Positions 1-42,064 of a stretch of DNA of 42,064 bases are shown one piece after another. The stretch spans positions 1 to 42,064 of the forward strand of contig JBBSJT010000005.1 in the NCBI GenBank assembly GCA_038257035.1, in the 5' to 3' direction. The number at the start of each line of letters is the position of its first letter. Within the stretch, counting starts at the first letter, position 1. The position numbers and the translations under genes were made by a program. Origin of the DNA: Chlamydiia bacterium. GTDB taxonomy: Bacteria > Chlamydiota > Chlamydiia > Chlamydiales > Parachlamydiaceae. The notes under the pieces are model-generated. The model saw nothing but the letters and a program-made list of their open reading frames with translations, was not told the DNA's origin and searched no databases.

Positions 1-4
1 ATTT

Positions 5-301
5 AAGTAGAACCAGTATATACTGGTGCTCCTTGAAAGTGAAAATCTGCAATGGCCAAAAATCTGTTTAATATAGCATCTTCGATTTTTTACAGGATAT
101 GCACGATCGCTGCGCGGCACGAGATACAGGATAATATCAACCTCCTGTATTACTGAAGGTTGATATTATCCTGCTTATCGTGTCGCGCAGCGATCGTGCA
201 TATCCTGTAAAAAAATCGAAAATGTTATAGATTGTAGAAGTCTAAATTTTTTCAGATTGAAGTAGAATTATATACTAGTGCAACTTGAAAGTGAAAATTT
301 G
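5..301 (-). promoter_or_regulatory. Duplicated ~43-bp segment (5-49 and 260-301), each carrying a sigma70/66-like promoter on the minus strand
   Basis: Minus strand reads TTCACT-N17-TATAAT (copy 260-301) and TTCACT-N17-TATACT (copy 5-49). The copies align closely (AAGTAGAA..TATATACT.GTGC..CTTGAAAGTGAAAAT.TG). Confidence 0.5.
72..229. repeat. Long palindromic element (CAGGATAT-type arms)
   Basis: TATAGCATCTTCGATTTTTTACAGGATATGCACGATCGCTGCGCGGCACGA...CAGGATAATATCAACCT pairs with its inverted copy ending at 229; the loop is short. Confidence 0.9.
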
Positions 302-360
302 TTAAATTTAAAAAACTCTCTCCCACCACTCCTCTCGTGTACTCTCTTGTTAAAAAAACA

Positions 361-1245
361 CTAAGGTGTAAAATTACGGAGGAGTTTACAGAAGGCACTG
401 AGTTCTTTACGAAGGGGTATGGCGCGAGCCGCTAGTTGCTGCTGCTCTTTTTGGTATTGCTCCCTGCCCTCTTTTGTTTCAATGCAGATCGGCAGATACC
501 CCATCGATGATAAATCATATGGACTTGCCCGCATATCTAGTTCACGAGCCTCTAATGTAAGGAAAAAAGCTTTTGCAATAAATTCGGAGCCTATCCATGG
601 CCAAAGCCTGCCCGCCCATTTGTAAAGATCCATATTGGCATGTAAACAACCGCCCTGTTCCATTTCTACTTTAGTGGTTGCAAGTGGGTTTAATTTATTG
701 AGCGGACGCGCTTCTTCAGTAAAAAAACGAAAGGCATCGTAGTGTGAGCAGCAAATCATTTGCGAGGCGACAAAACTTTCAAGTTCATTTTGTGGCAATC
801 TGAGTTTATGTCCTTGATGTCTAATAGTTTCAGCTGATGCTTTATAGACCATTGCCCATTCATGAAGACCAAAACAGTTGAAGCGCATGGGTCTACTAGA
901 AATCGTATCGCAAAGGTTTTCAATAAAGGCAGCCGCTTTTAAAGTGCTTGCCGTAATCCATTCTGTTTTTGCGCCAAGTAAATTACCATCTATTGTAAAC
1001 CATTGCTCGTTTAACCAAGGATGTTTTTCAAGATCCTGATTTTCAATAATTAACTTTTCTGTAATCGACGGAACCCATTGTCTTAACTTGGTTGGGGAAA
1101 AAGGATAATAAACGAATAGAAAATCATGCACGGCATGTTTTTGACCAAGCCCACGCCTTCTTAAAAAAGCTTCGGTTATTTCTTCAAGCTTTGCATAATG
1201 ATCTTTTGCCCTTAAATTCCAGTCTAGCGATGAGATTTCTATCAT
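361..1245 (-). CDS. Conserved Cys/His-motif protein (family often labelled '3-methyladenine DNA glycosylase' in Actinobacteria; function unverified)
   Basis: Motifs KHAVHDFLFVYY, CFGLHEWAMVY, CSHYDAFRFFT, EQGGCLHANMDLYKWA, DMRASPYDL. Confidence 0.7.
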   Translation of the reverse strand: MIEISSLDWNLRAKDHYAKLEEITEAFLRRRGLGQKHAVHDFLFVYYPFSPTKLRQWVPSITEKLIIENQDLEKHPWLNEQWFTIDGNLLGAKTEWITASTLKAAAFIENLCDTISSRPMRFNCFGLHEWAMVYKASAETIRHQGHKLRLPQNELESFVASQMICCSHYDAFRFFTEEARPLNKLNPLATTKVEMEQGGCLHANMDLYKWAGRLWPWIGSEFIAKAFFLTLEARELDMRASPYDLSSMGYLPICIETKEGREQYQKEQQQLAARAIPLRKELSAFCKLLRNFTP

Positions 1246-2249
1246 TGTGCAACACTCTTAAACTTTCGGATAGGTGCAGAACTCATTTCTTCCCGAACCA
1301 AATCATCATAAAACTTTGTTAAAAAAAGAGATGACTCTACGCCAAAGATAACTGGAGAATTGTTAATGTTCTCTTTGCAAAAAGTTGCATGCACGTTCAA
1401 TATTTCTTCATGTGTCTTAAAAAAAGTGGTTGAAACCGAAACCATCCCTTCTAAAATAGTTGGAAAGGAACAACTTTTAAAATTTGACAATTCTAATGCA
1501 TTCACCATTTCTTGATGTTCAGCAAAAGTACCCCCTATTTTATTTGTAAGATTATTCTTTGGCATGATTAACCATTCCGATTCTACAATCATCACATCTC
1601 CAAAAGCATCCAATACATCGATGTCGATGGCTAAACCAAAATTATTTTTATTCTCTTCTGCAAATTTTTCAAGACGTTTGTTTAAAGTGTCCCAAAGTGT
1701 ACTAAAATCCATACCATCATAATTGGCATTAGTTATTTTGCTTAAATTATCTATCGGGTTTTCAGGGAAGTATTTTTTTACAAGCGCATCAAATTTATTA
1801 ATACTTAGATTTTTTGGCATCCAAACAAATACATGGGTCTGCCCTAATTTTTTATTCAGAAATGTTGGGCATGGCCCTTTATACATGGCACCAATGGTTT
1901 TTGGCAGTGAATCAAAGGCATATTTAGAGTCAAATTCAGTTAATGCAATATCAGGGAAAAATCTATTCCAATCAGTTGGATTAAAAGTCTCGTTCCAAAT
2001 CACATTTTTTAATAACTCAGGATCGTTTGACAATACTTCCCATTTTTTACTCACAAGAGAAATAGATTGGGAAATATCTTGGAAATTTAATAGAGAAAAG
2101 ATTTGTCGCAATACATCTGAAACGATAAAATCATCAATTGTTAGGTCTGAAGGGATTTCGATTATGGAAGTCGTGGCTTGCATAGCATCAAAGGATCTTA
2201 TCATAGGGACTTCTCTTATTTTTAAGTTGTGTAAATCATACAATTTCAA
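1242..2249 (-). CDS. F-box-domain protein, candidate secreted effector; paralog of 27229-28089
   Basis: F-box-like DVLRQIFSLLNFQDISQSISLVSKKWEVLSNDPEL, followed by FNPxDW, LP...GPCPTF...THVFVWMP and WLIM blocks shared with 27229-28089. The start codon is uncertain. Confidence 0.75.
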   Translation of the reverse strand: MKLYDLHNLKIREVPMIRSFDAMQATTSIIEIPSDLTIDDFIVSDVLRQIFSLLNFQDISQSISLVSKKWEVLSNDPELLKNVIWNETFNPTDWNRFFPDIALTEFDSKYAFDSLPKTIGAMYKGPCPTFLNKKLGQTHVFVWMPKNLSINKFDALVKKYFPENPIDNLSKITNANYDGMDFSTLWDTLNKRLEKFAEENKNNFGLAIDIDVLDAFGDVMIVESEWLIMPKNNLTNKIGGTFAEHQEMVNALELSNFKSCSFPTILEGMVSVSTTFFKTHEEILNVHATFCKENINNSPVIFGVESSLFLTKFYDDLVREEMSSAPIRKFKSVAQ

Positions 2250-2390
2250 AAGCTTTTAATCTATGGTTAAAATGACTTCCCCTAATCACCGCATCATTTT
2301 CTGCAAAACTTAGATAAGAACAGTAATTACATTTCAACAAGCGACTATGGAAAATGAAAACTTGTGATATGCCAATAAGATATTTCACAT

Positions 2391-2421
2391 TGCATATCCT
2401 GTAAAAAATCGTATAGGTTAT
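2391..2421. repeat. Remnant right arm of the 72-229 element family
   Basis: TGCATATCCTGTAAAAAATCG matches 197-218 apart from one A. Confidence 0.7.
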
Positions 2422-2498
2422 TATAAGAGATGTAATGATTATTTTTCATATCGGATTAAGAAAACGTCTAAACTTTGTTTCTCTTTGTTATCGTTGTG

Positions 2499-3146
2499 CT
2501 AGTCGACGAGTTTGAGGCTTGCCCAAAGGGAGGGTTGCTGCTCCACCTGGTATTCTGCGGAGGTTGCGGAAAATTCTTGTGGTCTTCCACCTGCTCGATT
2601 GATTCGATAAGAAAAGCCCAACCGATCAAATTGTTCAGGATCGTAACCTTGAAGACAATGGGAGGGAATAAATATTTCCAAAGAATAGGAAGTTGGGTTT
2701 TTTTTAACTTTTAACATGAGCTCATCTGACTCTATAAGCTCATGAGCATCTTCAGAGCGAAATTTAGTAATCTCCCCTGAAATATGACCATCAACAGCTT
2801 CCGGGAGAAAGAAAAAATGATGACAAAATCGAGTGTTAAAGCCTGATGTTTTTAAATCGCGTGTATCAAAGAAAAGCTCAATACCATCACCGTCCGTTAC
2901 ATCGGGGTAGCTACATCTTGTGATAGGCTCTTCAACAACTACGTAAAGCTCAATACCCTCTTTACTCCAACCCATAGAGAGCTTGGCAAAGCTCTCTTCA
3001 TTCATGAGAGCCGTAGTGTCCGGCATCTCATATAATTTACCTTTTGTCAAGCGTAAGCTAAAAGATGGTTTTTTTAAACGATGGCATTCCAAACTCATTT
3101 GAAAGAATTGGATCGGAGATAATGAAAAGCCATCGTTATCAAACAT
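2499..3146 (-). CDS. Hypothetical protein with DOMON/CBM9-like sugar-binding fold
   Basis: W..EGIELYVVV, GDGIELFFDTRD, YSLEIFIP and LGFSYRIN resemble CBM9-like beta-sandwich motifs. Confidence 0.55.
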   Translation of the reverse strand: MFDNDGFSLSPIQFFQMSLECHRLKKPSFSLRLTKGKLYEMPDTTALMNEESFAKLSMGWSKEGIELYVVVEEPITRCSYPDVTDGDGIELFFDTRDLKTSGFNTRFCHHFFFLPEAVDGHISGEITKFRSEDAHELIESDELMLKVKKNPTSYSLEIFIPSHCLQGYDPEQFDRLGFSYRINRAGGRPQEFSATSAEYQVEQQPSLWASLKLVD

Positions 3147-3148
3147 TC

Positions 3149-5482
3149 TTATTCCTGCACAGAATGAGGAACCATTGTTTCTATTGGCTGATTTAAATAG
3201 TCCAAAGAAATTGCATGGTCATTTTTTATTTTAGCGATCACTTTTTTCATATAATTTTTCTCAGCGGCATTTGAAAGCAAGCTCTGCGCTGAAATCTGCT
3301 TATTATTAGATGGCTCTACAGTTGCAATTTTCTTCTCTTTAACATAAAAGAAGGAGATTTCGCCGTTTGGTGCTGTAATAATGTCTGTCCAGCTATTAGG
3401 CTGAAGCTTAAATAGATCGTTGTTTTTTAGATCGTCTTTGCGACTTAAACTAACTTCTTTTTTATGTAGCTTCCACTGTTCAGCAGGAGTTGAAATTGCA
3501 GGCAATTGTGTTGAACTATCTGACTTATCTTCATTTTTAAGGGATATGAAGTTTGATGATACTGCCTGATTTTTTTTAAGCAGTTCTTGATTCTCTTTTA
3601 CCATTCCATAAAAACGAAGTGTAGCTGCCTCACGAGAAGTAACTTTTTCTTTGCCTGCTTGTTTTGCAATAGTATTTAATGTGTCTGCAGAATACTCTTC
3701 TGAAATCAAATCTTGGACTTCATCATAAGACTTCCAATTTCTTGCTTCTTTATTTTTTTGATAATAAGCTTTTAACTTATCATCGAGCATTAAATCAAGA
3801 ATACCTGCACGATCAGCTTCTGAAAAAGTTAAAATCTCTTCATGTGGACTTTTTTCTAACACTGTTATTAGATAATGATGTTGGTTATCTGCTGTAAATC
3901 GAAGAGCTGTATCTTTTTCTTGATTGTCCAATAGATTGATGAGCTCTTCACCATTGCTTAAACCTTCAAAGAAAGAATTGTTCCCTTTTTTACTTAGAGA
4001 AATTACAAGTGTACGTTCCCGAGCTTTTTGAAGAGCTTCGTTTAACCACTCAGGATGCGATTCTACAATTTCACTTCTTGCAAAAAGATCTACACGTGAA
4101 CGTGTCACTTCATCTAAATCGTCCAAAATTTTAAAGCGCTCTTCATTTGTAGTTGCTTTCTTAACCCCAAGTTCCGGAAATTTGGCTACAAGTTGATCCC
4201 AATGATCTACTTCAAAGTTCCATGTATCTTTAAGAGATGCTTTTGACAATAAATTCTTCTTGTTAGCTTCGCTTGCACGAACCAAATATCGCTTTTGAAC
4301 AAATTCCGGATTTCTTTTGGAAAGCGTGTTGATACTTAAGAATGTAGTGGGAAGTTTGAGGTTTTTAACATCTTCGTCGCTTCGTTTGCTAATTTGGTTT
4401 AGATAGATTTCAAATTTTTGTAAACTCGCTAAATCCGATAGTTGCATCTCTTTTGGTAAAGAATAAACTTCACCGTTTATGACTTCTTCTGCATACTGAT
4501 TTAACTGCTGATCGACTAACGAGCCTTCAAAAACACTTGTTCCTACATCTTGAAATAATCTTCTAAAAAGTAAAACTTTTTGCCATACTTTAACAGCTTG
4601 GTTTTGATCCATTCCTAAGAGGCGAAATTGTTCGTTATAATATTCATTACTATTGACAACGCCAATATTTGGGTTGTTAATGTTTTGATTGTAGCTGATT
4701 TGTGAATTGCGCATTAAATCGGCAAGAGCTTCTTCTTTTGAAACTTTATAGCCTTTTTGTTCGGCAATTTTTGCGCCATTGATAATAAACTGGGCGCTAA
4801 GTCTGACAAAGCGTGGGCCAAACCAATCTTCGACCGTATGATAACCAAAAAGGGATAAGTCCATTCTGTCAAGGTTAGGATCGTGCGAGATAAATTTAGA
4901 TTGTTTTTCCTGCGCATTCAACATATAGCGAAGATAATTTGGCGGGAAATTCATCTCGGCAGTAAAGAGCTTAATCCTTGTGTCGATCCCTTTTTCTGTT
5001 GCAGCATCATTTAAATTTTGAAGCATTTTTAGATTTTCATTAATTTTGGGAGCATAAACCGCCCAAACCGATTGAGGACCGATGAAATTTGCTTGTGGAT
5101 GCTGATAGAGCCTGTAGGCTTTTTCTTTTAGAAGGCGATTGTCAAGATCGGGTTTTAAATCAGCAAGGTATTGATCAGCTAATAAATTTGCAATTCCTGT
5201 TGCAATCAGATCCTTACGAATAACGCCGTCATTTAAAAAATTAGGTCCCCATGACCCACCAAAAAACTGTTTGTCATAGTTGTCGGTGCTGATAAACATC
5301 ACCATTTCGTCCAATTCATGCCGAGAGATGTTTTCACCATCGACCGCTGTAAAAACCACTTGATCTCGAATGGGATTTGGAACAATGGCGCTATTGGTTC
5401 CAAAAAATGAAAACGAAATAATAATGACAAATGTCACTACAATAAAAATATAGCTTTGGTATTTACGAAAAAATTCTAGCAT
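3149..5482 (-). CDS. Membrane-anchored SurA-N/PpiD-like periplasmic chaperone
   Basis: N-terminus MLEFFRKYQ plus a TM helix (IFIVVTFVIIISFSFFG), then VDGENIS and AEQKGYKVSKEE as in SurA_N-type domains; 777 aa. Confidence 0.55.
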   Translation of the reverse strand: MLEFFRKYQSYIFIVVTFVIIISFSFFGTNSAIVPNPIRDQVVFTAVDGENISRHELDEMVMFISTDNYDKQFFGGSWGPNFLNDGVIRKDLIATGIANLLADQYLADLKPDLDNRLLKEKAYRLYQHPQANFIGPQSVWAVYAPKINENLKMLQNLNDAATEKGIDTRIKLFTAEMNFPPNYLRYMLNAQEKQSKFISHDPNLDRMDLSLFGYHTVEDWFGPRFVRLSAQFIINGAKIAEQKGYKVSKEEALADLMRNSQISYNQNINNPNIGVVNSNEYYNEQFRLLGMDQNQAVKVWQKVLLFRRLFQDVGTSVFEGSLVDQQLNQYAEEVINGEVYSLPKEMQLSDLASLQKFEIYLNQISKRSDEDVKNLKLPTTFLSINTLSKRNPEFVQKRYLVRASEANKKNLLSKASLKDTWNFEVDHWDQLVAKFPELGVKKATTNEERFKILDDLDEVTRSRVDLFARSEIVESHPEWLNEALQKARERTLVISLSKKGNNSFFEGLSNGEELINLLDNQEKDTALRFTADNQHHYLITVLEKSPHEEILTFSEADRAGILDLMLDDKLKAYYQKNKEARNWKSYDEVQDLISEEYSADTLNTIAKQAGKEKVTSREAATLRFYGMVKENQELLKKNQAVSSNFISLKNEDKSDSSTQLPAISTPAEQWKLHKKEVSLSRKDDLKNNDLFKLQPNSWTDIITAPNGEISFFYVKEKKIATVEPSNNKQISAQSLLSNAAEKNYMKKVIAKIKNDHAISLDYLNQPIETMVPHSVQE

Positions 5483-5612
5483 GATTGAACTCCTAAAATG
5501 AAGTTTTCATCTTATCAAAATTCATGCTTTACAACAAACATTTTTTGATTGAATTTATAGCTTTAAGCCTGATAAACTTAAAACTTCAACCGTTTATTAA
5601 TTTGGATGTTTT

Positions 5613-6221
5613 ATGTTTACAGGAATAGTAAAGGCAATTGCAAATGTTACTCATGTTAAAAAGCTTGTCGGTATGATCCAAATTTCTCTATTTCTTGTCG
5701 ATGAACTGATTAAAAATTTGAAAATTGGTGCAAGCGTTTCCATCAATGGCGTCTGTCTGACCGTTGTAAAAATTGAAAATAATCTTGTGTTTTTCGATAT
5801 AATCGATGAAACATTAAAATTGACAAATTTAAAACATCTTGCCCCAAACCAGTTGGTTAATGTGGAGCGTGCAGCTTGTTTTGGCGATGAAATTGGCGGT
5901 CACATTCTTTCGGGACATATATTCGGAACATGCCAGATCAGCGAAATAGCCAAGACTGAAAATAATTGCGTAATCAACTTAAGGTGTGAAGATCAAAATC
6001 TTATTAAATATCTTTTTAAAAAAGGCTACATTGCCCTGGATGGAGTCAGTCTAACTTTAGTATCGGTCGACAAAGAAAAAAAAACATTTACAGTCCATTT
6101 AATTCCCGAAACTCTTCGGGCAACCACTTTTTTTGAGAAACAAGTGGGGGATGAGATTAATGTAGAAATTGATTACCATACTCAAGTCATCGTCGACACC
6201 GTCACCTCACTGAATCTGTAA
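5613..6221 (+). CDS. ribE: Riboflavin synthase (alpha subunit)
   Basis: N-terminal MFTGIV; GASVSINGVCLTV; VNVERA; GGHILSGH; KGYIALDGVSLT. Confidence 0.97.
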   Translation: MFTGIVKAIANVTHVKKLVGMIQISLFLVDELIKNLKIGASVSINGVCLTVVKIENNLVFFDIIDETLKLTNLKHLAPNQLVNVERAACFGDEIGGHILSGHIFGTCQISEIAKTENNCVINLRCEDQNLIKYLFKKGYIALDGVSLTLVSVDKEKKTFTVHLIPETLRATTFFEKQVGDEINVEIDYHTQVIVDTVTSLNL

Positions 6222-6234
6222 CGTACACAAGAAC

Positions 6235-6548
6235 ATACCGTTATTGTTTACATTTTTTTACCGCGAAGGACGCGAAGAAGCGCAAGCTAGAGCTTGCGGG
6301 AAGAAACGCGAAGAAGCGCGCTTTCGCACGAAAAAAGACAACAAGAAATGAATGAAAAACTATAATTTATGAAGATATTCCTCTTTGCAATTGAAAATAG
6401 CAAGGGGGATGATTTCAAAAGACATTTTAATAATAGTTTTGCATTGCCTAATTCTCGCGCGATAGCGCGCTTCTTCGCGTTTCTTCCCGCAGCGTAGCTG
6501 CGCTTCTTCGCGCCCTTCGCGGTAAAAAAAGGATAAGACAAAGGTATA
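6235..6548. repeat. Long palindromic element (CGCGAAG-type arms) between convergent genes
   Basis: Arms of ~80 bp: TTTTTTTACCGCGAAGGACGCGAAGAAGCGC... (from 6253) and ...GCGCTTCTTCGCGCCCTTCGCGGTAAAAAAA (to 6530). Outer ends ATACC/GGTATA; AT-rich spacer. Confidence 0.92.
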
Positions 6549-6588
6549 AAAAGTCAAAAAAGGGGGTATATCTTCGTGGTGAATGGGA

Positions 6589-9500
6589 TCAGTGGTCGGC
6601 GACGAGGGATTCTGGCAGTTCATGCTTAAGCTTTTGCAGGCTGTAAGTTGGACGGCGCAAGTTGCCTTCTATGCTTACAACAAACAATTCTGCTAATTTA
6701 AATAATAAATTATATTGTTTCATCCGAACTTTCATAAATAGGTTACCCTCAAAGTCAACATAAGATGGGTAAGGTGTTGTTGCAAGGTAAAACTTGGACA
6801 ACCTACCCTCGCTATATACTTCATGAAATTTATTGAGTAAAACTTTTCCATCTAGAAGTTGGTATTCAACGGTTCCAATCACAGGCGTTAAAACTGTTAA
6901 ACTAAGACCAATTCGCGAAATAATTTCGGCAGGAATTGCAAAGATTGTGTTTTGGAAATTTTTCTTATGAGGATTTTTGAAAGAAAAATGACCATAACCT
7001 TTGAAGCTTTTTTCATCAAATAATTCACCTGTCACATCTCCAAGATCAAGTTGCGTAATAACAAAAGATTTTCGTTGCGAATTTAACTGGTTGTTTGTGT
7101 GTTGAATGAGGCTTGGTCTAAAATCTTCAATTTTCAATTGTGGTAATGTAATTTTCCAAATCCCTAAATCTTTTGGACTTAAATGAACTTCTTCAGCGTA
7201 TAAAGTTCCACAGGGATCATCCACGTGTAGGTCATGAATTTTCGTTTGATTTTTACAGTAGTCAACCTTGGCTTCAAGTTTTTGAAAATGATATCCTTTA
7301 AATTCAAAATCAGCTCCCAGCAATATGCCTTTAAATTTTGAATTGAATAAATCAAAATTCTGTCCGTCAAAAAGAGACCAATTGCCCTTCAAGCTATACC
7401 CTTTTTGGATTTGCCAATTTTTAATTTTTGATGCTAACTCGGGTGGCAAAAATGAAACTAAACGTTGCATATCAAAATTGAAATCACCACTCAAATGAAA
7501 AATTCCCGCCTGAAGAGGCTCTTCAGGGTTTCGATAAAGCTGCATTTTAGTTCCTGCAAAAGAGCCTTCGCAAGCTTCTATAGCAAGGCCTGTATCTTTA
7601 TGATTGCGCCAATTAATAACTAAAGAGCGATCTAGAGGATCAGGTGTTTCCATTTCAAAAGATGCGTCAGAAACAACATGTTCTTCACTATCTCGTAATT
7701 CCAGTTTCCCATAATTCAGTGTTGGGGATTTTGAACTAAGGTCCAGAAAAAATTCGTTTCCCTTATAATTATACAGGGTGGACAGTTTAAACTCGCAAGG
7801 GTCAAAATCAATTGCAAAGTTTTTAACATGATGATCTTGGTTGAAAAATCTATAAGTACCATCTTTTAGTGAAAGATGCATCGCATAATAGGGTTTGGAA
7901 ATATCAAGGTTCAGTGTTCCTTCAAAAAAATCCGTTTTTTTTGATTCATTAACGATTTCTAAAACTTGGGTTGTTATTTTCTTTTTAAAAGTTTTAGCTA
8001 ACAGATCTGTTAAATTTTTTAATTGTGAGGCTTCCAACTTAAAATTTAACCCTTCAACAAAAAGTGCATTCTCGGCAAATTCATAATGAACTTGTAACGC
8101 ATCAAGCGAAACACTTTTTATTTCTCCAGGCTCATCCTTATTGAGGATTAATGCTGTTTTCATCTCTCCAAAAGAAATTCCTTTATCAGATAGATAATGA
8201 CAAGATAAATGATCCAGATCCTTAAAGTGCAATCCCAACGCTTGAAAATTGTTGAGGGTACCATTGAGCCGCAAATCGCTTTGAAATCCAAAAAGACCTT
8301 TTCCAAGTTCTACTTTTAATTTTCCGGTTCCTTTAAATTTCCCTTTCGGATGAAATTCATCGGCAAAATGTTTTAATGTTATGGATTCATGTAATCGATC
8401 TAGATTTGCTTCAAAAAGATGCACATCTGTTATAAAGGCATTTTCTTCTTTGCAATACTCGCCTTTAAGACCTGCCAGCAAGCATGAACCTATCTGAACT
8501 CCAAGAAAGTTAATTTTGCATTTATTTTCCTCTGATACAATATCGGCGCCCAGGGTCAGTTGATCTAATTTCAACTCTTCGATAGACCAATTTTGATCAG
8601 ATTTAGTGCCTTTAAGACTTAAGAGGTCAAACTTATGAGGCCCTATTTCAACCTTTAAACCTTTTAATGAATAGTTAAAAAGAGATTTAGGCTGATCATA
8701 ATCAAGATGAAAAACAACGTCGCCACAAGCTGTGGTAAGTTCGTTCAATTCTTTTAATAGGGATCGCGATAAGAAGAAAAATCCTGTACGGCTAAAGCGT
8801 TGCAGATCTTTGAATAGGTGGCTGATTTTAAATTCAAAATCTAAATTAAGAACTTCAAGCTGTGACCACTCTTTTAAACAGCAATTAAAAGATGTTGGAT
8901 GCATATCGCCAAAATGGGACAATTCATGATTTAGGGCAATTTCAACAAGCCCCTCATTTTTTGACTTAGTTTTTCCGACAATTCTGATGATATCTCTATT
9001 TTTATCTCCAACCCACATATCAAAGGTCGATTCACTTTTTAAATAGTCGGCGAAATGAATGCGGTCCCCTGCAACCAAATATTCTTCAACGCGTCCCGGT
9101 TTTCCAACAAGAAGTGTTCCATGCATGTCAGAAAAAATAAGATCATTAGCCTGATGATTATAATCAAAATTAACATTCAAATCTTGAACAGACACATCAA
9201 AGTTGTCACTTTTAATAGATCCGTTAGAAATTTCACCTTGGATTGAAGCCTCAAATTGGCAACCATCTGCATCAAATTTACATTTTAAGAAAGCGCCTTC
9301 CTGCCTAAAAGAAACATCACTTTCAAGGGGCATTTTCAAAAAAAATGCAGATTTATTAAAATGTGAAAATAAGTGCTGAAGCTCTGAAAATTTTCCTTTC
9401 ATTGTTTTGATTTGCAAACCTACTTGCAATTCATCATCATTTTTTGGACTGATCTCAATTTCTTGAGCCCCTGAAAAATAGATGCCATTGGAGAATGCCT

Positions 9501-11712
9501 CAATAAAAGGAGCATTAACTTTAGAGTCGCTTACTTCATAATTGCCATGGATATCGGTGAAAAGAAGGCCATTATTCTTATCAAAATAGGTAGCGTCCCT
9601 AATTGGAATGGTTCCTAGGGTAGTTTTTTTTATTAAATCAAAAAGATGACCGGCATTTTTAATTGAAGCTGTTTCCACAATAAAAAATTCATTTTCAAGA
9701 CTAATATGTTGTCCGTTGTAGGCTACCTGAAATTTTGTTTCATCAAATGAGCCTTCAAAATCAGCATAGCCTTTTAATTGAATTTGATCTTTTGGAAAAA
9801 TCAGAGGCGCAATATATTTTTCTAAGTTTAAGTGATCTGCCTTGAACCAACCGTTCATTAATGAGTATTTCGGCAGAAACTTATTACCGTCACTCATTTT
9901 CTCAAGCTCAAACCCAAATGTACAGGTTTCCTTGCGACCTTTGACTTTAGAAAAAATTTCAGATTCCGCCTCTATTGAAAAGATATCTTCTAATGTCCGT
10001 GCATCCACTAATTTTTTAAGCCTAGCGCTTATCTTTATGCCATCTTCTTTAAAAGATTGCAAAAGAGCTCTTCTTTTTAATTCAGGAAAAAAAGGAATAA
10101 GATTTGCTGCATCTCTTTCAAAAGCAAAATTCATTAAATAATCATTTCTTGATAAATCGAGATCACCTTTACCCTTTAACCCAAAAAAATTGCCCTCAAT
10201 GATTGTCGGTTGGCATTTTCCATTTTTGATATGTAAATCTGTTTTGAGATCAGTTAATATTGGGAAATCAAAATCATCCAATTTAATAGAACCGTTTTCC
10301 ACAAGAAGTGTTCCACTATAATCATCTAAAATATTGCTTGCTAGAAGATCAACCTCAAAATTTGCCAAAATTTGATCTGCTTCAATTTCCAATTGATATT
10401 TAGGAAAGGTGGCTTTTAAGTTATTTGATTTAAAATTTGCAAGCTTAAGCTTTTCAACCTTGTCTCCATTAATTTTAAGCTTAATATCTGCATCAAATAA
10501 TCCCTCATTGATCTCTACATCAGCAAAATTTGGGAAAATACTTTTAAGGGCTTTTTGAGCAATGGTCAATTCTTGAAATCCAAAGTTTTTAACTTTGATT
10601 TCTTTCAAATTATCGATCGATTTTAAATTTAACACAATTTTTTCTAGGGAGTTTGAATTGAGAATTAAATCTAGAAAATAAGCATCCTGAATTTTTTCCA
10701 ACGCTAAATTAACATCAAAATTTTTACAATCGTGATCGGACTCTCCTATCAAATCAATCTTAAAGCTGTTTGTTTTATCAAAATGACATTGTCCCGTCAA
10801 TTTGTTCAAAGAAAAAAGAGTATTATTATTTTCCTTCATTTCAAAAGAAGCTTCTTCTAAATTCATATGCCCTTGATTTCCATTGTAAAGGTGCAAATGA
10901 GTAAAGGGAATAGTTCCTGATATATTTAAAGGCTTGTATATAAATGAAAATTCTTTGGAAATAAGATCTGAGGTTACTTGGATGTTTTTAATTTCATCAA
11001 ATTCAATGGAAAGAGTTCCTGTTAAGGTTCCTGCCTCAATGAGAAATGAATCGAAATTTCTAAAAGCCGGAAGTAAAATGTGATGCAATTTTTGGCAGCA
11101 TAATTGATTAAATTCCATGTCTACATGAAAAATTGATGACTCTGATATTCTACCTTTAAGTTCCACCCAATTTTGTTCATCATCAGGAGAATCCATACTT
11201 ATTTTGACGTTTAATTCCTTTGCATCGATAAAATCATGATCTGAGCTGATATAGATCTCTTGAGGCACTCCATCTTTTTGATATTTCAAAATTCCATTTT
11301 TAATTTGGACTTGGCTGTTGATTTTAAACAATCCATAAGTTTCTTGTTTATTTTTCAAAAACTCTGTAAAGATCGGAGAAATTAAAGATAGATCCATTTT
11401 TGGATCGATGAAAGTCACGTATAGATCTATTTCTTTTTTTAAAAAATGAGGTTCAAAATAGAGAATTATTTCTTCCGAAACAAGATGGATTTTATCAGGA
11501 TTTGATTTGTCTACAATTTGTACATTTTCAAAATGGACGATTCGATCTCCATATTTCACGTTTTCAGCTTTTATAGTTGCGGCAAGGCACTCTTTACAAA
11601 TATTTCGAAAAGAATGTTCTGCAATTGCAACAAGAATTGTTCCCCAAAAAAATACCGCAAAACAAGCGCTAAGGGCAATAATAAGTAAAAGACATTTTTT
11701 AATTTTTGACAT
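6589..11712 (-). CDS. Large N-terminally anchored beta-rich protein, AsmA/YhdP/TamB-like
   Basis: 1707-aa ORF with a single N-terminal TM segment, alternating hydrophobic beta-strand pattern, and a C-terminal ...SIEGNLRRPTY resembling AsmA-like C-termini. Confidence 0.55.
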   Translation of the reverse strand: MSKIKKCLLLIIALSACFAVFFWGTILVAIAEHSFRNICKECLAATIKAENVKYGDRIVHFENVQIVDKSNPDKIHLVSEEIILYFEPHFLKKEIDLYVTFIDPKMDLSLISPIFTEFLKNKQETYGLFKINSQVQIKNGILKYQKDGVPQEIYISSDHDFIDAKELNVKISMDSPDDEQNWVELKGRISESSIFHVDMEFNQLCCQKLHHILLPAFRNFDSFLIEAGTLTGTLSIEFDEIKNIQVTSDLISKEFSFIYKPLNISGTIPFTHLHLYNGNQGHMNLEEASFEMKENNNTLFSLNKLTGQCHFDKTNSFKIDLIGESDHDCKNFDVNLALEKIQDAYFLDLILNSNSLEKIVLNLKSIDNLKEIKVKNFGFQELTIAQKALKSIFPNFADVEINEGLFDADIKLKINGDKVEKLKLANFKSNNLKATFPKYQLEIEADQILANFEVDLLASNILDDYSGTLLVENGSIKLDDFDFPILTDLKTDLHIKNGKCQPTIIEGNFFGLKGKGDLDLSRNDYLMNFAFERDAANLIPFFPELKRRALLQSFKEDGIKISARLKKLVDARTLEDIFSIEAESEIFSKVKGRKETCTFGFELEKMSDGNKFLPKYSLMNGWFKADHLNLEKYIAPLIFPKDQIQLKGYADFEGSFDETKFQVAYNGQHISLENEFFIVETASIKNAGHLFDLIKKTTLGTIPIRDATYFDKNNGLLFTDIHGNYEVSDSKVNAPFIEAFSNGIYFSGAQEIEISPKNDDELQVGLQIKTMKGKFSELQHLFSHFNKSAFFLKMPLESDVSFRQEGAFLKCKFDADGCQFEASIQGEISNGSIKSDNFDVSVQDLNVNFDYNHQANDLIFSDMHGTLLVGKPGRVEEYLVAGDRIHFADYLKSESTFDMWVGDKNRDIIRIVGKTKSKNEGLVEIALNHELSHFGDMHPTSFNCCLKEWSQLEVLNLDFEFKISHLFKDLQRFSRTGFFFLSRSLLKELNELTTACGDVVFHLDYDQPKSLFNYSLKGLKVEIGPHKFDLLSLKGTKSDQNWSIEELKLDQLTLGADIVSEENKCKINFLGVQIGSCLLAGLKGEYCKEENAFITDVHLFEANLDRLHESITLKHFADEFHPKGKFKGTGKLKVELGKGLFGFQSDLRLNGTLNNFQALGLHFKDLDHLSCHYLSDKGISFGEMKTALILNKDEPGEIKSVSLDALQVHYEFAENALFVEGLNFKLEASQLKNLTDLLAKTFKKKITTQVLEIVNESKKTDFFEGTLNLDISKPYYAMHLSLKDGTYRFFNQDHHVKNFAIDFDPCEFKLSTLYNYKGNEFFLDLSSKSPTLNYGKLELRDSEEHVVSDASFEMETPDPLDRSLVINWRNHKDTGLAIEACEGSFAGTKMQLYRNPEEPLQAGIFHLSGDFNFDMQRLVSFLPPELASKIKNWQIQKGYSLKGNWSLFDGQNFDLFNSKFKGILLGADFEFKGYHFQKLEAKVDYCKNQTKIHDLHVDDPCGTLYAEEVHLSPKDLGIWKITLPQLKIEDFRPSLIQHTNNQLNSQRKSFVITQLDLGDVTGELFDEKSFKGYGHFSFKNPHKKNFQNTIFAIPAEIISRIGLSLTVLTPVIGTVEYQLLDGKVLLNKFHEVYSEGRLSKFYLATTPYPSYVDFEGNLFMKVRMKQYNLLFKLAELFVVSIEGNLRRPTYSLQKLKHELPESLVADH

Positions 11713-11877
11713 GATACAACACTGAAATCTCTTTTAATAGAACCCCTAATTTTGAACGATCGGCAAATTGGATGCAATCAAAATCCTTTGGTATTTTTAC
11801 CATGAGCATGAAAAGATTTTTCTTGTGTAGCAACTTTTAAACATGTAAAAATGAATTTTAATTTTAAGGGGGACATT

Positions 11878-12180
11878 ATGAATTCATTAAAATTTGCATT
11901 TGGGTTAGTTGGGGTAGCTTCTGCGCATGAAATTTATGTACAATCTGAACTAAAAAAACTTGAAATTAAGAGTCAAAAAATTCAAGAGTTATTAGATAAC
12001 CGCGAAACAAAAGATCTTTGGCAATACAGGGAATTTGGTACGAATCGCTTCTACTGTGGCGGGAACGAATATTTGACGATGCCTCAAGCTGAATCTAAGC
12101 TGCTCATAGTCAATAATAAAATCAAAAATATGCAACCCTATAGCGTTATTTATCAATTCAATCAACTTTGCAGATCTTAG
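11878..12180 (+). CDS. Hypothetical protein (~100 aa)
   Basis: ATG preceded by AAGGGGGAC; short hydrophobic N-terminus followed by a coiled-coil-like segment. Confidence 0.6.
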   Translation: MNSLKFAFGLVGVASAHEIYVQSELKKLEIKSQKIQELLDNRETKDLWQYREFGTNRFYCGGNEYLTMPQAESKLLIVNNKIKNMQPYSVIYQFNQLCRS

Positions 12181-12267
12181 CAACTATAGAGTTGCATTTT
12201 AAACAGAACAAATATTTTGCTAAGGTTCAAAGGACCTCTCTCTAGCTGCGAATGCGGCGAAAGCATG

Positions 12268-12416
12268 TAGCCGCGAGTGTGAACCCGCGGATAATACAAA
12301 AATAAAAATGAGCTGCGTTAGCTGCGACAGAAAAAACAGGGGCTATAGTTTCCTGTCGCCACTTTCGTGGCTTATTTTTTTATTGTTGATTATCCGCGGG
12401 TTCACACCCGCGGCTA
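12268..12416. repeat. REP-doublet (REPIN-like) inverted repeat
   Basis: TAGCCGCGAGTGTGAACCCGCGGATAAT...ATTATCCGCGGGTTCACACCCGCGGCTA; each end is itself a small hairpin; inner GCGACAG/CTGTCGC pair. Confidence 0.8.
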
Positions 12417-12456
12417 GCAAATAGAGACAAGCAACTTTGTATGTATTATTAATCTA

Positions 12457-12485
12457 TTGACATTAATATCGATCGCTTTTAAAAT
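12457..12485 (+). promoter_or_regulatory. Consensus sigma70/66 promoter
   Basis: TTGACA-N17-TAAAAT upstream of ATG 12530. Confidence 0.75.
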
Positions 12486-12529
12486 TTTGTTAAACTTTAT
12501 TAAAAACTTACAAATTTATAGGAAAATTA

Positions 12530-13022
12530 ATGATTACTTCATCAAGTGCTTTTGCATCAAGTCTTGCAGCAACAAGCTTTGCCCCTTTCGTTAATGTTAT
12601 AAATGGCAATTCTCTTGTGTTCTTAGGTGGCGGAATAGCTTTTGCTATAAATAAACTAGCTCATAAAATGTTTTCAAAAAGATTCTAATGCCTCTACTGC
12701 AATTAAAACTGTTGCATTTGTAGCAGGAGCCGGTGCTTGTTACTTAATCGCACCTGGTGCTGCCTTTTTTTCGGTTTCTTTAGTTAATGCTACAATTATG
12801 GCTATTTCTAACATATTTTGTACCCTTATACTAAAAAAAGTTGAAGATAAGCAGTTGTCCCAAAGATTGACGCCTGGGTCCTATCAGCCTGACTATTTCC
12901 TATATGTAAGTGGGGGAATGGCTTCATCCCTACCTATCGTTGGTCTTTTTGGACGCGTGGGTTTGGTGGCACTGGGTATGGGCGGTGCATTAGCCGGTGT
13001 TTACCTATCTGATAATTTCTAG
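12530..13022 (+). pseudogene. Frameshifted paralog of 13200-13613 (small Gly/Ala-rich membrane protein)
   Basis: 12530-12688 encodes MITSSSAFASSLAATSFAPFVNVINGNSLVFLGGGIAFAINKLAHKMF, nearly identical to the neighbour. Homology resumes in the +1 frame from 12675 (QKDSNASTAIKTVAFVAGAG...) and runs into ORF 12798-13022. Confidence 0.8.
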
Positions 13023-13065
13023 ATCCTAACATTTGAGTCGGCCTTTCTACTTTAAGTTTTCTACT

Positions 13066-13098
13066 ATTATAAGGCAGGCTGAAGGCCTGCGTTATAAT
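13066..13098. repeat. Single REP-like hairpin
   Basis: ATTATAAGGCAGGCTGAAGGCCTGCGTTATAAT; the 17-nt core GCAGGCTGAAGGCCTGC is identical to 27056-27072. Confidence 0.7.
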
Positions 13099-13125
13099 GA
13101 AAACTAAAATCTATTGAAAGAAATA

Positions 13126-13155
13126 TTGACATTAATATCTAATTGATTGTAAAAT
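13126..13155 (+). promoter_or_regulatory. Duplicated sigma70/66 promoter
   Basis: TTGACA-N18-TAAAAT; the downstream UTR is nearly identical to that of 12530. Confidence 0.7.
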
Positions 13156-13199
13156 TTTGTTAAACTTTATTAAAAACATACAAACTTAAAGGAAAAATA

Positions 13200-13613
13200 A
13201 TGATTACAACATCAAGTGCCTTTGCATCGAGTCTTGCAGCAACAAACTTTGCCCCCTTAGTAAATTTTGTCAATGGCAATGCTCTTTTTCTCTTAGGTGG
13301 TGGAATTGCTTTTGCTGTAAATAAATTGGCTCATCAAATATTTTCGGTTCAAAAAAATTCTCATGCATCTAAAGCAATTAGCGCTGTCGCATTTTTAGCA
13401 GGAGCTGCAGCCAGTTTTTCAGTTGCACCTCATGCAGCTATTTTTTCATATACTATGCATGATGCTCTCATTTTAGGCTTAGTAATCGCCGTGATTGCGA
13501 CCATATTTAAGGGAATCTTAGGCTGTGCTACAATACCCATCATTGGGGTTTATGGACACGCAGCTTTAATATCATGCGGCTCAATTGGAGCAGCCTTAGG
13601 CGCTATCATTTAA
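13200..13613 (+). CDS. Small multi-pass hydrophobic protein (Inc-like candidate)
   Basis: 137 aa, Ser/Thr-rich N-terminus, about four Gly/Ala-rich hydrophobic segments; AAAGGAAAA before ATG. Confidence 0.7.
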   Translation: MITTSSAFASSLAATNFAPLVNFVNGNALFLLGGGIAFAVNKLAHQIFSVQKNSHASKAISAVAFLAGAAASFSVAPHAAIFSYTMHDALILGLVIAVIATIFKGILGCATIPIIGVYGHAALISCGSIGAALGAII

Positions 13614-13641
13614 CCTTTTTAAAAGACAGCTCAAAAGCCCG

Positions 13642-13802
13642 GTACATCATGTCGTTTAAATTGGTAGATAATATGCTTGTATTTTGCCTCTAGTATAAGA
13701 ATTAATTTCAACACCATACATTGTTGTAGGATTGAAATTTAATTCTTAAAATAGAGGTGAAAGACAAGCATAGGATCTATCAATTTAGAGGACGTGGTAT
13801 AC
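13642..13802. repeat. AT-rich MITE-like imperfect inverted repeat (~70-bp arms)
   Basis: GTACATCATGTCGTTTAAATTGGTAGATAATATGCTTGT...AATTTCAA versus the reverse complement of the right arm GTATACCACGTCCTCTAAATTGATAGATCCTATGCTTGT...AATTTCAA. Confidence 0.8.
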
Positions 13803-14056
13803 TAAAGGCGATTGAGCTGTTGTTTGACTGCATTGTCAAGTTTTGTGGCAACTTGTTCTTTTTTAGCCTTGATCTTAGGATCGGCATCTTTATCGACTTC
13901 CCTTTTTAGATCAAAGGAAGCGCGTTGGAAAAGATCTTTTGTTTTCTGGAATAAAGCCGCCGTTTTTTCTTCTTGTTTGGGTTTAGCCGGCTGGTTTGAT
14001 AAAATAGAAGCCGAAGGGTGTGATCCAATTTTAGGACTATCTTTAGAAATTGGCAT
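13802..14056 (-). CDS. Small hypothetical protein (84 aa), Ser/Pro-rich N-terminus
   Basis: AAGGAG RBS upstream of ATG 14056 (MPISKDSPKIGSHPSAS...); helical Lys-rich C-terminus. Confidence 0.65.
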   Translation of the reverse strand: MPISKDSPKIGSHPSASILSNQPAKPKQEEKTAALFQKTKDLFQRASFDLKREVDKDADPKIKAKKEQVATKLDNAVKQQLNRL

Positions 14057-14293
14057 AATCAAGTCTCCTTCTTTTATATTATAAACTAAACATCTGTATA
14101 ACTTTATTATATAATTTAACAAAAATAAAGTACATATAAAAAGCCTTTTCTAAACACTACTTATAATCTTCCCTAAACTCTTTGATTATATAGAAAAATA
14201 TAAATATTCTCTTTTTTCAAGAAGTCTTTATTGACATTTATCATTTTTTTGATAGCCTCATATCATAAGCACTATTTGAATGCAAAGGAGACC

Positions 14294-15829
14294 ATGTTAC
14301 GCCGATTTTTAGACTCACAACTAGCACTATCTGAAAAAGGTAAACCCCTTCACTTCTTAAGACCTCTAATTGAGGCTTCCGACACATTCCTTTTTGAAGC
14401 TCCATTAACTACAAAAACAGGTCCTCATATCCGAGATGCAATTGACATCAAACGTTGGATGGTTCTTGTCGTGGTTTCCCTCATTCCCTGCATATTAATG
14501 GCAATATGGAATAGCGGCCTACAAAGCGTTGTTTATTCAAGTGGTGATTATCATTTGATGCAGGAATTTTTGACAGCTTCTCAATCTTTCTCAGGTTATT
14601 TTAATTTTGCCTTAAAAGACAATCGCTACCTTACCTTTATTGCTGAAGGTTTAAAAATTTTCATTCCCTTAACAATTGTAGCCTACGCGGTTGGAACGTT
14701 TTGGGAATATATGTTTGCTTATTTACGAGGTCATGAGATTTCAGAAGGGTTACTTGTAACAGGTATTCTTTATGTTTTGATTCTACCTCCAACAATTCCT
14801 TACTGGATGGTAGCTTTTGGTATAACGGCCGGAATCATCTTTTCAAAAGAAGTCTTTGGTGGTTCAGGCATGAATATTGTCAACCCGGCTCTAGCTTGCA
14901 GAGCTTTTCTCTTTTTCACATTTCCAGGAAGAATGACGGGCGATGTTTGGGTAGGAACAAACCCTGTGACCGTTCGCAATAGCCTGATTAAAATGAATCA
15001 GGAAGCAAAATTGTCTGAAATCGATGGATTTTCACAGGCGACTTCTTTAAATAATTTTAATATCTCATCTGAAATAAAAAATATACATGTCGATGCCATT
15101 GCCGCAAATCAGGTAGGGAGTGATTTTTCAGGTTTTGATACAATCTCTCAACATTTTGATAAATGGAAAGGAGTTAGCCAACCGGATGCACTATTGGGAA
15201 AACTTAATCCTGATCAAATGCAAAGCTTTGTTACAACTCCTCTTAGCGATGGTGGCTTAGGATTATCTCCTAGTTTTTATGATGATGCGTATCAATTTGC
15301 TTACCTTAAATTCGGCCTTGGAAATAATAACGATCTTGGATTTTTCTTTGGCAATAAATTAGGGTGTTTAGGAGAAACTTCAACATTTGCATGTCTTCTT
15401 GGGGCTCTATTTCTTATCTATACAGGCGTTGCTTCTTGGAGAACAATTGTTTCTGTGCTACTCGGGGCATTTTTAACAGCTTTCACTTTCGAAATGGCCT
15501 CTTATTACTTTGCAAGTGATCATGGTGCTTTTGTAGCCGCGCAGTTTGGATTTCCGGCTTACAAACATCTGATTCTTGGAGGTCTTGCTTTTGGAGCTGT
15601 CTTCATGGCAACAGACCCTGTTTCTTCACCTTCTTTAAAACTTTCACAATGGCTCTATGGAATACTTATTGGAATAGTTGTAATCGTGATTCGTGTTGTC
15701 AACCCGGCCTACCCTGAAGGCGTGATGCTTGCAATCCTTGTCGGTAATGTATTTGCACCGTTAATTGATTATTATGTGGCTAACTACTCAAGAAAAAGGA
15801 GAAACCCAAGTGCCGGAAGAGACGCCTAA
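14294..15829 (+). CDS. nqrB: Na+-translocating NADH:quinone reductase subunit B
   Basis: PHIRDAIDIKRWM, KEVFGGSGMNIVNPAL, FMN site DGFSQAT, FMATDPVS; AAGGAG RBS before ATG 14294. Confidence 0.96.
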   Translation: MLRRFLDSQLALSEKGKPLHFLRPLIEASDTFLFEAPLTTKTGPHIRDAIDIKRWMVLVVVSLIPCILMAIWNSGLQSVVYSSGDYHLMQEFLTASQSFSGYFNFALKDNRYLTFIAEGLKIFIPLTIVAYAVGTFWEYMFAYLRGHEISEGLLVTGILYVLILPPTIPYWMVAFGITAGIIFSKEVFGGSGMNIVNPALACRAFLFFTFPGRMTGDVWVGTNPVTVRNSLIKMNQEAKLSEIDGFSQATSLNNFNISSEIKNIHVDAIAANQVGSDFSGFDTISQHFDKWKGVSQPDALLGKLNPDQMQSFVTTPLSDGGLGLSPSFYDDAYQFAYLKFGLGNNNDLGFFFGNKLGCLGETSTFACLLGALFLIYTGVASWRTIVSVLLGAFLTAFTFEMASYYFASDHGAFVAAQFGFPAYKHLILGGLAFGAVFMATDPVSSPSLKLSQWLYGILIGIVVIVIRVVNPAYPEGVMLAILVGNVFAPLIDYYVANYSRKRRNPSAGRDA

Positions 15830-16721
15830 AACTACTTACACAAACTCTCAGGTCATTATTTTCATGGTCATTTTGAGTTTTACTTGTGCCCTCATTTTGT
15901 CGCTTCTTGCAAGCGCACTTGAGCAACCAAAGGAAATTGCAAAAGAGCTTGATAGAAGTCAACAAATGATGATCGCTGCAAAAATGCTAAGCCATGACGG
16001 TTATTTTTTGATGGAAAATGACAAGGGCGAATTCATTCCGGCAAAGTATCAAAAAGGTGGACTCCTAGTTCCGGGAAGCAAAAATGATATACCAACCCGT
16101 GCAGAACTTTTAGAAATCTACCAAAAAAGATTGATTCCTGTTCTTGTTGATGATAAAGGCGACTTGACAACGTTTGAACAGACTAATATTGATAAGGATG
16201 ACTACATCTCAAAATACAGAAAAACAGGATACTACAAACAGCCCTACAAGCTTCTTTACAAAATTATGCCTAATTCTGAAGCTTCCACTGCAGAGGATAA
16301 TCCTATCGGATATGTAATCCCTGTCAACGGGTATGGGCTTTGGGATGCGATTTATGGCTATATGGCAATCAAACCGGACGGTGATACTATTATTGGAATA
16401 TCCTGGTATGATCAAAAAGAAACCCCTGGACTCGGAGCTGACATTGCCGCAGGCTACTGGCAGGATTTGTTCACCGGAAAAGTAATTTTCCAGGAGACAC
16501 CCTCCGGAAAAACCGATTTTAAAACCGCTGCCATTGGCATTATTGTTGTAAGGGGCAAAGTATCTGATGTTCTAGGAAGTTCACCCAAGGCAAAAAGTGC
16601 CGTTGATGGAATGGCGGGGGCAACCTTGACGGGAAATGGCGTAACGGAAGCCTACAGTACAGTTTTAAATGCCTATCGCCCATTTTTTATTAAGATTCAC
16701 GAAGAAAATAGTAAAGGTTAA
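15810..16721 (+). CDS. nqrC: Na+-NQR subunit C
   Basis: GYGLWDAIYGY, ETPGLG, FMN motif VDGMAGATLTGNGV; GTG start after AGGAG. Confidence 0.95.
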   Translation: MPEETPKTTYTNSQVIIFMVILSFTCALILSLLASALEQPKEIAKELDRSQQMMIAAKMLSHDGYFLMENDKGEFIPAKYQKGGLLVPGSKNDIPTRAELLEIYQKRLIPVLVDDKGDLTTFEQTNIDKDDYISKYRKTGYYKQPYKLLYKIMPNSEASTAEDNPIGYVIPVNGYGLWDAIYGYMAIKPDGDTIIGISWYDQKETPGLGADIAAGYWQDLFTGKVIFQETPSGKTDFKTAAIGIIVVRGKVSDVLGSSPKAKSAVDGMAGATLTGNGVTEAYSTVLNAYRPFFIKIHEENSKG

Positions 16722-16727
16722 GGTCTT

Positions 16728-17360
16728 ATGGCTGATGTAAACAAAACAAATATGAGCTATTTAACAGGTCAGCTATGGAAAGAAAACCAAGTTTTAGTAG
16801 CTATTTTAGGAATTTGCTCTGCCCTTGGTGTCACAAACCGTCTTTCAGTTGCCATTACCATGGGAATTGCTGTTTCATTTGTCACAGCATGTTCTGCTTT
16901 CTTTGTTTCGCTTTTAAGAAAAATTACTCCGGATAGCGTGCGAATGATCACGCAACTTGCAATCATCTCCGTCTTTGTAATTATTATTGATCAGTTTTTA
17001 CAAGCCTACTTTTTTAGTATTTCGAAAGTTTTAAGTGTGTTTGTCGGTTTGATTATTACAAATTGTATTGTAATGGGACGCATGGAAGGCATGGCAAAAA
17101 ATGTAACACCGATTCCGGCCTTTATGGATGGTTTGGGCGCAGGACTTGGTTATGCATGGGTTTTATTCATAATCGGAGCAATCAGAGAATTTTTTGGTTT
17201 TGGGCAATTATTGGGAATTCAAGTGATACCAAAAGCATTTTATGCCTCTGCAACAAGCCCTAATGGTTATGAAAATATGGCCTTTATGGTGAGTCCTCCT
17301 GCAGCCTTTTTTATCATTGGCTGCATGATCTGGATCTATAATAACTACAATAATAAATAA
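16728..17360 (+). CDS. nqrD: Na+-NQR subunit D
   Basis: [34 protein letters not shown]. Confidence 0.96.
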
Positions 17361-17389
17361 CTTTAAGATACAAAAAAACGAGAAAAACT

Positions 17390-18109
17390 ATGTGGATGGG
17401 TAATTACGAAACGTTAAATCTTTTTGGACTTTTAATCCAATCTGTTTTGATTGAAAATTTTATTTTTGCCAATTTTTTAGGTATGTGTACCTATTTAGCT
17501 TGCTCAACAAAACTAAAAACAGCAAATGGTCTTGGCCTTGCAGTTGTATTTGTGCTTGGTATTTCCGGAATATTGAATTGGTGTGTGCATAAGTTTGTAA
17601 CGGCTCCCGGCGCTCTTTCATGGCTAAGTGTATTTGGTATTGATGCAGCATCTGTAAATCTTAATTTTCTTGAATTTCTTCTTTTTATTTCGGTGATTGC
17701 AGGTTTTGTTCAAGTATTGGAAATCATGATTGAAAAACTCGCTCCAAGCCTTTACCTTTCACTTGGTCTTTATCTTCCACTCATTGCCGTAAATTGTGCC
17801 ATCTTAGGTGCCTGCCTTTTTGCCGTCACTCGCGATTACCCTTTTTGGCCAAACCTTATTTATGTGTTTGGTTCAGGACTTGGATGGTGGCTTGCTATTG
17901 CTTTAATTGCTGCTATCAGAGAAAAGCTTGTAATTTCAAATGTGGTTCCTTCTTTAAGAGGAATGGGCATTACCTTTATCATGACGGGGTTAATGGCAAT
18001 GGCTTTCCAAGGCTTTACAGGTATTAAATTGGCAGTTCCAACGGGCACTTCAGTCGAGGCAGTGGACGCCAAAACACAGCCACCATCCCCGTACCCCACC
18101 ACCGACTAA
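17390..18109 (+). CDS. nqrE: Na+-NQR subunit E
   Basis: FLGMCTYLACS, LPLIAVNCAILG, LRGMGITFIMTGLMAMAF. Confidence 0.96.
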   Translation: MWMGNYETLNLFGLLIQSVLIENFIFANFLGMCTYLACSTKLKTANGLGLAVVFVLGISGILNWCVHKFVTAPGALSWLSVFGIDAASVNLNFLEFLLFISVIAGFVQVLEIMIEKLAPSLYLSLGLYLPLIAVNCAILGACLFAVTRDYPFWPNLIYVFGSGLGWWLAIALIAAIREKLVISNVVPSLRGMGITFIMTGLMAMAFQGFTGIKLAVPTGTSVEAVDAKTQPPSPYPTTD

Positions 18110-18185
18110 CAGGGTTTTTTATCACAAAGTTCACAGAGTTCATGTAGAGAAGTAGGATGTGTGAGTATGCTGTAGAGAGACTTAT

Positions 18186-18381
18186 TTAAACGTGTATGAT
18201 TTTTTCGACGCAGAGACGCAGAGACGCGGAGAAGCGCGCTTAAGCGCGAAAAACGACAATTTGAATTCTTTTCTAAGGCATTCCCACGGTTAGCTTTTTC
18301 TTGTTCTATTCGCGCAATAGCGCGCTTCTCTGCGCCTCTGCGTCTCTGCGTCTCTGCGTTGAAAAAATCATATACGCTATA
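18186..18381. repeat. Long palindromic element (ACGCAGAG-type arms)
   Basis: CGTGTATGATTTTTTCGACGCAGAGACGCAGAGACGCGGAGAAGCGCGCTTAAGCGCGAA inverted with ...CTCTGCGTCTCTGCGTTGAAAAAATCATATACG; 3 versus 4 octamer units. Confidence 0.92.
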
Positions 18382-18441
18382 ACAAATGAATCTTGTATAT
18401 CTTCTTTCTCTTTGTTTCTTGGTGAAAATGTGGTGAAATTA

Positions 18442-19305
18442 TTATTCGAGGGAGAGGATTTGGAGGGCGGTCCAGTCTTGAAACCATTTTTGCATATTGA
18501 GGGAAGCGGTCTCGCAACTTTTTTCGTCTTGAATCTCAAGCCATTCACAAATGCCATCAATCGATGAGCCTTCTTTGAAACGCTCGAGAATTTGATACGC
18601 TACCGGATCCAAGGTATCGGATAAAATATACTCTTGTCTATTACGATAAAGGATAAAGTAAAATTTGCCCTTAGTTAAAGGAGGGAAATCATTTTCAATC
18701 CAATATTCAACCGGTTGTTCAAGCATCTTAGATCTAAATTCAAACAGATTATAGTTCAATTTAAAAAGATGAACATGGGGCTGCAAAGTGATGTTTTTGA
18801 CTGAAAGTTCTTCTATGTTTTCGATAGAAAAATTAAGAGCTTCTTTTTTTTCGGCAAAAAAACAATCATTATAAGCATAGTCAATTGCAACTGCATCATA
18901 AATGAGTGGCTTGTCATTACCTTCATAATCTTCTTCAACCCATTTTAAAAGTGAGGAGCCTAGTAAATTTAATGACCAGTGAGAAGGCGGGTATTTTAAA
19001 AGATACGGAACAGCAATGGTTTGATTGAAGCTGTCATAGCCAAAAAGGCAGGTAACAAGAGGAAAATTCTCTTGTAAGATTGTAATCAGGCGCCACCAAT
19101 ATTGTTGATTATAAATTTGAATACGCTTATCAGCCTCCATTGTGGGGCTTGGCAAAATGTATTTTCTTGCCTCATCAATCATTTTTAAGCCTGACGGGGA
19201 AATTGACATCATTTTACTATTGGAATCGATTGGCCTTGTGATGATGCTTGCAAACCATTTTTGAATTTCTTTTAATTCGGTTGGCACTTTTGCATCAAAA
19301 GTCAT
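18442..19305 (-). CDS. DUF2063 family MNIO partner protein (BufC/HvfC-like)
   Basis: RIQIYNQQYWWRL...ENFP...LFG.DSF...Y...YPP.HWSLN.LG pattern; overlaps the DUF692 stop (ATGA). Confidence 0.85.
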   Translation of the reverse strand: MTFDAKVPTELKEIQKWFASIITRPIDSNSKMMSISPSGLKMIDEARKYILPSPTMEADKRIQIYNQQYWWRLITILQENFPLVTCLFGYDSFNQTIAVPYLLKYPPSHWSLNLLGSSLLKWVEEDYEGNDKPLIYDAVAIDYAYNDCFFAEKKEALNFSIENIEELSVKNITLQPHVHLFKLNYNLFEFRSKMLEQPVEYWIENDFPPLTKGKFYFILYRNRQEYILSDTLDPVAYQILERFKEGSSIDGICEWLEIQDEKSCETASLNMQKWFQDWTALQILSLE

Positions 19306-20183
19306 TGATGAACCTCATGAATCATCCCACGCATTAACTTTACATCGGATTTTTTTTTGGTTTCCAATTTTTTTTGAAATGCTTTGGCTTTAAGTGCCTC
19401 GTCCCATGTTTGTTGAAAACTAATGAAATTATCATCCCATTCAAGCAAGGTGGAAACACCTTTTGTTCTTGGGTAAATTTCACCATACAAAGCCCACACT
19501 TCATCCCTTACATAAGCATCATGAGTGTCCAAAACATAAGCGTCATAATCGGTATGCCCTGCCAAATGAATTTGCAGGATTCTATCTATTGGAATGTGAT
19601 CAAGATAAGTTTTAGGATCAAATCCATGATTTCTGCTCGATACATAAATATTGTTCACATCAAGCATCATGTAAACGTCAGCTTTTTCTACAATTGCGCT
19701 ATAAAAATCCCATTCACTCATTTCATCGCTTTTATACCCGACGTATGATGAAAGATTTTCTAAGGCAAAGGGAAGTTCAAGATAATCCTGAACGATTCTT
19801 GCGCGCTCTGCCACATAATTAATAACTTCTTTTGTGTATGGAAGAGGAAGAAGATCATGATAATTTGCACCGGGAAGCCTTCCCCAGCAAAGATGATCTG
19901 ATACCCAGGGTGTTTTTGTAATTTTGGTTAAAGCTTTTAAGCGCTTTAAATAATCAAAATCAAGTGGATCCGGGCTTCCAATGGCAAGAGAGACTCCATG
20001 CTGAACTACAGGATAAGACTCTAAAATTCTTTGCAAATTTTCCAAAGGCTTTCCGCCATCCACCATAAAGTTTTCGCTGATAATCTCAAACCAATCAATG
20101 GCCGGTTTATCGCGAAAAATTTCTTCATAGTGGACAGGTCTAAGTCCTACACCAATACCTAAATTCGGAATCTCTTTTTTCAT
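19302..20183 (-). CDS. DUF692 multinuclear non-heme iron oxidative enzyme (MNIO; BufB/HvfB-like)
   Basis: GIGVGLRPVHY, WFEIISENFM, HGVSL, SDHLCW, DLLPLP, LENLSSY, LDVNNIYVS, IHLAGH, DTH, LLEWD. Confidence 0.95.
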   Translation of the reverse strand: MKKEIPNLGIGVGLRPVHYEEIFRDKPAIDWFEIISENFMVDGGKPLENLQRILESYPVVQHGVSLAIGSPDPLDFDYLKRLKALTKITKTPWVSDHLCWGRLPGANYHDLLPLPYTKEVINYVAERARIVQDYLELPFALENLSSYVGYKSDEMSEWDFYSAIVEKADVYMMLDVNNIYVSSRNHGFDPKTYLDHIPIDRILQIHLAGHTDYDAYVLDTHDAYVRDEVWALYGEIYPRTKGVSTLLEWDDNFISFQQTWDEALKAKAFQKKLETKKKSDVKLMRGMIHEVHQ

Positions 20184-20188
20184 TACTT

Positions 20189-20644
20189 CTACTTATTCAA
20201 TGTATTTGATCTCTTGTCAGCCATTTTTAATTTTTCAGCAGTTACTTTAACAGCTAAGTTTTTATCTGAGAATGCACATTTACCCTTTCCTTTGCAATCG
20301 CCTTTTCCCGCACAATCATTTTTATCTGTTTGGCAAGCATTTAGGCCTTTACATTCATTCGTATTATTGCATCTTTGGCTGGCAACTAATCTTGCAAGTT
20401 CACGCCCTTTTGGGTCTAATGATTTGTAAAGGGCAGCACCTTTATCATTCAATTCCAACAATAGTTCATCCTCTGTCATTAGATGATAGCCTACATTGCC
20501 CTCATTCATATCTAATGATGTGCCGGTTATCCCTTTGGCAGGATGGGCTTTATCTTGAACTGCAGCCCCTTGTAATTGGCTTGAAATTAAAAAACCAGTT
20601 GTTAAGCCTAATAAAGCAACTTTTTTTATTTCGTTCTTTTTCAT
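20189..20644 (-). CDS. Secreted Cys-rich MNIO precursor (BufA2-like)
   Basis: Signal-like leader MKKNEIKKVALLGLTTGFLIS; six Cys spaced C-x5-C-x5-C-x6-C-x5-C-x5-C (CNNTNECKGLNACQTDKNDCAGKGDCKGKGKC); GAAGGAG RBS. Confidence 0.8.
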   Translation of the reverse strand: MKKNEIKKVALLGLTTGFLISSQLQGAAVQDKAHPAKGITGTSLDMNEGNVGYHLMTEDELLLELNDKGAALYKSLDPKGRELARLVASQRCNNTNECKGLNACQTDKNDCAGKGDCKGKGKCAFSDKNLAVKVTAEKLKMADKRSNTLNK

Positions 20645-20670
20645 TTCTAACTCCTTCAAAAAATATACTC

Positions 20671-20714
20671 AAAAAAATAAATCGTTTGCATAAGACACCC
20701 TTATGCAAACGATT
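20671..20714 (-). terminator. Intrinsic terminator between the two precursor genes
   Basis: Perfect 15-bp stem AATCGTTTGCATAAG/CTTATGCAAACGATT (20680-20714), 5-nt loop, followed on the minus strand by TATTTTTTT. Confidence 0.75.
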
Positions 20715-20720
20715 AAAAAA

Positions 20721-21161
20721 TTATCTGTTTGGTTTCATTGAACCGCAGCCACCTTGTCCAGTTGTTGGTCTTTGATATCCTTGTGTACCGTTATTTGTTG
20801 TTGAATATCCCGATGTTGTATTTTCTGGAGTTTGGTAAACTTGGATACCGGCGTTGTTAGTGTCAGCTGTTCCACCATGTGAAATTTCATTTGTATTTGG
20901 ATTTGTAAAATTGCTGTATTGGCTGTATTGATTGTAATAGTTCTCATTTGATTGAGGTGCATTTGGAGTAGTGTATGTATCAGCCGTATCGGTATTTCCC
21001 GGATTTTTTAAGCTATTACAGCCTTTAGCACCGCAACCGCCCGCAAGAAAAGTTTCTTTTGATTCAAATGTAGTGTTAGCACTTAAAGTTACAGTAGAAG
21101 TCACCATAGCACCTGATGCAAGTCCCATTAAAGCTAATTTTGATAATTGTTTCTTATTCAT
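20721..21161 (-). CDS. Second putative MNIO precursor with GGCG motifs
   Basis: Leader MNKKQLSKLALMGLASGAMVTS resembles that of 20189-20644; AGGCGAKGC and C-terminal GQGGCGS are separated by a T/N/Q/Y-rich linker; GAGGAG RBS. Confidence 0.7.
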   Translation of the reverse strand: MNKKQLSKLALMGLASGAMVTSTVTLSANTTFESKETFLAGGCGAKGCNSLKNPGNTDTADTYTTPNAPQSNENYYNQYSQYSNFTNPNTNEISHGGTADTNNAGIQVYQTPENTTSGYSTTNNGTQGYQRPTTGQGGCGSMKPNR

Positions 21162-21539
21162 AATATTCTCCTCGATTTTTTTAAATTTTAAAGACAAAAT
21201 TATAATTGTTAAGATTAGTTTACACTTATCATATGTCGGTAGTTAAAGCAAGCATTTACAATAAGTTGCCATCAAACTTGTTAAATTAATCACCTATTCC
21301 ATCTACAAAATTTCTATTTCTAATCTATTTGAATGGTGTCTAATATTATCGCTATTGTCGTAACGTGTAAGTATTGTAAAACTCGTTCTAAAGTTACCTT
21401 TATCAGATAGAAATAGTCATTGCAATACTTTTTTAATACTATTATTTTGCATCCACTGATGGTTAAAAGTCAGTATTTATGGATATTAATGGCAAAAACA
21501 TGTTAGGATAAGTCTTTTAAACTTAAATTGTTGACGCTA

Positions 21540-22724
21540 ATGAGCCATATGAAACGCTATATAGTACTTGGATTCTTATGGGTCAGCCATTTTTTGATCG
21601 ATTTCAGCCTAGGCATTTTTCCTATTTATAAAACAATTGCAGGACTTGATATTGCCACCATGGGGATTATTACCGGCATTGCTTTTTTTATAGGCGAAGC
21701 ACTTCAGCTTTATTTTGGTCTTTTAAGCGATAAGGGTTATCGACAACTCCTGATCATTATAGGGATTGCAGTTACAAGCTGTGCAGTCTTTGCATCTTGC
21801 ACAAAAGATTATTTTGTACTTTACCTACTCTTCCAGGCGGCAGCATTAGGATCTGCATGCTTTCATCCTTCAGCTGTTGCACTTGCCGGTAGTTTATCAA
21901 AAAGCAGTAAGGGATTATTTATTACAGTATTTGCGACAGGTGGGGCTATTGGTTTTGGAGTAAGTCAGCTTATTTTTTCAACTATTTATTTAAAAATTGG
22001 ATCGTATTGTTCATTTTTAATTATCCCACCCTTATTAATTGTAATAATTCTTATGTTTTACAAACTGGAGCAAAATTTTACAAAAAAAAGTTCTCTTCAA
22101 ACTAAAATAACTTTCAAATCGATTTGCGATCTTTTTGGAAAAAAGCATTTAAAGTGCCTTTATTTCACTCAAATTTGCAATCAAATTGTTTTTTGGGGAA
22201 CAATCTTCTTACTACCCGATCTATTATGTGCAAGGGGTTATGATAAATGGATCTGCTTTGGCGGAGGTCATCTCTTTTTTGTTTTGGGTGGAGCTTTAAT
22301 GATGATTCCAAGCGGCATATTAGCAGATAAATATTCTTATCGAACAGTGATTCTTACTGCATCTTGCCTTTCAGCAATTTTCTTTTTTGCTTTTTTAAAT
22401 TTTCCTTTAATTTCAAACAGTTCTTTACTTATGCTTTTTTTCTTGATGGGAGCAAGTATAATGACGGTAGGGCCCTTGGTAATTGCTTTTGGAAATAAAC
22501 TCTACCCTGAAGAATCAGGGATCGTTAGTGCATTTCTCATGGGATTTGCATTATGTCTTGCAAATCCGATCGGGCAAACAGGCGCTGGTTTACTTACAAA
22601 ATTATTTGACGAAAATGCAGAAACTAAAAGCTTGACCATACTTGGACTCTTTTTCTTCTTGGGTCTTGCCATATCAAGCTTTTTACCGAAAAAAGTTGAA
22701 AATTATAAAAACATACAAGTTTAA
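21540..22724 (+). CDS. MFS transporter (Fsr-like)
   Basis: About 12 hydrophobic segments; FGLLSDKGYR, LGSACFHP, GILADKYSYR. Confidence 0.88.
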   Translation: MSHMKRYIVLGFLWVSHFLIDFSLGIFPIYKTIAGLDIATMGIITGIAFFIGEALQLYFGLLSDKGYRQLLIIIGIAVTSCAVFASCTKDYFVLYLLFQAAALGSACFHPSAVALAGSLSKSSKGLFITVFATGGAIGFGVSQLIFSTIYLKIGSYCSFLIIPPLLIVIILMFYKLEQNFTKKSSLQTKITFKSICDLFGKKHLKCLYFTQICNQIVFWGTIFLLPDLLCARGYDKWICFGGGHLFFVLGGALMMIPSGILADKYSYRTVILTASCLSAIFFFAFLNFPLISNSSLLMLFFLMGASIMTVGPLVIAFGNKLYPEESGIVSAFLMGFALCLANPIGQTGAGLLTKLFDENAETKSLTILGLFFFLGLAISSFLPKKVENYKNIQV

Positions 22725-22726
22725 CT

Positions 22727-25171
22727 ATGAAAAACAAAATTTTGACCCTATTATTATTTCTTTGCCTTACCCGCCCCGCTATAAGTTTAGAATCCCCCAC
22801 AAAGCTTAAAACAAAAAAAGCCAATTGGCGCATTGAAAAAGTATCAGTTTTTGAATGTGGAAGTCCTGAAAAAATTATTTTTTACGCTCCTTCATTGAAT
22901 GATAAAAAAGAACTTCCTGTAAAAGAAATGTTATACAGTAGATCAGGACACTTAATTCAAGAGACTGATTTATTATGCAAGGATTCGCAATCAAACATTC
23001 TCTATCATGGCCCAAGCGTTCAATACGATGAAAAGGGACGTATTGCAAAAGTTTCTTTTTACCATGAGGGAATTCTAAATGGGACGATGAAAGATATTTA
23101 TCCCAATGGAATCGTTAAAAAAACAACTGCTTATAAGAATGGGGTAATGGATGGGCCTACAGTTGTTTATTTTGATAATGGCCAAATTGCAAAAACTTCT
23201 CATTATGTAAATGGCAAACTTGAAGGCGATCTGATCACCTACTACCCAAATGGCCTTAAAGAAAGTCATCTTTTCTATGAAAAGGGTGTTTTACAAAATG
23301 AAGCTATTTGCTGGTTTGATGATGGAGCGGTAAAATCCAAAAAATATTATCTTTATGGGCTTCTCAACGACACGTTTTCTAATAGGGCTTTAACAGAGTA
23401 TTATCAGGCAGGCATTGTAAGCGAAGTGCAAAGCTTTACTTATGGAATCCCTTCTGGTCCGCATATTAGATACCATCCGAATGGCCGTGAAAGTTACAAG
23501 GTTAATTATAAAAATGGGGTAAAAGTAGGTCTTGAAACGACCTACTCAGATCAGGGTGACTTAATTGGTGAAGGTGAATACTCTAAAGGAAAACCGATTG
23601 GTAGACATTATCTAAAAAATCAAAAGGGAATCCTCATCTCTCAGGCCCATTATGATGGAATAGGATTGTTAAAAGAGCCTATTTTGACATTTTATGAAAC
23701 CGGTGAAAAAAAAGAACAATATACAAAGACGGAAGAAGGTTACGCCCTAGAATTTTTGGAATGGTATACAAATGGGACTCTAAAAAAAAGATACCATTAT
23801 TTAAACGATTACTTTGATGGTTTACAAGAAGAGTTTCATGAAAATGGTAAACTCAAACTTGAGTGTCTTTATGCTGATGGAAAAAAAATTGGGACTTTCA
23901 AAGAGTGGTTTGCAAATGGACAAATTGCAAGTGAAATTCCTTTAATTAAGGGAAGAAGAAACGGTCTTGCAAAAACATTTTATGAAAATGGACAATTAAA
24001 AAGTGAATCTTTCTTCAATAATGCAGGAAACATTGAAGGATCAGAAAAATTTTATGAAGAAAATGGGCAATTAGTTTTTGAGGGCTCCTTTGAAAATGGT
24101 TTAAAATCAGGCATCCATCAAGAATGGTATGGAAATGGTGCCTTGAAAAGGAAAACAAATTTTATTAATGGGAAAATTCATGGCGCAGATGTTGAGTACT
24201 ATGAAAATGGCACACTAGCTTATAAAGCAAATTATGTGGATAATATCATCGATGGAGCTTACTTAAGTTACTTTGAAGATTCAACCATCCATGAGAAAAA
24301 GCAATTTGAAATGGGGAAACCTGTTGGCACTCATCTTGAGTATTACAAAAAAGAAACACCCGATTCCACCAATATCCTTGCTTGCACGCTTTGTTACGCA
24401 AATGGGAAATTAGATGGCGCACAAAAAAGATTTTATAAAAATGGTAAACCGGAAGTTGTTTTAAATTATAAAAACAATATCTTACACGGTCTTAAATCTT
24501 TGTGGAGCACGGAAGGAGATTTACTCGAGGAAGCCACATACTTGAATGGGGATTTAGACGGGCGTTATTTTCTTGTTAAAGAGGATGGGACAAAAATAAT
24601 TACCCACTATAAAAATAACTTAAAACATGGAACCGAAGAAATTTATTACCCTTTGCACCCTTTATTTGGTGAAGTTAAAGCCTTCGAAGCTACCTATGAA
24701 AAGGGGTTGATTCAGGGTGAGGCAGTAGAATTTAACGAAGCCGGAACAAAAGTTGCCTCAACTACCTATGAAAATGGTCTTAAGAATGGTCCTGCACTTT
24801 TTTATCACCCGAATGAAACTTTAATGATTGCAACCGAATTTAAAAACGATGAACAACATGGTCTAACATCTGAATACTATAAAAGCGGAAACCTGAAAGT
24901 CCAGGTGTTGTTTATAGATGATTTAAAAGAAGGCGAAGAAAAAAGCTACTTTGATACTTCTGCCCAACAAATAGCCACTTCAAAATTCTACAAAAAAGGG
25001 ATTTTAAATGGTTTATGGCAAGAGTGGAACAAACAAGGGGCTTTAGTTTTTCAGGCAGAGTACTATCAGGGTAAGCGAAATGGATTGCTCTCTAAATATA
25101 CGGAAGATGGGGTGCCTTATGTCAATCATCGCTATGAGAACGATGTCCTCATCGAAAAATTCGACCTCTAA
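22727..25171 (+). CDS. Secreted MORN-variant (YwqK-like) repeat protein
   Basis: Signal peptide, then many ~24-aa repeats G.....Y/F.ENGQ......Y.NG.. Confidence 0.85.
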   Translation: MKNKILTLLLFLCLTRPAISLESPTKLKTKKANWRIEKVSVFECGSPEKIIFYAPSLNDKKELPVKEMLYSRSGHLIQETDLLCKDSQSNILYHGPSVQYDEKGRIAKVSFYHEGILNGTMKDIYPNGIVKKTTAYKNGVMDGPTVVYFDNGQIAKTSHYVNGKLEGDLITYYPNGLKESHLFYEKGVLQNEAICWFDDGAVKSKKYYLYGLLNDTFSNRALTEYYQAGIVSEVQSFTYGIPSGPHIRYHPNGRESYKVNYKNGVKVGLETTYSDQGDLIGEGEYSKGKPIGRHYLKNQKGILISQAHYDGIGLLKEPILTFYETGEKKEQYTKTEEGYALEFLEWYTNGTLKKRYHYLNDYFDGLQEEFHENGKLKLECLYADGKKIGTFKEWFANGQIASEIPLIKGRRNGLAKTFYENGQLKSESFFNNAGNIEGSEKFYEENGQLVFEGSFENGLKSGIHQEWYGNGALKRKTNFINGKIHGADVEYYENGTLAYKANYVDNIIDGAYLSYFEDSTIHEKKQFEMGKPVGTHLEYYKKETPDSTNILACTLCYANGKLDGAQKRFYKNGKPEVVLNYKNNILHGLKSLWSTEGDLLEEATYLNGDLDGRYFLVKEDGTKIITHYKNNLKHGTEEIYYPLHPLFGEVKAFEATYEKGLIQGEAVEFNEAGTKVASTTYENGLKNGPALFYHPNETLMIATEFKNDEQHGLTSEYYKSGNLKVQVLFIDDLKEGEEKSYFDTSAQQIATSKFYKKGILNGLWQEWNKQGALVFQAEYYQGKRNGLLSKYTEDGVPYVNHRYENDVLIEKFDL

Positions 25172-25192
25172 CCAACCCCTGGAAAGCTAACG

Positions 25193-25241
25193 TTTTTTTA
25201 ACCACAGAGGTCACAGAGATCACAGAGAGAGAGCGAGAGAG
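25193..25241 (+). repeat. Orphan arm (CACAGAG-type) of the palindromic element family
   Basis: TTTTTTTAACCACAGAGGTCACAGAGATCACAGAGAGAGAG (9-nt period); no inverted partner nearby. Confidence 0.7.
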
Positions 25242-25277
25242 CAAATTACACATGACAAGAGCATATACAATCATTAT

Positions 25278-25432
25278 TATAACCTTTTAGATTTTTTCAA
25301 CGCAAAGAAGCTACAAAAGACGCAAAGACGCAAAGAATTAAACTAAGGTTTATGCAATCCAAAAGTATTACTTTCTCTTTGCGCCTTTGCGTCTTTTGCA
25401 GCTTCTTTGCGTTGAAAAAATCGGGAACTACA
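25278..25432. repeat. Long palindromic element (CGCAAAGA-type arms)
   Basis: GATTTTTTCAACGCAAAGAAGCTACAAAAGACGCAAAGACGCAAAGA inverted with TCTTTGCGCCTTTGCGTCTTTTGCAGCTTCTTTGCGTTGAAAAAATC. Confidence 0.92.
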
Positions 25433-25460
25433 GAATAATTATGGGTATGATTCAACTGGA

Positions 25461-26864
25461 ATGGGTATTTACATGAAGAAAATGCTTTGTGGTGTGGTGA
25501 CGGGACCGTCTTTGAAAGAGGTGCAGCAGCAGATTGAAGAGGCTGTTCAATATGCCGATAGTGTAGAGCTACGCTGGGATTGTTTTGATTCTTTAGATTT
25601 TAAAATCAGTTGCCCCATTCCCATGATCTTCACGTTAAGACCTCTATCTCAAGGAGGGTTTTACAAGGGAAGCGAAACTTCAAGGTTGCAGCATTTAGAA
25701 AAATTATTAGAACAAAAACCTGATTACGTCGATTTGGAATTTACCGTTTTAGATGAGGATTTAAAAAGGTTTGAAAAGTATCCTGTTAAAATCATTCTTT
25801 CTTACCATGACTTCGAATGTACTCCTGATGATCTTGAAGGCCTACTTGCAAATTTGAAAAAAAAACCTGCTGATTTTTATAAAATTGCAACCCATGCAAA
25901 TACGACTCTTGATAGTTTAAGGATGTTAAATTTTAGTAAAAATGCGGGAAAACAGGTCATTGGCATATGCATGGGAGATTACGGGACGATTACGCGCATA
26001 CTCAACCATTGGAGCTATGCCTCAATTGGGCAGCCAATAGCAAGAGGACAACTTTCTTTAAAAGAATTGATGGAATGTTATCGCTTTAAATCTATAAATG
26101 ATGAGACGGCCATTTTTGGGCTAATCGGTGATCCTGTAGATAAAAGCCCTTCAAACTTCACCCACAACAACGTCTTTTCCTTTTACAATCAAAATGCTGT
26201 CTACGTCAAAATGAGAATTACAGCTGATGAACTAGATGCATTTTTTAAAGAAATTAAATCGCTTAATTTTAAAGGCTTAAGCGTGACCATGCCATTAAAA
26301 GAAGCAGTAATGCCTTTTTTAGATACGATCGATACAAAAGCTTCATCAATAGGCGCCGTCAATACAATTATCTTCCAAGATGATAAAAAAATTGGCTTTA
26401 ACACAGATTGTACAGGAGCTTTAGCTGCCATCGAAGAAAAAATGTGCGTCAAAGGAAAAAAAATCTTTATCATTGGCGCAGGCGGTTCTGCAAAAGCGAT
26501 AGCATCTGAAGCTTTGTTAAAGGGTGCTGATGTCACGATATTTAATCGCACCCTAAAACCCAATACAAAACATCTCAATGAAATAACTAACGATTACGAT
26601 CTTCTAATCAATTGCACACCCGATGAAATGCCTATTTCACCTGAAATAATTAAAGAGCAAAGCGTCATCATGGACATCAAAAGTGTCCCTAAATGGACTA
26701 CACTACTTGTTGAAGCCAAACTCAAAAACTGCACCCTCATTTTTGGCTACGAGATGTTCATCCATCAAGCCATCGGCCAATTTGAGCTTTGGTCAAATTC
26801 CCTAACATTTTCATGCAAAAAAGAAGATTCAAATCTGATCGAAATTTTTAAGCATGTGCAGTGA
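25461..26864 (+). CDS. aroDE: Bifunctional type I 3-dehydroquinate dehydratase / shikimate dehydrogenase
   Basis: VELRWD, IFTLR...GG, SYHDF, KIA, MGDYG..TR; then GDPVDKSPS, SVTMPLKE, GAVNT, NTD, GAGGSA. The start may be 25473. Confidence 0.95.
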   Translation: MGIYMKKMLCGVVTGPSLKEVQQQIEEAVQYADSVELRWDCFDSLDFKISCPIPMIFTLRPLSQGGFYKGSETSRLQHLEKLLEQKPDYVDLEFTVLDEDLKRFEKYPVKIILSYHDFECTPDDLEGLLANLKKKPADFYKIATHANTTLDSLRMLNFSKNAGKQVIGICMGDYGTITRILNHWSYASIGQPIARGQLSLKELMECYRFKSINDETAIFGLIGDPVDKSPSNFTHNNVFSFYNQNAVYVKMRITADELDAFFKEIKSLNFKGLSVTMPLKEAVMPFLDTIDTKASSIGAVNTIIFQDDKKIGFNTDCTGALAAIEEKMCVKGKKIFIIGAGGSAKAIASEALLKGADVTIFNRTLKPNTKHLNEITNDYDLLINCTPDEMPISPEIIKEQSVIMDIKSVPKWTTLLVEAKLKNCTLIFGYEMFIHQAIGQFELWSNSLTFSCKKEDSNLIEIFKHVQ

Positions 26865-26888
26865 AAAAATCAGTTAAAACTTGAGAAT

Positions 26889-27082
26889 TAATTATAAAGC
26901 AGGCCTACAGCCTGCAACCTAAAATACTAATACCTAGGGCGTTGCCCTAGGCTTTTACAAATCAGGCCTTCAGCCTGGAAAATAGCTCTTTTCAGGGCAA
27001 CGCCCTGGTTTATGAAAGCCTAGGGCAACGCCCTAGGTATGAGTACGTTATGATCGCAGGCTGAAGGCCTGCTTTATAGTTA
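26889..27082. repeat. Composite REP-like palindromic cluster
   Basis: Alternating hairpins GCAGGCCT(A/T)CAGCCTG and CCTAGGGCGTTGCCCTAGG, arranged as an overall inverted repeat between convergent genes. Confidence 0.85.
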
Positions 27083-27207
27083 CTTTTCTTAGCTTAAAGC
27101 ATATAGGTTTTAACCCGTTGCCTTGTAATGATTTAAGCAACAGGCTAAAGTCTACGGTACAATATTCAATGTCGCTACTTATGCAATTGTCTCGGTAGGG
27201 GTAAAAA

Positions 27208-27318
27208 CAAGATGCCAAGGACCAATGGCTAAAGATCCCGGAGGCCAGCAACACCAATGTTATCGTAGTCATAGTTGTTGCCGTCGACGCGGAGGCCAGA
27301 CAGGGCGAAGCCCCCCAC
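27208..27318 (-). other. Putative DGR variable repeat plus downstream IMH-like sequence
   Basis: The last 90 nt of the CDS are 53/90 G+C, and 14 of 18 consecutive codons end in C. The GC-rich CCATTGGTCCTTGGCATCTTG follows the stop. Confidence 0.55.
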
Positions 27319-28089
27319 AACTACTTGATAGCCTTGAACATTTTCTTGGCAACGCGTATAAGTCAATGTTTCATCGCTGAATAAACACTTTTTAGACCTT
27401 AAATATTCGGCAGCAAGAAGAACAATTGCCTCTACTGTTTTTGAAACCCTGTAGCCGGTTTGACCGTTTTTTTTATTTAGGCTATTTACTAAGATTAGTA
27501 GCCTGTCGTAAGTTTCATTTCGACTGTATGGAATCACATCAGTTGTCATTAGCACCCAACAGGATTTAATCGGTTTATCACCCTCTTGTTGAACAATTAA
27601 ATTCTCAATCAATCGATATCCCGATTCGTGATGGAAAAATTCCAGTTGTTCTTTTAAGAGTGCTCCCAAATTGCCAATGGTGATCGGTTTTCCTTTAATG
27701 GTTTCGGGAATACGGACCAACATGTGAGTATCGATAGTTTTATAACCTGGAAAGGCAGGGCAATCACTCTTTAAAATCTCATCGATATTATTGGGTAGTG
27801 ATGCATAGGCTTTGTCAATTTCATCATCGGATACGGTGCCTTCTCCACAAAATTCATTCCAATGTGAAGGATTAAAGCAAAAACCTGTGTAGATCATTTT
27901 TTTGGATAACATAGGATCGTCTGCCAATTGATTCCATTTCCTGTCTACCAAAGAACAATTTCGAAAATCCATAAAGTCACCATCGATTACCTTTGAAAAA
28001 ATATCTTTCCAGATTTCATTAGGTAAACCGCGTGATAATGATAGTAGCTTAGCAAAATTTACTGGCTGTTTATCAATGGTGACTATCAT
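27229..28089 (-). CDS. F-box protein with DGR-variable-region-like C-terminus (candidate effector)
   Basis: F-box LPNEIWKDIFSKV...RNCSLVDRKWNQLADDP; C-terminus YTRCQE...VVVGGFALSGLRVDGNNYDYDNIGVAGLRDL encoded by a GC-rich NNC tract. Confidence 0.8.
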   Translation of the reverse strand: MIVTIDKQPVNFAKLLSLSRGLPNEIWKDIFSKVIDGDFMDFRNCSLVDRKWNQLADDPMLSKKMIYTGFCFNPSHWNEFCGEGTVSDDEIDKAYASLPNNIDEILKSDCPAFPGYKTIDTHMLVRIPETIKGKPITIGNLGALLKEQLEFFHHESGYRLIENLIVQQEGDKPIKSCWVLMTTDVIPYSRNETYDRLLILVNSLNKKNGQTGYRVSKTVEAIVLLAAEYLRSKKCLFSDETLTYTRCQENVQGYQVVVGGFALSGLRVDGNNYDYDNIGVAGLRDL

Positions 28090-28098
28090 GAATTCCTA

Positions 28099-28680
28099 TT
28101 AGGTTTTGATGTATTGCTGCAGGAAGGAGCGACCGAGCCGTCGGGAACTTTTTAATTGAAGGTGGGTTAATTGATCAACGCCCGGGATGGAATCTTTTGA
28201 GTCTTCGATGAAAAGCTCTCCTCCATCCTTTAAAAGATTGCCATCATTAATTTTTTGCAAAATGAGCATACTAAAAGAAACTTGTTCGCCATCGATGAGT
28301 TTAAATGCATCATAAGGTGGGTCTACATAAATGATATCAAATTGTTTTTCACGTTTTTCAAGCTTGTCCATTTGGAGGAAAGCATCCCCATAAAGAACAT
28401 CCATTTGCCTAGGAATTTTAAGGTTTTTACCATTTGCTTCAATGGATGCTAGCGATTCTTTGGACTGATCTATAAAAGTTGCGTGTTTGGCGCCTCGACT
28501 TAAAGCTTCCAATCCGATAGCACCGGAACCTGCAAAAACATCAAGGAATAAGGCATCTTCGATGTACCCTTGGCAAATATTGAAAAGAGATTCTCTTAAT
28601 CTTGCAGACGTTGGCCTGACAATATCCCCTTTTGGGACGATCAATTTTTGATTTTTAAATTTTCCGCTAATAATATGCAT
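28099..28680 (-). CDS. rsmD: 16S rRNA m2G966 methyltransferase
   Basis: MHIISGKFK, VRPTSARLRESLFNI, LDVFAGSGAIGLEALSRGA, DPPY. Confidence 0.95.
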   Translation of the reverse strand: MHIISGKFKNQKLIVPKGDIVRPTSARLRESLFNICQGYIEDALFLDVFAGSGAIGLEALSRGAKHATFIDQSKESLASIEANGKNLKIPRQMDVLYGDAFLQMDKLEKREKQFDIIYVDPPYDAFKLIDGEQVSFSMLILQKINDGNLLKDGGELFIEDSKDSIPGVDQLTHLQLKSSRRLGRSFLQQYIKT

Positions 28681-28770
28681 GGGTTGAAGATACCATTTTT
28701 TTAAGTTGTTTTCAATTCATTTTTAATCTAAAATTTCATGTATTATTATATAAAATGATTGAAAATACAA

Positions 28771-29682
28771 ATGAAAAAAGAAATGAGCGTCGGCGTTGTC
28801 ATCCCGACATGGAATTCCAAACATCACCTTGAACGTTGCATCACTCCTCTATTACAATCATCCTTAAAACCAAAAATACTTGTCATCGATTCCTCATCAA
28901 CAGATGGTACCATCGAAATGGCAAAATATCTTGGCGTTGAAACTTACCAAATTCCAAAAAATGCATTCAATCATGGTTTAACACGCGAATTGGCAAGAAA
29001 TAAATTGATGACCGACATTGTTGTTATGGTCACAGATGATGCTTATGCAGTTGATGAGACAATGCTTGAGAATCTCGTTCAACCTATAATGGAGGGCAAT
29101 GCCTCCATCGCCTATGCAAGACAGCTTCCGCGTATGGGTGCAGGCTTTTTTGAGTCGTTCCCAAGAGAATTTAATTATCCTGATTCAAGCCACATCAGAT
29201 CAATATTCGATATCAATATTTATGGTGCCTACACCTTCTTTTGTTCTAATTCATCCGCTGCTTACTTAAATTCTGCCTTAGATGAAATTGGTGGATTTTC
29301 AAATGTTTTATTAGGTGAAGATACAGTTGCAACAGCTACCCTTTTAAGAAAGGGCCATAAAATCGCCTACGTTGCAAACGCTCAAGTCAGACATTCTCAT
29401 AGCTACACATTAAAACAAGAATTTCAGCGCTACTTTGATACAGGAATCGCAAGAAAAAGCTACCAATCTCTGATAACTTCTGAAGGATCTGACAATAAAC
29501 GAGGCGCAAATCTTTTTAAAGAAATGATGAAACGTCTAACCAAGGAAAAGCCTTACCTTATTCCCTATGCAATCCTTAATAATGCCGCCAAGTTTATGGG
29601 CTACCATCTTGGAAGACACTCGGAACACTTCCCTCTTTTCCTAAAAAGAGCCCTAAGCAGCCAAAAGCACCACTGGTCCTAA
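28771..29682 (+). CDS. Family 2 glycosyltransferase (rhamnosyltransferase-like)
   Basis: VVIPTWN, VIDSSSTDGT, FNHGLTR, TDDA, YARQLP, GED, HSH. Confidence 0.9.
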   Translation: MKKEMSVGVVIPTWNSKHHLERCITPLLQSSLKPKILVIDSSSTDGTIEMAKYLGVETYQIPKNAFNHGLTRELARNKLMTDIVVMVTDDAYAVDETMLENLVQPIMEGNASIAYARQLPRMGAGFFESFPREFNYPDSSHIRSIFDINIYGAYTFFCSNSSAAYLNSALDEIGGFSNVLLGEDTVATATLLRKGHKIAYVANAQVRHSHSYTLKQEFQRYFDTGIARKSYQSLITSEGSDNKRGANLFKEMMKRLTKEKPYLIPYAILNNAAKFMGYHLGRHSEHFPLFLKRALSSQKHHWS

Positions 29683-29713
29683 CACATTTTACACCACGAA
29701 GAATATTAACGAT

Positions 29714-30031
29714 TATAACGTTTGTGGGTGATTTTTTTACCGCGAAGACCGCGAAGAAGCGCAGCTTCGCTGCGGGAAGAAACGCGAAGGAGCGCAGCTT
29801 ATGCTGCGAAGAAGAAGGAAAGCCTAAAGACTTAGTTTTATCCCTCTTTGCAAAATGCAAAGAGGGTGATTAGTAAAATTGTTTTGTAAAAAACAATTTT
29901 AAACAAAGGTTTTATCAATAGCTATTTGAATGCCTTTTTCGCACGTAGTGCGCTTCTTCGCGCTTCTCCCCGCAGCAAAGCTGCGCTTCTTCGCGGTCTT
30001 CGCGGTAAAAAAATCCCCCAAAAGCGGTATA
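29714..30031. repeat. Long palindromic element (CGCGAAG-type arms), TATA-bounded
   Basis: TATAACGTTTGTGGGTGATTTTTTTACCGCGAAGACCGCGAAGAAGCGCAGC... inverted with ...CTTCGCGGTCTTCGCGGTAAAAAAATCCCCCAAAAGCGGTATA. Confidence 0.92.
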
Positions 30032-30078
30032 GTCTTTTCTTTGTGGTAAAAACAAATAACTCTACGGGAAAAGAAATG

Positions 30079-32277
30079 CTAGAGCTTTTTGAGTTTGGCA
30101 AGTTTGAGCACGATGCTGCGCTCACGGTCATCCTTTGAAAATTGAATCTTGGCAGTTGTTCCAATCGACCCTTCATAAATATCCCTGATGACGCCGGTTC
30201 CAAAAATTGGATGAAAAACAGCATTCCCGACTTCAAATGAAACACCCTCCTCACTATCCGGAACCGTTTGATCCATATCATCCATAAACCGAACTTCTTG
30301 AATGACAGGTTTTCTGTAGGATGAATGTGCTGATTGCATGTTGCTTCTGACCCTTTCTACATATTCCGGTGGTATTTCACGGATGAAACGGCTTGGAACT
30401 TGTGAGCGCGATATACCCCAGATGTAGCGCTGCATGCAATTTGTCATATAAAGATATTCTTTTGCTCGAGTCATTCCGACATAGCAAAGCCTTCTTTCCT
30501 CTTCCAACTGTTTTTCACTGTCACGGGAATTGACATGCGGAAAAAGATCCTCTTCCATTCCAACAAGGAAAGTCACTTTAAATTCCAAACCCTTCCCATT
30601 GTGGATCGTCATCAATTTTAGTCGCTCTTCACCGGTGCCTGCCTCATCCAAACTCGTCTTTAAAGATAACTCTTCCAAAAAAGCTGAAAGGGTAGCTTCT
30701 TCAGCCTCATCCTCCCATTCAATTGCTTTGGCAATCAGAGCATCAAGGTTTCCTTTTCGCTCTTCATAAGTTTCAGGATCTTCTTTTAAAAGTGCCAAAT
30801 AATTACTTTTTTCGATCAGTAGTTTTACAAGGTTTCCAAGAGAAATAACTTTTGACGCATCTCTTAAATCATTAATTAAATTTACATAACCTGTTAAACC
30901 AAGAAGCGGTTTTTCGGTAAGCTTTACTTTATATTCCAAGGGTGCTTTTTCAACCAATGCACTCACGTAGGTAATAATCGCCATCCCTTCTTCTTTTGCT
31001 GCGGCTTGTAATTTATCCAGCGTCGCAGGTCCTAAACCTCGTTTTGGGAGGTTAATAGTTCTTAAAAAAGAGATATAATCGCTATTAGAATGCACAATAC
31101 GTAAATAGGCCAAAATGTCTTTGATTTCTCGTCTTTGATAAAAGGAAAGTCCGCCAACAATCAGGTAAGGAATGCGTTTATTAAGAAAACTATCTTCAAA
31201 GGCACGCGACTGCGCATGCGTTCTGTAAAATACAACCATCTGATTTAATGAAATATTAAGAGTTTGACGCATTTGTTGAATGCGATCGGCAATAAAATGC
31301 GCCTCTTCACGCTCGCTTGAGGCTGTATGGATCTTAATTTTTTCACCGGCTCCCAATTTACTCCAAAGCTGTTTTTCATAACGACCTGAATTTCTTGAAA
31401 TAACGGCATTTGCAGCTTCTAAAATATTTGTTTTACTTCTATAATTTTCTTCTAGACGTATAACCTTAGCACCGGGATAATCTTTTTCAAAATTTAAAAT
31501 ATTGCTGATATCAGCCCCGCGCCATGAATAAATGGATTGGTCCGGATCGCCTACAACAAAAATATTTCCACTTCTTTTTACCAGTTGATGCGCAATTTCG
31601 TATTGAGAAGCATTCGTGTCTTGGTATTCATCGATTAAAAGATGAGAATAGCGATTCTGGTAATACTCCAAGACGTGTGGATGTTCGCGAAATAAACGCA
31701 CCGGTAAATAGAGCAAATCGTCAAAGTCGAGTGCATTGTAGCGTTTTAAATTTACCTGATAGAGCGCATAAACTTTAGAAAATAAGGCTTCTACATCAGA
31801 TTCAGGCTTTTCGTTAGATGAATCTTCAGGCGATTGCAATTTACTTTTTGCACCAGAAATTAAATGACGAAACGCCTTTGCCTCCATTTTTTTATCATTA
31901 ATTCCAAGCTCTTCAAGGCAGGTTTTTAAAAGTTTTAAAGAATCATCCTCATCGTAAATAAGAAAATCCCTCCCATAACCCAAATGTTGGATGGATTCCC
32001 TCAATATTCTAGCTCCCAAGCTATGGAAAGTACAAATAAGCACATGATTGGAAGTTAATTGATGAACCCGCTCTTTCATTTCTGCAGCTGCCTTATTTGT
32101 AAAGGTCAGTCCAAGAATTCGATTAGGAGAAATTCCAAGTTCAATCATATGGGCAATACGGCAGGTTACAACTCTTGTTTTTCCGGATCCCGCTCCTGCA
32201 AGAACAAGAAAAGCACCGTCCACTGAATAAACTGCCTGCTTTTGCTCATCATTTAATTGTCTTGTCAATTCATTCAT
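30079..32277 (-). CDS. uvrD: ATP-dependent DNA helicase PcrA/UvrD
   Basis: AGAGSGKT, TFTNKAA.EM, DEYQDTN, VGDPDQSIYSWRGA, LEENYRS, KGLEF, EEERRLCYVGMTRAK; C-terminal Tudor-like HPIFGTG. Confidence 0.96.
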   Translation of the reverse strand: MNELTRQLNDEQKQAVYSVDGAFLVLAGAGSGKTRVVTCRIAHMIELGISPNRILGLTFTNKAAAEMKERVHQLTSNHVLICTFHSLGARILRESIQHLGYGRDFLIYDEDDSLKLLKTCLEELGINDKKMEAKAFRHLISGAKSKLQSPEDSSNEKPESDVEALFSKVYALYQVNLKRYNALDFDDLLYLPVRLFREHPHVLEYYQNRYSHLLIDEYQDTNASQYEIAHQLVKRSGNIFVVGDPDQSIYSWRGADISNILNFEKDYPGAKVIRLEENYRSKTNILEAANAVISRNSGRYEKQLWSKLGAGEKIKIHTASSEREEAHFIADRIQQMRQTLNISLNQMVVFYRTHAQSRAFEDSFLNKRIPYLIVGGLSFYQRREIKDILAYLRIVHSNSDYISFLRTINLPKRGLGPATLDKLQAAAKEEGMAIITYVSALVEKAPLEYKVKLTEKPLLGLTGYVNLINDLRDASKVISLGNLVKLLIEKSNYLALLKEDPETYEERKGNLDALIAKAIEWEDEAEEATLSAFLEELSLKTSLDEAGTGEERLKLMTIHNGKGLEFKVTFLVGMEEDLFPHVNSRDSEKQLEEERRLCYVGMTRAKEYLYMTNCMQRYIWGISRSQVPSRFIREIPPEYVERVRSNMQSAHSSYRKPVIQEVRFMDDMDQTVPDSEEGVSFEVGNAVFHPIFGTGVIRDIYEGSIGTTAKIQFSKDDRERSIVLKLAKLKKL

Positions 32278-35200
32278 TTAAATGCCTTTATAAGTGGTGT
32301 TCTTTTTTCTTTTTCTCGCACACCTAAATTACCATAACGATGATAATCGTTACTAATTGCAACTTCCCTCAGGTAATTTAATAACTCAAATCGACCATTG
32401 CTCATTACTTTTGAGACAAGCACATTGCAAGCAACAAAGGCCAAAGCATTTTTGAGGGTTTTTTCAGGTTCCTTTAGAAGACGAAGACGTTTAACTTCGG
32501 CCTTCATGACCCGCTCCGTAAATGCATTTTGATTTTCTACTAAGACATTTAAACCTTCAATTTTATGGTCGGCACTTATTTTTAATTCCGTATTGCAAGT
32601 GGCTGCAGCCGCAACAACTCTTAGGATATCCACCATTTTATCGCCTTCCTGAATGCGAAAATCCATTTTCATTTGCGGCACATATTTCAAATAATTATCC
32701 TGACCGATACATAAACTTTTATCCTTTTTTACACTGAATTCAGCTTTCCAGTAGTAAGCATAACTTCCAATACTTGAGTTAAAAACTTGAAGATCTTTAT
32801 CTTTTAGATTTCTTCCCAAAGCCCTAATTGATTCTTTTGGGGTATCAACATTTTTTGGAAGCTCTAATTCTTCTGCATGCATAAACTGAATTAAATGATT
32901 GGGGCCGCCAGCTTTTAAGCTCGTACCAAAAGAACTTTCTTTGCATCCTCCGAAAGGTTGTCTTTGAACAACCGCTCCCGTAATTCCTCTATTGATATAG
33001 CAATTTCCTGCCTCTATATTGTCTAGCCAGATTATTTGCTCTCTTTCATCGAGGGATTGAAGCCCGGAAGTGAGTCCGTAAGTTGTTTGATTTGCCAAAT
33101 CGATCGCATTTTTTAAATCGGTCGCCCGCATGACACTTAAAACAGGACCAAAAAATTCCGTTAAATGAGAGCGGCTTTTCGGTTTTACTCCAAGCTTGAT
33201 TCCCGGGGACCAAAGATCTGGATTTTGCAAATCTTGAACAGGCTTTAATAACCACTCCTCTCCCTCATCAAGCGTTGTTAGAGCTTCTAGTAGATTTTTG
33301 TTTGCAGGTCCAATTAATGGATTAACCTTTGTCGATAATTTAAATGAAGATCCGACTTTTAAACTTGCTGCTGCACTTTTCAGCTGCTCTCTAAAAGCTA
33401 AATCATCATAAACTTCCGCTTCCAATATGGCTAAACTGCAAGCACTGCATTTTTGTCCTGAAAATGAAAAAGCCGACTGTACAAGGTCTTTGATGCTTAA
33501 ATCCCTGTCTGATAGAGCTGTTATAATCATTGCATTTTTGCCGCCGGTTTCGGCTATAAGATCAAGTCCCGGCCTTAATCTGAAAAAGAGTTTGGCAGTT
33601 TCAGTGGCACCTGTTAACACAATAAGATTGACTCTTTCATCCTCGATCAACAACGTGCCAATAGGATCATCCTCACAGACAATAAATTGTAATAAATCTT
33701 GTGGAACTCCTGCTTTCCAGCAAATTTTAGCTAGTAAAAAGCCAACAAGAATAGATTCTTTTGCCGGTTTAAAAAGGACGCTATTGCCCGTCATAAGAGC
33801 TGCAGTTATTCCTCCAAGAGATATGGAACAAGGAAAATTCCAAGGCGAAGCTACTAAGCATACGCCTTTTGGATTATATTTCACATTTTCAATTTCTAAG
33901 AAGTCTTTCATGCTACGAAGATAATACTCTGCAAAATCTATTGCCTCGGAAATTTCAACATCAGCTTCTGTTACAGTTTTTTTATTATCTAAAACCATTG
34001 CACCAATGAGCGCTCCTCGTTGAACACGAAGCTCATGAGCAATTGCTGAAAGCATTTTGGCTCGATTTTCATAAGTTAAATTACCATATTTTTTTTGAGC
34101 TGAAACAGCTGTGGCAATAGCTAATTCAATTTGCTCTTTATCAGCTAAGGAATAACTGTAAAAGTTTTCATTTTCCTGATGTGGCTTAATTCCTACATTT
34201 TTTGTCAAAATGAATTCATTTGCAATATGGAGAGGAATTTGTTCAATTTTTTTTACGATCCATTCTTCAATAATTTTTTCTGCCCACTGTCTGTTTTGAA
34301 CAAGTGAAAAATCGGTGTCTGCTTCATTAGTAAAAGGTTCAGTAAGCCCAAGCAATTTGGGTTCAAGAAACCGATTTTGGACGCGTCTTTGATAAAAACT
34401 AACATTGGAGCTATCTTGGCAAGATTTAGAAAAAATATCTGCTTGTATTTTCCAATCTTTTGTGTCAGGTTTTAGAGAGAAAGCTTCTCTTAAAAAATTG
34501 CCGGGGGCTGTGTTTTCATCAAGACGTCTGACTAGGTAGGCTACAGCATTTTGAAATTCTTCTTTGGTAGCTGCCGGGCAATAGAGGAGCATATCATTTG
34601 ATAATTCCTGCACCACTCGTCGCATATGATCAGCCATCCCCTCGAGCATTTCAAAGCAAACATATTGCTCAATTTCTCTTTCTGAACAAAGTAAAAGTGC
34701 ATAGGCCAAATCAAATAAATTATGGCTTGCAATACCAAGGTTTGCAGCTTTGACATGTTCTTTTTCGGTTCCGTACATCACCATGCGCTTGTAATTGGCA
34801 TCCACTTCAGCTTTTGTTTCATATTGTGGTTGAGGCCAACATTTAATCGAAGACTCCACTTGCTCCATAGCAAGATTTGCTCCTTTTACAATTCGTATTT
34901 TGATTGGCGCACCCCCACTATTTACCCGTTTCATTGCCCATAGCGTCAATTCTTGCTGAACAAGGTATGAATCCGGAACATAGGCCTGAAGTACAATCCC
35001 CGCAGAAAAATGCCTAAATTCATCCATTTCTAAAACGCGTTTAAAAGCTTCCACTGTAAGAAATAAATCGCGATACTCTTCCATATCAAGATTGACAAAT
35101 TTAGATACCCTTGTTCCATCTTTTCGGATAATTGGGTTATGCTTTGCCTGTAAATAAAGAATTTTAAGCCTTGAAAGAAGAACGCTTAAAGTTTCTTCCC

Positions 35201-35837
35201 ACGAGAGTAAATTAAGCTGGCTGCAGATTGTTGAAATTTTAACGGAAATGTATTCAATTTCAGGATTTGCTAAATCGTTTAAATATGTATTGAGGCGTTT
35301 CAATGCTTCGTCTTCACCTAAAATTGCCTCACCCAAACGGTTCAAATTAACTCTGACGCCTTCTTTTTTTCTTAGGCGGATATGGCTATTTAATTTATTA
35401 GCTTCACCGGGAAGAATCACCTGTGCGGTTTTGCTTCGGATCATAGATTTTGTCAGATTGGTAAATATAGAAGGGGCGATCGATCCTAAAGATTTTACGA
35501 TTTTTAATCCCAACTGTTGATCGAGGCTTAAAAATTGAGGTTGACCGCATTTATCAATTAAATATTTAATTTGATTGATTACACGTTTTGAATTTTGGCT
35601 TCTAAAGGATTGGTCTGTCATTTGTATAAGAAAATTTTTACCGTTTTCATCCTTCATCATCTTTGCAAGTTCGCTTTGGATCTTTTTTTCCTTGTCAGTT
35701 TCAATTGCATGAGCTTCATTTAACATGAGTGCGGCAAGGTCTATTGCCATTTGGCTTCTCTCGTCAATGGTAAGTGATTTTCCTTTAACGCTAATAATCA
35801 TTTGTTTAGCTTTGGCGATCAGTGTTGATGCGGTCAT
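32274..35837 (-). CDS. putA: Bifunctional proline dehydrogenase / P5C dehydrogenase
   Basis: NLDMEEYRD, RIVKGAN, ASHNLFD, YLVRRLDEN; EAIDFAEYY, SPWNFP, AETGGKN, GQKCSA, EFFGPVL. Confidence 0.95.
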   Translation of the reverse strand: MTASTLIAKAKQMIISVKGKSLTIDERSQMAIDLAALMLNEAHAIETDKEKKIQSELAKMMKDENGKNFLIQMTDQSFRSQNSKRVINQIKYLIDKCGQPQFLSLDQQLGLKIVKSLGSIAPSIFTNLTKSMIRSKTAQVILPGEANKLNSHIRLRKKEGVRVNLNRLGEAILGEDEALKRLNTYLNDLANPEIEYISVKISTICSQLNLLSWEETLSVLLSRLKILYLQAKHNPIIRKDGTRVSKFVNLDMEEYRDLFLTVEAFKRVLEMDEFRHFSAGIVLQAYVPDSYLVQQELTLWAMKRVNSGGAPIKIRIVKGANLAMEQVESSIKCWPQPQYETKAEVDANYKRMVMYGTEKEHVKAANLGIASHNLFDLAYALLLCSEREIEQYVCFEMLEGMADHMRRVVQELSNDMLLYCPAATKEEFQNAVAYLVRRLDENTAPGNFLREAFSLKPDTKDWKIQADIFSKSCQDSSNVSFYQRRVQNRFLEPKLLGLTEPFTNEADTDFSLVQNRQWAEKIIEEWIVKKIEQIPLHIANEFILTKNVGIKPHQENENFYSYSLADKEQIELAIATAVSAQKKYGNLTYENRAKMLSAIAHELRVQRGALIGAMVLDNKKTVTEADVEISEAIDFAEYYLRSMKDFLEIENVKYNPKGVCLVASPWNFPCSISLGGITAALMTGNSVLFKPAKESILVGFLLAKICWKAGVPQDLLQFIVCEDDPIGTLLIEDERVNLIVLTGATETAKLFFRLRPGLDLIAETGGKNAMIITALSDRDLSIKDLVQSAFSFSGQKCSACSLAILEAEVYDDLAFREQLKSAAASLKVGSSFKLSTKVNPLIGPANKNLLEALTTLDEGEEWLLKPVQDLQNPDLWSPGIKLGVKPKSRSHLTEFFGPVLSVMRATDLKNAIDLANQTTYGLTSGLQSLDEREQIIWLDNIEAGNCYINRGITGAVVQRQPFGGCKESSFGTSLKAGGPNHLIQFMHAEELELPKNVDTPKESIRALGRNLKDKDLQVFNSSIGSYAYYWKAEFSVKKDKSLCIGQDNYLKYVPQMKMDFRIQEGDKMVDILRVVAAAATCNTELKISADHKIEGLNVLVENQNAFTERVMKAEVKRLRLLKEPEKTLKNALAFVACNVLVSKVMSNGRFELLNYLREVAISNDYHRYGNLGVREKEKRTPLIKAFK

Positions 35838-35922
35838 TGGTTATCCCCTTAATTGAAACTTAAAATGAGTGTTAAAAATAGCAGAAATTCCTATTTAGGA
35901 GTAATAATATCTCCGGTTTTCG

Positions 35923-36032
35923 ATTTTTTTACCAGTGAGGCAGTGAGAAAGACATGAGATCAGTGAGAGGTCTTGAAAATCCAACCCCTCACTGATCTCA
36001 TGTCTTTCTCACTGCCTCACTGGTAAAAAAAT
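35923..36032. repeat. Perfect 45-bp-stem palindromic element (CAGTGAG-type arms)
   Basis: ATTTTTTTACCAGTGAGGCAGTGAGAAAGACATGAGATCAGTGAG (35923-35967) is the exact reverse complement of 35988-36032; 20-nt loop. Confidence 0.95.
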
Positions 36033-36117
36033 ATTATAGGTTCGATTCAAGTGGTGTCATAAGTGTTGTAAAATGATGCGTGAAATGATATAATTTCAAA
36101 TATTTACAACTCAATTT

Positions 36118-36570
36118 ATGGATAATATGAGCAAAATCACATGTACAAGAAAAATTCATTTTTCTTCAGGTCATAGAGTACTTCACCACGAAGGCAAATG
36201 CGTAAATCCACACGGCCACAATTACTATGCCCACATTTTTGCAGAAGCTGAACATTTAGATTCTCTTGGACGGGTGATTGATTTTTCGGTTTTAAAGGAA
36301 AAAATCGGGTCATGGATTGATGAACATTTTGATCATACTTTTTTAGTTTATGAAAAAGATAGCGAAATGATTGCGGCACTAAACCTTGTCAAAGGTTCAA
36401 AACCGCCATTTATTTGTCCTTTTAACCCAACAGCTGAAAATATTGCTAACTATTTGCTGACTGTTGTTTGCCCCGATCTATTAAAAGAATATGCAATTAA
36501 AGTTACAAAAGTTATCATTTATGAAACAGATAATTGCTATGCTGAAGCTAAAATGAATCAAGGAGATTAA
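36118..36570 (+). CDS. queD: 6-carboxytetrahydropterin synthase / PTPS family
   Basis: FSSGHR, KCVNPHGHNY, VIDFSVLK, DH, PTAENIA, YET. Confidence 0.9.
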   Translation: MDNMSKITCTRKIHFSSGHRVLHHEGKCVNPHGHNYYAHIFAEAEHLDSLGRVIDFSVLKEKIGSWIDEHFDHTFLVYEKDSEMIAALNLVKGSKPPFICPFNPTAENIANYLLTVVCPDLLKEYAIKVTKVIIYETDNCYAEAKMNQGD

Positions 36571-36572
36571 AT

Positions 36573-37256
36573 ATGCTTAAGGAAAATTTAGAGCTAATAA
36601 AAAAAACAAAATTATTTAACGAATTTAACTTTGATTTAATTGCAAAATCTCCTTTAACAAAAAATGAACATTCCGAAGATGAAAAAATCGAAATCATTTC
36701 CCACCACTTTGAAAAAATTCTAGAAACACTCGGACTAAACTTGGAAGATGATTCCCTTTGCAAAACACCAAACCGTTATGCAAAAATGTTGGTACAAGAA
36801 TTATTTGCCGGACTTGATGAAAAAAAATTTCCAAAAATCACGACCCAGGAAAATAAATTTCATTATAACCAAATGTTGATTGAATCAAATATCGGTATTA
36901 AAAGCGTTTGTGAACATCATTTTATCCCCATTTTAGGCCATTGCCACATTGCCTATTTCCCTGGTGAAAAAGTCATTGGCTTATCTAAACTTAACCGTGT
37001 GGCAGCCTATTTTGCTGCAAGGCCGCAGGTGCAAGAAAGAATGACAAAACAAATTAAAGAGTCGCTTGTGCAAGTATTAGAAACAGAAGATGTTGCAGTC
37101 GTCATAGATGCCCTTCACCTATGCGTAAGAATGCGTGGTATTCAAGATGAAAATGCGTTGACAAGGACTCTAGATTTTGGTGGAAAATTTCTTGAAAGCT
37201 CCATTAGAAGCGAATTTCTCTCAACAATTCCAAATCTAAAAGATTTAAAAATTTAA
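36573..37256 (+). CDS. folE: GTP cyclohydrolase I
   Basis: TPNRYAKM, SVCEHHF, IGLSKLNR, RPQVQERMT, HLCVRMRG. Confidence 0.97.
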   Translation: MLKENLELIKKTKLFNEFNFDLIAKSPLTKNEHSEDEKIEIISHHFEKILETLGLNLEDDSLCKTPNRYAKMLVQELFAGLDEKKFPKITTQENKFHYNQMLIESNIGIKSVCEHHFIPILGHCHIAYFPGEKVIGLSKLNRVAAYFAARPQVQERMTKQIKESLVQVLETEDVAVVIDALHLCVRMRGIQDENALTRTLDFGGKFLESSIRSEFLSTIPNLKDLKI

Positions 37257-37370
37257 GAGTCCACTTTCAAAATTTGTGCTTTAAATAATTAGATTTTTTT
37301 GAGCTTGTTTTTTGATAAATTTTAAGAGAATATATAATGTACAAATTCTATTTTGAAAAAGGTCTAATAT

Positions 37371-38611
37371 ATGAAACTTTTTATTTGTCTATTCCTTGCC
37401 TCATTTAATTTATTGATAGGAACGACACGTCAAGTAACTGTTGGTGCTGATTTATTTTTTTCAAAAGAATACGCCTCGCTTCTTAATCAAAATAAATCGG
37501 GTTGATCACAAATCAGACGGCCGTTAACGTCAATATGGAATCAACCATCACTCTTTTAAAGCGAAATGCTAAAACCTACCATTACACAATCACAGCTCTT
37601 TTTGCCCCAGAACATGGAATAACTGGAGCAAGTCATGCCTCAGAGCAAATCCTCGATGAAAAAGATGAAGACAACATTCCCATCTATAGTCTTCATGGAA
37701 AAACAAGACGCATGACAAAAGAGATGTTAAAAAATGTTAATCTTCTTGTTTATGACATTCAAGATATAGGTTCAAGAAGCTATACATATATTGCCACTTT
37801 ATTTTATTCGATGGAAGAAGCCGCTAAATTAGGTATTGACGTTGTCGTTTTAGATCGTCCAAACCCAATAAACGGAGTTGTTATTGATGGCCCCATGCTA
37901 GATGACCCCTTAAGATCCATCGTTGGATACATTAATGTCCCTTATTGTCACGGAATGACCATTGGCGAGCTTAGCCAATTTTTTAATGCAGAGTATAAAA
38001 TCGGATGTAAACTTCATGTTGTAAAAATGAAGGGCTGGAATAGAAAAATGAGTTTTCCTGATACTGGTCTTGCCTGGATTCCAACAAGTCCAAATATCCC
38101 TGAGGCTACAACACCTTTATACTACCCGATGACCGGACTCATAGGTGAACTTCAAATTGTCAATATTGGCATCGGCTACACCCTCCCCTTTAAAGTGATT
38201 GGCGCCCCATGGATTGATGCCAAAAAATTTACACAAAAATTGAATGAACAAAAATTCCCGGGTGTCTATTTTGAACCTTTTTACTACAAACCCTTTTACG
38301 GTCGTTTTAAAAACGAGGAGTGTGAAGGGGCTCTTATCCTAGTAAAAGATCCTTTAACTTATAAGCCTGTTTCCACCCAATACCTGATGATCGGTATATT
38401 AAAAGCACTTTATCCCGACAATTTTTCTGCAGCAATTAATGCTTCAAAAGACCGCCGAGAAATGTTTAACAAAGTCAATGGATCGCCTGAAATCTACAAG
38501 ATCATGACAGAACTGACCAATATCGTCTGGAAACTACGCTCCTTTCAAGAAAAAGAAAGGGCAGACTTTAAGGAACATCGAAAAAAATACCTCATCCCCG
38601 ACTACTCCTGA
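37371..38611 (+). pseudogene. namZ: DUF1343 / NamZ-like exo-beta-N-acetylmuramidase, frameshifted near 37495
   Basis: 37371-37505 encodes a signal peptide plus QVTVGADLF; 37502-38611 encodes ITNQTA, LFAPEHG, DIQDIGSRSYTY, LDRPNP, HGMTIGE, PTSPNIP. One extra base joins them (..NKIGLITNQT). Confidence 0.8.
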
Positions 38612-38638
38612 ACGTTTGGGACATACACGTTTCTCTTC

Positions 38639-38890
38639 ACCGCTAAGTAGTCATTTTTTTACCGCGAAGAGCGCGAAGGAAGACGCGAAGGCACGCGAAG
38701 AAGCGCAGCTTATGCTGCGAAAAGAAGAGAAGAAAGAAGGAAGCTTTTTTGTTAATAGTTTAAAACATCATCTTTAGAAAATAATAGGCCATTAATTGTT
38801 GTCTTTTTTCGCAGCATAAGCTGCGCTTCTTCGCGCGCCTTCGCGTCTTTCTTCGCGCCCTTCGCGGTGAAAAAATGCCTACTTAGTGGT
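38639..38890. repeat. Long palindromic element (CGCGAAG-type arms)
   Basis: ACCGCTAAGTAGTCATTTTTTTACCGCGAAGAGCGCGAAGGAAGACGCGAAGGCACGCGAAGAAGCGCAGCTTATGCTGCGAAAA with its inverted copy ending ...CTTCGCGGTGAAAAAATGCCTACTTAGTGGT. Confidence 0.92.
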
Positions 38891-38897
38891 TGTCTTG

Positions 38898-40526
38898 TTA
38901 GATCCAGGATTGGACGATGGGAAAGCGTCTTCCAACGGTAAAGGCCTTCTCGGAAACACGAAGACCGGGAGGCGCTTGGCGGCGCTTATATTCATTTTGA
39001 TGGATTTTTTTGATGAGGTCTTTGACAATATTTAGAGGGTAATTGAATTTGTCTGCGATTTGATCTGGTGACATATGCTCTTCTAAATGGCTTATAAGGA
39101 CATTATCCACAATTTCATATTCAGGAAGTGTGTCTTGATCCTTTTGATTAGATCGCAATTCGGCTGTTGGGGCTCTTGTAAGAGTGTTTTTGGGAATAAT
39201 TTCATTTTCGCGGTTAATCCAATGGGACAAAGCATAAACTTGAGATTTAGTTACATCGCTAATTACAGCAAGACCTCCACACATATCTCCATAAAGAGTG
39301 CAATAACCAAGGGCCAATTCAGATTTATTACCTGTTGCTAATACAATCGATCCAAATTTATTGGAAAAAGACATTAAAATCATGCCACGAATTCGCGCTT
39401 GAATGTTTTCTTCGGTTACATCAAAAGGCTTGTTTTCAAAAAATGGTTCCAAAAGTTCAAGATAAGTTACAAAAGGTGATTCGATAGGAATTTCTTTAAA
39501 TTCGCAGCCCAAATTTTCACACAGCTTTTTAGCGTCGATGAGGCTGTCAGAGCTTGAAAATCTCGAGGGCATTGCTATGCAAAGAACATTATCTCTGCCT
39601 AATGCTTCAACTGCAATGCAGGCCACAAGTGCAGAATCTATTCCTCCTGAAAGACCAAGAACAGCTTTTTTAAAATTAAGCTTGTGAAAATAATCGCTGC
39701 ATCCAAGAACTAGTGCTTGATAAAGATTCGAATAGCTGTTTTCTACTATTTTTTTAGGTTTTAAACTTAAGGGTAAATCAACTACTAAAAAATCTTCTGT
39801 AAACCCTTTTGCCATCTCCAAAAGATCACCTTTTTCATTAAAAACCATGCTAAACCCATCAAAAACAAGGCTGTCATTGGCTCCAACTTGATTGCAATAA
39901 AAAAAAGGTGCTGAAATGGTTTTAGCTGCGTTTTCACAGATTGCCATTCTGTTTTTTTGGTGAGTCTGACAATACGGAGAGGCCGAAAGATTTAAAACCA
40001 AGTCGGGTTTTTGTTCTTTTAACTGAATGACAGGTTCTTTCAAGTATTTAGATTCATGTTCTGTATGACGCCAGATATCTTCACAAATAGTAATACCCAC
40101 TCGTTTGTCATTGATTTGCCAAATTTTTGAAAGGTGACCGGGTTTAAAATAGCGCCTTTCATCAAAAATATTATAGGTTGGAAGTAAAATTTTATCTTGA
40201 TAACCCAAGAGTTTTTGATTTGAAATAACTGCCGCACTGTTAAAAAGGGGCTTACCCCTAGCTTTGTTATTTCTTCTAATCGTGCCAACAACTGCCGTTA
40301 TCCCCTTTGTTGCTTGAATAATAGTTTCAAGTGCTAATTCATTTTGCTTGATGAAATCAGGCAAAGTCAAAAGATCTTCCGGAGGATAACCACATAGAAC
40401 AAGCTCTGAAAAAAGGATAATTTCGGCTTTTAAAGTTCTTGCCTCATCAATTGCCATGATGATTTTGGCAAGATTACCTTTAATGTCCCCTATGATTGGG
40501 TTCAGTTGTGCTAGAACAATACTCAT
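38898..40526 (-). CDS. nadE: Glutamine-dependent NAD+ synthetase
   Basis: Nitrilase domain (EL...GYPPEDL, K.LLPTY..FDE.RYF, ICEDIW) plus GLSGGIDSA, ENIQARIRG, TGNKSE, TLYGD, NEYKRRQAP. Confidence 0.96.
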   Translation of the reverse strand: MSIVLAQLNPIIGDIKGNLAKIIMAIDEARTLKAEIILFSELVLCGYPPEDLLTLPDFIKQNELALETIIQATKGITAVVGTIRRNNKARGKPLFNSAAVISNQKLLGYQDKILLPTYNIFDERRYFKPGHLSKIWQINDKRVGITICEDIWRHTEHESKYLKEPVIQLKEQKPDLVLNLSASPYCQTHQKNRMAICENAAKTISAPFFYCNQVGANDSLVFDGFSMVFNEKGDLLEMAKGFTEDFLVVDLPLSLKPKKIVENSYSNLYQALVLGCSDYFHKLNFKKAVLGLSGGIDSALVACIAVEALGRDNVLCIAMPSRFSSSDSLIDAKKLCENLGCEFKEIPIESPFVTYLELLEPFFENKPFDVTEENIQARIRGMILMSFSNKFGSIVLATGNKSELALGYCTLYGDMCGGLAVISDVTKSQVYALSHWINRENEIIPKNTLTRAPTAELRSNQKDQDTLPEYEIVDNVLISHLEEHMSPDQIADKFNYPLNIVKDLIKKIHQNEYKRRQAPPGLRVSEKAFTVGRRFPIVQSWI

Positions 40527-40547
40527 TTATTGGACTCTTTAAAATTT

Positions 40548-41861
40548 TTAACTTCCAAAGTCATCCAGAACAATATTTTCACGAGGAACGCCATAATCAT
40601 CAAGGAGCTTTAAAACACTCTTATTGTGAAGCGGAGGTCCACAAACATAAAAAAGAGCCTCTTCAGGATATTCCATTTGCTTTAATTGTCCAAGCTCAAA
40701 GGCCTTAAAAAGATAGTTTGTTTTGAGAGGGTCTTTTGCCGGCCAACCTGATTCAATATCTTCCGGTAGCGGCTCTGAAAGAACTAAATTATAGCTAAAA
40801 TTAGGAAATTCAGATTGCAGTTTTCGGTATTCTTCCTCATAGATATTTTCACGAAGGCTTCTTGCTCCATACCAAAATGAAACTTTACGTTTTGTTTTTT
40901 CTGTTTTAAAAAGCTGTAAAACATGACTTCTTCCAAAGGAAGAGCCGGCCCCTCCAATTAAAAAAACAAGTTCTCTATCATCAGCTTTCATAAAAGATTC
41001 ACCATAAGGGCCTGACAATTTAATTTTGTCACCAGGCTTTAAACCAAAAGTATAACTAGAACAAATTCCCCAAGGTATGTCTTCGGCTATTTTTCCTTGA
41101 ACAAAGGGGGGGGTTGCAATGCGAATATTGAATCTAAGTGTTTTACCCTCAGCAGGATAAGATGCCATCGAATACGCTCTAATAATTGCATTGCTTCCGG
41201 TAGGTAAATCGGAAAAATCAACTTCTTTTCCAAATAGACTAAACTTTTCCCAATCAGGAAAATAAGCTTGATTCATCGTTTGCTTCCACTCTTCTGTATT
41301 CGTTTTAAAGGGAGGAACGTGAAATTGCAAATAACCACCGGCTTTATACGGAATCTCAGAGCCTTCCGGCAATTCAACAATCAGCTCTTTGATAAAAGTG
41401 GCGACATTTTCATTACTGATTACGGTGCCTTCCCATTCTTTTACATCAAGAGACTCTTCATCGACATGAATTTTCATATCATTTTTAACTTTATGCTGAC
41501 AGGAAAGACAGAACCCTTCTTTAAGTTGTTTTTTTGTAAAAGTTGATTTTTCAGTTTCAAGAGGTGGCTCCCCTCCCTCTATCACTTGAATCACGCATTG
41601 TTTACAGGTCGCCTTTCCACCGCAGGGACTGGGGATTGGTATTCCGTTAGATGTTAAGGCTAAAAGAATTGTCGATCCACCCTCAACTTCAAGGGTTAAC
41701 TCAGGATCATCATTAATCATGATTTTGCATTTTTCCTGGGATACAAGCTTTGCCCTTGTAAAAAGAATGAGTGATGCCAGTCCAACCCCAATGATTGTAA
41801 AAGCTGCGATGGCATAAAATGAAAGGATCGGATCTATTCCTAAAAAACTGCTTAAAATCAT
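40548..41861 (-). CDS. nqrF: Na+-NQR subunit F
   Basis: N-terminal TM helix; 2Fe-2S motif CGGKATCKQC...LSCQ; NVATFIKEL, RAYSMASYP, GPYGE, YVCGPP; terminal DDFG. Confidence 0.96.
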   Translation of the reverse strand: MILSSFLGIDPILSFYAIAAFTIIGVGLASLILFTRAKLVSQEKCKIMINDDPELTLEVEGGSTILLALTSNGIPIPSPCGGKATCKQCVIQVIEGGEPPLETEKSTFTKKQLKEGFCLSCQHKVKNDMKIHVDEESLDVKEWEGTVISNENVATFIKELIVELPEGSEIPYKAGGYLQFHVPPFKTNTEEWKQTMNQAYFPDWEKFSLFGKEVDFSDLPTGSNAIIRAYSMASYPAEGKTLRFNIRIATPPFVQGKIAEDIPWGICSSYTFGLKPGDKIKLSGPYGESFMKADDRELVFLIGGAGSSFGRSHVLQLFKTEKTKRKVSFWYGARSLRENIYEEEYRKLQSEFPNFSYNLVLSEPLPEDIESGWPAKDPLKTNYLFKAFELGQLKQMEYPEEALFYVCGPPLHNKSVLKLLDDYGVPRENIVLDDFGS

Positions 41862-42004
41862 GACTTACCTCATAGTTATTTTATAGCTAATTACTCCATT
41901 TCCAATCAACAGCCATATTTATCCGACCAATAATATTTTTTTAACACCGAGCACCGAGAAAGCGAGAGAGTTAATTAAGGCATTACACAAATTGCAATTT
42001 GTTT

Positions 42005-42064
42005 GATTTTTTACCAGTGAGTCAGTGTGATGGACATGAGGGCAGTGTGTGGCTTTGTTTGCAG
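42005..42064 (+). repeat. Left arm of a CAGTGAG-type element (truncated by the window edge)
   Basis: GATTTTTTACCAGTGAGTCAGTGTGATGGACATGAGGGCAGTG aligns with 35922-35965. Confidence 0.8.

Follow-up and report, generated by a model that had tools for sequence, protein, structure and literature searches.

An F-box gene of the Parachlamydiaceae with a 3′ end homologous to the template repeats of diversity-generating retroelements

The F-box gene, its domains and its family

The window (the whole stretch of DNA analysed, 42,064 nt in length) carries on its reverse strand a gene whose predicted product joins an N-terminal F-box to a C-terminal domain of C-type-lectin (CLec)/FGE-like type, the last part of which is encoded by a stretch resembling the variable region (VR) of a diversity-generating retroelement (DGR). 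The features of the locus, several of them defined by comparison with the template repeats (TRs) of related genomes, are as follows.

27229 to 28089, reverse strand: coding sequence of 286 amino acids (stop included), comprising a short N-terminal tail, F-box, CLec/FGE-like domain and variable region
27898 to 28026, reverse strand: F-box-like domain, residues 22–64, from Pfam PF12937 and helices 24–70 in the structural model
27232 to 27801, reverse strand: predicted C-type-lectin/FGE-like domain, residues ~97–286, from VIA-align matches of the model
27238 to 27324, reverse strand: DGR variable-region-type stretch, residues 256–284, 87 coding bases, from homology to the TRs of relatives
27256 to 27291, reverse strand: codons 267 and 269–278, corresponding to adenine-bearing TR codons (AAC, TAT, GAC, ATT), the hypervariable loop of the family
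27235 to 27255, reverse strand: GC-rich 3′ VR boundary (IMH-like), a subtype variant common to two metagenome genes
27208 to 27228, reverse strand: post-stop tail with repeated YTTGG words, read from the sequence and conserved after the VRs of relatives

The N-terminal F-box named in a preliminary description of this DNA is borne out by a Pfam scan of the window protein, in which PF12937 scores 25.8 bits (cut-off 24.3), and by a profile of the family (33 members), which matches F-box chains exclusively when compared with the PDB (FBXL5 best, E 2e-6; also FBXW8 and Skp2). FGE-sulfatase, LRR and TPR domains were all absent from the Pfam scan of the protein, and an NCBIfam scan gave zero matches.

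The fold of the C-terminal domain was read from an AlphaFold model built on the family alignment, with a pLDDT of 90.3 and a pTM of 0.87. A Foldseek comparison of the model with the PDB returned nothing at E ≤ 1e-3, its weak top rows being FGE-fold entries. A wide VIA-align search with residues ~97–286 matched PvdO (Z 8.7), EgtB (Z 8.2) and pFGE (Z 7.3), together with TvpA, the variable protein 1 of Treponema denticola (Z 8.7, rmsd 3.5 over 149 aligned residues), and other DGR variable proteins, Mtd (Z 6.2) and TaqVP (Z 5.6); dozens of C-type lectin domains occupy the lower rows at Z ~5, and nearly all 50 rows are of FGE or C-type-lectin type by title. A VIA-align Z near 8 is not decisive taken singly; the uniformity of the list, combined with alignment from C-terminus to C-terminus, makes the CLec/FGE fold the clear reading. 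TvpA, Mtd and TaqVP, all three of them DGR variable proteins of solved structure, are among the matches, in agreement with the fold anticipated in the preliminary description, and the clear reading of the model places the VR-bearing domain in the fold class, CLec/FGE, to which known DGR targets belong. As judged from sequence and model together, the protein is a eukaryotic-type adaptor module, the F-box, fused to a predicted binding domain of C-type-lectin/FGE fold.

The host of the gene is a chlamydia-like soil bacterium of the Parachlamydiaceae, represented by a draft genome (G000) of 2.37 Mb in 210 contigs, 95.8% complete and with a GC content of 0.36. The gene sits mid-contig among housekeeping genes, mobile genes being absent beside it. 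Family matches number 28 inside the window genome, and a large protein collection holds 51 other relatives, with a best identity of 67% by BLASTP and 69% in the family alignment; in two genomes of the same genus the best matches reach only 45–47%, a close ortholog being absent. The family alignment reveals a fixed C-terminal scaffold, approximately YTRCQE..G.Q.VGGF..SGL.V followed by IGVA.LR.F, enclosing ~10 hypervariable residues.

Retroelement cassettes in related Parachlamydiaceae

A Pfam search for reverse transcriptases (RTs) covered 61 genomes of the same family and found them in 30. Most of the matches are multi-copy open reading frames (ORFs) of ~420–430 aa, which we take, from their size and copy number, to be of group II intron type. 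A separate class comprises seven matches in six genomes, spanning profile positions 8–204 or 9–204 within open frames of 279–361 aa, and at least two of these seven lie directly downstream of homologs of the window protein. The best PDB match of the RT is 8ub7 (E 2e-38 over the whole length), presumably the DGR RT of a Bordetella phage, which scores far above group II, retron and Drt RTs.

Cassettes of varying completeness accompany these RTs. G002, a genome of the same genus as the window, encodes a 376-aa homolog with an F-box at 31.8 bits and a C-terminus ending in VVGGFAPAGLFVYYDSYDDDNFGVAALRKF, and a convergent DGR-type RT starts 137 nt downstream of it, cut by the contig end. A VR/TR pair and an RT share one contig in G004, G005, G059 (two loci) and G062, the RT of the last being partial. 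The full set, present in G059, G004 and G005, consists of the target, a convergent RT of 345–349 aa, avd or an Avd-like gene encoded on the opposite strand, and a TR, which is a non-coding repeat of the target 3′ end lying beyond avd in the orientation of the RT. The G059 Avd scores 84.9 with NCBIfam NF033474, ‘diversity-generating retroelement protein Avd’ (cut-off 80), and 70.1 with Pfam bAvd (cut-off 40); this family-profile scan covers the G059 copy alone, and the Avd-like gene of G005 was read over its first 66 codons. The preliminary description had made its interpretation depend on an RT or a template repeat in this genome or in close relatives, and the relatives G002, G004, G005, G059 and G062 supply them.

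Targets in G002, G059 and G004 have F-boxes above the Pfam cut-offs, and a single TR in G004 matches three gene ends, two of them belonging to F-box proteins (one above and one below the Pfam cut-off). Homologs demonstrable as DGR targets occur in G002, G004, G005, G059 (two loci and three remote copies), G062 and G043. Two candidates were set aside: a by-eye impression of the G005 target as a BTB protein was dropped, no Pfam domain being found at E ≤ 0.01, and the repeats at a G071 locus (L050) are those of another type of target, their mismatches falling on the opposite strand.

The differences between VRs and TRs in these genomes are concentrated at template adenines, as a DGR requires of its targets and as the preliminary description had anticipated for paralogs. 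Eight comparisons were made, five with VRs of G059 (two adjacent, three remote) and one each with the G002 VR (against a G059 TR), G005 and G062; together they differ at 72 of 161 TR adenines versus 6 of 527 other positions (Fisher p 1e-44); the six non-adenine differences are confined to G059a, G059b and G005, with 1–3 in each, and the other five comparisons have 0. On the closed chromosome of G059 there are two TRs, 99% alike, and two adjacent VRs; three further copies of VR type lie at a distance of ~600 kb from the RT, matching at all 66 non-adenine sites and indicating that remote DGR targets occur in this family. The genes flanking the G059 cassette encode a resolvase and a Tn3-type transposase, and the VR scaffold together with the following 40 nt is identical between two genera (G002 and G059). 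The family to which the window protein belongs is one that DGRs of the Parachlamydiaceae diversify.

Origin and present state of the window tail

The jump to 59% GC reported for the last 90 nt of the gene is confirmed, these coding bases having a GC content of 0.59 versus 0.37 for the remainder, and the increase of +0.22 ranks fourth among 1577 ORFs of at least 150 aa (mean +0.015, sd 0.066). The codon pattern described with it is equally readable in the sequence: the best 18-codon stretch of the gene holds 14 C-ending codons, eight NNC codons being consecutive (GGC CTC CGC GTC GAC GGC AAC AAC). Twelve of the 1577 ORFs attain 14 of 18, nearly all at their 3′ ends and mostly in unrelated housekeeping genes. 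An excess of C-ending codons near stop codons is general in the window genome and unexplained.

Since this excess is genome-wide, a run of C-ending codons alone cannot identify a DGR, and a reading has to be weighed in which the tail owes nothing to a DGR and reflects a conserved C-terminal motif of ordinary kind (Gly/Ala/Arg codons), on top of the preference of the genome for C-ending codons near stops. Third-position C, 0.15 genome-wide, climbs to 0.25 across the final 20 codons, with T falling (1350 ORFs); at least eight C-ending codons are found in the last 20 of 204 of 1350 genes, compared with 10 of 1350 for mid-gene windows; similar tails occur on unrelated housekeeping genes; and the scaffold residues are conserved in the family, all of which agree with such a motif. 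Within the family the window tail, at 59% GC, stands apart from the tails of 25 of the 28 matches in the window genome, which have 33–47%; the tails of two other genes (contigs C27 and C32) are likewise GC-rich and VR-like but belong to another subtype, for which no TR was found in the window genome.

What distinguishes the tail is its nucleotide homology to the DGR template repeats of relatives. Positions 27238–27324 are 85% and 84% identical to the TRs of G062, 83% and 82% to those of G059, and 82% to a TR-like copy in G037, five TR or TR-like copies in three other genomes; the matches to the TRs of relatives have E values of 1e-19 to 3e-22, and identity to other VRs is only 74–80%. A tail nearer to TRs than to VRs bears the signature of a VR, because each VR is a TR with scrambled adenines, and coding constraint cannot explain a match to non-coding TRs, because the proteins are only ~45% identical. 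Across 26 family proteins, mean column entropy is 2.80 bits at the 12 adenine-bearing TR codons, 1.07 at the 18 codons lacking adenine and 1.38 in the rest of the domain (adenine-bearing versus other codons, p 1.5e-5); this family-wide comparison, proposed as a check for the 3′ ends of paralogs, places the variation at TR-adenine codons. The reading without a DGR fails on each of these points, namely the 82–85% identity to non-coding TRs of other genera, the closer resemblance of the tail to TRs than to other VRs, and the coincidence of variable codons with TR adenine codons; it appears close to refuted, and its probability is judged to be minimal.

Of the 20 adenines in the nearest TR, a foreign one, 7 differ in the tail, as do 6 of the 66 non-adenine sites (p 0.0095), an adenine bias that is only moderate. 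Four of the six non-adenine differences are common to two metagenome genes and may reflect an unseen TR subtype rather than decay; the remaining two, both C-to-T changes at wobble positions, occur in the window copy alone. We hold it very probable that 27238–27324 was once copied with adenine-specific errors from a TR of the kind that relatives retain, a DGR origin that explains a GC-rich, NNC-rich tail in a genome of 36% GC. The DGR-like variable region claimed in the preliminary description is thereby supported by TR homology of 82–85%, the predicted CLec fold, and the DGRs beside homologs in relatives.

The 3′ boundary of the VR departs by 4–5 changes from the form shared unaltered by 11 of 12 other TR/VR copies. 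Beyond the stop codon, the tail described as continuing there is readable at 27208–27228, and its YTTGG words recur downstream of the VRs in G002, G005, G059 and one metagenome contig. An IMH with a downstream hairpin had also been envisaged; the GC-rich boundary is present, as a subtype variant, and the hairpin is rejected, a DNA fold of 27165–27262 on the reverse strand reaching −6 kcal/mol, no better than shuffles (z +1.17), with folds downstream of the VR in G059 and G002 likewise not significant.

The absence of RT, Avd and template repeat, first stated for the window, extends to the whole 95.8% complete draft: searches found no RT (PF00078, tblastn with the G005 RT, and the G059 RT protein), no Avd (PF22296, tblastn with Avd), no second copy of the tail or TR (blastn at word size 7, four foreign TRs as queries, DNA search), and neither a resolvase nor a Tn3 of the sort that adjoins the cassette in G059. 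A cognate non-coding copy beside an RT and Avd, which the preliminary description had proposed to look for in this genome, did not appear in the draft. Because the draft is without RT, Avd and TR, and 6 of 66 non-adenine sites set the tail apart from the nearest TR, the copy would be either frozen or live with an unassembled cassette. The reading that we favour, with modest confidence, is that the gene belongs to an F-box–CLec DGR family and has a DGR-written tail, the window copy being a frozen or stranded VR that now evolves by ordinary mutation.

A live remote target is a serious alternative, though one to which we assign less than an even chance: an RT-Avd-TR cassette, unassembled or unbinned, would act in trans and rewrite the VR, as appears to happen at the remote VRs of G059. 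Those copies, ~600 kb from their RT and free of non-adenine mismatches, provide a precedent, and a cassette could easily be missed in a draft because those in the metagenome-assembled genomes of relatives lie at contig ends, as does the RT of G002 in the same genus, or on contigs of 1.6–5 kb. The tail retains its high GC content and post-stop motif, and the 59% GC argues against a long time without rewriting; the distinct subtype of the 3′ boundary, common to two metagenome genes, likewise suits a live system. In sequencing run X1, depth over 27270–27316 climbs from 6.3 to 15.8–18.5, a rise implying that sequences like that part of the tail exist in the sample outside the assembly, although the extra depth could stem from another organism.

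Several observations count against a live target and for the frozen copy. The RT, Avd, TR and flanking transposon genes are missing from a nearly complete draft, and a live system would need two missing TRs, because the C27 and C32 tails belong to a different subtype. A TR of the window subtype was found in none of 73 family genomes. A metagenome pattern scan for the 3′ boundary subtype, with a pattern that misses TRs ending CGGAA, gave at least 121 stretches, and the 80 loci examined among them included no RT and no TR of the window subtype; real relatives within these 80 lie on one contig, as two tandem genes (L068 and L069) of the same subtype, with no RT in the 5.7 kb of contig examined. 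The Logan contigs of X1 include one of 1020 nt that covers the gene at a depth of 6.28 with one difference, and no variant is apparent in it, although such contigs drop rare variants. The six non-adenine differences out of 66 exceed those of the other comparisons, which have 0 (five) or 1–3 (three).

Horizontal transfer or gene conversion offers a further account, in which the gene or its 3′ end was acquired ready-written from a DGR-bearing relative and no DGR ever acted on it here. The resolvase and Tn3-type transposase bordering the G059 cassette, and the VR scaffold with 40 nt following it that is identical in G002 and G059, point to mobility, and the gene lacks a close ortholog in the two same-genus genomes (best 45–47%). 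The remainder of the gene is, however, ordinary in composition at 37% GC; it sits between housekeeping genes with no mobile gene beside it; and the 28 family matches in the genome indicate long residence of the family, so that ready-written acquisition is considered very unlikely.

Known systems and the proposed function

The known targets of DGRs are receptor-binding proteins of phages, surface proteins of bacteria and some intracellular sensors. The DGR target that scores highest in the VIA-align search, TvpA (PDB 2y3c), is a lipoprotein at the surface of a bacterium that lives freely or on host surfaces; it shares with the window protein a CLec/FGE fold with a C-terminal variable region, the alignment reaching both C-termini, and differs in being without an F-box and in having 11% sequence identity to the window protein. 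The prototype, the DGR of Bordetella phage BPP-1 (Mtd, bRT and bAvd), resembles the cassettes of the relatives in its RT, its Avd and the adenine-specific VR/TR differences, and its Mtd is among the matches of the model (Z 6.2); its layout differs, the chlamydial target being convergent with the RT and avd lying on the opposite strand between TR and RT, and its target is a phage receptor-binding protein, whereas the chlamydial target is an F-box protein with no significant hairpin after the VR. The machinery is therefore a DGR of known kind with an unusual layout, and the fold class of the target is classic.

Multidomain, non-surface targets have precedents as well, since DGR-diversified FGE/CLec domains are fused to intracellular signalling modules (STAND NTPases, kinases). 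Such fusions resemble the window family in pairing a DGR-variable CLec sensor with an effector module, but act inside the bacterium, whereas the partner module of the window family is a eukaryotic-type F-box, for which we know of no partner in bacteria. Legionella pneumophila offers a second parallel, as an amoeba-associated intracellular bacterium with a DGR and, separately, F-box effectors; its DGR target LdtA is a surface lipoprotein and not an F-box protein, and two features residing there in separate proteins are combined in one by the window family. The Legionella F-box effector AnkB is described in the available part of a study of F-box and BTB effectors (Domman et al. 2014, PMC4209131).

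That study, in its available part, documents expanded F-box/BTB effector families (NEX1, NEX2 and PEX1) in the Parachlamydiaceae, which share with the window family the bacterial family, an N-terminal F-box with a C-terminal binding domain, and many paralogs; they couple F-box or BTB domains to LRR or TPR, their variety being explained by gene birth and death, and in a heterologous assay representatives of the four published families proved to carry a signal for type III secretion (PMC4209131). Retroelements go unmentioned in the portion of that account available for these expansions. The window family differs in that its predicted binding domain is CLec/FGE-like, is retroelement-diversified in relatives, and lacks LRR and TPR.

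Outside the subscription journals, no paper was found that connects DGRs to F-box proteins or names a chlamydial target of a DGR, in keeping with the preliminary description, which knew of no account of such a coupling; what was found consists of mentions at phylum level only. A large DGR catalogue groups such genomes as ‘Bacteria:PVC’, and the terms ‘F-box’, PF12937, PF00646 and ‘Chlamydi’ were not found in the part of its supplements available (PMC8144416). What is new is the partner domain, a eukaryotic-type F-box, together with the presumed site of action, in obligate intracellular bacteria.

A mechanism may be sketched on this basis. In the relatives the TR would be transcribed, RT and Avd would produce adenine-mutagenised cDNA from the TR RNA, and this cDNA would replace the VR, altering up to ~12 codons (267, 269–278 and 285 in the window protein) on the ligand-binding face of the CLec domain. 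The F-box–CLec protein would reach the host cytosol, as suggested by its F-box and by the effectors in the available part of PMC4209131; for the window protein itself we infer type III secretion, by analogy, from the eukaryotic-type domain and the secretion assays of other F-box families reported in the same part of that study. The F-box would then dock on host Skp1 as an SCF substrate receptor, and the variable face would select host proteins for ubiquitination.

The most far-reaching version of this mechanism holds that chlamydial DGRs hypermutate the substrate face of F-box adaptors in the host cytosol, some of them with Inc-like membrane anchors, with paralogs as duplicated frozen variants and the window copy live through an unassembled cassette; it is advanced tentatively, and as a whole we regard it as rather doubtful. 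If true, a DGR would diversify the choice of host proteins delivered to the host SCF ubiquitin ligase, suggesting that symbionts can quickly re-aim which host proteins are marked for destruction. Such a system would be a natural, self-renewing library of degradation adaptors, analogous to engineered degrader libraries, and would give amoeba symbionts a mechanism of fast host adaptation, adding to the birth-and-death account in the available part of PMC4209131. The idea is directly testable, closed-genome relatives such as G059 having complete cassettes with adjacent and remote F-box targets.

As a further observation on these targets, inspection by eye of those of G002 and G059 shows the F-box to be preceded by a hydrophobic stretch with two lobes, which would fit a candidate inclusion-membrane anchor.

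Paralogous tails and contig depth at the probable variable region

Three further genes of the draft genome are relatives of the F-box gene with the probable diversity-generating retroelement (DGR) variable region, two lying on other contigs of the assembly and one within the window:

C27:10525-11358, (-), locus L022: paralog with a GC-rich, NNC-rich tail (GC fraction of the last 90 nt, 0.59)
C32:6101-7045, (-), locus L020: paralog with a GC-rich, NNC-rich tail (GC fraction of the last 90 nt, 0.51)
Window ~1245-2204, (-), L017:940-1899: second F-box-family member, 320 aa

The tails of the C27 and C32 paralogs constitute a second subtype of variable-region-like sequence, and their 3′ ends are similar to that of the template repeat in the related Parachlamydiaceae genome G004; no F-box match was returned for either protein in a Pfam scan, and no template repeat matching the two tails was found in the draft genome. 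The F-box-family member in the window has 34% identity across the F-box part, and its tail is AT-rich (0.34 GC). Summed contig depth in sequencing run X1 rises from 6.3 to 15.8–18.5 across window positions 27270-27316, covering part of the variable-region scaffold only, and similar sequence is therefore present in the sample outside the assembly; this could be a template repeat, another variable region, or sequence from another organism.

DGR loci of related genomes and the dispersed repeat

DGR loci and associated features were identified in related genomes, alongside a dispersed repeat downstream of the F-box gene in the window:

L048 7198-8725: DGR locus, G059
L047 7001-8507: DGR locus, G004
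L033/L045: DGR locus, G005
L046 7338-8468: DGR-linked F-box target with a hydrophobic stretch, G002
L048 5968-7062: DGR-linked F-box target with a hydrophobic stretch, G059
G059:C1:371670-371770 and 373597-373697, locus L059: remote, mutually identical variable-region-like copies
L050 (G071:C5:8000-23000): short reverse transcriptase, from a Pfam search, beside a tandem paralog array
Window 26883-27095: self-complementary dispersed repeat of ~200 nt, MITE/REP-like

An unusual arrangement is common to the G059, G004 and G005 loci, where reverse transcriptase and target gene are convergent and, separating template repeat from reverse transcriptase, there is an avd or avd-like gene in the opposite orientation, followed in G059 by a resolvase and a Tn3-type transposase. 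The dispersed repeat, which starts 134 nt 3′ of the F-box gene's stop codon, lies at approximately the position of the convergent reverse transcriptase in relatives; it has 106 blastn matches across 40 contigs of the draft genome, several located at the ends of contigs, with depth above 100 in contigs of runs X1 and X2. The remote G059 copies carry a 12-nt insertion absent from the template repeat, despite which non-adenine mismatches to the template number 0 of 66. In G071, the short reverse transcriptase adjoins a tandem array of 3–4 paralogous genes. L050 13756-13847 holds a repeat that matches the ends of these genes, the differences falling mostly at T in the orientation used; this locus is probably a DGR with another target type.

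By eye, the G002 and G059 F-box targets feature a two-lobed hydrophobic stretch of ~60 residues N-terminal to the F-box, reminiscent of chlamydial inclusion-membrane proteins.

Codon usage at gene ends and a repeat-rich reading frame

C-ending codons are over-represented genome-wide in the last ~20 codons of genes in the draft genome, with examples in the window:

28099-28680, (-): C-ending 3′ codon enrichment
38898-40526, (-): C-ending 3′ codon enrichment
2499-3146, (-): C-ending 3′ codon enrichment
17390-18109, (+): C-ending 3′ codon enrichment

Across gene ends genome-wide, third-position C increases from 0.15 to 0.25 while third-position T falls from 0.385 to 0.29, and at two-fold NNY codons C/(C+T) shifts from 0.25–0.28 to 0.43; no C excess was found beyond the stop codon. 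At least 8 of 20 codons end in C at 204 of 1350 gene ends, compared with 10 of 1350 mid-gene windows.

One further reading frame was noted by eye:

22727-25171, (+): 814-aa ORF

Its N-terminus is signal-like, and short tandem repeats following a Y.NG...G pattern make up almost all of the protein.
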